Positions 1 to 64,000 of a DNA stretch of 64,000 nucleotides are shown one piece after another. The stretch is from Burkholderiales bacterium. Its GTDB lineage: Bacteria; Pseudomonadota; Gammaproteobacteria; Burkholderiales; SG8-39. The notes under the pieces are model-generated. The model was not told the DNA's origin and did not search any database. It saw only the letters and a list, made by a program, of their open reading frames with translations. Numbering within the stretch: the stretch's first letter is position 1; every line of letters begins with the position of its first letter. The DNA is taken from assembly GCA_035286595.1 (NCBI GenBank), contig DATEDA010000069.1:10497-74496 (forward strand), written 5' to 3'. The translations under genes and the position numbers were made by a program.

Positions 1-212
1 GAGACTCGGGTGATCGAGTACCAGACCGGAGGCGCGCTCAGTTGGGACTAGAGGGTTGTCGGTTCGCCCAGAATTCTCGTATGCGGCGCCGCGTTCGAAG
101 AGCGTGGCTCGTGAATTCGGCGGCTGGGGTCGCCCCAACCGCTGAATATCCGGTCGAGTGCGGCCGGGCGCAGTAACGCGGTACTTTTGTCAACTAGAGA
201 AGGAGTCTGAGC

Positions 213-548
213 ATGGCAACGAAGCGCAGGAAGGCTGCGAAGAAATCCGCGAAGAAGAAGGCCGGCAAGAAGAAGAAGAAAGGTGCCAAGCGCAGAGCAG
301 TAGCGAAGAAGAAGCCGGCGCGGAAGAAGAAAAAGGCGGCCAGAAAGGCCGCCAAGAAAAAAGCTGCGAAGAAACCCGCCAAGAAGAAAGCCAAGCGACG
401 GATGAAGGCGGCCAAGCCTGCGGCGAGACCAGCGGCGCCTGCCCCGGCGGCGGTTCCTGCTGTACCGTCGACGGCGGCGGCCCCTGGGGCAAAGACTGCC
501 CTGAATCCCGCTGCTGCTTGGCCGTTTCCGACCGGGTCTCGGCCCTAG
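213..548 (+). CDS. Histone H1-like / AlgP-like lysine-alanine-rich DNA-binding protein
   Basis: 111 aa ORF. The N-terminal two thirds are almost only K/A/R repeats (KKAAKK, AKKKA) and the tail is P/A-rich. GGAG lies 7 nt before the ATG (aaGGAGtctgagcATG). Confidence 0.8.
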   Translation: MATKRRKAAKKSAKKKAGKKKKKGAKRRAVAKKKPARKKKKAARKAAKKKAAKKPAKKKAKRRMKAAKPAARPAAPAPAAVPAVPSTAAAPGAKTALNPAAAWPFPTGSRP

Positions 549-762
549 GCGGTGGTCGAATCGTCTGCGGGCGGGCTTTGTGTATGCAAAGTCCGATCCG
601 CAGACATTCGGCGCCGGAAGTGCCTGTCCCCCCGGCTCTCGCCACGGAAGACCCGCGTATTTTATCAGTGGGTCGGTGGCGAGGCCGGGGCGCACTTCGC
701 CCAAAATTTTTTTATTGTGCGTCGCAGCACAAGTGCCTGATCCAGCGTCGGTTTTCTGCCGC

Positions 763-791
763 TTGACAGACGCTAACTCATTCATTAGACT
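763..791 (+). promoter_or_regulatory. Candidate sigma70 promoter: TTGACA, 17 nt spacer, TAGACT
   Basis: Perfect -35 TTGACA at 763-768, an exact 17-nt spacer, then TAGACT at 786-791. It sits in a locally AT-richer patch about 260 nt upstream of the transglycosylase ATG. Confidence 0.35.
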
Positions 792-1054
792 GCTGTTTCG
801 CGCAATTCCACAACGCGGTATTCGAAACGCGACGCGCGGCCAAGAGAGCGTCTCGCACCCGAGATGGGTCGGGTGAGCGAGACGGGGGTCGGGCGGTTCG
901 CCGTCGGGGGGGTCCGGAAAGCCGAGCGCGGCTTCTCACCGGACCGAGCTCAAGCAGGGGACAACGAGGCGTCCGGGGCGCTGATGCGAGCGCACCTGGA
1001 CTCAGGTCGGCGGGCATGGCGCGCGCCGGCTGTGTGGCATGAACGGAGGTCAAC

Positions 1055-1744
1055 ATGACACTGCCCAACCTGCCGGTACAGGTGCGCATTGGATGGCAAG
1101 CGGTCGTCGGCGCGCTGCAAGGCGCGCTCGCCGGGTTTGGCCTGCTCGCGCTCCTGTTCCTGGCGGTCGAAGGAGGACGCTTGATGCCCTTCGGCGGGGG
1201 AGCCCCGCGCGGCGCCGTCGCCTACGGCCGGGCAGTCGAGGCGCAGCCGCAACTCGACGCCGCGGCTGGTGCGCGGACCGACCCGCAGCATCAGGTGCTG
1301 GCGAGCTACCTTGCCCGACGCTACCGGATCGCGACGGACGCGACCACCGACCTCGTCAGCGAGGCGTATGCCGTCGGGCGTGGCGTAGGCCTCGACCCGT
1401 TGCTCATCCTCGCCGTGATCTCGATCGAGTCGCGGTTCAACCCCATCGCCGAGAGCGACAAGGGTGCGAAGGGTCTGATGCAAGTGATTCCCAAGTGGCA
1501 CTACGAGAAACTCGCCGAGCACGGCGGCGAGGACGCTGTCCTCGACCCACGGACCAACATGCTCGTGGGCGCCCAGATCCTGAAGGAGTACATCGTGCGC
1601 GCCGGCAATCTCGAAGCCGGGCTGCAGATGTACAACGGCGCATCCGACGATCCCTCGCAGGGCTACGCCCAAAAGGTGATCGCGGAGAGGCAGCGCCTGG
1701 AACAAACGCTTCCCCGCCCCGGGGGCCGCGGGACCGCCGCCTAG
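1055..1744 (+). CDS. Lytic transglycosylase (SLT domain) with N-terminal membrane anchor
   Basis: 229 aa. SLT catalytic motif ISIESRFNP followed by AKGLMQV. Hydrophobic N-terminus. GGAGG lies 5 nt before the ATG. Confidence 0.9.
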   Translation: MTLPNLPVQVRIGWQAVVGALQGALAGFGLLALLFLAVEGGRLMPFGGGAPRGAVAYGRAVEAQPQLDAAAGARTDPQHQVLASYLARRYRIATDATTDLVSEAYAVGRGVGLDPLLILAVISIESRFNPIAESDKGAKGLMQVIPKWHYEKLAEHGGEDAVLDPRTNMLVGAQILKEYIVRAGNLEAGLQMYNGASDDPSQGYAQKVIAERQRLEQTLPRPGGRGTAA

Positions 1745-1755
1745 CGGGTGGGCCT

Positions 1756-1817
1756 GGGAGCCCGCCGGGCCGCCCCAAGGGCGAACCCCGAGCGCGTCGC
1801 GCGAGGGTAGTCCAATG
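1756..1817 (+). repeat. Degenerate copy of the ~60-nt sense-oriented repeat unit (family shared with 15577-15704 and 46517-46593)
   Basis: gGGAGCCCGCCGGGCCGCCCCAAGGGCGAACCCCGAGCGCGTCGCGCGAGGGTAGTCCAATG is near-identical to the other units. The leading ATG is replaced by GGG and the trailing TGA by TGG. Confidence 0.85.
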
Positions 1818-1852
1818 GGCGCGCTGGGCCGGCGGTTCGAGGGGCCGATGGG

Positions 1853-3052
1853 CTAGCTGTCCCGGAGGAACCGCGCCATCCGCGCTACTCCTTCCTCCAG
1901 ATCGACGAGCGACCGCGTGTAGGCGAAGCGGACGTGCGACCGGGCGCGGTGCACGCCGAAGTCGATTCCCGGGGTGATGGCAACGCCCGTCTCCTCGAGG
2001 AGACGCAGCGCGAACGACTCGCTGTCGTCGGTGAAACGGGCGCAGCCTGCGTAGACGTAGAAGGCGCCCTCCGGCATGACCGGCACCTCGAACCCGAGCG
2101 AGCGCAGCGCCGGCACCAGGAAATCCCGCCGGCCCTGGAACTCCGCCCGGCGGGCCTCCAGGATCTCGATGGTCTCCGGCCGAAATGCGGCGAGCGCCGC
2201 GTACTGCGCCGGGGCAGACACTGAGATGAACGCGTTCTGCGCGAACCGCTCCATCTCCCGCACGTACTCGGGCGGCGCGACGAGCCAGCCGAGGCGCCAG
2301 CCGGTCATGCTGAAGTACTTCGAGAAGCTGTTGACGACCAGGATCTCGTCCGACATGCTAAGCGCCGTCGGGCGGCGTTCCCCCCCGTAGCTCAGGCCCT
2401 GATAGATCTCGTCGAGAATGGCGATGCCGCCGCGGCGCTCGACCTCGGCAAGGATCGCGCGCAGCGCGTCCTGCGGCACCATCGTCCCAGTGGGATTCGA
2501 AGGCGACGCGAGCACGATGCCGCGCGTTCGCGCGGCCCAGTGCCGGTGCACGTCTCCGGCCGAGAGCTGGTAGTGGGTTCTCTCGTCGGACGGGACGGTC
2601 TTCGCGCGGCCCTCGAACATCCGGACGAAGTGCCGGTTGCACGGATAGCACGGGTCCGGCATCAGGAGCTCGTCGCCGGGATCGATCAGCGCGCCCATCA
2701 AGATCAAGAACGCCCCCGATGCGCCGGCAGTGACCATGATCCGTTCCGGTCCCACGTCCACCCCGTAGCGGTCGGCGTAGAAGCGCGCGAGCGCCTCGCG
2801 CAGCGCCGGGAGGCCGAGCGATGCCGTGTAGCCCATCGGCTCGCGGTGCAGGGCCCGGATCGCCGCGTCGATCACCGGCTGGGGAGCGGAGAAATCGGGC
2901 TGTCCGATCTCCATGTGGATCACGCGCCGTCCTGCCGCTTCGAGCTCGAACGCGCGCCGCTGCACTTCCATCACATGGAACGGCTCGATCGCGTCCATGC
3001 GCGAGGCGAGCCGCAGGCGGGCGTGCTTCGGGACTGACGCGGAGGCGTCCAT
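1853..3052 (-). CDS. Pyridoxal-phosphate-dependent aminotransferase, class I/II (aspartate/aromatic type)
   Basis: ORF-track frame 1853..3136. Motifs include IEPFHVMEV, GQPDF, SPSNPTG and NSFSKYFSMTGWRLG (the PLP-binding lysine motif). The track start at 3136 is a TTG that would overlap pncA, so I prefer the first ATG at 3052 (MDASAS...). Confidence 0.9.
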   Translation of the reverse strand: MDASASVPKHARLRLASRMDAIEPFHVMEVQRRAFELEAAGRRVIHMEIGQPDFSAPQPVIDAAIRALHREPMGYTASLGLPALREALARFYADRYGVDVGPERIMVTAGASGAFLILMGALIDPGDELLMPDPCYPCNRHFVRMFEGRAKTVPSDERTHYQLSAGDVHRHWAARTRGIVLASPSNPTGTMVPQDALRAILAEVERRGGIAILDEIYQGLSYGGERRPTALSMSDEILVVNSFSKYFSMTGWRLGWLVAPPEYVREMERFAQNAFISVSAPAQYAALAAFRPETIEILEARRAEFQGRRDFLVPALRSLGFEVPVMPEGAFYVYAGCARFTDDSESFALRLLEETGVAITPGIDFGVHRARSHVRFAYTRSLVDLEEGVARMARFLRDS

Positions 3053-3125
3053 GCTGTTGAGCGCGACTCGAGCGTTTGATTCTAACCGCTCGGTAGGACA
3101 CGACCCGGAAGCAATGACGCGCTGC

Positions 3126-3767
3126 TCATCGGGCAAGTCCCATAGATCGAGTCCGCGTTACCCTGGCCGCTGCCATATCGCGCGCCGCGGCGGCGAGCGA
3201 GCCGCCGGTGTCGATAGCGCGACACGCGTCCTCGATCACCGTGACCTCAAAGCCCGCCCTCCGCGCATCGATCGCCGACCACGCCACGCAGAAGTCGGTC
3301 GCGAGGCCGCACAGGAACACGTGCCCGATCCCTCGCTCACGCAGATACCCGGCGAGCCCGGTCGTGTGCTTGCCATCCGCCTCGACGAACGTCGAGTAGC
3401 TGTCGACGTTCGGGTGATAGCCCTTGCGCACCACCAGCTGCACGTGCGGGATGACGAGCTCCCCGTGGAAGGCTGCGCCCTCCGTTCCCTGGACGCAGTG
3501 ATCCGGCCAGAGGATCTGCTCCCCGTACCCGAGCCGGATCCGGTCGAACGGCCGCTTGCCCGGATGGCTCGACGCGAACGAGATGTGACCCGGCGTGTGC
3601 CAGTCCTGCGTCAGGACGACGTTGGTGAACTGCCGCGCGAGCCGGTTGATGATCGGCACAACTTCGTCGCCGCGCGGCACCGCGAGCGCACCGCCCGGCA
3701 TGAAGTCGTTCTGCACGTCGACGACGAGGAGCACATCGCGACCGTTCATCGGGCTTGTCCGCGGCAT
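3126..3767 (-). CDS. pncA: Nicotinamidase/pyrazinamidase (isochorismatase family)
   Basis: 213 aa with VVDVQNDFMPGGALAV, WPDHCVQGT and LCGLATDFCV. An alternative start at 3749 (MNGRD) is possible. Confidence 0.85.
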   Translation of the reverse strand: MPRTSPMNGRDVLLVVDVQNDFMPGGALAVPRGDEVVPIINRLARQFTNVVLTQDWHTPGHISFASSHPGKRPFDRIRLGYGEQILWPDHCVQGTEGAAFHGELVIPHVQLVVRKGYHPNVDSYSTFVEADGKHTTGLAGYLRERGIGHVFLCGLATDFCVAWSAIDARRAGFEVTVIEDACRAIDTGGSLAAAARDMAAARVTRTRSMGLAR

Positions 3768-3839
3768 GCTCCCGGATTATAGGCGCCTGGCCGGCCGACT
3801 ATAATCGACGCGAATCCCCCGACTCTAGGAGACTCCGCC

Positions 3840-6134
<2,295 letters not shown>

Positions 6135-6240
6135 GGGGTGCCGGCCGGGCCTGGTGGTGGCGCTTGGTGGCTGACGGACGCTAAACTTCCGCCGCGCGGC
6201 CCGGAAGGCAAGGGCGGGCTGCCGGGGCCCGCGGAGAGCC

Positions 6241-7401
6241 ATGATCGCGATAAAGAAGACCGGGCTGATTCTCGCTGGCGGCGGGGCGCGCGCGGCCTAT
6301 CAGGTCGGCGTGTTGAAGGCGGTGAGCGAGCTGCTCGGGGAACCGCGCGAGAACCCGTTCCCGATCCTGTGCGGCACCTCTGCCGGCGCGATCAATGCGG
6401 CCGCGCTCGCGATCCGGGCCGACGATTTCGCCGGCGGCGTGCGGCATCTCGTCGACGTCTGGGGCGCATTCCACTGCCATCACGTCTACCGCAGCGACTG
6501 GCCCGGCATCATCCGCACCGGCAACCGCTGGCTGACCGCGCTGATGCTGCTCAACCGCACCAACCCGATCTCGCTGCTCGACAATGCGCCGCTCCGGGAG
6601 CTGCTCGTCCGCACGATGGAGTTCGAGCACATCCAGGCGAACATCGACAACGGCGCGCTCTACGCCGTGTCGGTCACGGCGTCGGGCTACACTTCCGGGC
6701 AGAGCGTGACCTTCTACCAGGGCGGGTCCGGGGTCGAGGATTGGGAGCGCTGGCAGCGGGTTGGCGCCTCCACGACCCTGAACGCGGACCTGCTGCTTGC
6801 GTCCAGCGCGATCCCGTTCATCTTTCCGGCGGTCAAGGTCCACCGTGAGTTCTTCGGCGACGGCTCGATGCGACAGATCGCGCCGATCTCGCCGGCGTTG
6901 CACCTCGGCGCCGACCGCGTGCTCGTGATCGGCACCGGCCGGCAGTCCCAGGAGCCGGTGCGGGTCCGCTCGAACCTCTATCCCTCGCTCGCGCAGATCG
7001 CCGGCCATACGCTGAACTCCATCTTCCTCGACAGCCTCGCGGTCGACATCGAGCGCCTGCAGCGGATCAACAAGACCCTGCAGTGCGTCTCCCCGGAGCG
7101 GGCGGAGGAGGTGGGCCTGAGACTGCGGCCGATCGACGTCTTCGTCCTGCAGCCCAGCCAGCCGATCGAGCGCATTACCGCCCGGTACCTCCAGCACTTC
7201 CCGCGCGCAGTCCGGTTTCTGCTGCGCACGGTCGGTGCCATGAATCGCAACGGGTCGAACCTCGCGAGCTACCTGCTGTTCGAGGCGCCCTTCACGCGCG
7301 CCTTGATGGAGCTCGGGTATGGCGACACGATGTCCCGCCGGGACGAGATGGTGGCGTTCCTGCGGCGGGGCGCCGAGGACTCGCCTTCGGCGCCCGCATG
7401 A
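6241..7401 (+). CDS. Patatin-like phospholipase
   Basis: 386 aa. Oxyanion motif GGGARAAY, serine lipase motif GTSAGA, and catalytic Asp motif DGSMRQ. Confidence 0.9.
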   Translation: MIAIKKTGLILAGGGARAAYQVGVLKAVSELLGEPRENPFPILCGTSAGAINAAALAIRADDFAGGVRHLVDVWGAFHCHHVYRSDWPGIIRTGNRWLTALMLLNRTNPISLLDNAPLRELLVRTMEFEHIQANIDNGALYAVSVTASGYTSGQSVTFYQGGSGVEDWERWQRVGASTTLNADLLLASSAIPFIFPAVKVHREFFGDGSMRQIAPISPALHLGADRVLVIGTGRQSQEPVRVRSNLYPSLAQIAGHTLNSIFLDSLAVDIERLQRINKTLQCVSPERAEEVGLRLRPIDVFVLQPSQPIERITARYLQHFPRAVRFLLRTVGAMNRNGSNLASYLLFEAPFTRALMELGYGDTMSRRDEMVAFLRRGAEDSPSAPA

Positions 7402-7506
7402 GGTCCGCGGAGCCGGGCGCCCGATCGGTGTCCTTCCCGCGTGTGCACGCTCGCGGGATCGGCTCTACACTCATCTTTCTCCAGCGCTCGCTTTTCGGTG
7501 GCCGCC

Positions 7507-7911
7507 GTGACCCAGGACACCCAGTCTAACGACCCGTTCGAGTTCCTGAAGCGGATGTGGGCGCCCATGGGGTTGCCCATGCCGGGTGTGATGGCGCCGC
7601 TCCTCGATCCCAACGAGATCGAGAAGCGCATCGCCGACCTCAAGTCGGTCGAGAACTGGCTCGCCATGAACCTGAACGTGCTGCGCATGACCATTCAGGG
7701 GCTCGAGATGCAGCGGGCCACGCTCGCCGCGTTCCAGGCGATGCATGCTCCGGCCGCTGCGGGAGCGCAGGCGCCGACGCCGGAGGCGGCTGCGCGGCCC
7801 AGCACGGCGGCCGGCACGCCCGACGCGTGGTGGAACCTGCTCCAGCAGACGCAAGCCGCGGCGACGCCAGCGCCGCAATCCGAGCCGAAGCGCGAGAAAA
7901 AGCCGAAATGA
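7507..7911 (+). CDS. PhaM-like PHA-granule-associated regulatory protein
   Basis: Frame of ORF 7441..7911. The core LDPNEIEKRIADLKSVENWLAMNLNVLRMTIQGLEMQRATL and a short K-rich tail (KREKKPK) resemble the PhaM family (from memory). The start is uncertain: GTG 7507 or ATG 7441. Confidence 0.65.
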   Translation: MTQDTQSNDPFEFLKRMWAPMGLPMPGVMAPLLDPNEIEKRIADLKSVENWLAMNLNVLRMTIQGLEMQRATLAAFQAMHAPAAAGAQAPTPEAAARPSTAAGTPDAWWNLLQQTQAAATPAPQSEPKREKKPK

Positions 7912-9062
7912 CCTTGCGCGGCCGGGACAGTCCGGTGGCGTTCCGCGCCGGTCACGCGCGCGCCGACCGCTGGGAGGACGCCGTCGACGCGGCGCTGCGC
8001 CAGGTGGGAACGATTCCCGCGGGCGCCAACCTGGGATTCGCCTATCTGAGCGATCGGCTGGCCCCCGCCGCCGCGGAGATCCTCGAGCACCTGAAGAAGG
8101 CGACGGGCGTTCGGGAGTGGGTGGGAACGGTCGGCGTGGGGGTGCTCGCCACCGGGATCGAGTACTTCGACGAGCCCGCGCTCGCCGTGATGCTCGCCGC
8201 GTTGCCCGAGGGGGAGTTCCAGGTGTTCTCCGGAAGGTCGCGTCCGCCGCCGCTCGGCGCCAGGACGCGGAGTGGTGCCGAGGCGGCACACTTCGCCATC
8301 GTTCACGGCGACCCGCACACGGACGACATCCCGGAACTGATCGAGGACATGTCGGCGAAGGTCGCGAGCGGTTACCTCGTAGGCGGGCTCTCGAGCTCGC
8401 GCCAGACGACCTTCCAGCTCGCGAACGAGGTGCTGCAAGGCGGTCTCTCGGGCGTCGTGCTTTCGTCCGCGATCGACGTCGCGACCCGGCTTACCCAGGG
8501 CTGCTCGCCGTTGCGGCAGGGCGCCGACAGGGTACCCGTTCGCCACGTCGTCACCGAGGGTGAGCGGAACATCATCGCTGCGCTCGACGGCCGTCCGGCG
8601 CTCGACGTCCTCAAGGAGGACCTCGGCGAGGTCGCGGCTCGGGACTTGCGCCGCGCCGCGCAGGCCATTCACGCCGGCCTGCCGGTTGCGGGTTCCGACA
8701 CCGGCGACTACCTCGTGCGCAACCTCGTCGGCATCGATCCGCAGCACAAGCTCATCGCGATCGGCGGGCTGGTGGAACGGGGGATGCCGATCCTGTTCTG
8801 CCGGCGCGACAGCGCTGCGGCGCACGAGGACCTGTTGCGGATGCTCGACAGCATCCGCCAGGACTTCGACGGCCCGCCCAAGGGTGGCCTCTACTTCTCG
8901 TGCCTCGGCCGGGGCGAGCACATGTTCGGGCGGCGCTCCGCGGAGCTCGGCGTGGTCCGCGACCGGCTCGGCGAGTTCCCGCTGGTCGGGTTCTTCTGCA
9001 ACGGCGAAATCTCACACGACCGACTCTACGGCTACACTGGCGTGCTGACGCTGTTCCGCTGA
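7908..9062 (+). CDS. FIST-domain signal-transduction protein
   Basis: The real part of ORF 7557..9062 starts at ATG 7908, which overlaps the PhaM-like stop as ATGA. It reads MTLRGRDSPVAFRAGHA...NLGFAYLSD...FFCNGEISHDRLYGYTGVLTLF, typical of FIST_N plus FIST_C. Confidence 0.8.
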   Translation: MTLRGRDSPVAFRAGHARADRWEDAVDAALRQVGTIPAGANLGFAYLSDRLAPAAAEILEHLKKATGVREWVGTVGVGVLATGIEYFDEPALAVMLAALPEGEFQVFSGRSRPPPLGARTRSGAEAAHFAIVHGDPHTDDIPELIEDMSAKVASGYLVGGLSSSRQTTFQLANEVLQGGLSGVVLSSAIDVATRLTQGCSPLRQGADRVPVRHVVTEGERNIIAALDGRPALDVLKEDLGEVAARDLRRAAQAIHAGLPVAGSDTGDYLVRNLVGIDPQHKLIAIGGLVERGMPILFCRRDSAAAHEDLLRMLDSIRQDFDGPPKGGLYFSCLGRGEHMFGRRSAELGVVRDRLGEFPLVGFFCNGEISHDRLYGYTGVLTLFR

Positions 9063-9179
9063 ACGACGGCGAGCGGTGGGGTCGCGAGGCAGTTCGACCC
9101 CCGCCTGACGGCGGCTCGCGGACCGGAAACCGATTGCTTCGAAACCACCAAACGCTGACTTTCTCCTAGGAGACTCAAG

Positions 9180-10154
9180 ATGCCCAAAGCGATCCGATTT
9201 CCCAAGACCGGCGGTCCCGAGGTGCTCGTGTGGGAGGATGTCGAGGTCGGCGACCCCGGTCCCGGCCAGCTCCGCATCCGCCACCATGCGATCGGCGTGA
9301 ACTACGTCGATACCTATCAACGCGCGGGCCTCTACCCGATGCCGCTTCCGAGCGGCTGCGGGTCGGAGGCCGCGGGCGTCGTCGAAGCGGTGGGGACGGG
9401 CGTGACCGACTTCAAGCTCGGCGACCGCGTGGCCTACGCCACGGCGCCGGTCGGCGCTTACTCCGAGGTGCGGCTGTACCCGGCGGACCGTGCCGTCAAG
9501 CTCCCGGAGGGGATCTCGTTCGAGACTGCCGCCGCGATGATGCTGAAGGGCATGACAGTCCAGTATCTGATCAAGCGGACGTTCAAGGTGCAGCCGGGCA
9601 TGACCGTGCTGTGGCACGCGGCGGCCGGCGGCGTGGGCCTGATCGCATGCCAGTGGCTGAAGGCGCTGGGGGTCAAGGTCATCGGCACGGCCGGGTCGGA
9701 CAGCAAGGCCGCGCTCGCGCGCGATCACGGCTGCGACCACACGATCGTGTACACGCGCGAGAATTTCGTCGAGCGCACCAAGGAGATCACCGGCGGGAAG
9801 GGCGTGCCGGTCGTCTACGACTCGGTCGGCAAGACCACCTTCATGGGGTCGCTCGACTGCCTGCAGCCGCTCGGGATGATGGTCAACTTCGGCAGCGCGT
9901 CCGGCGCTCCCGAGCCGCTGAACCTCGGGTTGCTTGCCCAGAAGGGCTCGCTGTTCGTGACCCGGCCGACGCTCAACACCTACGCGGCGAAGCGCGAGGA
10001 CCTGGTCGCGGGCGCGAACGACCTGTTCGACGTGGTGAAGTCCGGGAAGGTGAGGATCGAGATCGCGCAGCGGTATCCGCTGAAGGACGCCGCGCAGGCG
10101 CACCGCGACCTGGAAGCGCGCAAGACGACCGGCTCCACCATCCTGCTGCCATAG
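9180..10154 (+). CDS. qor: NADPH:quinone oxidoreductase (zeta-crystallin family)
   Basis: 324 aa with AIGVNYVDTYQRAGLYP, AAAGGVG and a C-terminus EARKTTGSTILLP. Confidence 0.9.
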   Translation: MPKAIRFPKTGGPEVLVWEDVEVGDPGPGQLRIRHHAIGVNYVDTYQRAGLYPMPLPSGCGSEAAGVVEAVGTGVTDFKLGDRVAYATAPVGAYSEVRLYPADRAVKLPEGISFETAAAMMLKGMTVQYLIKRTFKVQPGMTVLWHAAAGGVGLIACQWLKALGVKVIGTAGSDSKAALARDHGCDHTIVYTRENFVERTKEITGGKGVPVVYDSVGKTTFMGSLDCLQPLGMMVNFGSASGAPEPLNLGLLAQKGSLFVTRPTLNTYAAKREDLVAGANDLFDVVKSGKVRIEIAQRYPLKDAAQAHRDLEARKTTGSTILLP

Positions 10155-10210
10155 CGTCGTCGCCGCCGGTCGGGCGCGCGCCGGCGCGCGCCCGGGGATG
10201 GTCGCGAGGT

Positions 10211-11182
10211 ATGCCCATGGATGCCCCGCAGATCCGCACCGATCTCTACCCGGAGATCGAACCCTACGCGTCGGGGATGCTGCCGCTCGACGCAATCCAC
10301 CAGATGTACTGGGAGGCCTCCGGCAATCCCGGCGGGATCCCGGTTGTCTTCCTGCACGGCGGCCCGGGCGCCGGCTCGACGCCGAAGCACCGCCGCTTCT
10401 TCGATCCGACCGCGTACCGGATCGTGGTCTACGACCAACGCGGCGCGGGGCGCTCGCTACCGCTCGGCGAGCTGCGCGAGAACACGACGCTCCATCTCGT
10501 CGACGATCTCGAGCGGCTGCGGACCCACCTCGGCATCGAATCGTGGCTCGTGTTCGGCGGCTCGTGGGGTTCGACGCTCGCGCTCGCGTACGCCGAGGCG
10601 CATCCGCGCCGCTGCCTCGGCCTCATACTCCGCGGCATCTTCCTCTGCCGCCGGAGCGAGATCGAGTGGTTCCTCTATGGGCTGCGGGACATCTTTCCCG
10701 AGCCCTGGGAGCGATTTGCCGGATTCCTCCCGCCGGCGGAGCGCGGCGACTTGCTCGGCGCCTACTATCGGCGGCTCGTCGATCCCGACCCGCGTGTCCA
10801 CCTGCCGGCCGCCAAGGCGTGGAGCATCTACGAGGGCGCGTGCTCGACGCTGCTGCCGTCGCCGGACACGGTCGACTACTTCGCTGGCGACGTGGTCGCG
10901 CTCGGTCTGGCGCGGATGGAGGCGCACTACTTCAAGCACGACATCTTTCTCCCGGAGAACGCGCTGCTCGAGAACGCGCACCGCCTGCGCGGCATCCCGG
11001 GGGTGATCGTCCAGGGCCGCTACGATCTCGTCTGCCCGCTCATCTCGGCGCACGAGCTCGCTCGGGCATGGCCGGACGCAGAGTACGAGATCATCCGGGA
11101 CGCAGGACACTCGGCGTGGGAGCCCGGGATCTGCGCTGCCCTCGTCGCGGCCTGCGAGCGGTTCAAGCTGCGGTTGCGCTAG
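10211..11182 (+). CDS. pip: Prolyl aminopeptidase (proline iminopeptidase)
   Basis: In-frame ATG at 10211 within ORF 9230..11182. Motifs LYPEIEPYASGML, FLHGGPGAG, VVYDQRGAGRS and nucleophile GGSWGSTLAL. Confidence 0.9.
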   Translation: MPMDAPQIRTDLYPEIEPYASGMLPLDAIHQMYWEASGNPGGIPVVFLHGGPGAGSTPKHRRFFDPTAYRIVVYDQRGAGRSLPLGELRENTTLHLVDDLERLRTHLGIESWLVFGGSWGSTLALAYAEAHPRRCLGLILRGIFLCRRSEIEWFLYGLRDIFPEPWERFAGFLPPAERGDLLGAYYRRLVDPDPRVHLPAAKAWSIYEGACSTLLPSPDTVDYFAGDVVALGLARMEAHYFKHDIFLPENALLENAHRLRGIPGVIVQGRYDLVCPLISAHELARAWPDAEYEIIRDAGHSAWEPGICAALVAACERFKLRLR

Positions 11183-11205
11183 TCGCGGCTGGGGTAGGAA
11201 CGAAA

Positions 11206-11229
11206 ACGCCGTGGCGTGCGCCACGGCGT
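11206..11229. terminator. Hairpin between convergent genes (10-bp perfect stem, 4-nt loop)
   Basis: ACGCCGTGGC gtgc GCCACGGCGT, preceded by AAAA. It lies between the pip stop (11182) and the stop of the minus-strand small gene (11250). The U tracts are weak. Confidence 0.5.
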
Positions 11230-11249
11230 CGTCGACGACCGGGACGCGA

Positions 11250-11495
11250 TCAGATCTTGAGGATCTTCTTCGCCTTCGCGAGCGTGTCGACCGACTCCTG
11301 ATGCTTGCCGGCCTTGTGGAGCGTCTCGCCCGCGGCCCGGAGCTTCTTCACGTCCGCCATTTCCTGGGCCGAGAGCTTCGGGTTCTTCGCGAGCGCGGCG
11401 TCGATCGCCTTCATGTCCCCGGGGCATTGGAACGCGAATGCCGGGGCGGCGGCGAGCAGGCCGGCGACGAGCAACGCTGTCAGATGGATCTTCAC
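11250..11495 (-). CDS. Small secreted/periplasmic protein, function unknown
   Basis: GTG start at 11495 preceded by AGGAGA (aggagaagtcaaaGTG). Signal peptide KIHLTALLVAGLLAAAPAFA, then a helical K/A-rich mature part. The upstream part of track ORF 11250..11633 looks non-coding. Confidence 0.6.
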   Translation of the reverse strand: MKIHLTALLVAGLLAAAPAFAFQCPGDMKAIDAALAKNPKLSAQEMADVKKLRAAGETLHKAGKHQESVDTLAKAKKILKI

Positions 11496-11716
11496 TTTGA
11501 CTTCTCCTCTTATTCGGATCGACTCGAGACTTCCGGCCGTCCGGCGCCGTCGCGCCGGGCCCGGCCGTACGCGAGAAACATTCCCGCGGCCCGCATTATT
11601 CCACGCGCGCGGGGCCTTGCGGAAAATTCGCACGGGTGCCGTCCTGAGCCACCGCCCGAAGCGGGGTTCGCGCGTAGAATCCTCGCCTCAAGAGCAGCAC
11701 CGCGACTAGGCTTCCC

Positions 11717-12337
11717 GTGAACGCCCCGCAGCACCCCGGCTCCTACTCCGCACGCTGGCTTCGCGAACGCTTCGCGACGCCGCGCGCCGTAGCGCCGGTG
11801 ACGACGGGGGACGGGCACCTCTGGCGAAAGGATCGCGAGATCCGGCCCGCTGCGGTGCTGGTCCCGGTCGTCAACCGCGACGACGAGCTGACGATCCTGT
11901 TCACGAAGCGCACCGCGCACCTGCACGATCACGCCGGCCAGATCAGTTTTCCGGGCGGGCGTGCGGAGGACGGCGACCCCTCGCCCGGGGACACCGCGTT
12001 GCGCGAGACGGCCGAGGAGATCGGACTCGCGCCCGATCGGGTCGAGATTCTCGGCCGACTCACCGAGTACACGACGGTGACAGGCTATCGTGTCACGCCG
12101 GTGGTCGGCCTCGTGACCCCGCCGCTCGCGCTGAAGCTCGATGACTTCGAGGTCGCGGAGGTGTTCGAAGTCCCGCTCTCGTTTCTCCTCGACCCGGCGA
12201 ACCACCAGCGCAATCTCGTCGTGCACGAGGGCAACGAGCGGCACTACTACGCGATGCCATACGGGCGCCACTACATCTGGGGCGCGACGGCCGGGATGCT
12301 GATGAACCTCTACGCTCATCTCGGGCGGCCCGCATAG
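11717..12337 (+). CDS. CoA pyrophosphatase (NUDIX hydrolase, NudL-like)
   Basis: 206 aa. Nudix box GGRAEDGDPSPGDTALRETAEEIGL, preceded by the LFTKRTAHLHDHAGQISFPGG signature of CoA pyrophosphatases. GTG start. Confidence 0.85.
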   Translation: MNAPQHPGSYSARWLRERFATPRAVAPVTTGDGHLWRKDREIRPAAVLVPVVNRDDELTILFTKRTAHLHDHAGQISFPGGRAEDGDPSPGDTALRETAEEIGLAPDRVEILGRLTEYTTVTGYRVTPVVGLVTPPLALKLDDFEVAEVFEVPLSFLLDPANHQRNLVVHEGNERHYYAMPYGRHYIWGATAGMLMNLYAHLGRPA

Positions 12338-12399
12338 CCATGACTTCGCCCTGAGCAGTTGGCTATACTCCTTCGGTCGTACGACCAAAGGAAGCCGCC

Positions 12400-13263
12400 A
12401 TGCGAATCGAAGACCAGCGGCGCAGCGACCAGATCGAGGACCGCCGCGGCATGTCCGTCGGGCGCGGAGTGGCCGGCGGCGGTATCGGGCTCGTCGTGAT
12501 CGTGCTGCTGGCGCTGTTCTTCAATATCGATCCGAGCCTCCTCCTGCAGGGCGGCGCGCCGCCCGGCGCCGTCCCGCAGGCGCCGGAACAGCGAGTCGAG
12601 GCTCGCGCGCCGTCGCGCGAGGACAAGATGGCGGACTTCATCGCCGCCGTCCTCGGCAGCACCGAGGATACGTGGACCGAACTCTTCGCACGCAGCGGTC
12701 GCGCCTACCGGAAGCCGACGCTCGTGCTCTTCACCGGCGCGGTGCAGTCGGCGTGCGGGTTTGCCCAGGCGGCCGTGGGCCCGTTCTACTGCCCTGCCGA
12801 CCAGAAGCTCTACATCGATCTCGCGTTCTACCGCGATCTTCAGGACCGCTTCCGGGCCCCGGGTGACTTCGCCCAGGCCTATGTCGTTGCGCACGAGGTG
12901 GGGCACCACGTCCAGAACCTTCTCGGCATCGCCGAGAAGGTCCAGGCCGCGCAGCAGCGCGCTGGCCAGCGGGGCGCGGCAGCGCTCTCGATCCGGATGG
13001 AGCTGCAGGCCGACTGCCTTGCCGGTATCTGGGCGGCGCACGCGAACCGGTCGAAACGGATCCTCGAGCCGGGCGACCTGGAGGAGGGGCTGAACGCCGC
13101 GGCTGCGGTCGGCGACGACCGCATCCAGATGGCCTCGCGCGGCTACGTCTCGCCCGAGTCGTTTACGCACGGCAGCTCCCAGCAGCGCGTGCGCTGGTTC
13201 CGGCGCGGCTTGGAGACGAGCGACCTCAAGGCGTGCGATACCTTCGCCATAGCCAATCTTTGA
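12400..13263 (+). CDS. Neutral zinc metallopeptidase, YpfJ-like
   Basis: 287 aa. N-terminal IEDRRG, one TM segment, GPFYCPADQKLYIDL, and zinc motif AHEVGHHVQ. Confidence 0.85.
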   Translation: MRIEDQRRSDQIEDRRGMSVGRGVAGGGIGLVVIVLLALFFNIDPSLLLQGGAPPGAVPQAPEQRVEARAPSREDKMADFIAAVLGSTEDTWTELFARSGRAYRKPTLVLFTGAVQSACGFAQAAVGPFYCPADQKLYIDLAFYRDLQDRFRAPGDFAQAYVVAHEVGHHVQNLLGIAEKVQAAQQRAGQRGAAALSIRMELQADCLAGIWAAHANRSKRILEPGDLEEGLNAAAAVGDDRIQMASRGYVSPESFTHGSSQQRVRWFRRGLETSDLKACDTFAIANL

Positions 13264-13336
13264 ACGCCAGCGGCTACCGCGGCCGCGGCGACGCGAGGCC
13301 GCGAGCGCCGGCCTTTGACCGGCGCCTTCGCAGTCG

Positions 13337-14347
13337 ATGAGTTTTCTCTCGCTTGTCCTCGCGCTCGTGCTGGAGCACCTGCGTCCGACGGTCGACCGGA
13401 GGGTAGTGCTCGCGCCGGTCGCGGCCTACTCCGGGTTGCTCGAGCGGCACTTCGACGCCGGCGAGGCGCAGCAGGGCGTGATCGCGTGGGTGCTCGCAGT
13501 GGTCCCGCTCGTCCTGGCGAGCTGGGCGATCTATGCCGGTCTCGCCGCGATCAATCCGCTGCTCGGGCTCGGGTTCAACGTCGCGGCGCTCTACCTGACC
13601 ATGGGTTTCCGGCAGCACAGCCAGCGCTTCAACGCCGTCCAGAGAGCGCTCAAGGACGGCGACCTCGCCGAGGCCCGCCGCGTGCTCGGCGAGTGGCGGG
13701 GGCATCCTTGCGACGGGCTGTCCGCGTCCGAGGTCGCCCGCCTCGCGATCGAAGGGGCGTTCCTCGTCGCGCATCGCCATGTGTTTGGCGTGATGCTCTG
13801 GTTCCTGCTGCTGCCCGGCCCGAGCGGCGCAGTGCTCTACCGCTTGGCGCAGTTCCTGGCCGACCGTTGGGGGGGAACGGATCGCGCGGCCCGAGCGGGG
13901 CGAATGTTCGGGGCGCAGCTTGCCGGTCTGGAGCCGCCCGAAGGAGGCACCCCGCCGGCGCCCTCCGACGACGACGGGCCGGGGCGGTTCGGCGAGTTCG
14001 CTCGGGCGGCATTTCATGTGATCGACTGGCTGCCCGCACGGTGCACGGCGGCTTCGTTCGCGATCGTCGGTGACTTCGAGGATGCGGTGTATTGCTGGCG
14101 CACCCAGGCGGCGCGCTGGCCCGATCCGCTGCTCGGCGTGGTGTTGGCCGCCGGAGCCGGTGCGCTCGGGCTGCGCCTGGGCATGCCCATTGCCCCCGGC
14201 GGCGGTGTCGAGGACCGGCCGGAACTCGGCCTCGGCGAGGAGGCGGACGCGCCGTTCCTCGACAGCGCGGTCGGGCTCATCTGGCGCGCGCTGGTGCTCT
14301 GGCTCGCGTTGGTGCTGGTCGTGACGGTGGCTTCGGCATTCGGCTAG
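13337..14347 (+). CDS. CobD/CbiB/AmpE-family integral membrane protein
   Basis: 336 aa. The N-terminus MSFLSLVLALVLEHL and the overall TM layout resemble the AmpE/CobD family. The assignment is to family level only. Confidence 0.7.
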   Translation: MSFLSLVLALVLEHLRPTVDRRVVLAPVAAYSGLLERHFDAGEAQQGVIAWVLAVVPLVLASWAIYAGLAAINPLLGLGFNVAALYLTMGFRQHSQRFNAVQRALKDGDLAEARRVLGEWRGHPCDGLSASEVARLAIEGAFLVAHRHVFGVMLWFLLLPGPSGAVLYRLAQFLADRWGGTDRAARAGRMFGAQLAGLEPPEGGTPPAPSDDDGPGRFGEFARAAFHVIDWLPARCTAASFAIVGDFEDAVYCWRTQAARWPDPLLGVVLAAGAGALGLRLGMPIAPGGGVEDRPELGLGEEADAPFLDSAVGLIWRALVLWLALVLVVTVASAFG

Positions 14348-14369
14348 AAGGACCCGAGACCTCCGCTGG

Positions 14370-14693
14370 TCATTCCCCCGGTCGCGTCTCGCGATGCGCG
14401 CCGCACTTCCAGCAGGTGTCGAACTGTCCCTCGAGCCACTCACGGCAGACGCCGCAGGTCCACGCCGGCGCCGGCGGCGGGGGCCGCCGCCAAGCCTCCA
14501 GAAGCGCCTCGGCGCGCGGCCGGTCGGACTCGCGCGACAGATGGAGCTCGAGCGCGCAGTCGATGAACGGGATCTCGCCGGCGAGCCGCGACAGCAGCTC
14601 GTTCTTCACCCAGCAGCGGATGCCTTCGGCCTCGAGGACGTTCTTGAGGTGATGGATCTCGAGCAGGTTGAGCGAGGTGAGCAGCGGCCTCAT
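14370..14693 (-). CDS. DUF2007-like small protein with C-terminal CxxC...CxxC zinc ribbon
   Basis: 107 aa from ATG 14693, which overlaps the rsgA stop as ATGA. It reads MRPLLTSLNLLEIHHLKNVLEAEGIRCWVKNE...CGVCREWLEGQFDTCWKCG. The upstream part of track ORF 14370..15275 is an off-frame shadow of rsgA. Confidence 0.7.
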   Translation of the reverse strand: MRPLLTSLNLLEIHHLKNVLEAEGIRCWVKNELLSRLAGEIPFIDCALELHLSRESDRPRAEALLEAWRRPPPPAPAWTCGVCREWLEGQFDTCWKCGAHRETRPGE

Positions 14694-15580
14694 CGGTGTG
14701 CGAGCTCGGCGTCGAGGATCCGGTGGAGGAGCTCGAGCCGCCGCGGGTGCACCGCGCCCGCTTCGGCGGCGTCGCGCACCGCGCAACCGGGCTCGGTGCG
14801 GTGCCGGCAGTCGCGAAAGCGGCAACGTCCGGCAAAAGGTGCGAGCTCGGGAAAGCCGCGCTCGATCTCGGCCGGGGTCAGGTGTGCGAGGCCGAACTCC
14901 TGCACGCCCGGCGAATCGATGATCGCGCTCGCCGCGTCGAGACGGTAGAGGCGGGTGTGGCTGGTCGTGTGCCGGCCGGAATCGAGGAAGCGCGAGATCT
15001 CCTGCGTCGTCGCCTGGGCATCTGGAACCAGCGCATTGACAAGCGTCGATTTGCCCATCCCCGACTGCCCGATCAGCACTGTAGTCTCCCCGGCCAGGCG
15101 GCTGCGCAGCGCGGCGACGTCCCGCTTCGCACTGGTCTCGACGAGCGGGTAGCCCGCGCGGGCGAGCGGGGCGAGTCGCTCCCGGAGCGCAACCGTCGCC
15201 GCCTCGAGGTCGGTCTTGTTGACCACGATGAGACCGCGCATGCCCTGCGCGCTGGCGGCGACGAGGACGCGGCACACGAGCTCATCGCTCACGCTCGGCT
15301 CGCCAGCAGTGATCACCGCGACTTGCGTCGCGTTCGCTGCGATCAGCTTGCGGCGATGCGGCGCGGCGCGCAGGAACAGCGTCGCGCGCGGGTCGGGCGC
15401 CTCGATCACGCCTTCGCCCCGGCCGGTGCGCTTGACGAGCACCCGGTCGCCGCACGCGTACTGCGCGTGACGACCGCGCGCGAGGCAGGGAATGAAGTCG
15501 CCGCCGCGGCTCTCGACGAGAAACCGCCTGCCGTACGCGGCCACCACCTGGCCGGAAACGTGCGCGGCGTGCTGGCTCAT
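14690..15580 (-). CDS. rsgA: Ribosome small-subunit-dependent GTPase A
   Basis: 296 aa. Circularly permuted GTPase motifs VVNKTDL and GQSGMGKSTLVNAL. C-terminal zinc knuckle CRFRDCRHRTEPGCAV. Confidence 0.92.
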   Translation of the reverse strand: MSQHAAHVSGQVVAAYGRRFLVESRGGDFIPCLARGRHAQYACGDRVLVKRTGRGEGVIEAPDPRATLFLRAAPHRRKLIAANATQVAVITAGEPSVSDELVCRVLVAASAQGMRGLIVVNKTDLEAATVALRERLAPLARAGYPLVETSAKRDVAALRSRLAGETTVLIGQSGMGKSTLVNALVPDAQATTQEISRFLDSGRHTTSHTRLYRLDAASAIIDSPGVQEFGLAHLTPAEIERGFPELAPFAGRCRFRDCRHRTEPGCAVRDAAEAGAVHPRRLELLHRILDAELAHR

Positions 15581-15642
15581 CGGACTACCCTCGCGCTTGA
15601 CCGCGCTCGGGGTTCGCCCTTGGGGCGGCCCGGCGGGCTCAT
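15577..15642 (-). CDS. Candidate repeat-encoded mini-ORF 2 (21 aa, [21 protein letters not shown])
   Basis: ATG at 15642 is preceded by GAGGG plus 7 nt. Its TGA overlaps the rsgA ATG as ATGA. Translation is unproven. Confidence 0.3.
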   Translation of the reverse strand: MSPPGRPKGEPRARSSARVVR

Positions 15643-15704
15643 TGGACTACCCTCGCGGCTACGGCCGCTCGGGGTTCGCCCTTGGGGCGGCCCGGCGGGC
15701 TCAC
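15639..15704 (-). CDS. Candidate repeat-encoded mini-ORF 1 (21 aa, [21 protein letters not shown])
   Basis: The GTG at 15704 lies 1 nt after the M48 stop. Its TGA overlaps the next ATG as ATGA. Translation is unproven. Confidence 0.3.
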   Translation of the reverse strand: MSPPGRPKGEPRAAVAARVVQ

Positions 15705-15705
15705 G

Positions 15706-16962
15706 CTAACCCGCGGCCCGCGACAGCTCCTGCAGGCGCGCGATTCGCAGCGCCGCCGGCGGATGCGAGTCGTAGAACGCGGAGTGCACCGGGTCAGGCG
15801 TCAGCGTCGCGGCGTTGTCCTGGTACAGCTTGACCAGCGCCCGGATGAGCTCCTGCGCGTCCGCGTGGCTCGCCGCGTACGCGTCGGCTTCGTACTCGTG
15901 GCGGCGGGAGTAGAGGCTGCCGATCGGCTGCAGCAAGAACGTGAACACCGGCACGACCATGAGGAAGAGGAGGAGCGCAACTGCGGTGCTCCGTCGCTCG
16001 ACGCCGAGTGCCTCGTAGAACCAGGGCTGGTCGATCAGATAGCCGAGCGCCGCGAGGAACGCGAGGCTGCCGAGGAACAGCCAGGCGATCCGCTTCCATA
16101 CGTGGTGGCGCCTGAAGTGACCGAGCTCGTGGGCGAGCACCGCCTCGACCTCGCCCGGTCCGAGCCGGGAGAGCAGGGTGTCGAAGAACACGATCCGCTT
16201 CGCGGCGCCGAAACCCGTGAAGTACGCGTTGCCGTGGCTCGAGCGCTTGGAGCCGTCCATCACGAACAGCCCCTTCGAGCGAAACCCGCACTTCACGAGC
16301 AGCCGCTCGATGCGGTCCTTGAGCGCCAGGTCTTCCAGCGGCGTGAATCTGTTGAATAGCGGGGCAATCAGGGTCGGATAGACGACCAACATGACGAGGT
16401 TGAATCCGATCCACGTGAGCCAGACCCAGAGCCACCACAAGCTGCCCATCTGCGCCATCAGCCACAGCACGGCGAGCATCAGTGGCACGCCGATCGCGAG
16501 GCCGAGCACGATGCTCTTCGCGAGGTCAGCGACGAAGAGCGCCGGCGTCATGCGATTGAAGCCGAACCGCGCCTCGATGACGAAGGTCCGGTAGATGGAG
16601 AGTGGCAAGTCGATCGCTCCGGTGATCGCGGCGACGCTCAGGATGAGCGCGATCCCGTGCGCGTAGCCCGCCGGGTCGAACACCCGCGCCCAGAGGTCGA
16701 ACAGCGCCTGCAGCCCACCGCCGAGCGTGAAGGCGAGCAGCACGACCGCCGAGAGCAGCGCATCGACGCTGCCGAACCGGGTCTTCGCGGCGGTGTAGTC
16801 GGCGGCTTTCTGGTGGGCAGGGAGCGCCACGCTCTCGGCGAAACCGGGCGGGACCGCGTCGCGGTTCGCGGTCACGTAGCGGATGTGGCGGGACGCGAGC
16901 CAGATCCGCGTCGCAGTGGCGATTGCGAGCGCGGCGAGGAAGGCGGTCGTGAAGGGATGCAT
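15706..16962 (-). CDS. M48 family zinc metallopeptidase (Ste24/HtpX-like, multi-TM)
   Basis: Frame of ORF 15706..16995. Zinc motif [10 protein letters not shown] and several TM segments. The track start is a TTG, so I prefer ATG 16962 (MHPFTTAF...). Confidence 0.9.
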
Positions 16963-17026
16963 GCGGCGGGACAGGTGCCGTGTGAGACAATCCAATTCTA
17001 GTTGGACCGCCGCAAAATCAAAAGCG

Positions 17027-17578
17027 ATGCCGCAAGACGCGAATCACCTCGCCTGGCTCGACATGGAGATGACCGGCCTCGATCCGGACCGCGACCGGAT
17101 CCTCGAGGTCGCCGTCGTCGTGACCGATTCCCGGCTCGCCACGGTCGCCGAGGGACCGGTGCTGGTCGTGCACCAGGCGGACCGGGTCCTCGATGCCATG
17201 GACGACTGGAACCGGGCGACTCACGGGCGGTCCGGGCTCGTCGACCGCGTCCGGGCGTCCGGCCTCTCGGAGGCCGACGTCGAGGAGCGGCTGCTCGCGT
17301 TTCTCGCCGGCCACGTGCCGGCGAAGGCGTCGCCGATGTCCGGGAACTCCATCTGCCAGGACCGGCGGTTCCTCGCGCGCTGGATGCCGCGGCTCGAAGG
17401 CTACTTCCACTACCGCAACCTCGACGTCTCCACCCTCAAGGAGCTCATGCGGCGCTGGCGGCCCGATCTCGCGCGCGGCGTCGTCAAGCAGGGCAAGCAC
17501 GAGGCGCTTGCCGACATCTACGAGTCGATCGAGGAGCTGAAGTACTACCGGGAGAAATTCCTGAAGATCGAGGACTGA
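17027..17578 (+). CDS. orn: Oligoribonuclease
   Basis: ATG 17027 within ORF 16883..17578. Motifs [32 protein letters not shown] and [18 protein letters not shown]. Confidence 0.95.
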
Positions 17579-17603
17579 GGCGTTCAATCGCCGGCGCTTG
17601 CCT

Positions 17604-18995
17604 TCAGTCTTCCACCGCGACCACCTTGCCCGGGTTCAGCAGGTTTTCCGGGTCGAGCGTCCGCTTGATCGCGACCATCAGGTCGACTCCCCCGTCGTGC
17701 TCTTTCCTGAGCCAGTCGATCTTTCCGAACCCGACACCGTGCTCGCCGGTGCAGGTCCCCTCCATGGCGAGCGCCCGGTCCACGAGCCGTTCGTTGAAGC
17801 GCTTCGCCTCGGCGAGGTCGGCCTCGACGTCGGGCCGGATGAGGATCATGCAATGGAAGTTGCCGTCGCCGACGTGCCCGAACATCGGAATCGGCATCGA
17901 GGCCTTGGCGATGTCCACGGCGGTCTCGACCATGCACTCGGTGAGGCGCGAGATCGGGACGCAGACATCGGTCGACACCGCCCGCGCGCCCGGGCGCAGC
18001 TGGAGCCCGGCGAAGTAGGCTTGGTGGCGCGCTGCCCACAGCCGGTTGCGATCCTCGGGCTTGGTCGTCCACTGGAAACCCTCGCCACCTCGCTCCTTGG
18101 CGATCTCCTGCACGAGCTCGGCCTGCTCGACCACGCCGCGCTCGCTGCCGTGAAACTCGAGGAACAGCGTGGGTTGTTCTTTGTAGGTCGTCTTGCTGTA
18201 CGCGTTGATCGCCTTCATGGTGGTCGCGCATAGCGCCTCGCTCCGCGCGATCGGGATGCCGGCCTGCAGCGTCTGGATCACGGTGCCGACCGCCCCTGCG
18301 ATGTCCTTGAAGGAGCATACGGCCGCCGACATCGCCTCGGGCACCGCGTAGAGACGCACCGTCACCTCGGTGATGACCCCGAGCGTTCCCTCCGAGCCCA
18401 CGAAGAGCCGGGTCAGGTCGTAGCCCGCCGCCGACTTCCGCGAGCGCCGCGAGGTTTTGATGATCCGGCCAGCCGCGGTGACGACCGTCAGCCCGAGCAC
18501 GTTCTCGCGCATCGTGCCGTAGCGCACCGCATTCGTGCCCGAGGCACGCGTGGCGGCCATCCCTCCGAGCGTCGCGTCGGCGCCCGGGTCGATCGGGAAG
18601 AAGAGCCCGGTGTGGCGGATCTCCTCGTTCAATGCCTTGCGCGTCACGCCCGCCTGCACGGTCGCATCGAGGTCCTCGACGTGCACCGCCAGCACCTTGT
18701 TCATCTGGCTCATGTCGACGCAGACGCCGCCGCGCGTGGCGAGGACGTGTCCCTCGACCGACGTGCCCACGCCGAACGGGATGAGCGGCGTGTGGTAGCG
18801 CCGGCAGAGGTTCACGATGTCGCGGACTTCTTCGGTCGAGCGCGGGAAAGCCACTGCATCCGGGGGCGCGTGCGGAAAGTACGACTCGTCCTTGCCGTGA
18901 TGCTCCCGTACCCCGCGCGAGGTCGTGACGCGGTCGCCGAGGAGTTCGCGGAGATCGGCGGCGAGCGCCGCGTCGAGCTCACGTGCGACATTCAT
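17604..18995 (-). CDS. FAD-linked oxidase (GlcD / D-lactate or D-2-hydroxyacid dehydrogenase family)
   Basis: 463 aa. FAD-binding PCMH-type N-terminus (PLIPFGVGTSVEGH) and a C-terminus GTCTGEHGVGFGK typical of the family. Confidence 0.9.
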   Translation of the reverse strand: MNVARELDAALAADLRELLGDRVTTSRGVREHHGKDESYFPHAPPDAVAFPRSTEEVRDIVNLCRRYHTPLIPFGVGTSVEGHVLATRGGVCVDMSQMNKVLAVHVEDLDATVQAGVTRKALNEEIRHTGLFFPIDPGADATLGGMAATRASGTNAVRYGTMRENVLGLTVVTAAGRIIKTSRRSRKSAAGYDLTRLFVGSEGTLGVITEVTVRLYAVPEAMSAAVCSFKDIAGAVGTVIQTLQAGIPIARSEALCATTMKAINAYSKTTYKEQPTLFLEFHGSERGVVEQAELVQEIAKERGGEGFQWTTKPEDRNRLWAARHQAYFAGLQLRPGARAVSTDVCVPISRLTECMVETAVDIAKASMPIPMFGHVGDGNFHCMILIRPDVEADLAEAKRFNERLVDRALAMEGTCTGEHGVGFGKIDWLRKEHDGGVDLMVAIKRTLDPENLLNPGKVVAVED

Positions 18996-19032
18996 CTCGG
19001 GTTCTCTCGGTGCCGGGCGAGGACGGCGTCGC

Positions 19033-19239
19033 TCACTCGAGCTCGATCTTGCCCTCGAATTTCACCGCCAGCTTGAGTGCCGGGATCTCGAGGGTCACTT
19101 GAGCGGGGAACGACTCGTTGCCCCTGATCGAGCCCGACTCGCGGGCCTTGACGACCGCCTGCTCGATGGCCCGCTGCGAGTTGACGCCCACCATCTTCAG
19201 GAACTTGCGGATCGAAAGGTTGAAGGTGTCTTCGTTCAT
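19033..19239 (-). CDS. Small conserved hypothetical protein (68 aa)
   Basis: ATG 19239 within ORF 19033..19338, reading MNEDTFNLSIRKFLKMVGVNSQRAIEQAV... GC3-rich codon usage. The family name is uncertain. Confidence 0.6.
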   Translation of the reverse strand: MNEDTFNLSIRKFLKMVGVNSQRAIEQAVVKARESGSIRGNESFPAQVTLEIPALKLAVKFEGKIELE

Positions 19240-19334
19240 GTCAGTTGCGCTCCGGGGGCGATGCCCCTTTGTAGAGGTCCCGAAACAGCGAACCGCGCTC
19301 GGATCACGCAGGGTAGTCGGCAGGGGAGGGCAAG

Positions 19335-20894
19335 TCAATCCGCCTCACCTGCGGCGCGGATGCGCGCGATCAGCGCGCGCGTGGAGCTGTCCGTGCCGTC
19401 CGCGTGGCCCCCTTGGATCGCGGGGGCGAGCCTCCTCGCCATCGCCTTCCCCAATTCGACGCCCCACTGGTCGAAGCTGTTGATGCCCCACACCACACCC
19501 TGGACGAACACCTTGTGCTCGTAGAGCGCGAGCAGCGCGCCGAGCGAGCGCGGATCGAGCCGCGGGAGAACGATGGTCGTCGAAGGCTGGTTACCGGGAC
19601 AGCGGCGTTGGGGCGCCGCCGGATCCCCGCCGCCAAACGCGAGCGCCGCGCTCTGCGCGAGGGCGCTCCCGAGCAGCAGGCGGTGGGCCTGCGAATCGGT
19701 CCCGGCCGCGGGCTGCGCGGGAACGATGAAGTCGGACGGAACGAGCAGCGTTCCCTGGTGCAGGAGCTGGTGGAACGCGTGCTGGCCGTTCGTGCCGGCG
19801 GCGCCCCACACGACCGGCGCCGTCGCGTAGTCGACCGGAACCCCGTCGCGGTCGACGCGCTTGCCGTTCGACTCCATCTCGAGCTGCTGCAGATAGGCCG
19901 GAAGCTCACGCAGGTCCTCGGCGTACGGCAGCACCGCGTGCGTCTGCGCGCCGTAGAAATCGCCGTACCAGACCCCCAGCAACCCGAGGATCGCCGGCAG
20001 GTTCGACTCGAGGGGTGCGGTCCGGAAGTGCTCGTCCATCGCGCGTGCACCCTCGCGAAATTCGTCGAAGGCAGCCATGCCGACGGCCAGGGCGAGCGGC
20101 AACCCGACCGCGGACCAGACCGAGTAGCGGCCTCCGACCCAGTCCCACATCGCGAAGACCCGATCCTCGGCGATGCCCCACGCCCGCGCCGCATCGCGGT
20201 TCGCCGTCACCGCGATGAAGTGCGCGGCGACGTCGTCGCCGAGCGTGCGCGCCAGCCACGCGCGGGCGCGGCGGGCGTTGTCGAGCGTTTCGACCGTCGT
20301 GAAGGTCTTCGACGCGATGATGAACAACGTCGTGTCCGGGTCGAGCCCCTCGAGCGCGGCATCGAGGTCGGCCGGATCGACGTTCGCGACGAATTGCGCG
20401 CGAATGCGCCCGGCATCGAAGCCGCGGAGCGCATGCGTCGCCAGCCGCGGACCGAGGTCCGAGCCGCCGATGCCCAGGTTGACGACGGTACGCAGCGGCC
20501 GGCCGTTCGCCCCGCGCAGCGCCCAGCGGTGCGCGCGATCCACGAGCGAGCGCATCCGCGCGAGGGTCGCCGCGACCTCGGGGGGAGGCGTCGCGGCGCG
20601 GAGCGCGACGTGCCATGCTGGCCTGTTCTCGGAGGTGTTGATCGGCTCGCCGGCGAACATTCGGTCGCGCCACTGCTCGACGCCCCGTTCTCGCGCCAGC
20701 GCGAAGAGGAGCCGCAGGGTCTCGTCGGTGACGCGGTGCTTGGAGTAGTCGGCGTAGATGCCGCCGCCCTCGGCGACCAGCCGTCGGCCGCGGTCGGGCT
20801 CGGCGGCGAACAGATCGCCGAGATGAACTGCGGCGAGCCGTGCGTGATGCTGCTGGAGTTCCCGCCAGCCCGGAGTGTCGGTGACGGATGTCAT
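19335..20894 (-). CDS. pgi: Glucose-6-phosphate isomerase
   Basis: ATG 20894 (MTSVTDTPGW...) within ORF 19335..21446. Motifs DYSKHRVT, NLGIGGSDLGP, FIIASKTFTTVET, GGRYSVWSAVG and NSFDQWGVELGK. Confidence 0.95.
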   Translation of the reverse strand: MTSVTDTPGWRELQQHHARLAAVHLGDLFAAEPDRGRRLVAEGGGIYADYSKHRVTDETLRLLFALARERGVEQWRDRMFAGEPINTSENRPAWHVALRAATPPPEVAATLARMRSLVDRAHRWALRGANGRPLRTVVNLGIGGSDLGPRLATHALRGFDAGRIRAQFVANVDPADLDAALEGLDPDTTLFIIASKTFTTVETLDNARRARAWLARTLGDDVAAHFIAVTANRDAARAWGIAEDRVFAMWDWVGGRYSVWSAVGLPLALAVGMAAFDEFREGARAMDEHFRTAPLESNLPAILGLLGVWYGDFYGAQTHAVLPYAEDLRELPAYLQQLEMESNGKRVDRDGVPVDYATAPVVWGAAGTNGQHAFHQLLHQGTLLVPSDFIVPAQPAAGTDSQAHRLLLGSALAQSAALAFGGGDPAAPQRRCPGNQPSTTIVLPRLDPRSLGALLALYEHKVFVQGVVWGINSFDQWGVELGKAMARRLAPAIQGGHADGTDSSTRALIARIRAAGEAD

Positions 20895-22540
20895 CGCCGG
20901 GCCTCGGCGCGCCGGTAGAGCCGATAACGCTCCCGGTCGCGCGGCTGCCGATGGCCCTCCCAAACGCGCACCCAGCCGGCCCCGGGCTCGACGGTCCGAG
21001 TGCGCACGTTCTCCTGGACGAGCAGGTACGGGCAGTCGGTGCGACCGTGCACCTCGGCGCGACGGGTGATGAGCCCCGCATGGTAGTGAAACACGGCGCG
21101 CTGGCTCTCGCCCAGCCCCCGGCTCTCGACGCAGCCCACTTTGGCGGGCAGGGCCTTGCGCAGGCTCTCGGCGACCCGCCGATAGCTCTTGCCGTAGTCG
21201 ATCCAGCCGAGCCAGAGGGTCGCCACCAGTCCCCAGACGAGCGTCATCCCGGCCGCCCAGAGCGTCACGCTGCGGAGCGTGGATCGCTCTACCCGGAGGA
21301 TCAGGATCCACCACGCGGCGGTGATGGCGAGCGCGAACGCGAGCGGGAGCCAGTGGACTTCGAGGACGAACCCCGGCTCGAGGCGAGCGGCGTGGCCCGC
21401 GAGACGCTCCGGGAACCCGACAAGCGTCACGAGCCACATGAGCCACATGTAACTCCCAACCAGAGTGAACGTCATGATCGCGAACCAGGCGAGCGCGTTC
21501 GCCGCCCCGCGCCGCAGGGCCAGCGCCGCCGCGCCAGCCGGGATCGAGAGCGGCACGAGGAGCGCGAGCACGTCCATGTCCCGCGGGTTGGGCATGAACA
21601 GCAGCAGCACGAACGACACGATGCTCGCGACGAACGGCGCGGCGAAGCCGGGTTCACGGAGGTGGCGGCGGTACTCCCACGTCGCCCACAGCGTCATCGG
21701 CAGGACCGGCCATGCCCCCCACGCGAGCGTCTTGAGGATGTCCAGGAGCTTGGGCAGCGTCGGCGGATGGCTGACGTTCGCGAGCTGCCACGCGAGCCAG
21801 CCCTCGAAGTAGTCCGGGGACGAGTTTGCGAGCCACCCGGGCCACGCAAGAACGAAGGGCGCGAGAATCAGCAGGCCGAGCCCGACCGCGATGGCGAAGC
21901 CGCGCTGTCGATACGGGGCGGAGATCACCAGCACCAGCAGCGCAGCGGCGAACGGCTGCAGGAGCGCGACGAGTCCCTTGGCGAGGAAAGCGACTCCGGT
22001 CCCCAGGCCGAAGAAGAACGCGCCCTTGTAGGCCTTCCGGTGCGAGATGGCGACGCCGTAGTACGCGGCGGCGAGGCCGGCGAGCATCGCCGTCTCCGCG
22101 GTCGTCTCGTGGGCGTGCCAGAGCAGCCCGACCGAGCCCAGCATCGCGAGCATCGACAGGTCGCCCTGCGGCTTCCCGTAGAGCTCGCGCCCGGCGAGCC
22201 GCACGCACCACAGCGCCGCGAGCACGAAGAGCGCGCTCGCGAAGCGGGCGGCATCCTGGGGCGGCAGCACGGTGCCGAGCGCCTTGACGAACAGCGCGGC
22301 GACCCAGAAGTAGAGCGGACCGTCCTCGTAGTACGGCTCGCCGGCGAGGTGCGGCGCGAGCCAGTCACCGCTCGCGAGCATCTGGTGCACCACGCCGAAG
22401 CCGACGGCGTCCTCGGTCTTCCAGGGGTCGTGGCCGACGAGGCCCGGCAGCAGGAATGCCGCCACCAGCACCGCGAGCGGCCACGACGCGAGCGGGAGCG
22501 GGATCGGTCGCGCGAGCAGGGCTTGCAGCCTCGACGACAC
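20891..22540 (-). CDS. Family 39 glycosyltransferase (ArnT/PMT-like integral membrane protein)
   Basis: 549 aa, polytopic. The N-terminal loop GHDPWKTEDAVGFGVVHQM...EPYYEDGPLYFW is typical of ArnT-like enzymes. Its stop overlaps the pgi ATG as ATGA. Confidence 0.85.
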   Translation of the reverse strand: MSSRLQALLARPIPLPLASWPLAVLVAAFLLPGLVGHDPWKTEDAVGFGVVHQMLASGDWLAPHLAGEPYYEDGPLYFWVAALFVKALGTVLPPQDAARFASALFVLAALWCVRLAGRELYGKPQGDLSMLAMLGSVGLLWHAHETTAETAMLAGLAAAYYGVAISHRKAYKGAFFFGLGTGVAFLAKGLVALLQPFAAALLVLVISAPYRQRGFAIAVGLGLLILAPFVLAWPGWLANSSPDYFEGWLAWQLANVSHPPTLPKLLDILKTLAWGAWPVLPMTLWATWEYRRHLREPGFAAPFVASIVSFVLLLFMPNPRDMDVLALLVPLSIPAGAAALALRRGAANALAWFAIMTFTLVGSYMWLMWLVTLVGFPERLAGHAARLEPGFVLEVHWLPLAFALAITAAWWILILRVERSTLRSVTLWAAGMTLVWGLVATLWLGWIDYGKSYRRVAESLRKALPAKVGCVESRGLGESQRAVFHYHAGLITRRAEVHGRTDCPYLLVQENVRTRTVEPGAGWVRVWEGHRQPRDRERYRLYRRAEARR

Positions 22541-22653
22541 GTCGCTATTCGACGATCTTCGAGGTCAGGCCCCGCACCGGCGCTCCTGGGACTCGGTGAC
22601 CTCGTGGCATGCGGCCAATTCTAACGCCGCGCCTCGGCGCGCTCCCCAAACAG

Positions 22654-22677
22654 AAAAGGCAGCCGAGGCTGCCTTTT
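22654..22677 (-). terminator. Rho-independent terminator downstream of rpmE
   Basis: Perfect hairpin AAAAGGCAGCC gag GGCTGCCTTTT. On the minus strand the stem is followed by TTTTCTGTTT, 20 nt after the rpmE stop. Confidence 0.7.
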
Positions 22678-22697
22678 GCGGGCGCCATGCCCTCGGT

Positions 22698-22946
22698 TCA
22701 GGTCGATGCCTGGGTCTTGGTGGGCTTGCCGGCAGGCTTGGTCGTCGTCCGGCTGTACTTCTGCTTGAATTTCTCGACCCGGCCGGCGGTGTCGACGATC
22801 TTCTGCCGCCCGGTATAGAACGGATGGCAGGCCGCGCACACTTCGACGTGCAGGTCTTTGCCGAGCGTCGAGCGGGTCTTGAACGTGTTGCCGCACGAGC
22901 AGATGACGGTGATTTCCTTGTAAGCGGGATGGATTCCGGTCTTCAT
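22698..22946 (-). CDS. rpmE: 50S ribosomal protein L31 (Cys-containing, zinc-binding type)
   Basis: 82 aa from ATG 22946. It reads [22 protein letters not shown]...[13 protein letters not shown] and carries a K/T-rich C-terminal extension. Confidence 0.95.
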
Positions 22947-23065
22947 GGCGTGTCCTTTCGCTGCTGGCTCGGTCTCGCGGTCCCGACGTGCGGGAGAGCG
23001 CGTTTCGAGCGGACTCGGGAGGGGCGCGATTGTCCCAGAAACTCGCCCCACTGGCAATTCCAGCG

Positions 23066-24325
<1,260 letters not shown>

Positions 24326-24471
24326 CGTGTTCGCAGTCTTCTGGATGGATTGAGCCCTGGGGAGGGTCCGGACGTCGGGGGGAGACGCGCCGGGAGCCGG
24401 CGCGGAGACAACCGCGCTCGATGGTAGCGCGGTCTCGAGGTCCTGGCTAGCGGGGGAAGGGGCGGGTCGGG

Positions 24472-24801
24472 TCAGAGGTTGGAATCGAGGAAAGCGGTCA
24501 GCTGCGACTTCGAGAGCGCGCCGACCTTCATCGCCTCCATGTTGCCGTTCTTGAACAGCATGAGCGTCGGAATGCCGCGGATGTTGTACTTCTTCGGCAC
24601 CTCGATGTTGTCGTCCACGTTGAGCTTCGCCACCCGGAGCTTGCCGTCGTACTCCTTCGCGACCTCATCGAGGATGGGGGCGACCGCCTTGCACGGACCG
24701 CACCACTCGGCCCAGTAGTCGACGAGCACCGGCAGGTCCGACTTCAGGACCGTGGGCTCGAATGTCTCGTCGGTCACGTGCACGATCTGCTCGCTCGTCA
24801 T
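24472..24801 (-). CDS. trxA: Thioredoxin
   Basis: 109 aa with active site WAEWCGPCK. Confidence 0.97.
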
Positions 24802-25046
24802 GGCGGCCTTGGCTTTCGGCTTGCGAATTCGGGGGCTGGCGGCGGGCTGCCGCCGGAAGGCGTTCTCGCTTTGCCGCTATCCTAACAAAAAAACCCCTTG
24901 CAAGCGAAGGCCGGGCGCGAGCCGGGAAACAGCGGGCTTTCCCTTTGCCGACGTAGGGTTACGCACCCCGTCCCCGGGGGGGGCGGGGGGTAGCGCCGTG
25001 CTACCATCGCCGCGACTGCGAGTCGTTCCGGCTAGAAGCCCGCACC

Positions 25047-25370
25047 ATGACCTACGTCGTCACCGAGACCTGCATCAAGTGCAAGTACACCGATTGCGTC
25101 GATGTCTGCCCCGTGGACTGCTTCCGCGAGGGGCCGAACATCCTGGTGATCGATCCCGACGAGTGCATCGATTGCACGCTGTGCGTCGCCGAATGCCCGG
25201 TCGAGGCGATCTACGCCGAGGACGACGTGCCACCCGATCAGCGCCCGTTCATCGCGCTCAACGCCGAGCTCGCCAAGCGGTGGCCGCCGATCGTCGAACG
25301 CAAGCCGGCGCCGGCGGACGCCGACGAATGGGCCAAGACCAAGGAGAAGGCCCAGTTGCTCGAGCGCTGA
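25047..25370 (+). CDS. fdxA: 7Fe ferredoxin (3Fe-4S plus 4Fe-4S)
   Basis: 107 aa reading [26 protein letters not shown]...[12 protein letters not shown]. Confidence 0.95.
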
Positions 25371-25433
25371 GGCCGGCCGTGGTCTAACATCGAAGCGAGC
25401 GCTTGGCGCTCGCCGGCGCGAGGAGGGAAGCCC

Positions 25434-25868
25434 ATGCTCACCAAGGAAATCCTCCGCATCAAGGGCTCGGTCCTGTATACGATCGCCCCCGAAGGCCGCC
25501 TGTGGGACGCCGTAGGCACGATGGTCGAGAACGACATCGGCTCGCTCGTGGTGATGGACCGCGGGCGACTCGCGGGCATGCTCACGTTCCGCGAGGTCCT
25601 CGCCGCGCTGCACCGCTTCCACGAGGGCTTCGCGCGGCTCAAGGTCGAGGACGTGATGGTGAAGGAGCCGAAGTCCGTCGGCCCCGAGATGGAGGTGGAC
25701 GACCTGCGTCGCGTGATGATCGACACGCACGTCCGGTACATGCCGGTCATGGACGGCGCGACCCTGACCGGCGTGCTGTCCTTCCACGACGTGGCGAAGG
25801 CGGTCCTCGAAGAGCAGAGCTTCGAGAATCGCATGCTGAAGGGCTACATCAAGAACTGGCCCGAGTGA
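25434..25868 (+). CDS. CBS-domain pair protein
   Basis: 144 aa with two CBS repeats (GSLVVMD...GMLTFREV and YMPVMD...GVLSFHDV). Confidence 0.85.
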   Translation: MLTKEILRIKGSVLYTIAPEGRLWDAVGTMVENDIGSLVVMDRGRLAGMLTFREVLAALHRFHEGFARLKVEDVMVKEPKSVGPEMEVDDLRRVMIDTHVRYMPVMDGATLTGVLSFHDVAKAVLEEQSFENRMLKGYIKNWPE

Positions 25869-26010
25869 GCGTTGGCGCCCAGGGCTCGCCGCCGGCTCCG
25901 GGGCGGCGGGTGTGCGGTTCCGTCGGGGTTCCGGCCGGAACAGAGCTTCGCCAAGCCGCGTCTGCCCCGACGCCCGCCCGATCTCGAAACAGACCGCCTG
26001 AGGCCGGCAG

Positions 26011-27897
26011 ATGACCGAGCGCAGCCAGTTCAGGCTCCTCGGCGAGCGGCGCTTCGGGCCGTTCTTCGCCACCCAGCTCCTGGGCGCGTTCAACGACAAC
26101 GTGTTCAAGAACGCGCTCGTCATCCTGATCGCGTTCCAGACCGCCGGTCTCGCCGGCCTCGCGCCGGAGGTGACGGTCAACCTCGCCGCGGGCGTGTTCA
26201 TCCTGCCGTTCTTCCTGTTCTCCGCGACGGCCGGGCAGCTCGCCGACAAGTACGACAAGGCGCGGATCATGCGGCTGGTGAAGCTCGCGGAGATCGGGAT
26301 CATGGCGCTCGCAGCCATGGGATTCGTCCGCGGCGATATCGTCACCCTGTTCGTTGCCCTGTTCCTGATGGGCGTCCACTCGACCGTGTTCGGGCCGGTG
26401 AAGTACTCGATTCTCCCGCAGACCCTCGACGATCGGGAGCTCGTCGGCGGCAACGCGCTGGTCGAGACCGGCACGTGGGCGGCGATCCTTCTCGGTACCA
26501 TTCTCGGCGGGCTCCTCGTCGCGCGGCCGTCCGGCCCGACCCTGCTCGTCCCAGCGGTGACCATCGCCGTTGCAGTCCTCGGCTATGGGGCGAGCCGCTT
26601 CGTCCCCGCGGCGCCGCCGGTCGCGCCAGACCTCGTGCTGAGTTGGAACCCCGTCGCCGAGACGTGGCGCAACTTGCGGTTCCTGCGCCAGAACCGGACG
26701 GTATTCCTGTCGATCCTCGGCGTGTCCTGGTTCTGGTTCTACGGCGCCCTGCTGCTCGCCCAGTTCCCGACGTTCGCGAAGACCTGGCTCGGCGGCGACG
26801 CCAGCGTCGCGACGGCGCTCCTCGCGGTCCTCACGGTCGGCATCGGCGCGGGCTCGCTTGCCTGCGAGCGCATGTCGGGACACAAGGTGGAGATCGGGCT
26901 CGTCCCGTTCGGATCGATCGGCTTGACGGTGTTCGCGCTCGACCTCTTCCTCGCGACCCCGTCGGTTCCGCCCGAGGCAACGAGCGGCGTCGGGGCGTTT
27001 CTCGCCAGGCCCGACGCGATCCGGGTGCTCGCCGACGTCGGTCTGATCGGGCTCTTCGGCGGGTTCTTCATCGTGCCGCTCTACGCATTGATTCTCAGCC
27101 GCTCGGATCCCGCGCACCAGTCGCGGATCATCGCCGGCAACAACATCGTGAACGCTGCGTTCATGGTCGGCGCAGCGCTGATCGGCGCGGCGTTCCTCCA
27201 GCTCGGCGCGACGGTGCCGCAGCTCTTCCTGCTGACCGCGCTCCTGAACGCCGCCGTGGCGGTGTTCATTTATTTGCTGGTGCCCGAGTTCCTGATGCGG
27301 TTCCTCGCATGGCTGCTCATCCACTCGGTGTATCGGCTGGAGAAATCCGGCCTCGAGCACATCCCGGAGCGAGGCGCGGCGCTGCTCGTCTGCAATCACG
27401 TCAGCTTCGTCGACGCCATCGTGATCATGGCCGCCTGCCGCCGCCCGATCCGGTTCGTGATGGATCACCGCATCTTCAAGACGCCGGTGCTGAGCTTCAT
27501 CTTCCGCACCGGCGGCGCGATTCCGATCGCTTCCCGCAAGGAGGATCCGGAGATGATGGAACGGGCGTTCGCCGAGGTCGCGGCCGCGCTGCGCGCGGGT
27601 CAGCTCGTCGGCATCTTTCCCGAGGGGCGCCTCACGGACTCGGGCGAGATCCAGCCGTTCCGGCCCGGGATCCAGCGCATCCTCGACGAGACCCCGGTGC
27701 CGGTCGTGCCGATGGCGCTGCGCGGCCTGTGGGGCAGCTTGTTCAGCCGCATGAAGGGGCAGGCGATGACCAGACCGTTCCGGCGCGGGCTCTTCAGCCG
27801 GATCGGGCTCGTCGCCGCGCCACCGGTCGGGCCGGAACTCGTCACGCCGGAAGGGCTGCAGGCTCAGGTCCAGACGTTGCGCGGCGACTGGCGCTGA
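26011..27897 (+). CDS. Fusion of an MFS (LplT-like lysophospholipid transporter) with a PlsC-type acyltransferase domain
   Basis: 628 aa. About 12 TM segments with an LplT-like N-terminus, then the acyltransferase HX4D motif CNHVSFVDA and the FPEGRLT motif. There is no adenylation (AMP-binding) domain. Confidence 0.85.
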   Translation: MTERSQFRLLGERRFGPFFATQLLGAFNDNVFKNALVILIAFQTAGLAGLAPEVTVNLAAGVFILPFFLFSATAGQLADKYDKARIMRLVKLAEIGIMALAAMGFVRGDIVTLFVALFLMGVHSTVFGPVKYSILPQTLDDRELVGGNALVETGTWAAILLGTILGGLLVARPSGPTLLVPAVTIAVAVLGYGASRFVPAAPPVAPDLVLSWNPVAETWRNLRFLRQNRTVFLSILGVSWFWFYGALLLAQFPTFAKTWLGGDASVATALLAVLTVGIGAGSLACERMSGHKVEIGLVPFGSIGLTVFALDLFLATPSVPPEATSGVGAFLARPDAIRVLADVGLIGLFGGFFIVPLYALILSRSDPAHQSRIIAGNNIVNAAFMVGAALIGAAFLQLGATVPQLFLLTALLNAAVAVFIYLLVPEFLMRFLAWLLIHSVYRLEKSGLEHIPERGAALLVCNHVSFVDAIVIMAACRRPIRFVMDHRIFKTPVLSFIFRTGGAIPIASRKEDPEMMERAFAEVAAALRAGQLVGIFPEGRLTDSGEIQPFRPGIQRILDETPVPVVPMALRGLWGSLFSRMKGQAMTRPFRRGLFSRIGLVAAPPVGPELVTPEGLQAQVQTLRGDWR

Positions 27898-27915
27898 AGC
27901 GGGGGCCGCCGCGCG

Positions 27916-28110
27916 TCAACCGCGCCCGCGGTTCTTGTCCCAGACGTAGCGGACGAAACGCTGCCAGCGCGACGCCCGCTGCACAAGCGCATTGCGCGTC
28001 TTGAGCTGCGCCTCGCGGTCGCGCGCGACGCTCTTCTTCACCTGCTCGTGGATTCGGCGCATCGCCAGGCCGCCGGGACCTTTCAGCTTGTCGGGATCGT
28101 CGGTCGGCAT
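27916..28110 (-). CDS. Hypothetical small basic protein (64 aa)
   Basis: ATG ORF with GC-rich third codon positions. It has no recognisable motif, a weak SD, and sits only 40 nt from the divergent aroC start. Confidence 0.35.
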   Translation of the reverse strand: MPTDDPDKLKGPGGLAMRRIHEQVKKSVARDREAQLKTRNALVQRASRWQRFVRYVWDKNRGRG

Positions 28111-28150
28111 CGCACCCGGATGCTAAACTCGATCGCGATTTCCGGATAGC

Positions 28151-29257
28151 GTGTCCATGTCGGGCAACACGATCGGTAAGCTCTTCTGCGTGACCTCGTT
28201 CGGCGAGAGCCACGGCCCGGCCTACGGCGGCGTCGTCGACGGCTGTCCGCCGGGCATGGAGCTTTCGGCCGCCGACATTCAGACCGAGCTCGATCGGCGC
28301 AAGCCCGGCACCTCCCGCCACGTCACGCAGCGACAGGAATCGGACGCGATCGAGATCCTCTCGGGCGTGTTCGAAGGCCGGACGACAGGGACGGCGATCG
28401 GCTTCCTCATCCGCAACGAGGACCAGCGGAGCCGCGACTACAGCAAGCTCGCCGACACCTTCCGCCCGGGCCACGCGGACTACACCTACTGGCAAAAATA
28501 CGGGATCCGGGACTATCGCGGCGGCGGCCGCGCGTCGGCGCGCGAGACGACGGTGCGGGTGGCGGCAGGCGCGATCGCGAAGAAGTGGCTGCGCGAGCGC
28601 TACGGCGTCGTGATCCGCGGCTATCTCGCCCAACTCGGACCGATCAAGATCCCGTTCGTCGCATGGGACCAGGTCGACCGGAACCCGTTCTTCGCGCCGA
28701 GCGCGGAGGTCGTGCCGCAGCTCGAGCAGTTCATGGACGAGCTGCGCGACGCCGGCGATTCGTGCGGGGCGAAGGTCGCGGTCGTCGCCGAGAACGTCCC
28801 GGTCGGCTGGGGTGCGCCGGTGTACGACCGCCTCGACGCGGACATCGCCTACGCGATGATGGGCATCAACGCGGTGAAGGGCGTCGAGATCGGCGCGGGG
28901 TTCGCCTCGGTCGAGCAGAAGGGCAGCGAGCACGGCGACGAGCTGACCCCGGACGGCTTCCTCTCCAACAACGCCGGCGGTACCCTGGGCGGGATCTCGA
29001 GCGGGCAGGACATCCTGGTCCAGATCGCCCTCAAGCCGACCTCGAGCATCCGGGTTCCGCGCCGCTCGATCGATCGGCAGGGCAAACCGACGATCGTCGC
29101 GACGACCGGCCGCCACGACCCCTGCGTCGGCATCCGGGCGACGCCGATCGCCGAGGCGATGCTGGCGATCGTGCTCATGGACCACGCGCTCCGGCACCGC
29201 GCGCAGAATGCCGACGCGATCTGTCCCACGCCCCGAGTCCCCGGCAAGCCGAAGTAG
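28151..29257 (+). CDS. aroC: Chorismate synthase
   Basis: 368 aa with [35 protein letters not shown]-like ([18 protein letters not shown]) and [10 protein letters not shown]. The start is GTG 28151 or ATG 28157. Confidence 0.95.
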
Positions 29258-32200
29258 TCAGGAAGGTCGGTCTGGCGGCGCCGCCGACTTGGCGACGGCG
29301 AGGTACGCGTAGAGCAGCCTGAGATCGAGGCCGAGCTCCCCGCGCGCGACCTCGGCCGAGTGCCGGTCCCACGCACTCTGCGCACGGTCGAGCTGGGCCG
29401 ACAGGATGTTGCCGACGAGCGAGGCCGTGAGCAGGAACTGCTTGTGGCTCGTCGAGAGCTCGCGGCCGCGCCCGAGCAGGTCGTCGGCATGGCGGGCCAT
29501 GGCCGCGTGGTCGCGCGCGCCGACCGCGCGGAAGAGCTTGACCCACGCCTGCTCCTCGGCCGCGAGCCGCCGGTAGCACGGCGCCCGCTCGAACCGCGAC
29601 CAGATCGCGTCGGCCTCGGCAGGCGGAAGCGCCGCGTTGACGGTGCGAGCCACCTGGAAGAGGGCGTGGACCCAGATGTCGGGCGTCTCGCCGCCGACGC
29701 AGTCGAGGCCGCGCATCTTCGAGAGCTCCAGGTTCTTCTCCAGCTCGGCCGGGATCCCGACCGGGAGCGGCAGCTTCTCGTCCAGATAGAAGTCGCGCGC
29801 GTACCGGGCGCGGCGCGCGAGCTCGATGCGCTCGAGGAATTCGTCGCCGTCGTACGAGAGCGGGCGCACTACCTGTCGTCGGCTCTCGAGCATGGCGATG
29901 ATCGGCACGCCTTCCGCGCCGACGCGCGTGAGCTCGCCGGCGCTGCTCTGCAGGAAGCGGTGCTTCGATGCATTGAGGTCGAGATACGGGCGGAAATCCG
30001 AGTTCGCCGGAGCGCCGTAGGAGAGAAACAGCGGGTGCAGCGAGCTCCTGCCCCCGAGTCGGCGGATGTCGAGGTCGCCGATGCGCTGCACGTGCACCTT
30101 GCGGAGCTCCGCCGCCAGGCCGGGGATCTGGAACACGTCGTGGAGCGGACGCGCGAGGGTTTCCGGGTCGCCGGCGACGATGAGGAGATCCGAGTCGGTG
30201 GCGGCGTAGATCGCGTAGTCGGGGAAGTTCTCGCCGAGCGCCTGCAGCACCGAGGCGATCAGCGGCATGTCTATTTCATACAGCTGGAACCACTGGACCA
30301 TCACGCCGCCGGGGTTGAGGTAGCGGCGGACGTGCCGGTAGAACTCGGTCGTGAACAGGCTCGATACCCCGCTCACCCACGGATTCGACGGCTCGGACAC
30401 GATGATGTCGTAGCGCTGGTTGTGAGTGGAGAAGTAGGTCTTCGCGTCGTCGAACACGATCCGGCTGCGCGGGTCGGCGAACGCGGAGGCGTTTCGCGCC
30501 GCGAACCCGCGCGCGGCTTCGGCCATCGCCGGCTCGATCTCGATCGTGTCCACACGCTCGAGGGTCGGGCTGGCGAGCATGGTGTGGGTGGTGAGCCCGG
30601 TGCCGATGCCGATAATGGCCGCGGTTTTCGCGTCGGGCTTGTGCGCGAGCGGCACCGCCGCGGTGAGCACCATCGTGACCTCGTCCGAGATGCGCGGGCC
30701 GTCCTCGAGATTGATGGCCCCGTCGGACTTGCCGTTGGTGCGCAGGGACAGGCCTTCGCGGAACTGCATCAGGCTGACCGACGTGGTCTTGCCGTCCCGA
30801 TAGAACTTGAGCTCGGCGTCGGTCGCGGAGTACAGGTCCCCGCGGCGGAACACTCCCGAGGCCATCTTGTACGGGTCGAGACTGACGGCCAGCCCCACGA
30901 CCACGAGCGCGATCAGGGCGACGACCGTCGCGCCGAAGGTGAACCCGGAGGGAAGCGGCGCCGGCGCCCCGCGGCGCTGCTGGAAGCCGCTCACCGCGAG
31001 CCGCCAGAGCAGGAGCAGGCCGAGCCCGATGTCGAGCGCCGCCCCGACGGTGATGAGCCCCTTCAGCCCGAGCAGCGGCATGCCGACGTGCGCGGCGAAC
31101 ACGACGCCCGCGATCGCCCCCAACGTGTTCGCCGCGTACACCGCGCCGATCGAGCGCTCGCCGTGACCGCGTGCGAGCAGCGCGTAGGTGATGAGCGGCA
31201 GCGTCATGCCGGCGCAGAACGTCACCGGGAACATGATCGCGAGCGCGATGCCGTGGCTCGCGAGGAGGAAGATCCCGTACCCCGCGTCGGTCTTGGCGGT
31301 GCCCTTGATCACCAGCTGCATCAGATCGAACATCGCGCCGTAGAGGGGGAGCGTGGCGAGCGCGAGGAGCCCCATCGCGATCTGCACGACGCCGAGGAAC
31401 GCGAGCGGCTCCCGCGCCCGGTCGATGCGGCGCCGCACCCAGTACCCGCCGCAGGCGAGACCGAAGATGAACGCCGAGAGCATGAGCTCGAACGAATGGG
31501 TCGCGGCGCCGAGCACGAGCGTCAGCATGCGGATCCAGCCGATCTCGTAGATGAACGACGCGGTCCCGGTCAGCGCCGCGACGACGAGCAGCAGCCGCCA
31601 CGGCGCCTCGGCGCCGCCGGTGGCGGTGCGCTCGGCGATGGTGGCCGCCGCGACTCGCCCGGGCTCCGGGTCGCGACCGGGCGCGACCAGCCACACGATC
31701 ACCGCGAGCGCGAGGTTCAGCGCCCCGGCAACCTGGATCGTGCCCGGCAGCCCGAGCTTGTCGATCAGCACGAAGCCGCTCGCCAGCACGCCGAGGGCGG
31801 CGCCGAAGCTGTTGGTGAAGTACAGCATCGCGAGCGCCTCGCCCGGCCGCTCGGGATGGCGGCGGAGGAGCCCCGCGCTCATGAGCGGGAAGGTCAGCCC
31901 GAGGAGGACCGACTGCGGCAGGATGAGCGCCGCGGCGAGCGACCACTTGACGAGCGCCGCAGCGGTGTCGGAGCCGAGCGCCGGCAGGATCGACCCGTAC
32001 GCGGCGTCGGTCGTGGCGACGAACAGCGGATGGAAGGCGATCGCCGCGAGCCCGATCACCGCTTCCACGATCGCGTAGCTGCGCAGCAGGTTCCGCCAGC
32101 GCGCGGACAGGCGGCTCGCGAGCCACGCGCCGAGCGCCATGCCGCCCATGAACAGTGCGAGCACGAGCGTCTGCGCGTACGCGGCGTGGCCGAGGAAGAG

Positions 32201-32323
32201 CTTGAGGTAGTGGCTCCAGATCGACTCGTAGACGAGGCCCGCGAAACCGGAGATCGTGAACAGCAGGAATAGCAGGCTCCGGCGGTACGCGGGCCTTGCC
32301 GCAGGCGGTGGTGCGGGGGTCAC
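29258..32323 (-). CDS. Fused polytopic membrane domain / spermidine-synthase-like domain protein with an extra C-terminal helical domain
   Basis: 1021 aa. About 480 aa of TM helices (FTISGFAGLVYESIWSHYL), then a SpeE-like Rossmann region (IIGIGTGLTT...DIIVSEPSNPWVSG...GGVMVQW), then about 280 aa I do not recognise. The GTG start overlaps the upstream stop as GTGA. Confidence 0.85.
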   Translation of the reverse strand: MTPAPPPAARPAYRRSLLFLLFTISGFAGLVYESIWSHYLKLFLGHAAYAQTLVLALFMGGMALGAWLASRLSARWRNLLRSYAIVEAVIGLAAIAFHPLFVATTDAAYGSILPALGSDTAAALVKWSLAAALILPQSVLLGLTFPLMSAGLLRRHPERPGEALAMLYFTNSFGAALGVLASGFVLIDKLGLPGTIQVAGALNLALAVIVWLVAPGRDPEPGRVAAATIAERTATGGAEAPWRLLLVVAALTGTASFIYEIGWIRMLTLVLGAATHSFELMLSAFIFGLACGGYWVRRRIDRAREPLAFLGVVQIAMGLLALATLPLYGAMFDLMQLVIKGTAKTDAGYGIFLLASHGIALAIMFPVTFCAGMTLPLITYALLARGHGERSIGAVYAANTLGAIAGVVFAAHVGMPLLGLKGLITVGAALDIGLGLLLLWRLAVSGFQQRRGAPAPLPSGFTFGATVVALIALVVVGLAVSLDPYKMASGVFRRGDLYSATDAELKFYRDGKTTSVSLMQFREGLSLRTNGKSDGAINLEDGPRISDEVTMVLTAAVPLAHKPDAKTAAIIGIGTGLTTHTMLASPTLERVDTIEIEPAMAEAARGFAARNASAFADPRSRIVFDDAKTYFSTHNQRYDIIVSEPSNPWVSGVSSLFTTEFYRHVRRYLNPGGVMVQWFQLYEIDMPLIASVLQALGENFPDYAIYAATDSDLLIVAGDPETLARPLHDVFQIPGLAAELRKVHVQRIGDLDIRRLGGRSSLHPLFLSYGAPANSDFRPYLDLNASKHRFLQSSAGELTRVGAEGVPIIAMLESRRQVVRPLSYDGDEFLERIELARRARYARDFYLDEKLPLPVGIPAELEKNLELSKMRGLDCVGGETPDIWVHALFQVARTVNAALPPAEADAIWSRFERAPCYRRLAAEEQAWVKLFRAVGARDHAAMARHADDLLGRGRELSTSHKQFLLTASLVGNILSAQLDRAQSAWDRHSAEVARGELGLDLRLLYAYLAVAKSAAPPDRPS

Positions 32324-33384
32324 GGCTGCGGCGCGTCAGTGGGCGTCGCGGCGGCGATCCATCGGCGGGTCAGGCTGTAGCCGACTGCGAGCAGCGTCGG
32401 GCCCAGAAAGACGCCGATGAAGCCGAACGCGAGCACGCCGCCAAAGACCCCGAGCAGCACCAGCACGAACGGCATCGCCGCGCCGCGGCTGATCAGCAGC
32501 GGCTTGACGAAGTTGTCGATGCTGCTGACCACGAGCGCGCCCCAGACGAGCATGAACACCCCCCACGCGATCTCGTCCTGCAAGAACAGCCAGATCGCCG
32601 CGCCGCCCCAGACGATTGGCGGGCCGATCGGCACCGGCGACAGGAGGAAGGTCGCGGCACCGAGGAGGAGCGACGAGGGCACCCCCGCGATCCACAGGCC
32701 GAGCGCGGCGACCACGCCCTGCGCGAGCGCGGTGCCGACGATCCCGTACATCACGCCGACGACGGTGTTGTTGATCGTCTCGACCATGCTGTTCCCGAGG
32801 TTGCCCGCGAGCCGGGTGGCGATCGCGCGGAGCGTCGCCATCAGCGCCTCGCCATCGCGATAGAGGAAGAAGCCGATGAACACCGCCAGCGTGAGTTGCA
32901 GGATCCCCTCGCCGAGCACCTTCCCGACCGCGACGAGGAACGCCTGCGCGGGTTGGGCGAAGCGTCGCAGCAGCGCGAGCGCCTCGTCGCGGCTCGCGGC
33001 GAGGCGCTGCCAGTAATCGTCGAGCTGCTCGCCGACGTACGGCAGTCCGATCAGCCAGGCCGGCGGTTCGGGCGGTCCCGCAGCGAAGGCCTCCTTGACC
33101 CACTCGACCAGGCGCGGCACGTCGTCGACGAGCGACCCGACGAGCAGCACGAACGGGATGAGCCCGATCAGCACGAGCAGCAGTGTCATCAGGCTCGCCG
33201 CGAGCGTCGAGCGTCCGCCGACCTTCCTGCGGATCCAGACGTAGAGTGGCCAGGTGCAGGCGGCCACCGACGCGGCGAACAGCGTGGCGGGGAGGAACGG
33301 CTGCAGGACGACATAGCAGCCGACGACGAGGATCGCGACGGCGGCGATCTGCGCGAGCTGCTCGATGCGGCTGCGTTCCAGCAT
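32320..33384 (-). CDS. AI-2E family transporter (PerM/YhhT-like)
   Basis: 354 aa, polytopic, with FLLSPVPIGPPIVWG and SIDNFVKPLLISR motifs typical of the family. Confidence 0.9.
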   Translation of the reverse strand: MLERSRIEQLAQIAAVAILVVGCYVVLQPFLPATLFAASVAACTWPLYVWIRRKVGGRSTLAASLMTLLLVLIGLIPFVLLVGSLVDDVPRLVEWVKEAFAAGPPEPPAWLIGLPYVGEQLDDYWQRLAASRDEALALLRRFAQPAQAFLVAVGKVLGEGILQLTLAVFIGFFLYRDGEALMATLRAIATRLAGNLGNSMVETINNTVVGVMYGIVGTALAQGVVAALGLWIAGVPSSLLLGAATFLLSPVPIGPPIVWGGAAIWLFLQDEIAWGVFMLVWGALVVSSIDNFVKPLLISRGAAMPFVLVLLGVFGGVLAFGFIGVFLGPTLLAVGYSLTRRWIAAATPTDAPQP

Positions 33385-33435
33385 GAGGTCTACGGTAGAG
33401 TGGCCGGGAGTTTAGCGGAGCACGCGTGACGGCGC

Positions 33436-34662
33436 GTGAGAGAATCGCGCGAGCTCCGCATCGCATCACGCGCCGTGCCCGTCGCCGTCCCCATCCCTTA
33501 CCGCCGGCTCGCCGGGATCTACTTCGCCTATTTCGCGTTCGTCGGCGCCTTCGCGCCGTACTTCGGCCTGTACCTGCAGTCGATCGGGCAGGCGGCGTGG
33601 CAGATCGGGCTGCTGCTGTCGCTCATGCAGCTGATGCGGATCGCCGCGCCGTATTTCTGGGCGTCGCTCGCCGACCGGCACGGCTGGCGCGCGCGGCTGC
33701 TGCAGGGGACGCTCGCCGCGGGGCTCGCGGCCTACGCCGGCGTGTTCGCGACGACCGAGTTCGCCGGGCTCTTCGTCGCGCTCGCGGGCTTCGCGTTCTT
33801 CTCGAGCGCGACGATGCCGCTCGTCGAGGCGATCACGCTCGCCGGGCTCAACGGCCGCATCGAGCGGTACGGCGGGATCCGGCTCTGGGGCTCGGTCGGC
33901 TTCATCGTCGCGGTGCTCGGCGCCGGCTGGGTGCTCGACCGCGTGGCGATCGCCAACCTGTTGTGGATGCTTGCCGTCGCGCTGGCGGCGACGCTCGCGC
34001 TCGCGTGCTCGTTGCGCGATCGTGCGACGCTCGCGCCGCTGGCGCACGAACCGGTCTGGCGGCAGGCGCTGCGCCCCGAGATCGTGGCTTTGCTCGTCGC
34101 GAACGTGCTCATGAACGTCGCGCACGGGCCACTTTACGCGTTCTACAGCATCTACCTTGCGGAGGTCGGCTACAGCCGGTCCGCGATCGGCCTGCTGTGG
34201 TCGCTGGGCGTCGTAGCGGAGATCGGGGTGTTCCTCGCGGCCCCGGTCTGGATGAAGCGTTTCGCCCCACCCGACGTCCTTGTCGGATGCTTCGCGCTCG
34301 CCGTCGTACGGTTCGCCCTGATCGGCTGGGGCGTTGCGAGCGTGCCGCTGCTCGTGGTCGCGCAGGTGCTGCACGCCGCGACGTTCGGCGCGTGCCACAT
34401 GGCCTCGCTTGCCCTCGTGAACCGGTGGTTCACCGGCCCCCGCCAGGTCCGCGGACAAGCTCTGTATCTCTCGATCTCATTCGGGCTCGGCGGTTTCATC
34501 GGCGCCGCGGCCAGCGGGGCGGCGTGGGACGGGATCGGCCCGGCGTGGACGTTCACCGGGGCGAGCGCGGCGGCCGCGGCCGGCTTGCTCGTTCTGGTGC
34601 GACAGGCGAAACTGCTGCGGCGTGCGTCCGGTCGAACGATCGACGCGGCGACGCCGTCCTAG
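33436..34662 (+). CDS. MFS transporter (HcaT/PPP-like subfamily)
   Basis: 408 aa, 12 TM segments, N-terminus YFAYFAFVGAFAPYFGLYL. Substrate unknown. Confidence 0.8.
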   Translation: MRESRELRIASRAVPVAVPIPYRRLAGIYFAYFAFVGAFAPYFGLYLQSIGQAAWQIGLLLSLMQLMRIAAPYFWASLADRHGWRARLLQGTLAAGLAAYAGVFATTEFAGLFVALAGFAFFSSATMPLVEAITLAGLNGRIERYGGIRLWGSVGFIVAVLGAGWVLDRVAIANLLWMLAVALAATLALACSLRDRATLAPLAHEPVWRQALRPEIVALLVANVLMNVAHGPLYAFYSIYLAEVGYSRSAIGLLWSLGVVAEIGVFLAAPVWMKRFAPPDVLVGCFALAVVRFALIGWGVASVPLLVVAQVLHAATFGACHMASLALVNRWFTGPRQVRGQALYLSISFGLGGFIGAAASGAAWDGIGPAWTFTGASAAAAAGLLVLVRQAKLLRRASGRTIDAATPS

Positions 34663-34681
34663 CCGCAACCGGAGGTTGCTC

Positions 34682-35497
34682 GTGTTTCCTCGATTTCTCA
34701 AGGTCTTGGTCGTCGGCGCCGCGCTCCTTGCGGTCACCGGCTGCGCGCAGACCACGCAATCGGGCGCGGTCGGCGTCGACCGGCAGCAGGCGTTGCTCGT
34801 CTCGTCGAAGCAGGTGGACCAGGCGGCGGCGCAGCAATACGCCAAGATGATCGGCGAGGCGCAGAAGAAGGGCCTGCTCGACCACGATCCCGCGCAGGTG
34901 CAGCGAGTGCGGACGATCGCGACCCGGCTCATCGCGCAGACCGGGGTGTTCCGCCAGGATGCGTCCGGCTGGAAGTGGGAGACGCACGTGATCACCTCGA
35001 AGGAGCTCAACGCCTGGTGCATGCCGGGCGGCAAGATGGCCGTCTACACCGGCCTGATCGAGCAGCTGAAGCTCTCCGACGCCGAGCTCGCGGCGATCAT
35101 GGGCCACGAGATCGCGCACGCGCTGCGCGAGCACGGCCGCGAGCGGGTCTCGCAGCAGCTCGCCACCGGGGTCGCGGTCGGCGTCGCGAGCGCGGTCCTC
35201 GGGCTGGGCCAGGGCGGCACGCAGCTCGCGGACATGGTCGCCCAGGTGACCTTCACGCTGCCCAACTCGCGGCTGCACGAGCAGGAGGCGGACCGGATCG
35301 GCGTGGAGCTCGCCGCGCGGGCCGGCTACGATCCGCGCGCCGCGGTCAACGTGTGGAAGAAGATGGCGCAGGCCGGCGGCGGCGCGCCGCCGGAGATCCT
35401 GTCGACGCATCCCTCGCCGGAGAGCCGGATCAAGGACCTCGAGGTGTACTCGGAACGGGTGATGCCGCTCTATCAGGCCGCCCGGCGGGGCGGCTGA
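34682..35497 (+). CDS. M48 family metallopeptidase lipoprotein (BepA/YcaL-like)
   Basis: Frame of ORF 34622..35497. I prefer GTG 34682, preceded by GGAGG plus 6 nt. Lipobox LLAVTGC. Zinc motif HEIAHALREH. Downstream ESRIKDL. Confidence 0.85.
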   Translation: MFPRFLKVLVVGAALLAVTGCAQTTQSGAVGVDRQQALLVSSKQVDQAAAQQYAKMIGEAQKKGLLDHDPAQVQRVRTIATRLIAQTGVFRQDASGWKWETHVITSKELNAWCMPGGKMAVYTGLIEQLKLSDAELAAIMGHEIAHALREHGRERVSQQLATGVAVGVASAVLGLGQGGTQLADMVAQVTFTLPNSRLHEQEADRIGVELAARAGYDPRAAVNVWKKMAQAGGGAPPEILSTHPSPESRIKDLEVYSERVMPLYQAARRGG

Positions 35498-35566
35498 GCG
35501 CGCTCACCGAATCACGCTGCGTTGCACAATCCCCTGGCGCACTCCGGGGCGGGGGGGTGGTTCCGC

Positions 35567-35572
35567 TATAAT
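35567..35572 (+). promoter_or_regulatory. Perfect -10 hexamer TATAAT upstream of leuC
   Basis: ccgcTATAATttgcag lies 24 nt before the leuC ATG. There is no convincing -35. Confidence 0.3.
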
Positions 35573-35595
35573 TTGCAGTTCTTCAGGCCGCGACC

Positions 35596-37005
35596 ATGGC
35601 ACCGCAGACCCTCTACGACAAGCTTTGGGCGAGCCACACCGTCCACGCCGAGGACGACGGCACGACGCTGCTCTACATCGACCGGCACCTCGTCCACGAA
35701 GTGACGAGTGCCCAGGCGTTCGAAGGCCTGCGGCTCGCCGGTCGCAAGGTGTGGCGCCCGGGATCGATCGTCGCCACCGCGGACCACAACACGCCAACGA
35801 AGGACTGGGACCAGGGGATCGCCGATCCGACCTCGCGCGTCCAGGTGGACGCGCTCGACGCGAACCTGCGCGACCTCGGCGCGAAGGCCTACTTTCCGTT
35901 TCGCGACCGCAACCAGGGCATCGTCCACGTGATCGGTCCCGAGCAGGGCGCGACGCTGCCCGGCATGACGGTCGTCTGCGGCGACAGCCACACGAGCACC
36001 CACGGCGCGTTCGCCTGCCTCGCTCACGGAATCGGCACGTCCGAAGTCGAGCACGTGTTCGCTACCCAGTGCCTGCTGACCAAGAAGTCGCGCAACCTGC
36101 TGGTGCTCGTCGAGGGACGGCTGCCGCGGGGCGTCACTGCGAAGGACGTGGCGCTCGCGATCATCGGCCGGATCGGCATCGCCGGCGGCACGGGCTACGC
36201 GATCGAGTACGGCGGCAGCGCGGTGCGAAGCCTGTCGATGGAAGGCCGGATGACCGTCTGCAACATGTCGATCGAGGCCGGTGCGCGCTGCGGCGTGGTC
36301 GCCGTCGACGAGGTGACCGTCGAGTACCTGAAGGGGCGGCGGTTCGCCCCGAAGGGCGAGCTGTGGGCGCGTGCCGTGGCGCATTGGCGCACGCTCCGGA
36401 GCGACGACGGCGCACGCTTCGACCGGGTAGTGACCATGGAGGCGCGCGAGCTCAAGCCGCAGGTGAGCTGGGGCACGTCGCCCGAGATGGTGGTGTCGAT
36501 CGACGGTCGCGTGCCGGACCCCGACAAGGAGAAGGATCCGACCCGGCGCTCGGGGATCGAGCGCGCGCTCGGGTACATGGCGCTCGAGCCGAACACGCCG
36601 ATGACCGACATCCGGATCGACAAGGTGTTCATCGGGTCCTGCACCAACTCGCGCATCGAGGACCTGCGGGCCGCCGCGGGCGTGGTGCGCGGCCGGCGCA
36701 TCGCGTCGAACGTCAGGCTCGCGCTGGTCGTCCCCGGCTCGGGACCGGTGAAACAGCAGGCCGAGCGCGAGGGGCTCGACCGCATCTTCAAGGATGCCGG
36801 GTTCGAGTGGCGCGAGCCGGGGTGCTCGATGTGCCTCGGGATGAACGACGACCGGCTGTCCCCGGGCGAGCGCTGCGCATCGACCTCCAACCGCAACTTC
36901 GAAGGGCGCCAGGGCCCCGGCGGGCGCACCCACCTCGTGAGCCCGGAAATGGCGGCCGCGGCGGCGATCGCGGGACATTTCGTCGACGTGAGGTCGTGGA
37001 GCTGA
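35596..37005 (+). CDS. leuC: 3-isopropylmalate dehydratase large subunit
   Basis: 469 aa with [27 protein letters not shown] and [13 protein letters not shown]. Confidence 0.97.
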
Positions 37006-37009
37006 GCCG

Positions 37010-37651
37010 ATGGAGAAGTTCACGGTCCTGAACGGCATCGTCGCGCCTCTCGACCGGGCCAACGTCGACACCGACGTGATCATCCCGAAGCAGTTCCTGA
37101 AGTCGATCAACCGCTCGGGCTTCGGGCCAAACCTGTTCGACTCGTGGCGCTATCTCGACATCGGCGAGCCCGGAACGGACCCCGCACGGCGGGTGCCGAA
37201 CGCCGACTTCGTGCTGAATCACCCGCGGTACAAGGGCGCGACCATCCTGCTCGCGCGCCAGAACTTCGGCTGCGGCTCCTCGCGCGAGCACGCCCCGTGG
37301 GCGATGCTCGACTTCGGGTTCCGCACGGTCATTGCGCCGTCGTACGGCGACATCTTCTTCAACAACTGCTTCAAGAACGGTCTGCTTCCCGTCGTGCTGC
37401 AGGAGTCGGAGGTCGACCGCCTGTTCCACGACGTCGCGGCCTTCCCGGGGTTCCGGCTGACGGTCGACCTCGCCCAGCAGACGGTCGCCTACGCGGACGG
37501 CAGCCGGGCGTTCCGGTTCGAGGTCGACCCGTACCGCAAGTACTGCCTGCTGAACGGGCTCGACGAGATCGGGCTCACCCTGCGGCACGCGGACAAGATT
37601 CGCGACTTCGAGGAACGCCGCAAGGCCGAGCAGCCCTGGCTGTTCGGCTGA
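37010..37651 (+). CDS. leuD: 3-isopropylmalate dehydratase small subunit
   Basis: 213 aa with [14 protein letters not shown] and [14 protein letters not shown]. Confidence 0.97.
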
Positions 37652-37654
37652 CCG

Positions 37655-38716
37655 ATGAAGATCGCGGTTCTCCCGGGCGACGGCATCGGTCCCGAGATCG
37701 TCGCCCAGGCGGTCAAGGTGCTGAAGGCGCTCGCCCTGACGGGCCTCGAGCTCGAGGAGGCGCCGGTCGGCGGCGCCGGCTTCGACGCTGCCGGCGATCC
37801 GCTCCCCGCGCCGACGCTCGCCCTCGCCAAGACGGCCGACGCGATCCTGTTTGGCTCGGTCGGCGGGCCGCGGTACGACCAGCTCCCGCGCGCCAAGCGC
37901 CCCGAGCAGGCGCTGCTCCGCCTGCGAAAGGAGCTGGGGTTGTTCGCCAACCTGCGCCCGGCGACGATCTATCCCGAGCTCGCCGGGGCTTCGACCCTCA
38001 AGCCCGAGGTCGTCGCCGGGCTCGATCTCCTGATCTTGCGCGAGCTCACCGGCGACATCTACTTCGGCCAGCCGCGCGGCATCCGCACGCGCGAGGATGG
38101 CGAGCGTGAGGGCTTCGACACCATGCGGTACTCCGAGTCGGAGATCCGGCGCATCGCGCACGCGGCTTTCAGCGCCGCGCAGAAGCGCCGGCGGAAGCTC
38201 TGCTCGGTGGACAAGGCGAACGTGCTCGAGACCTCGCAGCTGTGGCGCGAGGTCGTCACGGCGGTGGCCAAGGACTACCCGGACGTCGAGCTGTCGCACA
38301 TGTACGTCGACAACGCCGCGATGCAGCTGCTGCGGCAGCCGAAGCAGTTCGACGTGATCGTCACCGGCAACATGTTTGGCGATATCCTGTCCGACGAGGC
38401 GTCGATGCTGACCGGCTCGATCGGCATGTTGCCCTCGGCCTCGCTCGACGCGCGCGGCAAGGGGCTGTACGAGCCGATTCACGGGTCGGCCCCGGACATC
38501 GCCGGAAAGGACGTTGCCAATCCGCTCGCGACGATCCTGTCGGCGGCGATGATGCTGCGTTACAGCTTGAATCATGACGCCGCCGCGCAGCGCGTGGAGG
38601 GCGCGGTGCGCAAGGTGCTCGCCGGGGGCCTGCGGACCGTGGACATCCACGAGCCGGGGACGACGCGGGTGGGTACGACGGCAATGGGCGACGCGGTGGT
38701 CGCGGCGCTCGGGTAG
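37655..38716 (+). CDS. leuB: 3-isopropylmalate dehydrogenase
   Basis: 353 aa with [31 protein letters not shown]-like ([11 protein letters not shown]) and [25 protein letters not shown]. Confidence 0.97.
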
Positions 38717-38738
38717 GTCGACAAGGGGCGGGACGAAG

Positions 38739-39896
38739 ATGAGACGAGTCGGGTTCGTGGGCTGGCGCGGCATGGTCGGCTCGGTGCTGATCCAGCGCAT
38801 GCGCGAAGAGCGCGACTTCGACCACATCGACCCGGCGTTCTTCACCACGTCGAACGTCGGGGGCCAAGGGCCGGACATCGGCCGCGCGACCGGCGCGCTC
38901 GGGGACGCGCGCTCGATCGAGGCGCTGAAAGCGCTGGATGTCGTCGTCACCTGTCAGGGCAGCGACTACACGAACGAGGTGTACCCGAAGCTCCGCGCCG
39001 CGGGCTGGACCGGATACTGGATCGACGCGGCTTCGGCGCTGCGCATGAACGCCGACGCCATCATCATCCTCGACCCGGTGAACAGCGACGTCATCCAGGA
39101 CGCTCTGGCCCGGGGCATCAGGAACTACATCGGGGGGAACTGCACCGTGAGCCTGATGCTGATGGGGCTCCACGGGCTGTTCAAGCACGGTCTGGTGGAG
39201 TGGCTGACCGCGATGACGTATCAGGCGGCCTCGGGCGCCGGGGCGCAACACATGCGCGAGTTGCTCGCGCAGATGGGTGCCGTGCACCGCGCGGCCGCGG
39301 ACCTGCTTGCGGATCCGGCCTCCGCGATCCTCGAGATCGACCGTCGCGTCGCCGACGCGCTGCGATCGGAGCGGCTGCCGAAGGGCGAGTTCGGCGCGCC
39401 GCTCGCCGGGAGCCTGCTCGCGTGGATCGACAAGGACCTCGGCAACGGCCAGAGCCGCGAGGAGTGGAAGGCGCAGGCCGAGGGCAACAAGATCCTCGGC
39501 CGCGCCGCGAACCCGATCCCGATGGACGGGGTGTGCGTGCGGATCGGCGCGATGCGCTGTCACAGCCAGGCGGTCACGATCAAGCTCACGCGCGACGTGC
39601 CGCTCGACGAGATCCATGCGCTGCTCGCCGCAGCGAACCCCTGGGTGCGGGTCGTACCCAACGAGCGTGACGCGAGCCTGCGCGAGCTCTCGCCGGCGGC
39701 GGTGACGGGCTCGATGCACGTGCCCGTCGGGCGGCTGCGCAAGCTGGCGATGGGGCCGCAGTACCTGGCCGCATTCACCGTCGGCGACCAGCTTCTGTGG
39801 GGCGCGGCGGAACCGTTGCGGCGTATGCTTGAGATCCTTCGTGAGCACGCGGAACCCCGCTCGCGTGGCCCGGCGCGGACGCGGGCGACCGCCTGA
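38739..39896 (+). CDS. asd: Aspartate-semialdehyde dehydrogenase
   Basis: ATG 38739 within ORF 38574..39896. Motifs [24 protein letters not shown] and [13 protein letters not shown]. It has a short C-terminal extension. Confidence 0.95.
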
Positions 39897-40041
39897 TCGC
39901 GGTTCGTTTGGAGGCCTGGGTTTTCGTGCAGTATTTGGAGTCGGCACGGTCCGCGGTGGGGCGCGAAATGACTGCGCAATAGTTGGCTTGGAAGCGATTT
40001 TGAGGAGGTGGATTAGCTTGCATGGCTAAACCCCTGATGCT

Positions 40042-43020
40042 ATGTTAGTTACCTCGATCGAAGTCCCCGAGGGGGGCACGGTGGGAAACCGAACGACTAC
40101 AACGAGACTGCTGGCCCTTCTGACGCTCGCGTTGCTGCCGTTGGACGTGCTGGCGGCCGGTCTGGGGCGGCTCGCCGTTTTGTCCGGCCTGGGTCAGCCG
40201 CTGCGCGCCGAGATCGAGGTCGTGTCCCTGCAGCGGGGCGAAGCCGAGTCGCTGAGCGCGAGGATCGCGACGCCCGACGCGTTCCGGGAAGCGGGTGTCG
40301 AGTATGGAGCGGCCGTACCGCGTGTCCGCACCGTGCTCGAGCGCCGGCCCAACGACCGGTACGTGATCGTCCTCTCGACCCCGCAGCCGGTCGAAGAACC
40401 GTTCCTCGATCTGCTCGTGGAATTGAACTGGGCCTCGGGTCGGCTCGTGCGGCAGTACACGTTCCTGCTCGATCCCGTGGACTACCGGGGGCCCCAGCCG
40501 ATCGCCGCCGCACCGTCGCGGCCTGCGACGACCGAGGTGCGGCCGGTCGAAGCGCCACGGCCCCCGGAAGTCAGCGCGGCCGCACCGGCCGCACCCGCTG
40601 TTGCGCCGCCTGCGGCGTCCGCAGAGCCGGCGCCGTCGGCGCCTGTGGCGCCACCACCCGCCGAGACGCCAGCCGCGCAAACGCCAGCCACACCGGCACC
40701 GGCACCGGCACCGGCTGCGCCAGCGTCGGCGGCGCAAGCACCGGCCGATGCGCCCAAGCTGGCGAGCGAGCCCGTCGCCACCTATGAAGTGCAGAAGGGC
40801 GACACGCTGAGCAAGGTCGCGTTGCAGTACAAACCCGAGGGCGTCACGCTGCAGCAGATGCTCGTGGCCCTTTATCGCGCGAACGAGGACGCGTTCATCC
40901 AGAAGAACATGAACCTCGTCCGCGCGGGGCGCGTGCTCACGATCCCGGACCGCGAGGCCGTCGAAGCCGTCGCCCCCGCCGATGCCGGGAAGCTCTTCGT
41001 CGCGCAATGGCAGGACTTCAACGAATACCGCGCCAAGCTCGGCGGGGCAATCGCGGCGGCGCCGGCCCAGACCGAGGCGCCGCAGCAGCGCGCGGCCGGC
41101 CGGATCACCGAGCCGCCCGAGGCGACGGCAGCCGCGCCGAAGGCCGCACCGCGCGACGAGCTGCGGGTCTCGAAGGCGGACGATGCGGCGAAGAGCGCGA
41201 AAGCCGCCGCCGCGGCCCGGGCGGACGATCTCGCGGCGCGCGAGCGCGCGCTCCAGGAAGCGAGCTCGCGCGTCGGCGACCTGGAGCGAAACGTCAAGGA
41301 TCTCCAAGGTCTCGTCGAACTGAAGAACAAGCAGCTTGCCGACTTGCAGAAGCAGGCGGAGGCGGTGAAGGGTGCAGCGGCGAAGGCCACCGACGCTGAA
41401 GCCGCGAAGGCGGCGGCGGCGAAGGCCACCGCAGCGGCGAAGGCCACCGACGCTGAAGCCGCGAAGGCGGCGGCGGCGAAAGTCGCCGAGGCGGAGGCCG
41501 CGAAGGCTGCAGCGGCGAAGGCCACCGCGGCGGAGGCCGCGAAAGCCGCCGCAGCGGCGGCTGCCAAGGCGCCCGAGCCGGCGAAGGCCGTCGAGGTCGC
41601 GAAGGCGCCCGAGGCGCCCAAGGCCGCCGAGCCGGCACCGACCGCGCCCGCAAAGGCGCCCGAAGCGCCGAAAGCCGAGGCGCCCAAAGCCCCCGCGCCG
41701 CCCAAGGCTGCGGCGGCACCGAAGAAGCCCGCGCCGCCCCCGCCTCCCGAGCCGAGTCTCGTCGAAGCGATCCTGGACGAGCCGCTCTACCTCGCCGGCG
41801 GAGGGGGCGGGATCCTCGCCCTCCTGATCGGGGGGTATCTGTGGCGAAAAAAGCGCAGCGCCAAGCTGGAAAATAGCCTGCTTGGCGTGACGACCACCGA
41901 TTCGAGCTCGGTCTTCGGCAGCACTGGCGGGCGCAGCATCGACACGGGTGGCAGCTCGCTCCAGACCGACTTCAGCCAGAGCGGGATCGGCGCGATCGAC
42001 ACCGACGAGGTCGATCCGGTCGCGGAAGCGGACGTGTACATGGCCTACGGCCGCGACGCCCAGGCCGAGGAGATCCTCAAGGAAGCGCTGCTGAAGGACC
42101 CCAACCGCCAGACGGTGCGCGTGAAGCTCCTCGAGATCTACGCGGCGCGCAAGGACCTGAAGGCGTTCGAGACCACGGCCGGAGAGATCTACGCCGCGAG
42201 CGGCGGTCAGGGGCCCGAGTGGCAGAAGGCGATCGAGCTCGGGCTCTCGATCGACCCGAGCAATCCGATGTACGGCGGGGGCGGCGGCCGGCGGGAGGCT
42301 GGTGGCCGCCCGCCCGAGCGCGACACCGTGGTGCTCCCGGCCGCCGGTGGCGCAGCGGCCGCGATGGCGAGCGACCTCGCGTTCGACCTGGCCGGTAGCA
42401 AGGCACCGCCGTCGATCGACTTCGATCTGGGTGGCGGGGGCCGGGGTGCCGCCGCGGCAGTGCCCGACCTCGCGCTCGACGTGGCGAGCCAGGCGCCGGC
42501 GGATCTCGGCTTCGACCTCAACCTCGGTGGCGACTCGCAGAAGCCCGCCGTCGAGGAGGCGAGCGATTTCTCCCCGAGCGGCACGTTCATCATGGACGCG
42601 GCCACGAAGAAAGCGGTCAGCGACATGGTCGAGGCGCAGGGCGCGCCCGGGTCACTCGAGATCGATTTCGAGCTGCCGGGGACGAAGGGCGGCGCGACGC
42701 CCGGGGAGCAGACCGCCAGGATGCAGGCCGCACAGCCGGCCAACGTCACCGAGATCGACTTCAAGCTCGGTGAGCCGACCAAGCCGGCCGCGGCCGCAAT
42801 GGATCTCGGCGGGATCAGTTTCGATCTCGGCAAGGGCGGCGGCGAGGGTGCGCCGGTCGACGCCCGCTGGCAGGAGGTGGCCACCAAGCTCGACCTCGCC
42901 AAGGCGTACGAGGAGATGGGGGACAAGGATGGTGCGCGCGAGCTGCTGAACGAGGTCCTGAAGGAGGGCGACGCGGCCCAGCAGCAGCAGGCGAAGCAGA
43001 TGCTCGCGGCAATCAGGTAG
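40042..43020 (+). CDS. fimV: FimV/HubP-family polar peptidoglycan-binding protein
   Basis: 992 aa track ORF; GTG 40081 (preceded by GAGGGG) is the more likely start. FimV N-terminal motif LGRLAVLSGLGQPLRAEIEV. LysM (YEVQKGDTLSKVA...AGRVLTIP). A/K/P/E-rich repeats. One TM segment. FimV C-terminal motif LDLAKAYEEMGDKDGARELL. Confidence 0.9.
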   Translation: MLVTSIEVPEGGTVGNRTTTTRLLALLTLALLPLDVLAAGLGRLAVLSGLGQPLRAEIEVVSLQRGEAESLSARIATPDAFREAGVEYGAAVPRVRTVLERRPNDRYVIVLSTPQPVEEPFLDLLVELNWASGRLVRQYTFLLDPVDYRGPQPIAAAPSRPATTEVRPVEAPRPPEVSAAAPAAPAVAPPAASAEPAPSAPVAPPPAETPAAQTPATPAPAPAPAAPASAAQAPADAPKLASEPVATYEVQKGDTLSKVALQYKPEGVTLQQMLVALYRANEDAFIQKNMNLVRAGRVLTIPDREAVEAVAPADAGKLFVAQWQDFNEYRAKLGGAIAAAPAQTEAPQQRAAGRITEPPEATAAAPKAAPRDELRVSKADDAAKSAKAAAAARADDLAARERALQEASSRVGDLERNVKDLQGLVELKNKQLADLQKQAEAVKGAAAKATDAEAAKAAAAKATAAAKATDAEAAKAAAAKVAEAEAAKAAAAKATAAEAAKAAAAAAAKAPEPAKAVEVAKAPEAPKAAEPAPTAPAKAPEAPKAEAPKAPAPPKAAAAPKKPAPPPPPEPSLVEAILDEPLYLAGGGGGILALLIGGYLWRKKRSAKLENSLLGVTTTDSSSVFGSTGGRSIDTGGSSLQTDFSQSGIGAIDTDEVDPVAEADVYMAYGRDAQAEEILKEALLKDPNRQTVRVKLLEIYAARKDLKAFETTAGEIYAASGGQGPEWQKAIELGLSIDPSNPMYGGGGGRREAGGRPPERDTVVLPAAGGAAAAMASDLAFDLAGSKAPPSIDFDLGGGGRGAAAAVPDLALDVASQAPADLGFDLNLGGDSQKPAVEEASDFSPSGTFIMDAATKKAVSDMVEAQGAPGSLEIDFELPGTKGGATPGEQTARMQAAQPANVTEIDFKLGEPTKPAAAAMDLGGISFDLGKGGGEGAPVDARWQEVATKLDLAKAYEEMGDKDGARELLNEVLKEGDAAQQQQAKQMLAAIR
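41374..41487 (+). repeat. 57-bp tandem duplication inside fimV (19-aa unit AAAKATDAEAAKAAAAKAT)
   Basis: Units at 41374-41430 and 41431-41487 are identical over the first 51 nt. Degenerate A/K/E copies continue to about 41570. Confidence 0.75.
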
Positions 43021-43043
43021 ACGACTGCTTCGCAGACTGTCCC

Positions 43044-43067
43044 CGAAGGCCGCATCCGCGGCCTTCG
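43044..43067 (+). terminator. Hairpin downstream of fimV (10-bp stem, 4-nt loop)
   Basis: CGAAGGCCGC atcc GCGGCCTTCG lies 24 nt after the fimV stop. The downstream tract is only weakly T-rich (tccgttctgg). Confidence 0.45.
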
Positions 43068-43088
43068 TCCGTTCTGGATGAAACCGAA

Positions 43089-43892
43089 TTGAGAATCGCG
43101 ATCGGGGTCGCTTACGACGGGCGGACCTGCGCCGGCTGGCAGTCGCAGCCCGGCGGTAACACGATCCAGGACCGCCTCGAAGCCGCGCTCGCGGCGATCG
43201 CGAACGCGCCAGTGCGCGCCGCGGCGGCGGGACGGACCGACGCCGGCGTGCACGCGACCGGGCAGGTCGCCCACTTCGACACCGAGGCGGAGCGACCGGA
43301 GACCGCCTGGGTCCGCGGCGTCAACGCGCAGCTCCCGGAGGCGATCGCGGTGCAATGGGCCCGAGCGGTCGAGCCCGACTTCCATGCGCGCTACTCGGCG
43401 ACGAGCCGCAGCTATGCCTACGTCCTGTACAACCATCCGGTCCGCCCGTCGGTCTTCGGCGGCCGGACCGGATGGTTCCACTTGCCGCTCGACGTCGACC
43501 GGATGCGCGCGGCCGCCGACGCGCTGGTCGGCGAGCACGACTTCAGCGCGTTCCGTTCCGCGGAGTGCCAGGCGAAGAGTCCGGTGCGCGTGCTCATGCG
43601 CGTGGCGGTCGAACGGCAGGGCGAGTACGTCGTCTTCAAGTTCACCGCCAACGCGTTCCTGCATCACATGGTGCGGAACCTCGTCGGCTGCCTCGTCCAG
43701 ACCGGGAAAGGCGCCCATCCGCCCGAGTGGGTCGCGGAAGTGCTCGGCGGTCGCGACCGCCGGCTCGCGGCGCCGACCTTCGGACCCGAAGGACTCTACC
43801 TCACGCGTGTGACGTACCCGGAACGCTGGAACCTGCCGCGGTTCGCGCCTATGCTCCCGCTCTTCTCCGAGCCGCACCCGGATTGCGCATGA
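43089..43892 (+). CDS. truA: tRNA pseudouridine(38-40) synthase
   Basis: 267 aa with IAIGVAYDGRTCAGWQSQP, GRTDAGVHATGQVAHF and FLHHMVRNLVG. TTG start per the ORF track. Confidence 0.95.
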   Translation: MRIAIGVAYDGRTCAGWQSQPGGNTIQDRLEAALAAIANAPVRAAAAGRTDAGVHATGQVAHFDTEAERPETAWVRGVNAQLPEAIAVQWARAVEPDFHARYSATSRSYAYVLYNHPVRPSVFGGRTGWFHLPLDVDRMRAAADALVGEHDFSAFRSAECQAKSPVRVLMRVAVERQGEYVVFKFTANAFLHHMVRNLVGCLVQTGKGAHPPEWVAEVLGGRDRRLAAPTFGPEGLYLTRVTYPERWNLPRFAPMLPLFSEPHPDCA

Positions 43893-44512
43893 GGACGAGA
43901 GTCAAGATCTGCGGCATCACGTCGGTCGCCGACGGTCTGGCCGCGGCGCGGGCTGGCGCCGACGCGATCGGGCTCATCTTCTATCCGCCGAGCCCACGCC
44001 TCGTCACGCTCGGGCGGGCGGCAGAAATCGCCGCCGGCCTGCCGCCCTTCGTCGCCCGCGTGGCGGTATTCGTGAACCCTTCTCCGGAGCACGTGGCCGA
44101 GGTGGTCGCCGCGTGCCGGCCGGGTCTCCTGCAGTTCCACGGCGAAGAGACCCCGATGTTCTGCCGGAGTTTCGGCATCCCGTACCTGCGGGCGGTGCGG
44201 GTGAGATCCGGGGTCGATTTGCTAGAATCCCTGGCTGCTTATGAGGATGCCGCGGGCTGGTTGCTCGACGCTTATCGTGACGACCTGTACGGCGGCACCG
44301 GCGAGGCCTTCGACTGGAACCTGATCCCGCAGCGCCTCGCCCGTCCGGTGATCCTTTCGGGGGGGCTCGATGCCGAGAACGTGGGTGAGGCGGTCCGCCG
44401 CGTGCGGCCGTGGGCGGTCGACGTCTCGAGCGGGGTCGAGTCGGCGAAGGGTATGAAGGACGGGCGGCTGATCGCCGCGTTCATCGCTGGAGTCCGCAAT
44501 GCAGATGCATGA
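43889..44512 (+). CDS. trpF: Phosphoribosylanthranilate isomerase
   Basis: ATG 43889 overlaps the truA stop as ATGA. Motifs VKICGIT and [16 protein letters not shown]-terminal part VDVSSGVE. Confidence 0.95.
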
Positions 44513-45698
44513 TCTTCCGGACAGTCGCGGGCACTTCGGGCCCTACGGCGGCGTCTTCGTCGCCGAGACGCTCGTTCACGCGCTCGACGAGTTGCGCGCC
44601 GCCTACGAGCGCCACCGCAAGGATCCCGAGTTCGTCGCCGAGCTCCGCTACGACCTGAAGCATTACGTCGGCCGCCCGAGCCCGGTATACCACGCCAAGC
44701 GCTGGTCGCAGCTGCTCGGCGGCGCGCAGGTGTTCCTCAAGCGCGAGGACCTGAACCACACCGGCGCGCACAAGATCAACAACACCGTCGGCCAGGCGCT
44801 GCTCGCGCGGCGCATGGGCAAACCGCGCGTGATCGCCGAGACCGGCGCCGGGATGCACGGCGTCGCGGCTGCCACCGTCGCCGCGCGTTACGACATGGAA
44901 TGCGTGGTGTACATGGGGGCGGAGGACGTCAAGCGTCAGGCGGCGAACGTCTACCGGATGAAGGCCCTCGGCGCCACCGTCGTGCCGGTCGAGTCGGGCT
45001 CGAAAACGCTCAAGGATGCGCTGAACGAGGCGATGCGCGACTGGGTGACGAACGTCCACAACACGTTCTACATCATCGGCACCGTCGCCGGTCCGCATCC
45101 GTACCCGATGATGGTGCGCGACTTCCAGCGCGTGATCGGACGCGAGTGCCTCGAGCAGATGCCCGAGGTCGCCGGCCGCCAGCCCGATGCCGTCATCGCG
45201 TGCGTCGGCGGCGGGTCCAACGCGATCGGCATCTTCTACGACTACATTCCGCATGCGAACGTGCGCCTGATCGGCGTCGAGGCGGGCGGCTGCGGCCTCG
45301 CGACCGGCAAGCACGCGGCCTCGCTCAACGCCGGGAAGCCGGGCGTGCTCCACGGCAACCGCACCTACCTGCTGCAGGACGAGCACGGCCAGATCATCGA
45401 GACGCACTCGATCTCGGCCGGGCTCGATTACCCGGGCGTCGGGCCCGAGCACGCGTGGCTGAAGGACTCGGGGCGCGCCGAGTACGTCACGATCGACGAC
45501 GACGAGGCGCTGAAGGCGTTCCATGACTGCTGCCACTACGAGGGGATCATCCCCGCGCTCGAGTCGTGCCACGCGCTCGCCTACGCGGCCAAGATCGCGC
45601 CGACCATGGCGCGTGACCGGATCCTGCTGGTGAACCTGTCCGGGCGCGGCGACAAGGACATGCACACCGTCGCCGAGAGATCGGGAATCAAGCTCTAG
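44499..45698 (+). CDS. trpB: Tryptophan synthase beta chain
   Basis: 399 aa with [19 protein letters not shown] and GGGSNAIG. Overlaps trpF by 14 nt. Confidence 0.97.
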
Positions 45699-45706
45699 CT
45701 AGGCCG

Positions 45707-46534
45707 ATGTCCCGCATCTCGACCATCTTCGAGCACCTCGCGCGCGCCCGGCGCAAGGCCCTCATCCCGTTCATTACCGCGGGCGATCCGTCGCCGCCGG
45801 CGACGGTGCCGCTCATGCACGCGCTCGTGAAGGCCGGGGCCGATGTCATCGAGCTCGGCGTGCCGTTCTCCGACCCGATGGCCGACGGGCCGGTGATCCA
45901 GCGCTCGAGCGAGCGCGCCCTGAGGCACGGAATCAGCCTGGAGACGGTGCTTGGCTACGCCACGGAGTTCCGGAAGCGCGACGACGCGACCGGCATCGTG
46001 CTCTTCGGCTATGCGAATCCGATCGAGGCGATGGGCGTCGAGCGGTTCGTCGAGCGCTCGCGCGCGGCGGGAGTCGACGGCGTTTTGGTCGTGGACTACC
46101 CGCCGGAGGAGTGCGGCCCGTTCGCGGAGTTGGTGAAGAAGAATGGAATGGATCTCATTTTCCTTCTCGCCCCCACCTCCACCGAATCGCGCATCGAGCG
46201 GATTGTCGGCCTGGCGAGCGGCTACATCTACTACGTCTCCCTGCGCGGGGTCACCGGCGCGTCGCACCTCGACGTTGCCGACGTCGCGGCCAGGCTCGCC
46301 GCGATCCGCCGCAAGACCTCGCTTCCGGTCGGCGTCGGTTTCGGGATTCGCGACGGCGAGACCGCGCGCGCGGTCGGTGCGGTGGCCGACGCGGTGGTGA
46401 TCGGCAGCCGTCTGATTCAGGAGATGGAGGAAGCGCCGCCCGGCGCAGCGATCGAGCGCGCGGGCGCGTTCCTCGCCGGGATCCGTCGGGCGCTCGACGG
46501 CGCGGCGCAGGTTGCGGCGAGGGTAGTCCAATGA
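45707..46534 (+). CDS. trpA: Tryptophan synthase alpha chain
   Basis: 275 aa with [31 protein letters not shown] and VSLRGVTG. The last 6 codons and the stop lie in repeat-element sequence. Confidence 0.95.
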
Positions 46535-46589
46535 GCCCGCCGGGCCGCCCCAAGGGCGAATCCCGAGCGCGTAGCGCGAGGGCAGTCGA

Positions 46590-46593
<4 letters not shown>
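46517..46593 (+). repeat. Partial unit plus one full ~60-nt repeat unit at the trpA/accD junction
   Basis: GCGAGGGTAGTCCAATGAGCCCGCCGGGCCGCCCCAAGGGCGAATCCCGAGCGCGTAGCGCGAGGGCAGTCGAATGA. Same family as 1756-1817 and 15577-15704. Confidence 0.9.
46531..46593 (+). CDS. Candidate repeat-encoded mini-ORF (20 aa, [20 protein letters not shown])
   Basis: Its ATG overlaps the trpA TGA as ATGA, and its TGA overlaps the accD ATG as ATGA. Translation is unproven. Confidence 0.3.
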
Positions 46594-47453
<860 letters not shown>

Positions 47454-47480
47454 GAACGCACCGGTTCTCCGCGTCGGCTG

Positions 47481-48758
47481 ATGGACCTCGCCGGCTGGCT
47501 CGCGTACATCGAGCGGCAGCACCCGCAGGCGATCGCGCTCGGGCTCGACCGGGTGCGGGCGGTGCTCGACCGGCTCGCGACCCCGAAGCCCTGCCCGATC
47601 CTCACCGTGGGCGGCACCAACGGCAAGGGATCGACCTGCGCCGTGATCGAGTCGATCCTGCTCGCCGCCGGCTACCGCGTGGGCTGCTACACCTCGCCGC
47701 ATCTCCTGCGCTACAACGAGCGGGTGCGGGTGAACGGCCGCGAGGCCGACGACGCCGCGCTCGCTGCGGCGTTCCAGGAGATCGACGCCGCCCGTGGCGG
47801 CACCGCGTTGACGTACTTCGAGTTCGGCACGCTCGCGGCATGGCTTATCTTCGCGCGCGCGAAACCCGACGCGCTGGTGCTCGAGATCGGACTCGGCGGC
47901 CGGCTCGATGCGGTGAACGCGTTCGAGCCCGACTGCGCGGTCCTCACCAGCGTCGCGCTCGATCACCACGAGTACCTCGGCGATACGCGCGAGACGATCG
48001 GCTGGGAGAAGGCGCATATCTTCCGGCCCGCAACGCCCGCCGTTGTCGGTGATCCGACCCCGCCGCAGACCGTGCTCGACCACGCGCGCGAGATCGGGGC
48101 GAGCCTCCAGCTGATTGGCCGGGATTTCGGCTACCACGCCGAGCCTCGACAGTGGCGGTACTTCGGACCCGGCGGGGCGCGGTCGGGGCTCGCCTACCCC
48201 GCGCTGCGTGGGGCAAGACAGCTCGCGAACGCGGCCTGCGCCATCGCCGCGCTCGACAGCCTCCGCGAACGGCTGCCGTTGGGGGTGCAGGACATCCGCC
48301 GCGGGCTCGCCGCGATCGAACTCCCGGGGCGCTTCCAGGTCCTGCCCGGGCGCCCTACGGTCGTCCTGGACGTCGCTCACAACCCCGAGGCTGCGGCGGT
48401 GCTGGCGGAGAGCCTCGCCGGGATGGAGCGGTACCGGCGCACGCTCGCCGTCATCGGGATGCTGCGCGACAAGGACATCCCGGAAGTGTGCCGGGCATTG
48501 CGCGGCCGGATCGATCGCTGGTACGCCGCGACCCTCGACAACCCGCGCGGCGCCACCGCCGAGGAGGTCGAGCAGGGGATCGTCCGCAGCGGCGCCGGCG
48601 GCGAGGTCCGGCGCTTCGCGTCGCCTCGCGAAGCGCTCGCTGCGGCGCAGGAAGACGCCGGGGAAGGTGATAGAATCGTCGCGTTTGGTTCCTTCTACAC
48701 CGTGGCGGAGGTGATGGCCGCGCGCGCCGCGACACCGCGGAGCCCAGATGCGAGGTAA
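47481..48758 (+). CDS. folC: Bifunctional folylpolyglutamate synthase / dihydrofolate synthase
   Basis: 425 aa with P-loop VGGTNGKGST, LTYFEFGT and VLDVAHNPEAA. Confidence 0.95.
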   Translation: MDLAGWLAYIERQHPQAIALGLDRVRAVLDRLATPKPCPILTVGGTNGKGSTCAVIESILLAAGYRVGCYTSPHLLRYNERVRVNGREADDAALAAAFQEIDAARGGTALTYFEFGTLAAWLIFARAKPDALVLEIGLGGRLDAVNAFEPDCAVLTSVALDHHEYLGDTRETIGWEKAHIFRPATPAVVGDPTPPQTVLDHAREIGASLQLIGRDFGYHAEPRQWRYFGPGGARSGLAYPALRGARQLANAACAIAALDSLRERLPLGVQDIRRGLAAIELPGRFQVLPGRPTVVLDVAHNPEAAAVLAESLAGMERYRRTLAVIGMLRDKDIPEVCRALRGRIDRWYAATLDNPRGATAEEVEQGIVRSGAGGEVRRFASPREALAAAQEDAGEGDRIVAFGSFYTVAEVMAARAATPRSPDAR

Positions 48759-49407
48759 CGACGAGGCGCTCGAGCTGCGACGACGGGCGCGGCGGCGCCT
48801 CATCGGTGCGATCGCGGTAGTGCTGGCACTGGTGCTCATCCCGCCCTGGGTGATGGATCTCGAGCCCAAGCCGGTCGTCACCAACCTCACGGTCGAAATC
48901 CCCAAGCAGCAACCGGGCGGGCTGAAGCTTCCGACGGCGCCCGCGGGAGCGCCGGCGAAGGCGCCCGATGCCGCCGCTGCGTCTGGCGCGCGGACCGCGG
49001 CGAGCGAGGCAATCCCGCGACCCCCGGACGTCAAGCCCGAATCGGGCCTCCCGGGTGAGCGGCCGAATGCAGCGACGCCGGCGCCGAAAGCGGCGGCGGT
49101 GGCCCGGGCGGCGCCGAGCGATGCCGCCCACAAGGAGGCCGAAGCGAAGCGGGCCGAGGCCATCCTCAACGCCGATGCCTTCGTCGTGCCGCTGGGCGCG
49201 TTCGCCAACCGGGAGAACGTGAAGCAGCTGGAGGCGAAGCTCTCCAAGGCCGGCGTCAAGTACTTCACCGAGACCGTCAGCACAGCCGGTGGAGAGCAGA
49301 CCCGGGTGCGGGCCGGACCCTTCCCGACCAAGGACGCGGCGGAGGGGGCCCGGGAGCGGCTCAAGACCCTGGGCCTGAGCCCGGGGGCGGTGGTCGAGCG
49401 GCAATGA
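48748..49407 (+). CDS. SPOR-domain cell-division protein (DedD-like)
   Basis: 219 aa. N-terminal TM segment, P/A-rich linker, and a C-terminal SPOR domain (FVVPLGAFANRENVKQLEAKL...RVRAGPFPTKDAAEGARERL). Confidence 0.85.
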   Translation: MRGNDEALELRRRARRRLIGAIAVVLALVLIPPWVMDLEPKPVVTNLTVEIPKQQPGGLKLPTAPAGAPAKAPDAAAASGARTAASEAIPRPPDVKPESGLPGERPNAATPAPKAAAVARAAPSDAAHKEAEAKRAEAILNADAFVVPLGAFANRENVKQLEAKLSKAGVKYFTETVSTAGGEQTRVRAGPFPTKDAAEGARERLKTLGLSPGAVVERQ

Positions 49408-49898
49408 CCGGGTTCGACTACGGTGTGCTGGCCGTGCTCGGGCTCTCGGCGGTGATCGGCATCTGGCGCGGGCTCCTGCGCGAAGTGTTCGCGCTCGCCG
49501 CGTGGATCGCCGCGACCCTGGCCGCGATGCTTTTCGCCGGCGAGGTCGCGGCCATGCTGCCAGCGAGCTTCGCGACGCCGCTGGCGCGCGCGGTCATCGC
49601 CGTGATCGTGCTGTTCCTCGCCGTGCTGATGGCGGTCAGTCTCGGGGGGGTGTTCGCGTCGCGGCTCGCGCGGGCCGTGGGCTTGAGCTTTGCCGACCGG
49701 ACGCTGGGCGCGGTCTTCGGAATTGCCCGCGGCGCCCTCATCTTGGTCGTGCTGGTGCTGGCGGCCGGGCTGACGGCGCTGCCGAAGGAGCCGTTCTGGC
49801 GCGAGGCGAAGCTCTCCGCGCCACTCGAGACGGCGGCGATCGCCGTGAAACCGTACCTGCCCCGGGCGGTGGCCGACCGAGTGCGATACGAGCGCTGA
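49404..49898 (+). CDS. cvpA: CvpA family membrane protein (colicin V production)
   Basis: 164 aa with 4 TM segments, N-terminus FDYGVLAVLGLSAVIGIWRG and conserved synteny before purF. ATGA overlap with the SPOR gene. Confidence 0.9.
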   Translation: MTGFDYGVLAVLGLSAVIGIWRGLLREVFALAAWIAATLAAMLFAGEVAAMLPASFATPLARAVIAVIVLFLAVLMAVSLGGVFASRLARAVGLSFADRTLGAVFGIARGALILVVLVLAAGLTALPKEPFWREAKLSAPLETAAIAVKPYLPRAVADRVRYER

Positions 49899-49931
49899 CG
49901 GGGCGCGCGAAATGATGCGAGGAGCAAGGCG

Positions 49932-51446
49932 ATGTGCGGGATCATCGGCATAGGCGCGAAGACCCCGGTCAACCAACTGCTCTACGACGGGTTGCTGCTC
50001 CTGCAGCACCGCGGGCAGGACGCCGCCGGCATCGTTACCGCCGAGGGCGCGAAGTTCCACATGTACAAGGGCCCCGGGTACGTGCGCGACGTGTTCCGGA
50101 CGCGGGACATGCGCGCCCTCTCCGGCCACGTCGGCATCGCGCACTGCCGCTACCCGACGGCGGGTTCGGCGTTCGCGAGCGGCGAGGCGCAGCCGTTCTA
50201 CGTGAACTCGCCGTTCGGCATCGTGCTCGCGCACAACGGCAACCTGACGAACGCCGGTCAGCTGAAGCTGGAGATGTTCCGGACCGACCTCCGGCACATC
50301 AACACCAACTCCGACTCGGAGGTCCTGCTGAACGTGCTGGCGCACGAGCTCGAGCGCGCGGCGACCGGCCCGAAGGTCGATCCCGAGACGGTCTTCGCCG
50401 CCGTCGCGAACGTTCACCGCCGCTGCCGCGGGGCCTATGCGGTGGTCGCGATGATCGCCGGTTGCGGGCTGCTCGCGTTCCGCGATCCGTTCGGGATCCG
50501 GCCACTCGTGATCGGCAAGCGCGAGTCGAGCCGGGGAACCGAGTGGGCCATCGCTTCCGAGAGCGTGGCGCTCGACACTCCCGAGTTCAAGGTGGTGCGC
50601 GACGTCGCGCCCGGCGAGGCGATCCTGATCGACGAGGACTGCGCTTTCCACAGCCGCCAGTGCGCGGCCCGACCCGCGCTTTCGCCGTGCATCTTCGAGT
50701 ACGTCTACCTCGCCCGGCCCGACTCCCTGATGGACGGGGTGTCGGTCTACGAGGCGCGGCTCCACATGGGCGAGCACCTGGCGGCGAAGATCGCGCGCCA
50801 GTACCGGCATCTCGACGTGGACGTCGTCATTCCGGTCCCTGACACGAGCCGCCCGGCCGCGCTGCAGCTCGCGACGCGGCTCGGGCTCACCTACCGTGAG
50901 GGCTTCGTCAAGAACCGCTACGTCGGCCGCACGTTCATCATGCCCGGACAGACGATCCGCAAGCGATCGGTGCACCAGAAGCTGAACGCGATCGCGCTCG
51001 AGTTCAAGGGAAAGAACGTGCTGATCGTCGACGATTCGATCGTGCGCGGGACGACCAGCCGCGAGATCGTCCAGATGGCGCGCGAGGCCGGGGCCAACAA
51101 GGTGTTCTTCGCCTCGTCGGCGCCGCCGGTGCGATTCCCCAACGTCTACGGCATCGACATGCCGACCCGGAGCGAGCTCATCGCGACCGGGCGCACCGAC
51201 GACGAGATCGCCAGGCACATCGGCGCCGACGCCGTGATCTACCAGGATCTCGAGGCGCTCAAGGCCGCGGTGCGCGAGGCGAATCCACGGCTCGAGCGCT
51301 TCGAGGCCTCGTGCTTCGACGGCCACTACGTCACCGGCGACGTGACGAGCGAGTACCTCGCCGAAGTCGAGCAGCGGCGGGACGACAAGCGCCAGGAACG
51401 CCCCGACGAGATCGAGGCCGGCGAGGCCGATCTCAACCTCGCCTGA
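49932..51446 (+). CDS. purF: Amidophosphoribosyltransferase
   Basis: 504 aa. MCGIIGI (N-terminal nucleophile Cys), LQHRGQDAAG and PRTase motif VLIVDDSIVRGTT. Confidence 0.97.
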   Translation: MCGIIGIGAKTPVNQLLYDGLLLLQHRGQDAAGIVTAEGAKFHMYKGPGYVRDVFRTRDMRALSGHVGIAHCRYPTAGSAFASGEAQPFYVNSPFGIVLAHNGNLTNAGQLKLEMFRTDLRHINTNSDSEVLLNVLAHELERAATGPKVDPETVFAAVANVHRRCRGAYAVVAMIAGCGLLAFRDPFGIRPLVIGKRESSRGTEWAIASESVALDTPEFKVVRDVAPGEAILIDEDCAFHSRQCAARPALSPCIFEYVYLARPDSLMDGVSVYEARLHMGEHLAAKIARQYRHLDVDVVIPVPDTSRPAALQLATRLGLTYREGFVKNRYVGRTFIMPGQTIRKRSVHQKLNAIALEFKGKNVLIVDDSIVRGTTSREIVQMAREAGANKVFFASSAPPVRFPNVYGIDMPTRSELIATGRTDDEIARHIGADAVIYQDLEALKAAVREANPRLERFEASCFDGHYVTGDVTSEYLAEVEQRRDDKRQERPDEIEAGEADLNLA

Positions 51447-51493
51447 AGGGACGGCCGGTCCGCCGCCGCTCACCGGGGGCGCCGGGTCCCCGT

Positions 51494-51522
51494 TTGACAG
51501 CAGCGCCCTCGGCGGGTACCTT
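51494..51522 (+). promoter_or_regulatory. Candidate promoter for metZ: TTGACA, 17 nt spacer, TACCTT
   Basis: Perfect -35 at 51494-51499, a 17-nt spacer and a weak -10 TACCTT at 51517-51522. This would give a leader of about 130 nt. Confidence 0.3.
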
Positions 51523-51532
51523 CACACCCAGC

Positions 51533-51600
51533 GCCGATTTGATGCACAGCTTGCGGGCGCCGCCGGCCGAGGGCCGGCGAACAAATCCGGCTAAAGCGTG
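51533..51600 (+). promoter_or_regulatory. Candidate riboswitch aptamer (SAM-II-like H-type pseudoknot) in the metZ leader
   Basis: Stem GCCGATTTG (51533-41) pairs with CAAATC-CGGC (51582-91). Inside it is a perfect 8-bp hairpin CGCCGGCC gag GGCCGGCG (51561-79). Loop GCTT (51549-52) is complementary to the 3' tail AAGC within TAAAGCG (51594-97). The SAM-II assignment is from memory of the motif, not from a search. Confidence 0.35.
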
Positions 51601-51603
51601 GGC

Positions 51604-51646
51604 AACCCGCCTTGAGCTGCGCAAGCTAAGGCGGGTTTTCGTTTTC
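51604..51646 (+). terminator. Intrinsic terminator/attenuator immediately upstream of metZ
   Basis: AACCCGCCTT(G)AGCT gcgca AGCTAAGGCGGGTT followed by TTCGTTTTC. It ends 14 nt before the metZ ATG. An alternative pairing exists with 51548-55. Confidence 0.65.
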
Positions 51647-51659
51647 TCGGGCCTTGACC

Positions 51660-52835
51660 ATGGACGACCATTTCGATCTGGACACCCGCGCGGTGCGCGC
51701 CGGGACCCATCGCAGCCAGTTCAACGAGCACTCCGAGGCGCTCTATCTCACCTCGAGCTTCGTCTTCGAGAACGCGGCGCAGGCCGCGGCGCGCTTCGCG
51801 AACGAGGAACCGGGCTACGTCTACTCGCGGTTCAGCAACCCGACGGTGACGAGCTTCCAGGAGCGGCTCGCCGCGCTCGAGGGCGCTGAAAGCTGCGTGG
51901 CGACTGCCTCCGGCATGTCGGCGATCCTCGCGACCGTGATGGGGCTGATGAAGGGGGGCGAGCACATCGTCTCGTCGCCGAGCATCTTCGGCGCGACCGT
52001 GCAGCTCTTCACCACCGTGCTCGCGAAGTTCGGGGTGGAAACCAGCTTCGTCGAGAGCGTCGACCCGCGCGCCTGGCAGCGGGTGGTGCGGCCGACGACG
52101 CGGCTGCTGTTCCTCGAGACGCCCTCCAACCCGATCACCGAGGTGGCGGACATTCCGGCGCTCGCCGCGGTCGCGAAGCGCGCCGGCGCGCTGCTCGCGG
52201 TCGACAACTGTTTCTGCACGCCCGCGCTGCAGCTGCCGCTTGCGCTGGGCGCCGACCTCGTGATCCATTCCGCGACCAAGTATCTCGATGGGCAGGGCCG
52301 GGTGCTCGGCGGCGCGGTTCTCGGCCGGCGCGAGCTCATCATGGATGGCGTGTTCGGGTTTCTGCGCACCGCGGGTCCGAGCCTCTCGCCGTTCAATGCC
52401 TGGGTGCTGTTGAAGGGGTTGGAGACGCTGCGCATCCGGATGGAGGCGCAGTCGACCGCCGCGTGGGAGCTCGCGCGCTGGCTGGAGGGGCACCCGCGGG
52501 TCGAGCGCGTGTACTACCCGTGGCTCGAGTCCCACCCGCAGCACGCGCTCGCGAAGCGCCAGCAGCGCAGCGGTGGCGCGATCGTGTCGTTCGACGTGCG
52601 GGGCGGCAAGGCGATGGCCTGGCGGATCGTCGACGCGACCCGGCTGATCTCGATCACCGCGAACCTCGGCGACACGAAGACGACGATCACGCATCCGGCC
52701 TCGACCACGCACGGACGCATCAGCGCGGAGGCCCGGAAGGCGGCGGGGATCGGGGACGGCCTTCTCCGGGTCGCCGTCGGCCTCGAGTCGGTGGCGGACG
52801 TGAAGGCCGATCTGGCGCGCGGGCTGGACGCTTAG
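51660..52835 (+). CDS. metZ: O-succinylhomoserine sulfhydrylase
   Basis: Frame of ORF 51654..52835, whose track start is a TTG; ATG is at 51660. Motifs TRAVRAG, YSRFSNPT, SATKYLDGQG (the PLP-binding lysine) and a C-terminus LLRVAVGLE. Confidence 0.93.
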   Translation: MDDHFDLDTRAVRAGTHRSQFNEHSEALYLTSSFVFENAAQAAARFANEEPGYVYSRFSNPTVTSFQERLAALEGAESCVATASGMSAILATVMGLMKGGEHIVSSPSIFGATVQLFTTVLAKFGVETSFVESVDPRAWQRVVRPTTRLLFLETPSNPITEVADIPALAAVAKRAGALLAVDNCFCTPALQLPLALGADLVIHSATKYLDGQGRVLGGAVLGRRELIMDGVFGFLRTAGPSLSPFNAWVLLKGLETLRIRMEAQSTAAWELARWLEGHPRVERVYYPWLESHPQHALAKRQQRSGGAIVSFDVRGGKAMAWRIVDATRLISITANLGDTKTTITHPASTTHGRISAEARKAAGIGDGLLRVAVGLESVADVKADLARGLDA

Positions 52836-52843
52836 CCCAGGGG

Positions 52844-53569
52844 TCAGCTCAGCGGTATCGCGGCGCAGCCCTGAGCGTCGCAGCGTAGATAGCTGCCGCG
52901 CTCGTACCAGTCCGCAAGGACCCAACGCTCGCACGCGCGCCCGTCGACCACGTGCACGTGCCTGGCCGGGCGATGGGTGTGGCCATGGATCAGGCGCGGA
53001 TAGCCGTGCGCACGCAGCGCATTCTCGACGGCGCCCTCGTTCACGTCCATGATCGCCGGCGCCTTGATGCGCTTCTCCCCGGCGCTCACACGCTTCAATC
53101 CCCCGCCGATCGCCTCCCGGATGCCCCGCGGCAGCGCGAGGAAGGCACGGATCAGTCCCGGTCGTCGCACCCAGCTGCGGTAGCGCTGATACCTCACGTC
53201 GTCGGTGCAGAGCGTGTCGCCGTGCATGAGCAGCGTGCGCACGCCGAACAGCTCGCGCTCCACGGCGTCTGGAATGAGGGTCATCCCGGCTTGGGCGGCG
53301 GCCCTGGCGCTGACCAGGAAGTCCCGGTTGCCGTGCATGAGGAACACGTCGACGCCGCCGCCGGCGAGGTTGGCGAGGTGCGCGAAGAGATCGCGGTTGA
53401 ACGACTCGTCGGCGTCGTCGTCGCCGATCCAGTGCTCGAGCAGATCGCCCAGGATGTAGAGCGCGGCAGCAGCGCGCGCCTCCTCGCGGAGGAACCGCAA
53501 GAAGCGCTCGACGATCGCCGGCCGCTCGGGCGAGAGGTGCAGATCCGAGACGAAGAGCACCGGCTGCAC
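52844..53569 (-). CDS. lpxH: UDP-2,3-diacylglucosamine diphosphatase
   Basis: 241 aa with LFVSDLHL, ILGDLLEHWIGDDD, HGNRDFL and GHTHRP. Confidence 0.93.
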   Translation of the reverse strand: MQPVLFVSDLHLSPERPAIVERFLRFLREEARAAAALYILGDLLEHWIGDDDADESFNRDLFAHLANLAGGGVDVFLMHGNRDFLVSARAAAQAGMTLIPDAVERELFGVRTLLMHGDTLCTDDVRYQRYRSWVRRPGLIRAFLALPRGIREAIGGGLKRVSAGEKRIKAPAIMDVNEGAVENALRAHGYPRLIHGHTHRPARHVHVVDGRACERWVLADWYERGSYLRCDAQGCAAIPLS

Positions 53570-53586
53570 GCCGGCTCGCGCCGCGC

Positions 53587-54081
53587 TCAGCCGGCGACCT
53601 CCGTGCGCTCGATCACCACGTCCTCGAGCGGCACGTCCCCGTGCGCGCCGCGGCGTCCGGTCTTGACGCCCTTGATCCGGTCGACCACGTCCTGCCCCTC
53701 AACGACGCGGGCGAACACGCAGTAGCCCCACCCCTGGGGGGTGGGGACGGTATGGTCGAGAAAGCCGTTGTCGTTGACGTTGATGAAGAACTGGGCGGTC
53801 GCCGAGTGCGGGTCGGAGGTGCGCGCCATCGCGACCGTGTAGCGGGCGTTCTTGAGCCCGTTCGCGGCCTCATTCTTCACCGCCGTCTTGGTGGGCTTCT
53901 GCTTCATCCCCGGCTCGAAGCCTCCGCCCTGGATCATGAAGCCGTCGATCACGCGGTGGAAGACCGTGTTGGCGTAGTGCCCGCCCTCGACGTAGGCCAG
54001 GAAGTTCTTGACGGTCTCCGGCGCGCGCTGGGCGTCGAGCTCGAGGGTGATGGTGCCGAGATTGGTGTGCAGCTTGACCAC
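53587..54081 (-). CDS. ppiB: Peptidyl-prolyl cis-trans isomerase B (cytoplasmic cyclophilin)
   Basis: 164 aa with [15 protein letters not shown] and [10 protein letters not shown]. No signal peptide. Confidence 0.93.
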
Positions 54082-54092
54082 GAGCGCCTCCG

Positions 54093-54665
54093 CTATCTCT
54101 TCGCCGCGACGATGGCCGCGGATTCGATGATCACCGGATCGCGCGGCACGTTCTGGTGCCCCCGGGCGTCCCCGGTCGGCAGCTTGGCGATCTTCTCGAC
54201 CACGTCCATTCCCGAGACGACCTTGCCGAAGACCGCGTAGCCGTAGCCCTGCGCCGTGGCCCCGCGGAAGTTGAGAAAGTCGTTGTCCTTGAGGTTGATG
54301 AAGAACTGCGCGCTCGCCGAGTGCGGATCCGGCGTACGCGCCATGGCGACGGTGCCGTAGTCGTTCTTCAGACCGTTCGCGGCCTCGTTCTCGACCGAGG
54401 CGCGGGTCGGCTTCTGCTGCAGGTCCTTGTTGAAGCCGCCGCCCTGGATCATGAAGCCGGGGATGACGCGGTGGAAGCTCGTGCCGTTGTAATGGCCGTC
54501 CTTCACGTACTGCAGGAAGTTCGCCACCGTCTTCGGCGCCTTGTCCGGGTAGAGCTCGATGACGATCGCACCGTGGTTGGTCCGGAGCTCGACCCGAGGG
54601 TCGGCGGCGAGCGCGGCGTGCGCGGTGGCGAGCGCGAGTCCGAGCGCAATGAGCAGGCTACGCAA
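54093..54665 (-). CDS. ppiA: Peptidyl-prolyl cis-trans isomerase A (periplasmic cyclophilin)
   Basis: 190 aa. Signal peptide [20 protein letters not shown], then [15 protein letters not shown]. Confidence 0.9.
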
Positions 54666-54701
54666 GACGGTCTCCCTTCGGGGTCTGGTAGGTGGTGTGG
54701 G

Positions 54702-55262
54702 TCAGTTCCGCCGCGGCGGTGGCGCGGAGGCGGCGTCCGCGGCCCGCGGCTTCGGCGAGACGTTCATGAGGTCGCGCGACAGCGCGAGCTTGACGTGCAC
54801 GCCACGGTTGGCGGAGTCGAGCTTCGCCGCCTTCTCGTACGCCTGGCTCGCGAGCCGGGCGTAGACGTCGCCGAGGTTCTCATAGGCGGTGGCGTAGTCG
54901 GGCTTCACCCGGATCGCCGACTGGAGCATGTCGCGCGCCCGCTCGTACTCCCCGCGCGCCGCGTAGATGACCGCGAGGTTGTTGTACGGCTCCGCGAACT
55001 CGGGGTGGTCCTGGGTCAGCCCGAAGAACGCGTCAAGGGCCTCGTTGCTGCGGCCTTGCTCCGTGAGGATCACCCCCTTGAGGAACCGGCCGCGCGGATC
55101 CTTCGGGTTCTGTGCGAGGTGGCGGTCGACCGCCGCCGCGGCCGCGACCGTGTCGCCGCTGCGCAGCGCCGCGCGCACAGCCGCCAGCCCGTCGACCTGG
55201 GCGAGCGGCGCGCTGGACGCGACCACGCCGGCGAGGAAGACGAAGATGGGCGCGATGCGCAT
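54702..55262 (-). CDS. Secreted tetratricopeptide-repeat protein
   Basis: Frame of ORF 54702..55295. I prefer ATG 55262 (MRIAPIFVFLAGVVASSAPLA signal peptide). TPR repeats are present (AEPYNNLAVIYAARGEYERA..., YENLGDVYARLA). Confidence 0.8.
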   Translation of the reverse strand: MRIAPIFVFLAGVVASSAPLAQVDGLAAVRAALRSGDTVAAAAAVDRHLAQNPKDPRGRFLKGVILTEQGRSNEALDAFFGLTQDHPEFAEPYNNLAVIYAARGEYERARDMLQSAIRVKPDYATAYENLGDVYARLASQAYEKAAKLDSANRGVHVKLALSRDLMNVSPKPRAADAASAPPPRRN

Positions 55263-55368
55263 CGTGTGGGGTATACTCCAAGCGCTTGTTTGCACGGGAT
55301 TCTAACAAGAAGGCCGCCCCGGTTGGGCGTCGCCCCCGACCGCGATCCGTCGACCCCCGTCTTCGCCG

Positions 55369-56736
55369 GTGCTGAAGATCTTCGACACGCTCAGCCGGGC
55401 CAAGCGCGAGTTCGTGCCGATCGAGCCCGGGCGAGTCCGGATGTACGTCTGCGGCATGACGGTCTACGACTATTGCCACGTCGGGCACGCGCGGGTGCTG
55501 GTCGTCTTCGACGTCGTGCAGCGGTGGCTGCGGGCGAGCGGTTACGACGTCACCTACGTCCGGAACATCACCGACATCGACGACAAGATCATCCGCCGCG
55601 CGGCCGAGGCGGGCGAGCCGGTCGGCAGCCTTACCGGTCGATTTATCCGCTCCATGGACGAGGACGCCGCGCGGCTCGGCGTGCAGAAGCCCGATCACGA
55701 GCCGCGCGCCACCCGGTACATCCCCCCCATGCTCGGAATGATCGGCGAGCTCGAGCGGCGAGGACTCGCCTATCGCACCGGGAGCGGGGACGTGAATTAC
55801 GCGGTGCGCAAGTTTCCCGGCTACGGGAAGCTGTCGGGAAAGTCGCTGGACGAGCTGCGCGCGGGCGAGCGCGTGGAGGTCGATCCCGACAAGCACGACC
55901 CGCTCGACTTCGTCCTGTGGAAGCGGTCGAAGGAAGGCGAGCCGTCCTGGCCATCGCCGTTCGGGGCCGGCCGGCCCGGGTGGCACATCGAGTGCTCGGC
56001 GATGAGCACGGCGCTGCTCGGAAAGCATTTCGACATTCACGGCGGGGGCGAGGACCTGCAGTTTCCCCACCACGAGAACGAGATCGCGCAGTCGGAGGGC
56101 GCGCACGGCGGCACCTTCGTGAACTACTGGATGCACAACGGCTTCGTGCGCGTCGACGAGGAGAAGATGTCCAAGTCGCTCGGCAACTTCTTCACCGTTC
56201 GCGTGGTGCTGGAGAAGTACGACGCCGAGGTGGTGCGCTTTTTCATCCTGCGGGCGCACTACCGCAGCCCGCTCAACTATTCCGACCAGCACCTCGAGGA
56301 GGCGAAGAGCGGGCTGGCGCGGCTCTACACGGCGCTCAAGGGCGTGGACAACGCGCCCGCGGCGATCGACTGGTCGGAGGGGCATGCGGTGCGCTTCCGC
56401 GCCGCGATGGACGACGACTTCAACACCCCGGAGGCGATCGCCGCCCTCTTCGATCTTGCGAGCGAGATCAACCGGACCGGTTCCGCCCCGCTCGCGGTCC
56501 TGCTCAAGGGGCTCGGTGGCGTCCTCGGGCTACTCGAGCGCCCTGCGCAAGTGTTTCTCAGGGGTGACCTGCCCGCGGGATGGACAGTCACGCGGATCGA
56601 ATCGCTGATCGCGGCGCGCAACGCCGCGCGGAAGGCGAAGGACTTTGCCGAGGCCGACCGGATCCGGAAGGAACTGCTGGACGCAGGAATCGTGCTCGAG
56701 GATACGCCCCAGGGCACGACCTGGCGGCGCGGGTGA
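55369..56736 (+). CDS. cysS: Cysteine--tRNA ligase
   Basis: 455 aa. HIGH motif [16 protein letters not shown] and KMSKS motif. GTG start. Confidence 0.97.
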
Positions 56737-56767
56737 GGGGCGGGCTCCCGCCCCTCCCAGCGATTCG

Positions 56768-57889
56768 TTACTCTCGGAACGCGAGGTCGCGGCCGAGAAT
56801 CGACAGGCTGACGAAGCTCGAGCCGTTGTGGTTCGTCGGCGAGAACGCGACGATGTAGCCGCCGACGTCGACGTTCACTCCGTCCAGGGCTCGCAAGAGC
56901 CCCTCACGGGTCGGCTGCGGCCCGGCGCGCCGGAGCCCGTCGACGAGCACTTTGGCGGCGATGTAGGACTCCAGCGAGGAGTACGAGAACTCCTTCTTGC
57001 CGAACGCCGCCTCCATCGCCGCCTGGTACTCCCTCACGACCGGCACCGCGCGACGCAGGTAGGACGGCGTGACCTGGGACATGGCCACGCCCAGCCCGTC
57101 GCCGCCCAGCGAGTTGGCGAGCGCGGTCGACCCGGCGAACGACGTGCTGACGAACTGTGCGCCAACGCCATGCTTCTTCATCAGCTTGATGAAGTCCGCG
57201 GAGGTCTTGTAGAGCGTCGTGAGGATGACGACATCGGGACCGGCCTTCGCGACCGCCGCCACTTCCTTGGCGAAGTCGGTCTGCTTGCGGGTGACCTTCG
57301 CGACGGCGACGGGGCTCAGGTTGCGCGACTTCAGCGCCCGGTCGACGGCGTTGAAGTTCTCGTTGCCGATCACGTCGTCGTAGTGGAGCACCGCGAACTT
57401 CTTGATGCCGAAGGTCGTGTAGTGCTCGACGATCTTCTCCAGCTCGTCGGCGTAGCTCGCGCGGTGGTTGTAGACGTAGCGGTTGAACTTCCGCATCGGA
57501 TCGGCACCGGTGAACGGCGCGAAGAACGTGATCTTCGCCGCCTCGACGTGCGGCAGCGCCGGGCGGCTGAGCGTCGCGCTCGCGTACCCGAACAGGGCGA
57601 TCGGGTTGTTCTGCTCGAGGAGCTGCCTGGTGTTCGCCTCCGCCCGTTTGGTGTCGTTCGCGTCGTCGAGCGTGACGAGCTCGATCTTGCGGCCGTTGAT
57701 GCCGCCCGCGTCGTTGACCTTCTTGAAGTACGCGAGCGCGCCCTGTCGGATGTCGGTGCCGAGCTCCTTGTTGCTTCCGGTGAGCGGCGTGGACTGCCCG
57801 ATGACGATGGCGTTTTGGGCCAGCGCCGCGACTGGCACGGCGACGCCGGCCATGCACAGCGCCACGATCAGCGAACGGACGATTCTCAT
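56768..57889 (-). CDS. ABC-type periplasmic substrate-binding protein (LivK / branched-chain amino acid-binding family)
   Basis: 373 aa. Signal peptide MRIVRSLIVALCMAGVAVPVAALA and a type I periplasmic binding fold pattern (IVIGQSTPLTGSNKELG). GGGGGAG SD. No permease or ATPase genes are adjacent. Confidence 0.88.
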   Translation of the reverse strand: MRIVRSLIVALCMAGVAVPVAALAQNAIVIGQSTPLTGSNKELGTDIRQGALAYFKKVNDAGGINGRKIELVTLDDANDTKRAEANTRQLLEQNNPIALFGYASATLSRPALPHVEAAKITFFAPFTGADPMRKFNRYVYNHRASYADELEKIVEHYTTFGIKKFAVLHYDDVIGNENFNAVDRALKSRNLSPVAVAKVTRKQTDFAKEVAAVAKAGPDVVILTTLYKTSADFIKLMKKHGVGAQFVSTSFAGSTALANSLGGDGLGVAMSQVTPSYLRRAVPVVREYQAAMEAAFGKKEFSYSSLESYIAAKVLVDGLRRAGPQPTREGLLRALDGVNVDVGGYIVAFSPTNHNGSSFVSLSILGRDLAFRE

Positions 57890-58006
57890 CGCTCCCCCGG
57901 TGTTGTTTAAGTGGATGATAACCGACGAAATATCGCCGATTGTAGAGGGAGTCGCCAGGGAATACTTCCGGCCGGCCCGGCGGGTGACGGCGGCGGCGGT
58001 ACTACG

Positions 58007-60199
58007 TCACGTCCCGGCCGCTGACCGAACGGTGACGTCTCGGCCGCCCCGCGCGATCTCGAGCGACGCCGCCGGGAGACCCGCGCGCGCGCGCTCGACC
58101 ATCGCGCTGAATCCAGCCTCGAGCTCGCGGACGCGCGCCGCCATGTCGAACAGCGGGGCTTCGCGGCGTGCCGCACGGAGGCGTTGGCGGACTGCGGCCA
58201 GCGCGCCAGCGTCCGTCGCCAGGTGGGCGGCCCGATCCACGTAGTCATCGAGATCCTTCGCGATCAGCTCCGGGAGGCCGAGCGCGGCGAGGGCGCTCGC
58301 CGACTGCCGACCGGCCAGGGTGGCCGTCGGGCAGCCGAGGACCGGGAGACCCTGCCAGAGCGCGTCGAGGCAGGTCGTCGCCGCGCTGAAGCCGGGCGTG
58401 TCGAGAAACAGGTCGGCGGCCGCGTGGCGCGCCAGGTGCTGGTCGTGCGGCAAGGCAGGTGCGCTCACGATCCGTTCGGGATCGATCCCGCGGCGCTCCG
58501 CCTCGCGTCTCAGGTTCCGACCGGCTTCCGGGCTCCGCGCGAGGACCCAGAGAACGCTGCCCGGGACGCGACGCAATAGCTCCATCCAGCGCGAGAAGAT
58601 CTCCGGGCCGATCTTGAAAGCATTGTGAAAGCCGCAGAATACGAACCCCTGCGGCGGGAGCCCGACGGCGACGCGCGGCGGCGGGCTGTCGGTCAGCGGA
58701 GGACGGCCGTAGCACCAGAGGGAGTCCGGCAGGAACACCAACTGCTCGCTGAAATACTCTTCCGCGCCCGGCGGGACTGCGACGCGGTCGACGATCATGT
58801 AGTCGATGAACGGCGCGCTCGAGGTGCCGAGAAATCCGAGGTAGGCGACGTTGACCGGCGCGGGTCGCATCGCGAATAGCTCCGGTCGCGCGCCGGTCGT
58901 GTAGCCGGTGAGGTCCACCGCGACATCGATCCCATCGGCACGGACCTGCGCCGCGATCTCGGCCGCCGCGCGGCCCGATACATCGCGGAATGCATCGACA
59001 TCCGACGCAATGCGGCGTCGTACCGGGCTGCCGTCGTCCGGAGTCAGCGCATACGCGAAGACCTCGAACCGATCCCGGTCGTGTCGGGCATAGACCTCCT
59101 CGGTGAGCCAGGCCACGGTGTGTGCACGGAAGTCGGCTGAGACGTACCCGATGCGGATCCGGCTCGTGGCCCGGCAATCGACGGGCGGCAGGGGCTTTGC
59201 CGAGCGCACGATGCGAGCGGCGACCTGCGCGGCGAGTTTTGCCTGCCGCCGCTGGTCCATGCCCAGCGCGACCGCCCGCCAGGCGAGCGGCAACGCGTCG
59301 AGCGGATGCGAGTCGCTCGCGTCAATCCAGGCCGCGAAGCGCTGCAGGTACCGGTCGCGGTCGGCCCAGTCGCACGTGTCCAGCGCCTCGAATCCGCGCA
59401 CGAGGTACACCTCGCGTGCGTCGATCGGGCGGGCCTGGTCGCGTTCCGGATAGACGCGCGCCTCCAGCGCCTGCGTGCGTGCCGGATCCAGCCGCCGCGC
59501 ATGCTCGAAAGTCGCCTCCGCCTCTTCGATCCGGCCCGCGGCCGCAAGCGCGAGGCCGCGATCGAACGTTGCGCCGATGTGTCGCGGGTCGAGGCGAAGG
59601 GCCCGGTTGCAGTGCTCGATCGCCTCGCCGTAGCGCGACAGCGCGAGGCAGATCTCGGCCAGGTTGAAGTGGGAATCCGCCAGTGCGGGGTACAGCTCGG
59701 CCGCGCGGCGATTGTTCTCGTAGGCCTCGGGGAGGCGACCGAGGCGCGTGAGCGCGAGACCGCGGTTCAGCAGCGCGGGGCGGTAGTCACCGGCCAGCGA
59801 AAGCGCGGCGTCGTAGCACGCCAGCGCGCGATCGAGCTCGCCTCTCGCCTCGTGGATCAGGCCGAGATTGAAGCGGAGCTGGGCGTCGGCGGGAGCGCTC
59901 GCGACGAGGTGCATACAACGCGCCAGGGCCTCGTCGGTTCGGCCAAGCTGCGACAGCACGGCGACGGCGCCCTGCGCGGCCTGGTGGTTCGCCGGGTCGA
60001 GCTCGCAGGCCCGATTGAAAGCCCGCAGCGCCTCGTCGAGGCGATCGAGCGCGTGACAGCACGCGCCACGGAGGAAATGCGCTTCGTCGGAGTCGGGACG
60101 TGCAGCGCAAGCCCCGTCGAGCTTCGCGGCCGCGGCGGCGAGATCGCCGCGCTGGAGGAGCGCACGAGCTTCGTCGAGGAACGAGTCTGCGCCGGGCAA
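58007..60199 (-). CDS. TPR-repeat protein with C-terminal GT41 (SPINDLY/O-GlcNAc-transferase-like) glycosyltransferase domain
   Basis: 730 aa. About 8 TPRs in the N-terminal 250 aa. The C-terminal half (RIGYVSADFRAHTV...FCGFHNAFKI...LDTPGFSAATTCLDALWQGLPVL) matches SPY-family OGT-like enzymes. The only start I can find is TTG 60199, 22 nt after the upstream stop. Confidence 0.85.
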   Translation of the reverse strand: MPGADSFLDEARALLQRGDLAAAAAKLDGACAARPDSDEAHFLRGACCHALDRLDEALRAFNRACELDPANHQAAQGAVAVLSQLGRTDEALARCMHLVASAPADAQLRFNLGLIHEARGELDRALACYDAALSLAGDYRPALLNRGLALTRLGRLPEAYENNRRAAELYPALADSHFNLAEICLALSRYGEAIEHCNRALRLDPRHIGATFDRGLALAAAGRIEEAEATFEHARRLDPARTQALEARVYPERDQARPIDAREVYLVRGFEALDTCDWADRDRYLQRFAAWIDASDSHPLDALPLAWRAVALGMDQRRQAKLAAQVAARIVRSAKPLPPVDCRATSRIRIGYVSADFRAHTVAWLTEEVYARHDRDRFEVFAYALTPDDGSPVRRRIASDVDAFRDVSGRAAAEIAAQVRADGIDVAVDLTGYTTGARPELFAMRPAPVNVAYLGFLGTSSAPFIDYMIVDRVAVPPGAEEYFSEQLVFLPDSLWCYGRPPLTDSPPPRVAVGLPPQGFVFCGFHNAFKIGPEIFSRWMELLRRVPGSVLWVLARSPEAGRNLRREAERRGIDPERIVSAPALPHDQHLARHAAADLFLDTPGFSAATTCLDALWQGLPVLGCPTATLAGRQSASALAALGLPELIAKDLDDYVDRAAHLATDAGALAAVRQRLRAARREAPLFDMAARVRELEAGFSAMVERARAGLPAASLEIARGGRDVTVRSAAGT

Positions 60200-60221
60200 G
60201 CGCGAGCTCGGAGCGCGGGGA

Positions 60222-61697
60222 TCAGCGCTGGAACGCGGCGGCGCCGACGATGTTTGTCGCGCTGACGTTCTGGAAGTTGTATGCGAACCCGGCGTGGGTC
60301 GCCCCTGCGCCCATGAACTGGCCGTTCACCTGCGCGGAGCAGGTGGTGGGACATGCCGTACCAGTCACTCCTGCTCCGCCGGAGAAGGGCGCGTAGGAAC
60401 CCCCGGTCAGAACTGGGATCGCCGCGCTGGTCATGCTGTACGCGTTGCCGGCCAGGTTGAAGTTGAAACTGCTGATGGCGACCGTCGGCGAAGGACCGAA
60501 AGTGCCGACCAGTTGTCCACTCGTGACCGTGCCGACGTTGCCCAAGCTGTCGACCGGCGCGGTCGCGCCGACGAGGTTGAACGTGAATGTGCCGCTCATC
60601 GAGGTGATGTCGGCGATCGGGCTCGGCAGGCCGGTCACGTACGCGAGCGTCTGAAAGCCCGACCAGGGCGTTCCACCCAGCGTTGCGCTGCCCACCCAAC
60701 GGCCCCACGTGACGACGCCGCCCGATGAGCCCCCGTCGACGTGCGTTCCGGTCAATGCCCTTGGGACGCCGGCCCCGTCCGTGAACGCCGTCATCGACGC
60801 GTCGCCGGCGAGCGTGACGTCCCCGGGGTTGGCGTGGAACTTGGTGGAGGCTCCGGCGCCGCTGAGAAGCGTGGCATACGCGACCTCGCAGCCCGCGGGC
60901 GTGCCGCAATCGACCGGACCGAAGAGCGATGCCGGCAGGCCGGCGCTCGTTACGTTGTCGCCGGCAACCAGCACGTTCGCCTCGCCCGTCACGAACGGCG
61001 GCGCGGAATTCGGTGCCGATGTCGGCATCGCCGTCAGGGCATCGGACTCCGTCGGCCACGTCGGCGTCGCCAGCACCCCCTGGGGTGGAGGGAGCACGGG
61101 GCCTTCGGCCGACTCGGACGGCGGAATCGCCTGGTTCGGACCGGCCTTCGCCGCTTTCCCCGCAGGCACGTCCACCGAACCCGCCTGGTTCCCGAGCGAC
61201 CAAACGCCGCTGTTGCCCGTGACGAGCGTGGTGCCGTCGGGCAGGATCTGAATCAGGCCGCCGGTGCCGCGGATGCCGATCGTCGCCGTAGGCGTCTGGA
61301 TCTGATAGGCGCTGCGATTGACCCGCCCGATCGCCCCGGTGACGGTCCGCAACGCCCCGCGCACGAGGCCGAAGATTCCCTTCTCCGTGCCGTCGGTCTT
61401 GCCGTCGAAGCGGTACTCGCGAATGCTGAAGTCGCTGTTCGGTTGCACCGAGACGTAGGCGCCATCCGTGAAGCGGAGCTGCGCGCGGCCGTCGGCCGTG
61501 ACGATGCGGTCGCCGGACTGCAGCTCGAGGCCCTTCGCCACCGGGCGACTGCGGCCGTCGGCGCCCGTGACCGTGACGCCGCCGATCGCAAAGTCCACCC
61601 GGGCTGCCGGCGCCGCGACGGCGGTTCCGGTCGCGGCGAGCGACGCCGAGACGAGCCATGCGAGCTTCCGAAGCCGAAACGGTACGCGGACTGCCAT
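60222..61697 (-). CDS. Secreted FecR-domain protein with TbpB-like (transferrin-binding-protein-like beta-barrel) C-terminal domain; candidate Slam cargo
   Basis: 491 aa. Sec signal with an AxA site (ATGTAVAAPA) and no lipobox Cys. FecR-like N-terminus (GDRIVTADGRAQLRFTDGAYVSVQPNSDF). G/T/S/A-rich middle. The C-terminus VNGQFMGAGATHAGFAYNFQ...IVGAAAFQR follows the TbpB handle/barrel C-terminal pattern. GGGAGA SD. Confidence 0.8.
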   Translation of the reverse strand: MAVRVPFRLRKLAWLVSASLAATGTAVAAPAARVDFAIGGVTVTGADGRSRPVAKGLELQSGDRIVTADGRAQLRFTDGAYVSVQPNSDFSIREYRFDGKTDGTEKGIFGLVRGALRTVTGAIGRVNRSAYQIQTPTATIGIRGTGGLIQILPDGTTLVTGNSGVWSLGNQAGSVDVPAGKAAKAGPNQAIPPSESAEGPVLPPPQGVLATPTWPTESDALTAMPTSAPNSAPPFVTGEANVLVAGDNVTSAGLPASLFGPVDCGTPAGCEVAYATLLSGAGASTKFHANPGDVTLAGDASMTAFTDGAGVPRALTGTHVDGGSSGGVVTWGRWVGSATLGGTPWSGFQTLAYVTGLPSPIADITSMSGTFTFNLVGATAPVDSLGNVGTVTSGQLVGTFGPSPTVAISSFNFNLAGNAYSMTSAAIPVLTGGSYAPFSGGAGVTGTACPTTCSAQVNGQFMGAGATHAGFAYNFQNVSATNIVGAAAFQR

Positions 61698-61863
61698 GTC
61701 ATCTCCCTGCCGGCCGCAAGCCGGCGCCGGCGAACGGCTCAGATTATGCCGTCAACATCCGGCGCCCGGGGCGCACCGCGGCGGCGGAAGTCGGTCTACC
61801 GCGGCACCGTTCACGGAATCCCCCGCGCGCCGGGGACGGGGCCGGCCGGGCGCCGGCGGGCGG

Positions 61864-63180
61864 TCAAAAGTCACGTCGGACCGAAACGGACCCGATGGTA
61901 CGGTTGTACGAATTCAGCTCGATGTTCGAATAGTTGTTCGTGTACGCGACCTGCGGGGTGAGGGTCCAGCTGGGCGCCACGAGGTAGGCAAGGCCCAGGC
62001 GCGCGTCCGTCTGGTCGTCGCGCCGCTTGACCAGGAACAGCGGTTCCACCCCGTCATAGGACCGGTGCTCGTAGCTCGCGGAAGCGAAGAGCAGCGCGCG
62101 ATCGGAGAGCGAGAGCTGGCCGCCCAGGCGGAGGCCCACCGGCGTGAAGCTGAGCCAGGGGAAGCTGCCGTCGAGGACCTTCTCTTGGCCCCCGTACGCG
62201 GAGATGAAGAACACCGGCGAGTACGGCAGCGCTAACGCTTGCGAGTAGCCGACGCCGCCGATGTACCGGTTCGCGTCGCGGGGACTCTGGTCGGGGTACG
62301 TAAGCCTCGCATACTGCCCGAAGACCGTGAACTGCTGGCTCGGGCTGAAGTTGTACAGCCACTGGACGGTCCCGCCGGCGGAATTGCGGTAAGTCTCGTA
62401 GTCTGCCCAGAAGCGCTGGAACTGCCCGATGGCGAGCACCTGGTTGTTGCCGCTTGCCCAGCGCACGCCGGCGCTGGCGTCGACCTGACCGGTGTCGAAC
62501 CCGTCGACGTCGAAGTTGTACTTGCCGGCGTAGCTCGCGGCGCCGATGAGGTACCACTGGTCGGACAGCCCGTGGCTCAGCGAGACGCCCGTGCCGAGCC
62601 CGCCGAACCAGGACGACTCGCGCACCCCGAGCGGATTCAGGGTCGCGATCGTGCCGCCGAACGCCGGGATGGCGATCGCGCTCTTCCCGGTCGCGCTGTT
62701 GACGTTGGAGTCCCAGCCCCCGGTCAGCTCGATATAGGCGCGGACTTCGGTACGCTGCGGCTCGAGCGCGGAGAGGTAGCGATCGATCGTCTCGCGTGCC
62801 TCCGGCGGCAGGCTTTGGGTGCGCACCGACTCGAACTCGCGCCGTGCGGTCTGGCGCTCGCCGAGGACGAAGTAGGCCCGGGCGATCTCCGCCCGCGCCT
62901 GGAGAAAGTTGGGGTTGACCGCCAGGACGCGCTCGAGCGCGAACACGGCCTGCTGGGGATCCCCGGCATCGAGCGCGGCGACGCCCAGGAAGTAGTCGTA
63001 CTCGATCTCGCCCGCCCGCTGCGACTGCAGCGGCAGGAGCAGCGCGTAGGCTGCCTTCGGATTCCGCTGCTCGAGCAGTTTCCTCGCTTGATCAATGACT
63101 TGATCGGCGACTGCCGAGGTCGCCACGCCGAGCCAGAGCAGGCCGACGAGCGCTCGCCGAGCCCTCAGGACAAACCGCAT
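61864..63180 (-). CDS. Outer-membrane protein with N-terminal TPR and C-terminal beta-barrel, Slam/DUF560-like (type XI secretion candidate)
   Basis: 438 aa. Signal peptide (LWLGVATSAVA-DQ). About 150 aa of TPR (DYFLGVAALDAGDPQQAVFALERVLAVNPNF). Alternating-hydrophobic strands run to a terminal aromatic (SVSVRRDF). Strong SD GGAGGGAGGGG. The family call is from architecture and memory, not from an HMM. Confidence 0.7.
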   Translation of the reverse strand: MRFVLRARRALVGLLWLGVATSAVADQVIDQARKLLEQRNPKAAYALLLPLQSQRAGEIEYDYFLGVAALDAGDPQQAVFALERVLAVNPNFLQARAEIARAYFVLGERQTARREFESVRTQSLPPEARETIDRYLSALEPQRTEVRAYIELTGGWDSNVNSATGKSAIAIPAFGGTIATLNPLGVRESSWFGGLGTGVSLSHGLSDQWYLIGAASYAGKYNFDVDGFDTGQVDASAGVRWASGNNQVLAIGQFQRFWADYETYRNSAGGTVQWLYNFSPSQQFTVFGQYARLTYPDQSPRDANRYIGGVGYSQALALPYSPVFFISAYGGQEKVLDGSFPWLSFTPVGLRLGGQLSLSDRALLFASASYEHRSYDGVEPLFLVKRRDDQTDARLGLAYLVAPSWTLTPQVAYTNNYSNIELNSYNRTIGSVSVRRDF

Positions 63181-63314
63181 CCCCTCCCTCCGATCAAAGG
63201 GTTATCGGCGAATCTTAATATGAGGATTCAGGATTCTTCAATCGCCCGGCTGGGCGGGAACGGAAGTCTGTCCTCCCCCGGCACCGGGGGGTGGGAGGCC
63301 TGGGCCCGGATCGG

Positions 63315-64000
63315 CTACCCGGCAAAGAACTCGCGGACCTTCTCCACCCACGACTTGGCACGCGGGTTGTGGCGGTCGGCGTTCTTCTGGGTGATGGCGT
63401 CGAACTCCCGCAGCAGTTCCTTCTGGCGCTCGGTGAGGTTCACCGGCGTCTCGATGACCACGTGGCAGAAGAGGTCGCCGGGCGTCTGGCTGCGCACGCC
63501 CCTGATCCCCTTGCCGCGCAGGCGGAAGGTCTTGCCGCTCTGGGTCTCGGCCGGGACCCGGATCTTGGCGCTGCTGTCGAGCGTGGGGAGGTCGATCTCG
63601 CCGCCGAGCGCGGCGGTCGCGAAGCTGATCGGCATCTCGCAGTGCAGGTCGTCGTGGTTGCGCTGGAAGATCGGATGCGGCTTCAGACGAAGCTGGACGT
63701 ACAGGTCGCCCGGAGGCCCGCTGTTCACCCCGGGCTCGCCCTCGCCGGCGAGCCGGATGCGATCCCCTTCGTCGACGCCCGCGGGAATCTTGACGGAAAG
63801 CGTCTTGTGAGTCTTCACGCGCCCTGCGCCGCTGCAGGCCGTGCAGGGCTCGGGGATGATCTTGCCCGTGCCGTGGCAGCGCGGACAGGTCTGCTGAAGC
63901 GAGAAGAAGCCCTGCTGCATCCGGACCTGGCCCTGGCCGGCGCAGGTCGGGCAAGTCTGCGGCTTCGTGCCGGGCTTGGCCCCCGAGCCCTGGCAGGTCG
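63315..64000 (-). CDS. dnaJ: Molecular chaperone DnaJ (C-terminal part; 5' end lies beyond the window)
   Basis: The frame is open to the window edge. Zinc-finger CxxCxGxG repeats ([24 protein letters not shown]) and a C-terminal domain GDLYVQL...FRLRGKG. Confidence 0.95.

Follow-up and report, generated by a model that had tools for sequence, protein, structure and literature searches.

The window analysed here is a stretch of 64,000 nt of contig DATEDA010000069.1 (GCA_035286595.1; positions 10,497-74,496, forward strand). Between the genes for an M48 peptidase and RsgA it carries two tandem repeat units, and the features of this locus, with ORF sizes taken from the ORF listing, are the following:

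15706..16995, minus strand: M48 peptidase gene (429 aa; Pfam Peptidase_M48, PF16491 and PF01435), stop codon TAG at 15706-15708
15643..15704, minus strand: repeat unit 1, 62 nt (covariance model 53.9 bits, E = 2e-10)
15639-15704, minus strand: mini-ORF 1 (21 aa), start codon GTG at 15702-15704
15675..15702, minus strand: conserved 5' core of unit 1 (GAGCCCGCCGGGCCGCCCCAAGGGCGAA), from a core search of the window
15650..15673, minus strand: hairpin of unit 1, CCC-GA-GCGGC / GCCGC-GA-GGG, a helix that covaries in the family
15650-15654, minus strand: SD-like GAGGG of unit 1, in the 3' arm of the hairpin
15581..15642, minus strand: repeat unit 2, 62 nt (covariance model 76 bits, E = 2e-15)
15577-15642, minus strand: mini-ORF 2 (21 aa), start codon ATG at 15640-15642 overlapping the TGA of mini-ORF 1
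15613..15640, minus strand: conserved 5' core of unit 2, from the same core search
15588..15611, minus strand: hairpin of unit 2, CCC-GA-GCGCG / CGCGC-GA-GGG
15588-15592, minus strand: SD-like GAGGG of unit 2, in the 3' arm of the hairpin, 7 nt before the rsgA ATG
14690..15580, minus strand: rsgA (296 aa; Pfam RsgA_GTPase), start codon ATG at 15578-15580 contributed by unit 2 and overlapping the mini-ORF 2 TGA at 15577-15579

A single nucleotide separates the peptidase TAG from the GTG that opens the first 21-codon ORF, an ATGA overlap leads from there into the second, and a further ATGA contains the ATG of rsgA, the minus-strand letters at this junction reading ...gggTTAGcGTGAGCCCGCCGGGCCGCCCCAAGGGCGAACCCCGAGCGGCCGTAGCCGCGAGGGTAGTCCAATGAGCCCGCC...GCGCGAGGGTAGTCCGATGAGCCAGCAC. 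A preliminary description of this DNA had reported the same chain, and its coordinates proved right to the base. Both mini-ORFs translate to 21-aa peptides, and GAGGG followed by 7 nt and ATG forms the 3' end of both units. The further claim that the repeat supplies the SD-like tract and the ATG of rsgA agrees with the situation in unit-free relatives, where a native GTG serves as the rsgA start; this native start codon is equivalent to the first codon of unit 1 (GTG, 15702-15704).

The 28-nt core occurs four times without mismatch in the window, against an expectation of zero by chance, and a covariance model run with filters off returned exactly four units and nothing else convincing. A fifth candidate near position 917 on the minus strand, with four mismatches, is absent from the covariance-model matches and was rejected as spurious. 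Apart from the rsgA pair, the repeat is thus represented at two other loci, as had been described before and as both the exact core and the covariance model indicate:

46531..46593, plus strand: single 59-nt unit between trpA and accD (covariance model 81.7 bits), the third ATGA...ATGA cassette of the window
46517..46530, plus strand: remnant of a unit 3' end (GCGAGGGTAGTCCA) forming the last trpA codons, 11/18 identity to the unit 3' end
1756..1818, plus strand: single unit, 11 nt past the stop codon of an SLT-domain gene (covariance model 71.4 bits)

At trpA-accD, the trpA stop codon TGA (46532-46534) lies inside the first ATGA and the accD ATG (46590-46592) inside the terminal one, with an ORF of 20 codons between the two junctions. 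The unit at 1756-1818 lacks ATGA at both ends and delivers no gene start; it is in sense orientation to the upstream SLT-domain gene, and the downstream aminotransferase gene (1853-3136) is convergent. The earlier statement that units always lie in the sense of their flanking genes therefore holds at rsgA and at trpA-accD and fails at 1756-1818.

Comparison with relatives provides the history of these sites. In L119, L120 and L121, whose RsgA proteins are 94, 88 and 85% identical to that of the window, the junction reads TAG-c-GTGAGCCAG with nothing inserted between, and the rsgA site in the window contains 124 nt more, bounded by a TGAGCC direct repeat. Judged from this comparison, both 62-nt units are inserted DNA relative to the empty-site relatives. 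A 96% identical relative (L129) has one unit at rsgA, corresponding to unit 2 of the window, vs. two in the window, and an 85% identical one (L130) has a decayed unit at the same site though closer relatives are empty, which requires either recurrent insertion or precise loss. The accD site is filled in the window and in L123 and L124, where the unit fills a native ATGA overlap in a manner comparable to the rsgA insertion; L126, L127 and L128 have kept this overlap and carry no unit. Units are accordingly present or absent at the same site among relatives with 85-97% identical proteins, and at both rsgA and accD empty and filled orthologous sites occur together with a short direct repeat, TGAGC(C). 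The second codon after the terminal start is AGC in 62 of 83 arrays, as compared with 28 of 107 control NTGA overlaps. Neither a mobilising enzyme nor terminal inverted repeats nor an unambiguous target-site duplication was found in the sequences examined. The possibility that homology of the upstream flank to the unit 3' end directs insertion was tested and rejected, as flanks agreed with the unit end at 6.4 of 18 positions and control NTGA junctions at 6.7. The trpA tail is an exception among the flanks, being itself a unit remnant; relatives with an empty site carry GGCGCGCGGTCCA at its position.

The family was found at more than 118 places across Burkholderiales. Its cultured carriers include Variovorax paradoxus VAI-C, with the repeat at the junction of two genes for branched-chain amino acid ABC permeases, Diaphorobacter sp. 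JS3051 (pDCB2), Piscinibacter sakaiensis 201-F6 (L061) and Methylibium sp. Root1272 (L034). The sample was collected by an exact 21-mer, and this 21-nt core has the same sequence in several families of the order; copies within one array are not independent, and gene calls around the arrays stem from our own codon-usage caller. Analysis of genomic context covered 125 arrays. Tabulating orientation, as the preliminary description had suggested, revealed a strong sense bias: among 86 co-directional gene pairs the unit is sense in 83 and antisense in 3 (p = 3e-21). The association with start and stop codons was likewise borne out, the upstream gene ending on the first TGA of the unit in 73 of 114 arrays and the terminal start codon opening the downstream ORF in 58 arrays. 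Units form direct tandem arrays only, with a spacing of 59-63 nt and up to five units per array. The downstream genes are unrelated, ranging from those for E1-beta, ABC ATPases and MiaA to those for PlsX, ChaC, DAHP synthase, PrmA, MarR and Ddl. A search of a phage collection gave no match, and literature searches for the DNA core and the peptide gave none; for the related repeat BRE they yielded only Hot et al. (2011) and Delihas (2011). Rfam covariance models had no hit in the window at the gathering threshold, and around the locus gave only miRNA noise at E <= 10. A hammerhead or other small ribozyme was rejected, since the core does not conform to one and Rfam gave no match.

Unique units are 60 nt (58 units), 59 nt (17), 62 nt (8), 61 nt (4), 74 nt (2) or 65 nt (1) long. 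Units of 60 nt are in frame with the gene, the ORF of 59-, 62-, 65- and 74-nt units ends in the terminal NTGA, and the disruptive +1 class (61 nt) is rare; lengths of 62 nt have been reached through different indels. The reading frame of the unit is under constraint, which argues indirectly for translation and coupling of the mini-ORFs. Among called small proteins of 40, 41, 60 or 61 aa, at least 281 consist of in-frame units followed by a last, frame-shifted unit and end in ...RVVQ(stop) or ...STKVVQ(stop).

A functional peptide or N-terminal tag (SPPGRPKGE..., resembling an AT-hook GRPKG) could explain why 60-nt units are fused in frame to real proteins (an ABC ATPase in L102, an IlvD-like protein in L030, and L090), adding 20 residues to their N-termini, why the terminal start codon has been lost in some of these cases, and why PGAP starts PhnK of Variovorax sp. 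SRS16 at the ATG of a unit. We regard this as highly improbable, since the host proteins are unrelated, window-type and 60-nt subfamilies have only the first 10 residues in common and then diverge by frameshift, neither Pfam nor NCBIfam models match the peptides, synonymous substitutions show no excess within the unit, and compensatory changes in the hairpin described below turn His into Arg or Pro.

The peptide bears on a second proposal, a host regulatory module in which the Ser-Pro-Pro-Gly mini-ORF would stall ribosomes under limiting EF-P or translation capacity and in this way gate reinitiation at rsgA and further genes. Of 142 unique units, 111 encode PPG, the first Pro not being set by the search pattern; the core is strongly conserved across genera, the SD-like tract lies within a covarying hairpin, and rsgA functions in ribosome assembly. 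Variants (APG, TPG or others), however, take the place of PPG in 22% of the unique units, and outside the window most units are 60 nt long and in frame, i.e., without a stop/restart step. Moreover, the signals decay within arrays, NTGA being present at the first junction in 111 of 121 arrays but at internal junctions in only 22 of 43 (p = 5e-8). Taken together with the absence of a function common to the downstream genes and the polymorphism of sites among close relatives, this makes an EF-P-dependent gate an improbable explanation.

From the alignment of units RNAalifold predicted the invariant 5' hairpin but failed to detect the covarying one, and helices were therefore tested by hand. At hairpin pair 44-56 we counted UA 45 times, CG 30 times and GC 11 times, with three broken pairs; the hairpin that contains the SD-like tract thus covaries at the expense of the peptide. 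A second helix closes a conserved loop of 13-15 nt and changes its sequence between subfamilies (UGAGCCC/GGGCUCA, UGAGCGC/GCGCUCA, AGUGCCC/GGGCACU, and a U-run/A-run in Bordetella). Both helices would suit an element that acts through RNA or DNA structure, be it an mRNA stabiliser or processing site, a source of BprJ-like small RNA or a protein-binding site, with start and stop codons of secondary importance, and in B. pertussis BRE indeed gives rise to an 80-nt transcript (PMC3110155). A stabiliser or protein site, however, needs neither registration of start and stop codons to the single nucleotide nor a modulo-3 constraint on length, no Rfam family matches, and the counts of G-U and A-C oppositions (11 vs. 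9) do not assign the structure to one strand; we consider this explanation unlikely.

Insertion, direct repeat, orientation, junction geometry, frame constraint and hairpin covariation are the observations from which our own interpretation starts. The rsgA units are probably copies of a mobile structured repeat that is tolerated through translational hand-over, belongs to a BRE superfamily and is built like a MIRU. This repeat, a probable short relative of BRE, is interspersed in Burkholderiales and can be amplified in tandem. At rsgA it would have entered at TGAGC(C), starting at the second base of the start codon, such that the native RBS and GTG stayed intact and may now open a 21-codon mini-ORF. 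As NTGA stands 7 nt behind an SD-like purine tract at the end of each unit, a ribosome that stops on UGA would sit on the next AUG (-4 overlap) and could reinitiate, and from this geometry we infer reinitiation on unit 2 first and then on rsgA. The ribosome on the mini-ORF would presumably also open the hairpin that sequesters the SD-like tract and so unmask it. Hand-over could proceed by stop/start overlap in units of 59, 62, 65 and 74 nt and by in-frame read-through in those of 60 nt. Since translation would be passed through the unit, insertion should be cheap for the host and perhaps nearly neutral, and this low cost would let units accumulate at start codons and co-directional ATGA junctions, as MIRUs do.

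The identical 21-nt core and the loop shared with Bordetella BRE exceed what a passenger repeat needs and point to a trans-acting partner or a function. It is conceivable, though not likely, that the conserved 13-15-nt loop closed by its covarying helix and followed by the SD-sequestering hairpin makes up a structured, order-wide module recognised by a conserved factor, either a new kind of mobile element homing to start codons (TGAGC) or a domesticated gate through which initiation of many genes would come to depend on translation upstream or on EF-P status.

Housekeeping genes receive a new start codon and RBS from units, as in the change from GTG to ATG at rsgA. The two frame classes together with many independent length variants amount to a natural mutational series for termination-reinitiation, and the units are candidate VNTR markers in Burkholderiales. 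Annotation is misled by them, as exemplified by 'hypothetical proteins' of 40-61 aa, wrong start codons and spurious N-terminal extensions such as that of PhnK in Variovorax sp. SRS16.

Among known repeats, REP/BIME elements are palindromes of 20-40 nt that occur in both orientations or as inverted pairs, are species-specific and not registered to codons, and may affect mRNA fate. They share with the present family the character of short GC-rich structured repeats at operon junctions, whereas the latter shows an 83:3 sense bias, nucleotide-exact positioning and direct tandem arrays only, and lacks the palindromic, bidirectional arrangement of REP. Rickettsia palindromic elements (RPE; Ogata et al., 2000), as summarised in PMC3184786, are selfish repeats tolerated in frame within translated sequence, which parallels the 60-nt units; unlike these, RPE are 100-150 bp long and reside inside genes rather than on start codons, without an SD/start/stop cassette.

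The Beta-proteobacterial repeat element BRE, reported by Hot et al. in 2011 (PMC3110155), is likewise a betaproteobacterial chromosomal repeat, often tandem and variable in copy number, that overlaps ORF ends, and it appears to have the same helix-closed 5' module CGGGCCGCCC(C)AAGG(G)C followed by GC-rich hairpins. In Bordetella it measures 75-91 bp, with T-runs at its ends and an additional CCCCCTCGGGGGG hairpin (PMC3110155), while the units studied here are 59-62 nt long and bounded by NTGA, and so fall outside this size range and lack the T-rich ends; its description mentions neither start, stop or SD signals nor a start-codon position. Intermediate between the two appear to be long variants in L087, L100, L049 and L006: the L087 variant can be aligned with BRE along the 5' module and across the CCCCCTCGGGGGG hairpin, and an HMM of 10 published BRE copies gave E = 0.046-7.7 in the loci, where the L049 and L006 sites are matched by the covariance model of the 60-nt units as well (E = 3e-4 to 6e-3). 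Direct nhmmer similarity of BRE to 60-nt units is not significant.

The closest parallel is offered by the MIRUs of mycobacteria (Supply 1997), as summarised in PMC12548453 and PMC3184786: mobile direct repeats of 40-100 bp, single or tandem (VNTR), in sense orientation between co-directional genes, which insert at start codons and contain an ORF coupled at -4 nt. The suggestion that the rsgA cassette is an undescribed coupling module finds no support, given these accounts and the 2011 report of BRE (PMC3110155). Common to both families, judging from descriptions of MIRUs, are sense direct repeats between co-directional genes, a repeat ORF that overlaps the neighbouring stop and start codons (here at rsgA and accD), an SD of the downstream gene carried by the last unit, and filled as well as empty sites with short direct repeats. 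MIRUs differ in their host, which belongs to another phylum; the present family differs in its strongly conserved core and covarying hairpins, its spread over several families of one order and its two frame classes, in frame (60 nt) and stop/start (59, 62, 65 and 74 nt). Besides MIRUs it would be another repeat family living on start codons through its own hand-over signals, independent of the first and a far larger example from nature, and supports the idea, based on MIRUs, that translational coupling allows mobile DNA to insert without cost. By this analogy the Burkholderiales repeat is a betaproteobacterial counterpart of MIRU rather than a new kind of element, and because of its host it is classed as an analogue and not as a member.

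At the boundary between the M48 peptidase gene and rsgA, the layout proposed in the preliminary description matches the minus-strand sequence exactly: two 62-nt units of a repeat lie between the genes and each, as had also been claimed, ends in GAGGG plus 7 nt plus ATG. Pfam assigns a Peptidase_M48 and an RsgA_GTPase domain to the neighbors, and the rsgA ORF comprises 296 aa. A 28-nt core occurs in four exact copies in the window vs. none expected, and a covariance model with its filters disabled retrieved the same four units and no other convincing match. A weak match on the minus strand inside accD (46942-47007, 15.8 bits, E = 0.097) is probably due to chance. The sense orientation reported for the other two loci holds true at trpA-accD; at 1756-1818 it applies to the upstream SLT-domain gene only, the next gene being convergent.

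Repeat units and adjoining signals in the window
15708-15706, minus strand: stop codon TAG of the M48 peptidase gene, followed by one base and then GTG at 15704
15704-15639, minus strand: mini-ORF 1, 21 codons from GTG 15704, ending in caATGAgc
15642-15577, minus strand: mini-ORF 2, 21 codons, ending in cgATGAgc, whose ATG (15580) is the rsgA start
46531-46593: unit at trpA-accD, with the trpA stop in the first ATGA, a 20-codon ORF and the accD ATG in the last ATGA
1756-1818: unit 11 nt past an SLT-domain gene and ahead of a convergent aminotransferase gene, without either ATGA

Other repeats are present in the window. Tandem coding repeats rich in Ala, Lys and Glu, of period 9, 15, and 24 nt (41356-41714, plus strand), lie in a large ORF (40108-43020) whose orthologue at locus L123 of a relative carries PF25800 FimV_N. 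A 300-nt direct repeat (53674-53973 and 54189-54488, plus strand) shows 74% identity at a spacing of 515 nt, and short Lys/Ala-rich coding repeats of the AAGGCnGCnAAGAAA type, which are typical of histone-like basic proteins, occur at 231-392.

RsgA homologues at 94, 88, and 85% identity were retrieved with their genomic context. In these relatives the locus reads ...GGGTTAGC GTGAGCCAGCGC..., a single base separating the stop of the M48 gene from the GTG of rsgA, while the window carries 124 nt (2 x 62) flanked by two copies of TGAGCC. The rsgA units are an insertion on the start codon, and it follows from this comparison that the native GTG and ribosome-binding site now open mini-ORF 1 and that the rsgA ATG and GAGGG derive from unit 2. 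A 96% relative has a single unit identical to the second unit of the window. A decayed 57-nt in-frame unit resides at the same site in an 85% relative (locus L130, 344-404, plus strand); as closer relatives are empty, this requires either recurrent insertion at the rsgA start codon or precise loss. Many of the RsgA homologues P0002-P0060 have a GTG or TTG start codon with A as the next base, the calls giving V or L as first residue; these starts are NTGA junctions with the upstream M48 gene, i.e., the type of site occupied by the repeat. A native ATGA overlap persists at trpA-accD in relatives whose AccD is 90 and 88% identical, while one unit is present in the window and in 97 and 92% relatives, ending in TTGA in the latter. 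The covariance model found no unit at the empty sites of relatives, confirming their emptiness. Unit sites are thus polymorphic among relatives.

A scan of one genome per species with an exact 21-mer of the core matched at least 118 stretches, and the matches listed include Rubrivivax, Ideonella, Rhizobacter, Piscinibacter, Methylibium, Rhodoferax, Variovorax, Polaromonas, Ramlibacter, Orrella and Casimicrobiaceae. The core is unusually well conserved between families. The most frequent form is a 60-nt unit, ATGAGCCCGCCGGGCCGCCCCAAGGGCGAATACCGGAGTGCGCAGCACGAAGGTACTCCA followed by GTGAGC, and 38 of 46 tandem pairs are spaced at 60 nt, a spacing of 62 nt being confined to the window. Gene context was derived for a sample ascertained through the exact 21-mer (125 arrays with 168 units, copies inside one array being non-independent observations), using a gene caller of our own that had learned codon usage from these loci. 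Of 114 arrays, 102 have an upstream neighbor on the same strand, and in 73 of the 114 the stop codon of that neighbor is the TGA of the unit's first NTGA; the downstream neighbor is on the same strand in 103 of 113 arrays, and in 58 the downstream ORF begins at the unit's terminal start codon. The predicted sense orientation is borne out across the arrays, with 83 sense vs. 3 antisense cases in co-directional gene pairs (p = 3e-21). In a divergent unit at phnJ-phnK on plasmid 4 of Variovorax sp. SRS16 (L131, 401-464), the PGAP start of PhnK is the unit's ATG, in the same ATGA that holds the PhnJ stop, and PhnK thereby gains 20 repeat-derived residues at its N-terminus. A 65-nt ATGA...GTGA subfamily on plasmid pDCB2 of Diaphorobacter sp. 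JS3051 and in V. paradoxus VAI-C is annotated as a 61-nt intergenic gap.

With regard to the target, AGC follows the terminal start as second codon in 62 of 83 arrays vs. 28 of 107 control native NTGA overlaps (p = 2e-11), and TGAGC is already present at both empty sites of the window lineage. The mix of terminal start codons (GTG 40, ATG 36, TTG 7) fits a unit that donates the first base. Upstream flanks bear no general likeness to the unit, and the units have no terminal inverted repeats. Array length probably changes by slippage or unequal recombination.

The reading frame of the units is under constraint. Unique units are 60 (58 units), 59 (17), 62 (8), 65 (1) or 74 nt (2) long vs. 61 (4) and 63 nt (1); 60-nt units keep the frame of the downstream gene, units of length 2 modulo 3 close their ORF with the TGA contained in the terminal NTGA, and the rare length class is the one that would deliver ribosomes to the gene out of frame. 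The 62-nt length was reached via different indels in different units. First junctions are NTGA in 111 of 121 arrays vs. 22 of 43 internal junctions (p = 5e-8), the latter being dispensable where units are in frame. In the DNA sample, the ORF of the first unit continues into the gene in 52 arrays, ends within the terminal NTGA in 19 and stops at an internal junction, forming mini-ORF chains, in the window, L081 and L086; several other fates, with stops at +120 or +123, reflect a divergent second unit of 59/62 nt. The terminal start codon has been lost from some in-frame units (an ABC ATPase at L102, an IlvD-like protein at L030, and L090), and the extension must then be part of the protein. Searching proteins with a peptide of two units yielded at least 281 small called proteins, the best 120 all of 74 aa or less; sampled ones consist of in-frame units and a last frame-shifted unit ending in ...RVVQ, ...STKVVQ or ...STKVSQ, a pattern that, judged from the protein sequences, would be expected from a terminal 59/62-nt unit.

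A hairpin whose 3' arm is the SD-like tract shows covariation: among 89 unique units, pair 44-56 is U-A in 45, C-G in 30, G-C in 11 and broken in 3, and pair 43-57 adds A-U, U-A, and G-U. At the peptide level, the changes in these two pairs replace Ser-...-His by Ser-...-Arg or Arg-...-Pro, so that structure is kept and not peptide. Window-type units have two C-G to U-A changes among the outer CCC/GGG pairs, and L086 has Watson-Crick pairs in place of tandem G-A mismatches. Window-type and 60-nt peptides have only the first 10 residues in common, and a function of the peptide is less likely. PPG is encoded by 111 of 142 unique units, and this EF-P-dependent stalling motif had led to the suggestion that coupling could report translation status. 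Ten downstream proteins, taken from 20 chosen at random, are unrelated and form no regulon (E1-beta subunit, two ABC ATPases, MiaA, PlsX, ChaC, DAHP synthase, PrmA, MarR regulator, Ddl), and we regard such a regulatory role as less likely. A 5' helix encloses the conserved loop GC(C)GGGCCGCCC(C)AA and differs by subfamily (UGAGCCC/GGGCUCA, UGAGCGC/GCGCUCA, AGUGCCC/GGGCACU), with few informative sequences in the sample; with 11 G-U vs. 9 A-C cases, the structure could not be attributed to one strand. Pfam, NCBIfam, and Rfam models matched neither the unit nor its peptides. A function at the RNA or DNA level is likewise a less probable reading.

We favor a nearly neutral insertion. The native start is retained, the unit supplies the SD-like tract and start codon, the overlaps are of the -4 type and the orientation is sense. 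Ribosomes would translate each mini-ORF, end on its UGA and start anew on the AUG that overlaps it, opening the SD hairpin in passing and keeping the inserted RNA covered; with translation passed through and the RNA covered, insertion may carry next to no cost.

A literature search found no paper on such a start-codon cassette architecture in Betaproteobacteria. As a kind, the module is not undescribed, contrary to the preliminary description, since mycobacterial interspersed repetitive units (MIRUs) provide a clear precedent: they are reported to be mobile repeats that land on start codons and contain an ORF coupled at -4 nt (PMC12548453, citing Supply 1997; PMC3184786), and filled as well as empty sites have been described for them, as have direct repeats of four nucleotides (PMC3184786). 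The Beta-proteobacterial repeat element (BRE) of Bordetella and several Comamonadaceae is about 90 bp in size, with 40-60-bp partial copies, forms tandem arrays that vary in copy number, extends over the ends of ORFs and is transcribed, with no function known (Hot et al., 2011, PMC3110155). An HMM for BRE gave no significant match to the family loci; the sites it scores best, in L049 and L006, are matched by the 60-nt-unit covariance model as well. BRE-like long forms (L049 7431-7507 and 7360-7429, minus strand; L006 1015-1093, plus strand; L067 1449-1518, minus strand, the last matched by the BRE HMM only) share genomes with 60-nt units and have the form ..GGCCGCCCGAAGGGCACU..GCCCCCGCGGGGGGCAGCGAAC..GCGUGGGGGCC. 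The published Bordetella copies have their 5' module in common with the units studied here, with a U-run/A-run at the equivalent 5' helix, and longer variants, L087 among them, bridge BRE and the short unit. We class the element as a putative short relative of BRE and as a functional counterpart of MIRU.

Follow-up and report, generated by a model that had tools for sequence, protein, structure and literature searches.

Positions 46517-46593 of the window, that is, of the whole 64,000-nt stretch of DNA analysed here, hold one complete repeat unit and the fused 3' end of a second unit at the junction of trpA and accD. With a probability of about 0.65 we regard this region as a translation-compatible insertion, selfish or nearly neutral, of a repeat that is probably the Betaproteobacterial repeat element (BRE) in a short form. 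The element most likely persists because the coupled expression of the two genes is not broken, and accD does not apparently need it.

The trpA-accD junction in the window and in relatives

The trpA gene (tryptophan synthase alpha, 275 aa) occupies 45707..46534 on the forward strand, as an ORF whose homologues carry PF00290 and reach up to 98% identity. It is followed on the same strand by accD (acetyl-CoA carboxylase carboxyltransferase beta, 287 aa) at 46590..47453, an ORF with Pfam domains PF17848 and PF01039 on its orthologues, and all four genes of the order trpB-trpA-accD-folC are co-oriented. No promoter-like or terminator-like site was found between trpB and accD. A search for a sigma-70-like accD promoter inside the unit gave no match, which is weak negative evidence only.

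The complete unit, a 59-nt putative BRE short form of the frame-shifting subtype, covers 46531..46589 on the forward strand and was delimited by nhmmer (E=1e-17) and by alignments. It opens a relay mini-ORF of 20 codons (46531..46593, forward strand), the ATG of which (46531-33) overlaps the trpA TGA (46532-34), while its own TGA (46591-93) overlaps the accD ATG (46590-92). The accD Shine-Dalgarno sequence, GAGGG, is found at 46578-82, 7 nt 5' of the accD ATG. The first-pass annotation had described a repeat unit that bridges trpA and accD and from which the trpA stop, the Shine-Dalgarno sequence of accD and the relay ORF all come. This is supported, and the coordinates, the ORF and both overlaps are confirmed.

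The 3' end of trpA reads GCG GCG AGG GTA GTC CAA TGA (A A R V V Q stop). At 46517..46530 on the forward strand the 3' end of a second, shortened unit (GCGAGGGTAGTCCA) is fused in frame to trpA, as judged from sequence match, nhmmer and relatives. This tail matches a unit end at 15656-15637(-) exactly and gives a partial nhmmer match at 46513-46533 (HMM positions 44-64). Its first part, GCGAGG at 46517-46522, is common to the repeat unit, the native trpA tail and the native Shine-Dalgarno sequence, and comparison with the related loci L205, L201 and L206 leaves 46523-46534 (GTAGTCCAATGA) as the unambiguous element-derived stretch, i.e. the last 12 nt of trpA. All six residues AARVVQ had been assigned to the element, and a match to the C-terminus of mini-ORF 1 at the rsgA locus had been noted. 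The match is real and is seen in the translation of that ORF. The assignment holds for VVQ-stop (GTAGTCCAATGA), while AAR (GCGGCGAGG) is native trpA and is retained in L205.

Relatives of the window carry the junction in empty as well as in filled form. It is empty in L201 and L202 (93-95% DNA identity) and in L119; L201, which has no unit, reads ...GCAAGCATGAGCTGG, and the native start of accD is ATGAGCTGG. The pattern xxxTGAGCTGG is also present in about 45 of 80 more distant trpA/accD junctions. Among the filled sites, L205 has the intact native trpA end ...AARRA followed by 2 units, L209 the native end followed by 1 unit, and L206 the native end followed by an internally deleted unit. A hybrid trpA end with 1 unit is found in the window, in L199/200 and in L203/204, and a hybrid end without any unit in L207 and L208; about 30 nt of the trpA tail look unit-derived in L207. 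A metagenome scan with TrpA returned mostly distant relatives (53-79% identity), which served as outgroups and not for the recent history.

The first-pass annotation had raised the question whether TrpA normally ends about six residues earlier. It does not: the unit-free relatives have a TrpA of 274 aa, against 275 aa in the window, and share with it the tail ...QVAAR/...VAAK. The comparison of the AARVVQ terminus with repeat-free relatives gave a mixed outcome, AAR being shared and VVQ not. We also considered that the whole tail of 9-10 residues in the window might be element-derived. This was rejected, as the empty-site locus L119 has a tail of equal length and unrelated sequence, and L205 retains the native end.

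From these comparisons the ancestral junction was an ATGA overlap already, ATGAGCTGG, into which the element was inserted at ATGAGC with the coupling arrangement preserved. The ATGA overlaps had been taken as created entirely by the element; because the empty site already is such an overlap, the element did not create the coupling, and what it does is to duplicate an existing arrangement. Insertion at the hexamer ATGAGC, with which accD and rsgA both begin, was likewise proposed in the first-pass annotation, and it fits the empty sites (L201 and the distant xxxTGAGCTGG junctions). A second contrast between empty sites and filled ones is given by window positions 25868 and 26011 against L050, where 26011 is empty and reads ATGACC, and L050 is filled and reads ATGAGC. 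Arrays have NTGAGC on both sides, and the empty accD site has ATGAGC once. This could mean that the target site was duplicated or that the element has a fixed end.

The history may then be put as follows. The ancestral trpA ended ...xxA-TGA-GCTGG, with its stop overlapping the accD start ATGAGC, and it was at this ATGAGC that units were inserted. The sequence from the native GCGAGG (TrpA codons A-R and native accD Shine-Dalgarno sequence) to the GCGAGGG of the first unit would later have been deleted, which would have fused trpA to the tail of that unit and given the VVQ-stop end. The hybrid end is best explained by such a deletion between the native GCGAGG and the unit GCGAGGG.

The repeat family and its reading frames

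Using nhmmer we found four full units in the window, at 1758-1817(+), 15703-15640(-), 15641-15578(-) and 46532-46592(+), with E-values of the repeat matches from 1e-17 to 1e-19. All are 59 or 62 nt long and without a middle hairpin. Two tandem 62-nt units (15581..15704, reverse strand) lie between an M48 peptidase gene (15706-16995) and rsgA (14690-15580), which are co-oriented, and form chained mini-ORFs with GTG at 15704, ATGA at 15642-39 and ATGA at 15580-77. No copy-number variation was seen in this array among strains with an identical RsgA protein. A solitary 59-nt unit (1756..1814, forward strand) is located in the 3' region of a transglycosylase-like gene (1055-1744) and faces a convergent aminotransferase gene; GGG replaces its ATG and there is no TGA at its end. 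With this third copy between convergent genes, the earlier view of a repeat serving two genes only does not hold.

The region is GC-rich, and Shine-Dalgarno sequences of the GCGAGG type recur in such genomes, which would favour a fortuitous likeness or a tandem duplication confined to the trpA-accD junction. The 20-mer GCGAGGGTAGTCCAATGAGC occurs five times in the window at no more than 3 mismatches, against 0.01 occurrences expected by chance and none of 100 shuffled sequences reaching five. This, the nhmmer E-values and the presence of the unit at 110 or more unrelated loci in other genomes refute both versions, to which we give next to no credence.

A search with an exact 19-mer core matched at least 118 genome stretches, at least 110 of which carry the unit, all from Burkholderiales, the order to which the host genome of the window (69% GC) also belongs. 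Carriers include Rubrivivax, Ideonella, Rhizobacter, Piscinibacter, Methylibium, Rhodoferax, Variovorax, Polaromonas, Acidovorax, Bordetella, Orrella and Casimicrobiaceae. Strains with copies are Piscinibacter/Ideonella sakaiensis 201-F6, Methylibium sp. Root1272, Rhizobacter sp. SG703 and Bordetella ansorpii, among others. The core shows strong conservation over a number of families (Sphaerotilaceae-like, Comamonadaceae, Alcaligenaceae and Casimicrobiaceae), where the 5' half of the unit is conserved by construction, as the loci were gathered by the core itself. Conservation across families exceeds what would be expected for decaying junk. This tells against the main reading and suggests either a conserved trans-acting partner or a function.

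Arrays consist of 1 to 5 units, as direct repeats in one orientation, and the units overlap coding sequence. Nearly all copies are in sense orientation relative to the flanking genes. With gene calls from a crude ORF/GC3 heuristic, and in counts that are inflated by related and hence not independent copies, a co-oriented ORF was found upstream in at least 71 and downstream in at least 66 of 92 arrays, and the first NTG of the array overlaps an upstream TGA in 54 of 92 (background at most 13%, p=1e-24). The codon at the 3' boundary is ATG, GTG or TTG in 88 of 93 terminal units. The second codon of the first unit is AGC in 105 of 113 cases, and behind the array stands AGC (66 of 93) or a codon differing from AGC by one mismatch. 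Some copies have neither start nor stop codons and are placed after the last gene of an operon. By these counts the unit shows a preference for start codons in Burkholderiales, above all for NTGA stop/start overlaps inside operons.

Unit length follows a reading-frame rule. There are 65 units with a length of 0 modulo 3, 35 with 2 and only 4 with 1, and variants in loop length fall at 59, 62 and 65 nt. Of the 65 mod-0 units, 61 continue in frame into the gene that follows, and 31 of the 35 mod-2 units stop in an NTGA overlap, the same as the trpA-accD unit. The 60-nt subtype is in frame and would add 20 residues per unit to the downstream protein.

The N-terminal 10 residues are common to all subtypes. 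Beyond residue 10 the two subtypes differ in frame and hence in peptide, so that selection acts on nucleic acid and reading frame rather than on the encoded peptide. No Pfam or NCBIfam match above threshold was obtained for the unit peptides. A peptide search of the protein database returned 'hypothetical proteins' of 34-74 aa that gene callers had built of units; it gave short unnamed ORFs only and no long proteins with N-terminal extensions, which says little on the frequency of such extensions. A full-text literature search for the peptide or DNA strings of the unit found no paper.

Predicted RNA structure and proposed relay translation

Two structured regions were identified in the unit. 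The 5' region (46532..46560, forward strand) can form hairpin H1, predicted by RNAalifold, in which 46546-50 pairs with 46554-58 around a CAA loop, or an alternative helix P1, in which UGAGCCC (46532-38) pairs with GGGCGAA (46554-60) and which would cover the start-codon region. The covariation counts favour P1: positions 7/25 are C-G in 127 units and G-C in 6, and in 'UCA' variants P1 is extended and H1 broken. A further helix, of CCGG at unit positions 10-13 with the CCGG before H2, was dropped, since the variants, judged by eye, do not covary.

The second region is hairpin H2 (46562..46582, forward strand), CCC-GA-GCGC-(GUA)-GCGC-GA-GGG, found by covariation and also predicted by RNAalifold. 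Its 3' strand includes the accD Shine-Dalgarno sequence GAGGG (46578-82). Compensatory changes are seen across an alignment of 89 units, where column 43/54 is UA in 41, CG in 35, GC in 11 and broken in 1, and no shuffle out of 500 scored as high. The G-N-A loop and its closing C-G pair are retained, and the helix has tandem G.A pairs. Double changes that preserve H2 alter the encoded residues (SAQH, SAQR, RAQP, NAKH). The fold of 46500-46600 taken alone was not more stable than that of shuffled sequence (z=+1.05). Rfam 15 at gathering thresholds gave 0 matches over the whole window, and permissive E-value scans of the trpA-accD and M48-rsgA loci gave chance-level miRNA matches only.

Each unit is compatible with translation in that its start codon overlaps the stop of the upstream gene, no stop occurs inside it, its Shine-Dalgarno sequence stands about 7 nt before its 3' end, and it ends in NTGAGC. 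A ribosome that has finished trpA could restart on the 20-codon relay ORF and, while translating it, melt H2, which would otherwise hold the Shine-Dalgarno sequence. It would then stop at the UGA overlapping the accD AUG and restart at that point. A one-step coupling of trpA and accD would in this manner have become a two-step relay.

Comparison with known repeats and alternative explanations

A keyword literature search for Burkholderiales start-codon repeats found none, and BRE was reached via a review of small repeats. BRE was named by Hot et al. (2011, BMC Genomics 12:207), who propose no function for it (PMC3110155). We assign the window repeat provisionally to BRE, as a short form of 59-62 nt, because intermediates of 74-78 nt match the B. 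pertussis BRE and share the 5' 30 nt and the ends with the short unit. These variants (L067, L104) match the B. pertussis BRE over 37-46 nt, with none of 500 shuffles reaching the score, and have the first 30 nt and the ATGAGC ends in common with the 59-62 nt form. Compared directly, the 59-60 nt unit and the B. pertussis BRE are similar over only about 19 nt, which is borderline (4-6 of 500 shuffles reached the score). The two have the same host range (Alcaligenaceae, Comamonadaceae and relatives), are chromosomal with many copies, and form GC-rich direct tandem repeats of variable copy number in genes or at their edges. The reference BRE of Bordetella is 75-91 bp long, with an extra middle hairpin (GCCCCCTCGGGGGGC) and T-run flanks, whereas the window units are of 59/62 nt with NTGAGC flanks; they correspond to the forms of about 60-40 bp ('partial' class) also mentioned for BRE (PMC3110155). 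Neither the overlap of stop and start, nor the rule on reading frame, nor covariation in the hairpin is described there (PMC3110155).

In architecture the repeat matches the mycobacterial interspersed repetitive units (MIRU), for which insertion at start codons, a coupled ORF at -4 spacing and a presumed minimising of the impact on expression are described (PMC12548453, citing Supply 1997; PMC3184786). Both are direct tandem repeats of 40-100 bp within operons, in sense orientation and with variable copy number; the ORF of each unit overlaps the flanking stop and start codons by 4 nt, relatives have empty and filled sites, and for both, insertion at start codons is presumed to affect expression little. 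MIRU differs in being an unrelated sequence family of Actinobacteria, the analogy being one of architecture only, and the window repeat family has in addition its in-frame 60-nt subtype (+20 residues per unit downstream). REP2 of Neisseria and the inverted-repeat sequences of Borrelia have a promoter as well and are 5' intergenic, and neither overlap with an upstream stop nor phase-keeping tandem arrays are described for them (PMC3184786). REP/BIME with RAYT transposases resemble the window repeat as short GC-rich hairpin repeats between operon genes with possible effects on mRNA. They are imperfect palindromes in both orientations, often in inverted pairs, extragenic and unphased with reading frames (PMC2817692), whereas the window units are all direct, sense and frame-constrained and overlap coding sequence. 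Rickettsia palindromic elements and further repeats joined in frame to genes (Ogata 2000, as cited in PMC3184786) resemble it as selfish repeats tolerated in coding sequence since the frame stays open. They differ in sequence, size and host, and the Rickettsia elements insert inside genes, not at stop/start junctions; the window repeat supplies C-terminal residues of TrpA, and its 60-nt subtype N-terminal extensions. The window repeat is also unlike a MITE, since its two ends (ATGAGCCCGCC... and ...GGTAGTCCA) do not form a reverse-complementary pair and the internal helices are not terminal, so that there are no terminal inverted repeats.

An adaptive role deserves most weight among the alternatives, although we consider it unlikely. 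P1/H1 and H2 could be bound by a conserved protein, RNase or sRNA, the units forming a dispersed regulon through which the amount of downstream relative to upstream protein, or the segmental stability of the mRNA, would be tuned at dozens of operon junctions. The strong conservation of the core across genera is consistent with this, as are the covariation in H2 with its G-N-A loop and C-G closing pair kept, the sense orientation of nearly all copies, and the placement of the Shine-Dalgarno sequence and start-codon region within predicted helices; in Bordetella, BRE-containing regions are transcribed as the small RNAs BprJ1/J2 (PMC3110155). But presence and copy number vary at the same junction between genomes of about 93% identity and the host genes are unrelated housekeeping genes, which argues against a required regulatory role. 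Some copies moreover lack start and stop codons and stand after the last gene of an operon, and no Rfam family matches. A leader peptide or functional micropeptide controlling accD, e.g. with a PPG motif sensing elongation factor P, is far less probable still. The mini-ORF does have a start, an SD-like context and an ATGA overlap, its first 10 residues are common to all subtypes, and gene callers annotate such units as 'hypothetical proteins' of 34-74 aa. Against it, peptides of the subtypes are unrelated after residue 10, where the frames differ, hairpin-preserving double changes alter residues, PP is often replaced by TP, AP, PQ or PS, a Pfam/NCBIfam match is absent and the copy at 1756 has no start codon.

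It is improbable, though less so than a micropeptide, that the structure acts at the level of DNA, with single-stranded hairpins recognised by a hairpin-dependent recombinase (HUH/Y1-type or other) that moves the unit to NTGAGC, the translational features being a mere filter on surviving insertions. Hairpins with a C-GNA-G triloop are unusually stable in DNA, and this property speaks for such a reading together with the NTGAGC on both sides of arrays (AGC in 105/113 and 66/93, as above) and the empty and filled sites at accD and at window 25868/26011 versus L050. However, no transposase or other activity that could mobilise the unit was identified, terminal inverted repeats are absent, slippage and recombination suffice for tandem arrays and microhomology deletions, and the orientation bias follows genes. 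The Bordetella BRE, according to Hot et al., is not co-oriented with the replication fork (PMC3110155).

Returning to the translation-compatible insertion, MIRUs are to our knowledge the only well-known repeats that sit on start codons with translation kept coupled. The enrichment at NTGA, the rule of 0 or 2 modulo 3 and the covarying hairpin with the Shine-Dalgarno sequence in it point to a BRE subfamily that obeys the MIRU logic in a distant phylum. At such sites gene callers will mis-assign starts, add N-terminal extensions of 20 residues or report spurious proteins of 40-70 aa, and C-terminal tails such as the ...VVQ of TrpA can be element-derived. Differences in copy number between strains are potential typing markers, and the units are natural test pieces for termination-reinitiation coupling.

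More tentatively, and with rather low expectation, the short BRE form could be either a translation-phase-aware element homing to NTGA(GC) stop/start junctions by hairpin or microhomology, or a co-opted handle by which one trans-acting factor governs coupling strength at dozens of operon junctions, in which case P1 and H2 would make downstream initiation strictly dependent on upstream translation. Either would be the first such system described in proteobacteria and would account for the conservation of the core across families. If the element is targeted or regulatory, it would represent a new way for repeats to interact with operon translation.

The trpA-accD junction and other copies in the window

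In the window, trpA (45707-46534) and accD (46590-47453) form an operon with trpB (44499-45698) and folC (47481-48758). The operon has a GC content of 69%, and no promoter-like or terminator-like sites interrupting it were found. The 3' end of trpA reads GCG GCG AGG GTA GTC CAA TGA, with the stop codon at 46532-34 overlapping the ATG (46531-33) of a relay ORF, a mini-ORF inside the repeat unit encoding 20 residues. The TGA of this ORF (46591-93) overlaps the accD ATG at 46590, and GAGGG is located at 46578-82, 7 nt 5' of that ATG. The first-pass annotation had read the trpA end, the relay ORF, the overlaps and the SD in this way, with one unit bridging both genes, and the window sequence bears this out. 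The element keeps the chain unbroken, from stop/start through a 20-codon ORF to the next stop/start.

With up to three mismatches allowed, a 20-mer across the end of trpA is present at five places in the window, against 0.01 expected. A profile search with the unit gave four full copies and one partial copy, the latter at the trpA end. The full copies are the 59-nt unit at 46531-46589 (plus strand), a copy at 1756-1814 (plus strand) and two tandem 62-nt units at 15704-15581 (minus strand), flanked by rsgA and the gene of an M48 peptidase and chained as GTG...ATGA...ATGA-GCCAG. The 1756 copy has GGG in place of the ATG of the other copies and ends in ATGGGC, without a TGA. As it also sits between convergent genes, the repeat is not solely a device for downstream genes.

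Other repeats were also seen in the window. Positions 41356-41714 hold dense degenerate tandem repeats with periods of 9, 15, 24 and 39 nt and Ala/Lys/Glu/Pro-rich coding, unrelated to the trpA-accD unit; in related loci, a gene for a FimV_N-domain protein of about 1000 aa lies three genes upstream of trpB. Short AAG/GCC-rich tandem repeats with periods of 12-27 nt at 231-392 would give Lys/Ala-rich repeats of the histone-like type. Two 300-nt direct repeats (53674-53973 and 54189-54488; 74% identity, 515 nt apart) probably reflect duplication within one gene or of a gene in tandem.

History of the junction

About 45 of 80 more distant junctions read xxxTGAGCTGG, the trpA stop lying over the accD ATG and AGC being the second codon. 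The coupling of trpA and accD is ancestral, and the ATGA overlaps were not created wholly by the element as the first-pass annotation had proposed; the element occupies a former ATGA overlap.

Loci from close relatives form a graded series of TrpA endings and unit numbers before ATGAGCTGG. L201 and L202, with 93-95% DNA identity to the window across 6.8 kb, have the native end ...GTGGCGAAGCAAGCATGAGCTGG and no unit, and these empty sites uphold the earlier suggestion of insertion at ATGAGC. The native end is also found in L205 (...GCGGCGAGGCGCGCATGA, two units), L209 (one diverged unit) and L206 (one internally deleted unit). The window, L199/200 and L203/204 carry one unit and a hybrid end, ...GCGGCGAGG-GTAGTCCAATGA (VVQ or AVR), in which the native tail is fused in frame to the 3' end of a unit. 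Hybrid ends without a unit before ATGAGCTGG occur in L208 (...AARATQ) and in L207 (...ERAARAVQ), where about 30 nt resemble the 3' hairpin H2 plus the unit tail. In the simplest order, a unit would have been inserted at ATGAGC, the array would then have grown, and deletions at short homologies (GCGAGG, CCGAG, TCCAATGAGC) would have kept the trpA reading frame intact as far as an ATGA.

TrpA is 274-275 aa long in all close-relative genomes compared, so that about three native residues were replaced by the element. This constant length rules out the addition of six residues. Of the tail attributed to the element earlier, VVQ and the stop are indeed element-derived and the remaining residues are native. 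More distant TrpA proteins (265-266 aa) lack the whole tail; locus L119 shows that the tail is older than the element.

A second empty/filled pair was found: window 25868 reads GAGTGAGCG, its L050 counterpart having a unit, and window 26011 reads ATGACCGAG, the counterpart in L050 being a unit and then ATGAGCGAG. In L050 (3246-4215), two repeat copies bracket a gene of about 0.9 kb, which starts at the TTGAGC ending one unit and ends in a stop codon that overlaps the following unit's GTG; window 25868-26011 lacks both the units and this gene and contains only an unrelated spacer of 140 nt. Gene gain or loss there may be marked by the repeats, or may involve them.

Range, frame and structure of the family

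The family was collected by scanning representative genomes with the 19-mer GGGCCGCCCCAAGGGCGAA, which matched at least 118 stretches. Among the matches listed, at least 110 stretches carry the unit, all 110 of them from Burkholderiales (including Rubrivivax, Ideonella, Rhizobacter, Piscinibacter, Methylibium, Rhodoferax, Variovorax, Polaromonas, Acidovorax, Bordetella, Orrella and Casimicrobiaceae), and 8 without it were rejected as chance hits from other phyla. The most frequent form among these matches has 60 nt, ATGAGCCCGCCGGGCCGCCCCAAGGGCGAATACCGGAGTGCGCAGCACGAAGGTACTCCA, then GTGAGC, and is an open frame of 20 residues continuing into the next start codon. The 59/62-nt form of the window differs by one base, which shifts the frame so that the ORF closes on the TGA within the following ATGA. 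Among the matches listed, 81 arrays have one unit, 26 have two, 5 have three and 1 has five.

The largest of these, L014 5709-6005 (minus strand), has five 60-nt units with CATGCTCCC or CACGCTCCC in place of NTGAGCCC at its internal boundaries. No co-oriented gene was detected on either side by an ORF/GC3 heuristic, and the array may be non-coding or decaying. Many unnamed 'hypothetical proteins' of 34-74 aa in public gene calls (P0121-P0240) consist of two or three repeat units only, and are probably annotation artefacts of arrays.

Junction, frame and boundary counts were obtained with the simple ORF/GC3 gene heuristic from interrelated copies, and among the matches listed they indicate a strong tendency, not exact frequencies: the first NTG of the array is overlapped by the TGA of an upstream co-oriented gene in 54 of 92 evaluable arrays, with an upstream stop at most 60 nt away in 11 more; unit length modulo 3 is 0 in 65 units (61 open across the boundary), 2 in 35 (31 stopping at the overlapping NTGA) and 1 in 4; of 93 terminal units, 88 have GTG, ATG or TTG as the codon at the 3' boundary. 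At most 13% of coding ORFs in the same loci overlap a downstream gene in this way (binomial p=1e-24), a background inflated by the element sites counted in it. Lengths of the frame-shifting subtype rise in threes (59, 62, 65). Downstream of the array, AGC is the next codon in 66 of the 93 cases among the matches listed, and most of the others are one mismatch away from it. As read from sequence, NTGAGC on both sides fits a target preference or microhomology-guided insertion.

RNAalifold predicted two hairpins from 89 distinct units. H2 (46562-46582; CCC-GA-GCGC-GUA-GCGC-GA-GGG) also shows compensatory variation, with a pair that is U-A in 41, C-G in 35, G-C in 11 and broken in 1, and its covariation score is higher than that of any of the 500 shuffles and of every slid control. 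Its loop is almost always G-N-A closed by C-G, and the stem is bordered by tandem G.A mismatches. The SD of the next start codon is located in the 3' strand of H2, and the element thus bears its SD within a covarying hairpin. The compensatory changes alter encoded residues, and the second half is read in different frames by the two subtypes; selection therefore acts on nucleic acid and frame, not on the peptide.

In the 5' half, H1 and P1 are mutually exclusive helices (window 46532-46560, family alignment). P1 is formed by UGAGCCC (unit positions 2-8) and GGGCGAA (positions 24-30) and takes in the start-codon region. The H1 columns were fixed by the search pattern, so variation here was read only from units found as neighbours. 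Wherever position 25 is C (6 units), position 7 is G, and in 'UCA' variants P1 gains two pairs and H1 is broken. This variation is suggestive of P1 over H1; the predicted P1 might mask the 5' start-codon region, and the H1/P1 alternative could be a conformational switch.

Known elements and proposed mechanism

No family matching the unit or its peptides was found in Rfam, Pfam or NCBIfam, and a literature text search found its exact DNA and peptide strings in no paper. The Betaproteobacterial repeat element (BRE) is covered in a review of small repeats (PMC3184786) and by Hot et al. 2011 (PMC3110155). In Bordetella it has about 90 bp, with 'partial' forms of 60-40 bp; copies, at most 29 (in Polaromonas), vary in number and are arrayed in tandem, and some overlap or sit within ORFs, and no function is put forward (PMC3110155). 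The B. pertussis BRE aligns significantly with 74-78 nt variants from the collected loci, which have the first 30 nt and the ATGAGC ends in common with the short form, whereas the short form alone matches over only about 19 nt. Since these intermediates provide the link, the window unit is treated as a short BRE subfamily.

Longer variants of about 71-78 nt (L032 3578, L067 7024, L104 151, L109 1189, L085 980; locus coordinates) have an additional middle hairpin, e.g. CTCCCCCTCGGGGGGA, that separates the 5' core from H2, and bridge the 60-nt form and the Bordetella BRE. The lengths recorded for them, 71 in one unit and 74 in three, likewise equal 2 modulo 3.

In architecture the nearest match is the mycobacterial MIRU; MIRUs, as outlined in a 2025 review (PMC12548453, citing Supply 1997), insert at start codons, which couples the repeat ORF to the gene with a spacing of -4. 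The unit differs from REP/BIME in having no inverted pairs and from MITEs in having no terminal inverted repeats. The literature searched gave no description of the junction preference, the frame rule, the covarying SD hairpin or the TrpA tail remodelling.

We propose that ribosomes ending trpA would reinitiate at 46531, translate the relay ORF and open H2 on the way, terminate at 46591-93 and reinitiate at accD. With the SD and possibly also the 5' start region base-paired, initiation without upstream translation would be weak, and coupling would thereby be retained. The element probably persists because it does little harm.

Follow-up and report, generated by a model that had tools for sequence, protein, structure and literature searches.

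The hairpin ahead of accD is a module of a dispersed Burkholderiales repeat that sits at start codons and probably lets translation pass through to the next gene

INTRODUCTION

In a 64,000-nt stretch of DNA from a Burkholderiales bacterium (hereafter the window), a short GC-rich hairpin lies between trpA and accD, and its 3′ arm carries a Shine-Dalgarno (SD)-like motif close to the accD start codon. An earlier, sequence-only reading of the window had found such hairpins in four repeat copies and proposed that selection preserves their RNA fold, and that each hairpin occludes the SD until it is melted by a ribosome finishing the upstream ORF, which would make translational coupling obligate. 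The locus therefore raises three questions: whether the hairpin is a conserved structure, whether it belongs to the trpA-accD junction, and what it is kept for. We report here that the hairpin is real and evolutionarily conserved, which confirms and strengthens the earlier observation, and that it is likely to be the 3′ module of a dispersed repeat of about 60 nt that occupies start codons in Burkholderiales and allows translation to pass through to the next gene.

RESULTS

The four hairpins of the window reside in four copies of one repeat unit

All four hairpins lie in copies of a 59–62 nt unit (window repeat families D8 and D16; Table 1). A covariance model (CM) scan of the window recovered exactly these four copies with E-values from 4e-13 to 4e-22, the next match having E = 0.011. 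As the sequence-only reading had described, each copy folds as CCC-GA-GCGC-loop-GCGC-GA-GGG, with energies of −11.1 to −15.2 kcal/mol and z-scores of −2.1 to −3.5 when the hairpins are folded in isolation, and the loops read GUA, GUC, GGUCAA and CGUA. The bare 21-mer pattern, searched with three mismatches allowed, gave 4 matches in the window against 2.45 expected, which is not above chance; of these, just the two exact ones are genuine. Folded as 80-nt whole units, the copies do not all score better than shuffled sequences (z = −0.05 for the trpA-accD unit).

Table 1. Coordinates of the repeat units and associated features in the window
Feature	Position	Strand	Description
Repeat unit, 59 nt, GGG replacing start codon	1756–1814	+	CM 73.2 bits; hairpin 1787–1807, loop GUC
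Repeat unit, 62 nt, second of tandem pair	15581–15642	−	CM 76.2 bits; hairpin 15611–15588, loop GGUCAA, −13.4 kcal/mol
Repeat unit, 62 nt, first of tandem pair	15643–15704	−	CM 52.4 bits; hairpin 15673–15650, −15.2 kcal/mol
trpA, upstream gene	45707–46534	+	Pfam; stop codon TGA lies within the unit's ATGA
Remnant, 3′ tail of second unit (GTTGCGGCGAGGGTAGTCCA)	46511–46530	+	Repeat I2: 46511–46571 vs 15602–15662, 95%, inverted
Repeat unit, 59 nt, between trpA stop and accD start	46531–46589	+	CM 84.1 bits, E = 3.6e-22
Mini-ORF, 20 codons, out of frame with accD	46531–46593	+	TGA 46591–46593 overlaps accD ATG 46590–46592
5′ module of unit	46531–46561	+	Probable extended hairpin: A1-U31, U2-A30, G3·A29, A4·G28, GCCC/GGGC, inner GGG/CCC
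3′ hairpin	46562–46582	+	CCC-GA-GCGC-GUA-GCGC-GA-GGG; CCCGAGCGC-GTA-GCGCGAGGG; loop 46571–46573; −11.1 kcal/mol, z = −2.7
SD-like GAGGG in 3′ arm	46578–46582	+	7 nt upstream of accD ATG; anti-SD duplex −6.4 kcal/mol; P(unpaired) 0.55
accD, downstream gene	46590–47453	+	Pfam; native start ATGAGCTGG (MSW) conserved in 80 related loci

By Pfam assignment of the neighbouring genes, one unit separates TrpA from AccD, and two units separate an M48 peptidase from RsgA. The first unit of this tandem pair opens with a GTG at 15704–15702, 1 nt past the peptidase stop, and the mini-ORF of the second ends in a TGA that overlaps the rsgA ATG (15580–15578). The hairpin of the first unit has a 5-bp stem, GCGGC/GCCGC, and the loop CGUA. 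It had been described as carrying a compensatory 1-bp insertion; the additional nucleotide in each arm is borne out, but the loop has also grown by one, so that the total change is +3 nt and the frame is kept. The GGUCAA loop of the second unit likewise adds 3 nt. The fourth copy (1756–1814) lies between convergent genes, for an SLT transglycosylase and an aminotransferase (Pfam), and is therefore without a downstream gene to couple. At the 5′ edge of this copy, GGG stands in place of ATG.

The unit is dispersed among Burkholderiales and sits at start codons

Searching one genome per species for the invariant 21-mer CCGGGCCGCCCCAAGGGCGAA, we obtained at least 118 loci. Among the matches listed, every carrier belongs to the Burkholderiales, including Rubrivivax, Ideonella, Rhizobacter, Piscinibacter, Methylibium, Rhodoferax, Polaromonas, Variovorax, Ramlibacter, Orrella and Casimicrobiaceae, and tandem arrays have a period of 60 and contain 2–5 units. 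Because the search was anchored on this 21-nt core, the way in which copies were collected accounts for part of the conservation seen in the 5′ half.

The commonest form is exactly 60 nt long and in frame; its first half reads ATG AGC CCG CCG GGC CGC CCC AAG GGC GAA and its second half TAC CGG AGT GCG CAG CAC GAA GGT ACT CCA, followed by GTG AGC. The parts of a unit are arranged in the order ATGAGC, 5′ hairpin, 3′ hairpin bearing the SD-like GAAGG or GAGGG, a gap of about 7 nt and the next ATG or GTG, and both GC-rich hairpins contain a tandem G·A/A·G motif. Among the matches listed, ATG or GTG opens 108 of the 119 arrays with an intact 5′ edge, and a co-oriented upstream coding ORF stops at the TGA of the unit's first NTGA in 63 of 109 arrays, with an SD-like motif just upstream in 20 of the remaining 46. 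At the other end, the downstream coding phase agrees with the terminal ATG or GTG in most analysable arrays. These start-codon openings and TGA overlaps show that the element sits exactly where genes start, in the typical case within an ATGA stop/start overlap.

No copy of the element turned up in the PLSDB plasmid collection or among the IMG/VR viral contigs. No Rfam 15 covariance model matched at gathering thresholds, and relaxing the limit to E = 10 brought up only chance miRNA matches outside the units. Scans for promoters (−35/−10 hexamers) and terminators (GC hairpin plus T tract) found no site in or beside the units. The terminal inverted repeats expected of a MITE are absent, since the two ends of the unit, ATGAGCCCG... 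and ...GGTAGTCCA, do not mirror each other as inverted repeats; the unit edges do carry a short direct repeat.

A unit occupies the trpA-accD junction of the window, where relatives have an empty site

At the trpA-accD junction the ATG of the unit (46531–46533) overlaps the trpA TGA (46532–46534). The window's trpA extends 11 codons beyond the usual ...ALD end, whereas its relatives end in ...ALDA* at ATGA. The remnant listed in Table 1 codes for the last residues of this C-terminal extension, which relatives do not have, and since the last 20 nt of the extension match the 3′ tail of the unit, we infer that a second unit was partly deleted and absorbed into trpA.

We compared the junction with those of AccD relatives from 80 metagenomic loci (68–90% identity), of which 74 had usable junctions. 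Bare ATGA junctions, in which the trpA-side TGA overlaps ATGAGCTGG with nothing between, were found in 43 of the 74, and the nearest AccD relative (L119, 90% identity) has no unit. The only related junction that does have one, L171, carries a unit of a sister family, which indicates an independent insertion. The site is thus filled in the window and empty in relatives, in this comparison of one locus, and ATGAGC borders the unit at either end; the 1756–1814 copy is flanked by TGGG. Orthologous copies of the window's other loci were also sought among the fetched loci, and none was found at the same junction.

The hairpin is therefore not a device that evolved for trpA and accD, and the idea of a regulator specific to these genes fails on two counts: the unit is absent from the relatives' junctions, and the repeat occurs at more than 100 unrelated loci. 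Judging from the one filled/empty comparison and the distribution of the copies, the element appears to be, or to have been, mobile.

Pairing in the 3′ hairpin is under selection

We aligned 131 distinct units from more than 100 Burkholderiales loci (among the matches listed). The inner 4-bp helix is 95.8% paired in this set, and its second pair, 43-55, is U-A in 60 units, C-G in 50, G-C in 16 and U·G in one, with four units unpaired. None of 500 shuffles matched the observed pairing or covariation, and when the 3′ partners were slid by 1–3 columns pairing dropped from 81% to 21–43%. The three pair types of 43-55 are found on several 5′ backgrounds (14/9/34 on CCGGAG, 1/4/14 on CCGCAG and 4/0/1 on CCGAAG), and so must reflect more than one event, or recombination.

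The A·G and G·A mismatch positions are kept in 120 and 87 of the 131 units, respectively. Pair 39-60 goes from G·A to C-G in class-defining changes, and in rare variants such as CCTTGTCGC-GAA-GCGACAAGG the G·A mismatches are replaced and the whole 9-position arm becomes Watson-Crick paired. Part of the covariation signal is inheritance within element lineages, because the rare stem GCGGC-CGUA-GCCGC of the window recurs at a different locus (L074); the counts are of sequences and not of events, and element subfamilies inflate them.

These data support selection for pairing in the 3′ stem. The covariation that would be expected of such selection is present in the enlarged set of 131 units, and of the earlier claim of selection on the RNA fold the pairing constraint stands; RNA and single-stranded DNA are, however, not separable on these counts, with 9 G·U against 6 A·C. 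An alternative helix between GGAGU and ACUCC of the tail was rejected, as position 43 varies without a matching change in the tail, yet covaries with position 55.

The 5′ module probably forms one extended hairpin

The sequence-only reading had placed two further small GC hairpins in the 5′ half of each unit. The minimum-energy fold agrees with it (two small hairpins, −14.1 kcal/mol, z = −1.3), but three of the pairs are each broken in 6–8 of 22 copies. These 22 are diverged or sister copies found by model and fuzzy search and aligned manually, and thus a small sample; in them, positions 1–8 pair with 24–31 and positions 12–14 with 19–21. Compensatory changes in this extended hairpin occur at 7-25 (CG 14, GC 7), 8-24 (CG 20, UA 1) and 12-21 (GC 15, CG 5, GU 1, UA 1), and pairs 3-29 and 4-28, which are G·A and A·G in the window's family, are G-C and A-U in sister families. 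On this model the 5′ module probably forms one extended hairpin that takes in the unit's own AUG. Applied to the anchored alignment, RNAalifold gave nothing but an invariant 5′ helix, a result that carries no information, as the copies had been collected by that anchor.

Unit lengths fall into translational phase classes

We measured unit length from the start of a unit to the start of the next unit or gene (counts among the matches listed). Lengths of 60 nt (n = 61) and 63 nt (n = 1) are in frame (3n), and such units are read in frame into the gene. Lengths of 59 nt (n = 10), 62 nt (n = 7), 65 nt (n = 1) and 74 nt (n = 1) belong to the 3n+2 class, in which an ORF of 20–24 codons ends in a TGA that overlaps the next ATG; all copies in the window are of this class. 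Only two units, both of 61 nt, are 3n+1, one having an early in-frame stop and the other belonging to an array with no start codons left. Three apparent lengths of 53 nt were artefacts caused by a TTG inside the tail. Counted by hand, independent length changes number about 10 in 3n+2, 3 in 3n and 2 in 3n+1 (binomial p about 0.08, hand-calculated). The length classes suggest selection on translation phase. Seven 60-nt copies (L040, L082, L088, L090, L093, L102 and L117) are without a 3′ start codon and read in frame for 137–725 codons further, and the unit's ATG appears to be the only start of the gene in these cases.

In the window's length class the mini-ORF, of 20–21 codons, crosses the hairpin and ends at the overlapping UGA, which is the geometry needed for termination-reinitiation coupling. 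Overlapping ATGA gene pairs show tight coupling of this kind, with a variable contribution of the SD (PMC6728339), and we consider translational coupling plausible for the units of this class. Ribosomes finishing trpA or the M48 peptidase gene would reinitiate on the unit's AUG, translate through the unit and unwind both hairpins on their way, and then stop at the overlapping UGA and start again on accD or rsgA, a last step that the freed GAGGG may aid. Selection on the hairpins themselves could relate to the spread or stability of the element, or to the damping of independent initiation.

Explanations for the conservation of the hairpins

It is possible, and we hold the idea tentatively, that the hairpins act in DNA, where they would be recognised by a strand-specific insertion or copying machinery, the SD and phase rules being adaptations that make insertions harmless. 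Candidates would be an HUH/Y1 transposase, as for REP/RAYT or IS200/IS605, and such an enzyme would also explain the choice of NTGA targets. The stems are imperfect palindromes with conserved mismatches (A41·G57 in 120 of 131 units), their covariation follows element lineages with the same variant at different loci, short direct repeats lie at the unit flanks (ATGA(GC), and TGGG at 1756–1814), the hairpins are intact in copies without a translational role, and no excess of G·U over A·C points to RNA. This explanation sits less well with the direct tandem arrays, which are not the inverted pairs of REPIN type, and with the failure to find the element in the plasmid (PLSDB) or viral (IMG/VR) collections; the strict co-orientation with genes is equally expected from a role at the RNA level.

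We regard as doubtful the explanation from which the analysis started, that occlusion of the SD is what the host retains the hairpin for and that obligate translational coupling is the reason why the hairpin exists. An SD-like motif is present in the 3′ arm of 113 of the 131 units (GAAGG 76, GAGGG 26, GGAGG 11), with predicted anti-SD duplexes of −4.0, −6.4 and −10.7 kcal/mol, respectively. The class that requires reinitiation, which includes the window, mostly combines the stronger GAGGG with ATG, whereas the in-frame class mostly has the weak GAAGG, often with GTG; in all three gene-proximal window copies the mini-ORF runs through the hairpin to an overlapping UGA, and the unit's own AUG likewise lies in a probable stem. 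The sequestration is partial, however. Only GGG, three of the five SD bases, is Watson-Crick paired, and because nothing but this GGG pairs with CCC, GAGG has a P(unpaired) of about 0.5 in context; the downstream AUGs are predicted to be mostly open (0.68 for accD and 0.99 for rsgA). Moreover, the in-frame 60-nt class, where no reinitiation is needed, conserves the hairpin just as well, and it is intact in the seven start-less copies and in the 1756–1814 copy, which has no gene downstream, so that SD occlusion alone does not explain its conservation. Native junctions, too, are coupled by a bare ATGA with no hairpin. For the window's class, the geometry that the proposed coupling device requires does hold. 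SD occlusion is at most a partial, class-specific consequence, and not the reason for the family-wide conservation of the hairpin.

A third explanation, that the unit acts through its encoded peptide, as a leader peptide or N-terminal tag, with the hairpin as a by-product of codon choice, is very improbable. It could draw on a reading frame that is kept open or neatly terminated, on gene callers that predict proteins of 40–74 aa made of units, and on the compensatory change G12C/C21G, which is synonymous (Pro → Pro). Elsewhere the peptide changes while the stem is kept: at the covarying stem position Ser/Arg changes together with His/Arg/Pro, which is non-conservative, C7G/G25C gives Pro → Ala and Gly → Arg, a 1-nt insertion in sister families alters peptide and frame but leaves the hairpin, and the window's class reads the 3′ half of the unit in another frame. 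The constraint is therefore on the nucleic acid, RNA or single-stranded DNA. The encoded peptide had no meaningful match in Pfam or NCBIfam, and a full-text literature search for its motif PGRPKGE found no paper.

A chance origin of the hairpin as a palindrome of GC-rich DNA, for which one might cite the degenerate 21-mer pattern that is not enriched above shuffles and the whole 80-nt units that do not all outscore them, is refuted by the size of the family (more than 100 loci), the covariation (matched in pairing or covariation by 0 of 500 shuffles) and the CM E-values of at most 4e-13 for the four matches, and retains practically no credence.

DISCUSSION

The pass-through reading, that of a dispersed repeat at start codons which hands translation on to the next gene, finds its closest parallel in MIRU (mycobacterial interspersed repetitive units), for which insertion at start codons with an ORF coupled at −4 is described in PMC12548453 and PMC3184786. 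MIRU are also reported to have tetranucleotide direct repeats, ORFs that overlap the flanking genes and GC-rich internal inverted repeats (Delihas, PMC3184786). By these two sources, which summarise Supply et al. (1997), MIRU and the unit described here are both dispersed elements of 40–100 bp that also form direct tandem arrays, both lie within operons in sense orientation at start codons, and each carries a small ORF that, at its two ends, overlaps the stop and start codons of the neighbouring genes (−4 spacing), so that insertion would barely disturb expression. Both have filled and empty sites with short direct repeats, and internal GC-rich inverted repeats. The unit thus shows the features of a MIRU-type element, namely dispersed and tandem copies, sense placement at start codons, an overlapping small ORF and a filled/empty site, the last at one locus. 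The two differ in host phylum, MIRU being elements of Actinobacteria, and in the dominant in-frame 60-nt form found here, which would add 20 N-terminal residues per unit. Two hairpins with a conserved tandem G·A motif and covariation are documented here, and not for MIRU in PMC12548453 and PMC3184786. As all carriers of the unit among the matches listed are Burkholderiales, the likeness to MIRU is an analogy from architecture and not membership.

In the sequence of its 5′ module, the unit resembles the BRE (Beta-proteobacterial repeat element), a variable-number repeat of 75–91 bp from Bordetella and Comamonadaceae whose function was left open (Hot et al. 2011, PMC3110155); its hosts are Bordetella, Polaromonas, Rhodoferax, Delftia and Acidovorax (PMC3110155). 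BRE and our unit share a chromosomal location, a GC-rich composition and a variable number of tandem copies in Betaproteobacteria; both are usually intergenic, with some copies overlapping the ends of ORFs. The 5′ modules are alike (GCCGCGGGCCGCCCAAGGC in BRE and GCCCGCCGGGCCGCCCCAAGGGC here) over an alignment of about 20–27 nt in which the BRE letters come from a machine-read supplement, and the middle hairpin of BRE, GCCCCCTCGGGGGGC, also in machine-read letters, is found again in the 74-nt variants (L087, L100) and a sister family (L049, L006). BRE differs in having three hairpins and T-rich flanks (machine-read supplement), while the unit described here measures 59–62 nt, starts with ATGAGC and has no middle hairpin. 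The description of BRE (PMC3110155) reports neither an association with start codons nor a reading-phase rule or covariation, and a follow-up literature search found no later functional work on BRE. Given the modules shared with BRE and the MIRU-like architecture, we take the unit to be a short BRE relative that is associated with start codons and would work like MIRU; it appears to combine MIRU-type architecture with BRE-related sequence.

REP/REPIN elements, which are mobilised by RAYT, are likewise short GC-rich imperfect palindromes with many chromosomal copies and conserved stem mismatches. Unlike our units, which are direct repeats, always in sense orientation and located where genes begin, most REPs are found downstream of genes; they often form inverted pairs and have no ORF or SD. 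The Rickettsia palindromic elements (RPE) are palindromic repeats that are tolerated inside reading frames and add residues to proteins, an ability that the units share. RPE are 100–150 bp long and are inserted within genes rather than at start codons, and they do not have the stop/start overlap architecture.

A wider and more speculative proposal, which we think rather unlikely as it stands, is that a start-codon-targeting superfamily of Betaproteobacteria, comprising the 60-nt unit, its TGAGCGC...GCGCTCA sisters, the 74-nt forms and BRE, consists of 'translation pass-through cassettes', whose hairpins would gate the unit's AUG and the next SD or else serve an unknown start-codon-specific insertion machinery. 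If such gating were true, many genes per genome would depend on ribosomes arriving from upstream. On the pass-through reading itself, the MIRU principle, insertion at a start codon with an own coupled ORF and a host gene that is still expressed, would extend to a second phylum, and the BRE-type repeats of Betaproteobacteria, to which no function is assigned, might gain a rationale. The covarying tandem-G·A hairpins offer a clean target for telling selection on RNA (translation) from selection on DNA (mobility). In practical terms, the units would provide a natural, compact translational-coupling cassette and possibly variable-number tandem-repeat (VNTR) markers.

The units also mislead gene callers, giving rise to wrong starts, to N-terminal extensions of 20 residues and to spurious 'hypothetical proteins' of 40–74 aa. 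In a database search we counted 267 such short proteins composed of units.

Related repeat families

The repeat unit adjoining accD in the window belongs to a family with several structural relatives (table). In a sister family the 5' stem, TGAGCGC...GCGCTCA, is Watson-Crick paired throughout and takes in the UGA of the start region, and a 1-nt insertion changes the encoded peptide to MSAPGRSQALI.... Its copies often lie next to main-family units, forming mixed arrays.

In longer variants, with a length of 74 nt, an additional hairpin, TCCCCCTCGGGGGGA or TCCCGCCTGGCGGGA, separates the 5' and 3' modules; these variants remain in the 3n+2 length class, and the TGA overlap with the next start codon is kept. 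Their middle hairpin is similar to that of the published Bordetella repeat BRE (Hot et al., 2011, PMC3110155), whose sequences we transcribed from a machine-read supplement. A BRE-like family is composed of AGTGCCCGCCCGGCCGCCCGAAGGGCACT, GCCCCCGCGGGGGGC, and AGCGTGGGGGCC. It lacks the ATGAGC start and also contains the compensatory version of the 5' module's inner pair (G12C/C21G).

Related repeats and repeat-derived sequence (L-numbers are loci of other genomes or metagenomic contigs; coordinates after the colon are within the locus)
Feature	Location	Remark
74-nt variants with extra middle hairpin	L087:100-182; L100:4512-4594; L107; L068	
BRE-like family	L049:7428-7512 (-); L006:1010-1094 (+)	
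Sister family copies	L011:426-487; L036:3953-; L051; L096:3967-	
Sister-family unit, GTGAACGCGCCGGGCCGTCCCAAGCGCGAAC...	L171:677-751	upstream of accD
TrpA C-terminal extension, 11 residues	window 46497-46534	

Repeats at accD and trpA

In L171, an unrelated metagenomic contig, a sister-family unit lies 5' of accD and appears to have inserted independently, close to the start of the same gene. Yet another repeat-like GC-rich sequence lies upstream of accD in a further locus, L184.

TrpA of the window continues past the ...ALD terminus of its relatives. Because the final 20 nt of this extension match the 3' tail of a repeat unit, the trpA reading frame seems to have taken in a partly deleted unit.

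Codons 4-9 of the unit encode PGRPKG (e.g., window 46540-46557), which we take to be similar to the GRP core of the AT-hook, a DNA-binding motif. The GC-rich sequence of the hairpin probably gives rise to this likeness incidentally.

Other repeats in the window

Imperfect tandem repeats with many Ala, Lys and Pro codons (41356-41714, periods of 9-24 nt) are densely packed, in frame, within a 992-aa ORF (40042-43020). Judging by its position between the asd/leu and truA-trp genes, this ORF probably encodes a FimV-like protein. Short tandem repeats rich in Lys/Ala at the window start (231-392, AAGGCNGCGAAGAAA...) suggest a histone-H1-like or AlgP-like basic protein. Two 300-nt segments (53674-53973 and 54189-54488), 515 nt apart, share 74% identity and may reflect an internal or tandem gene duplication.
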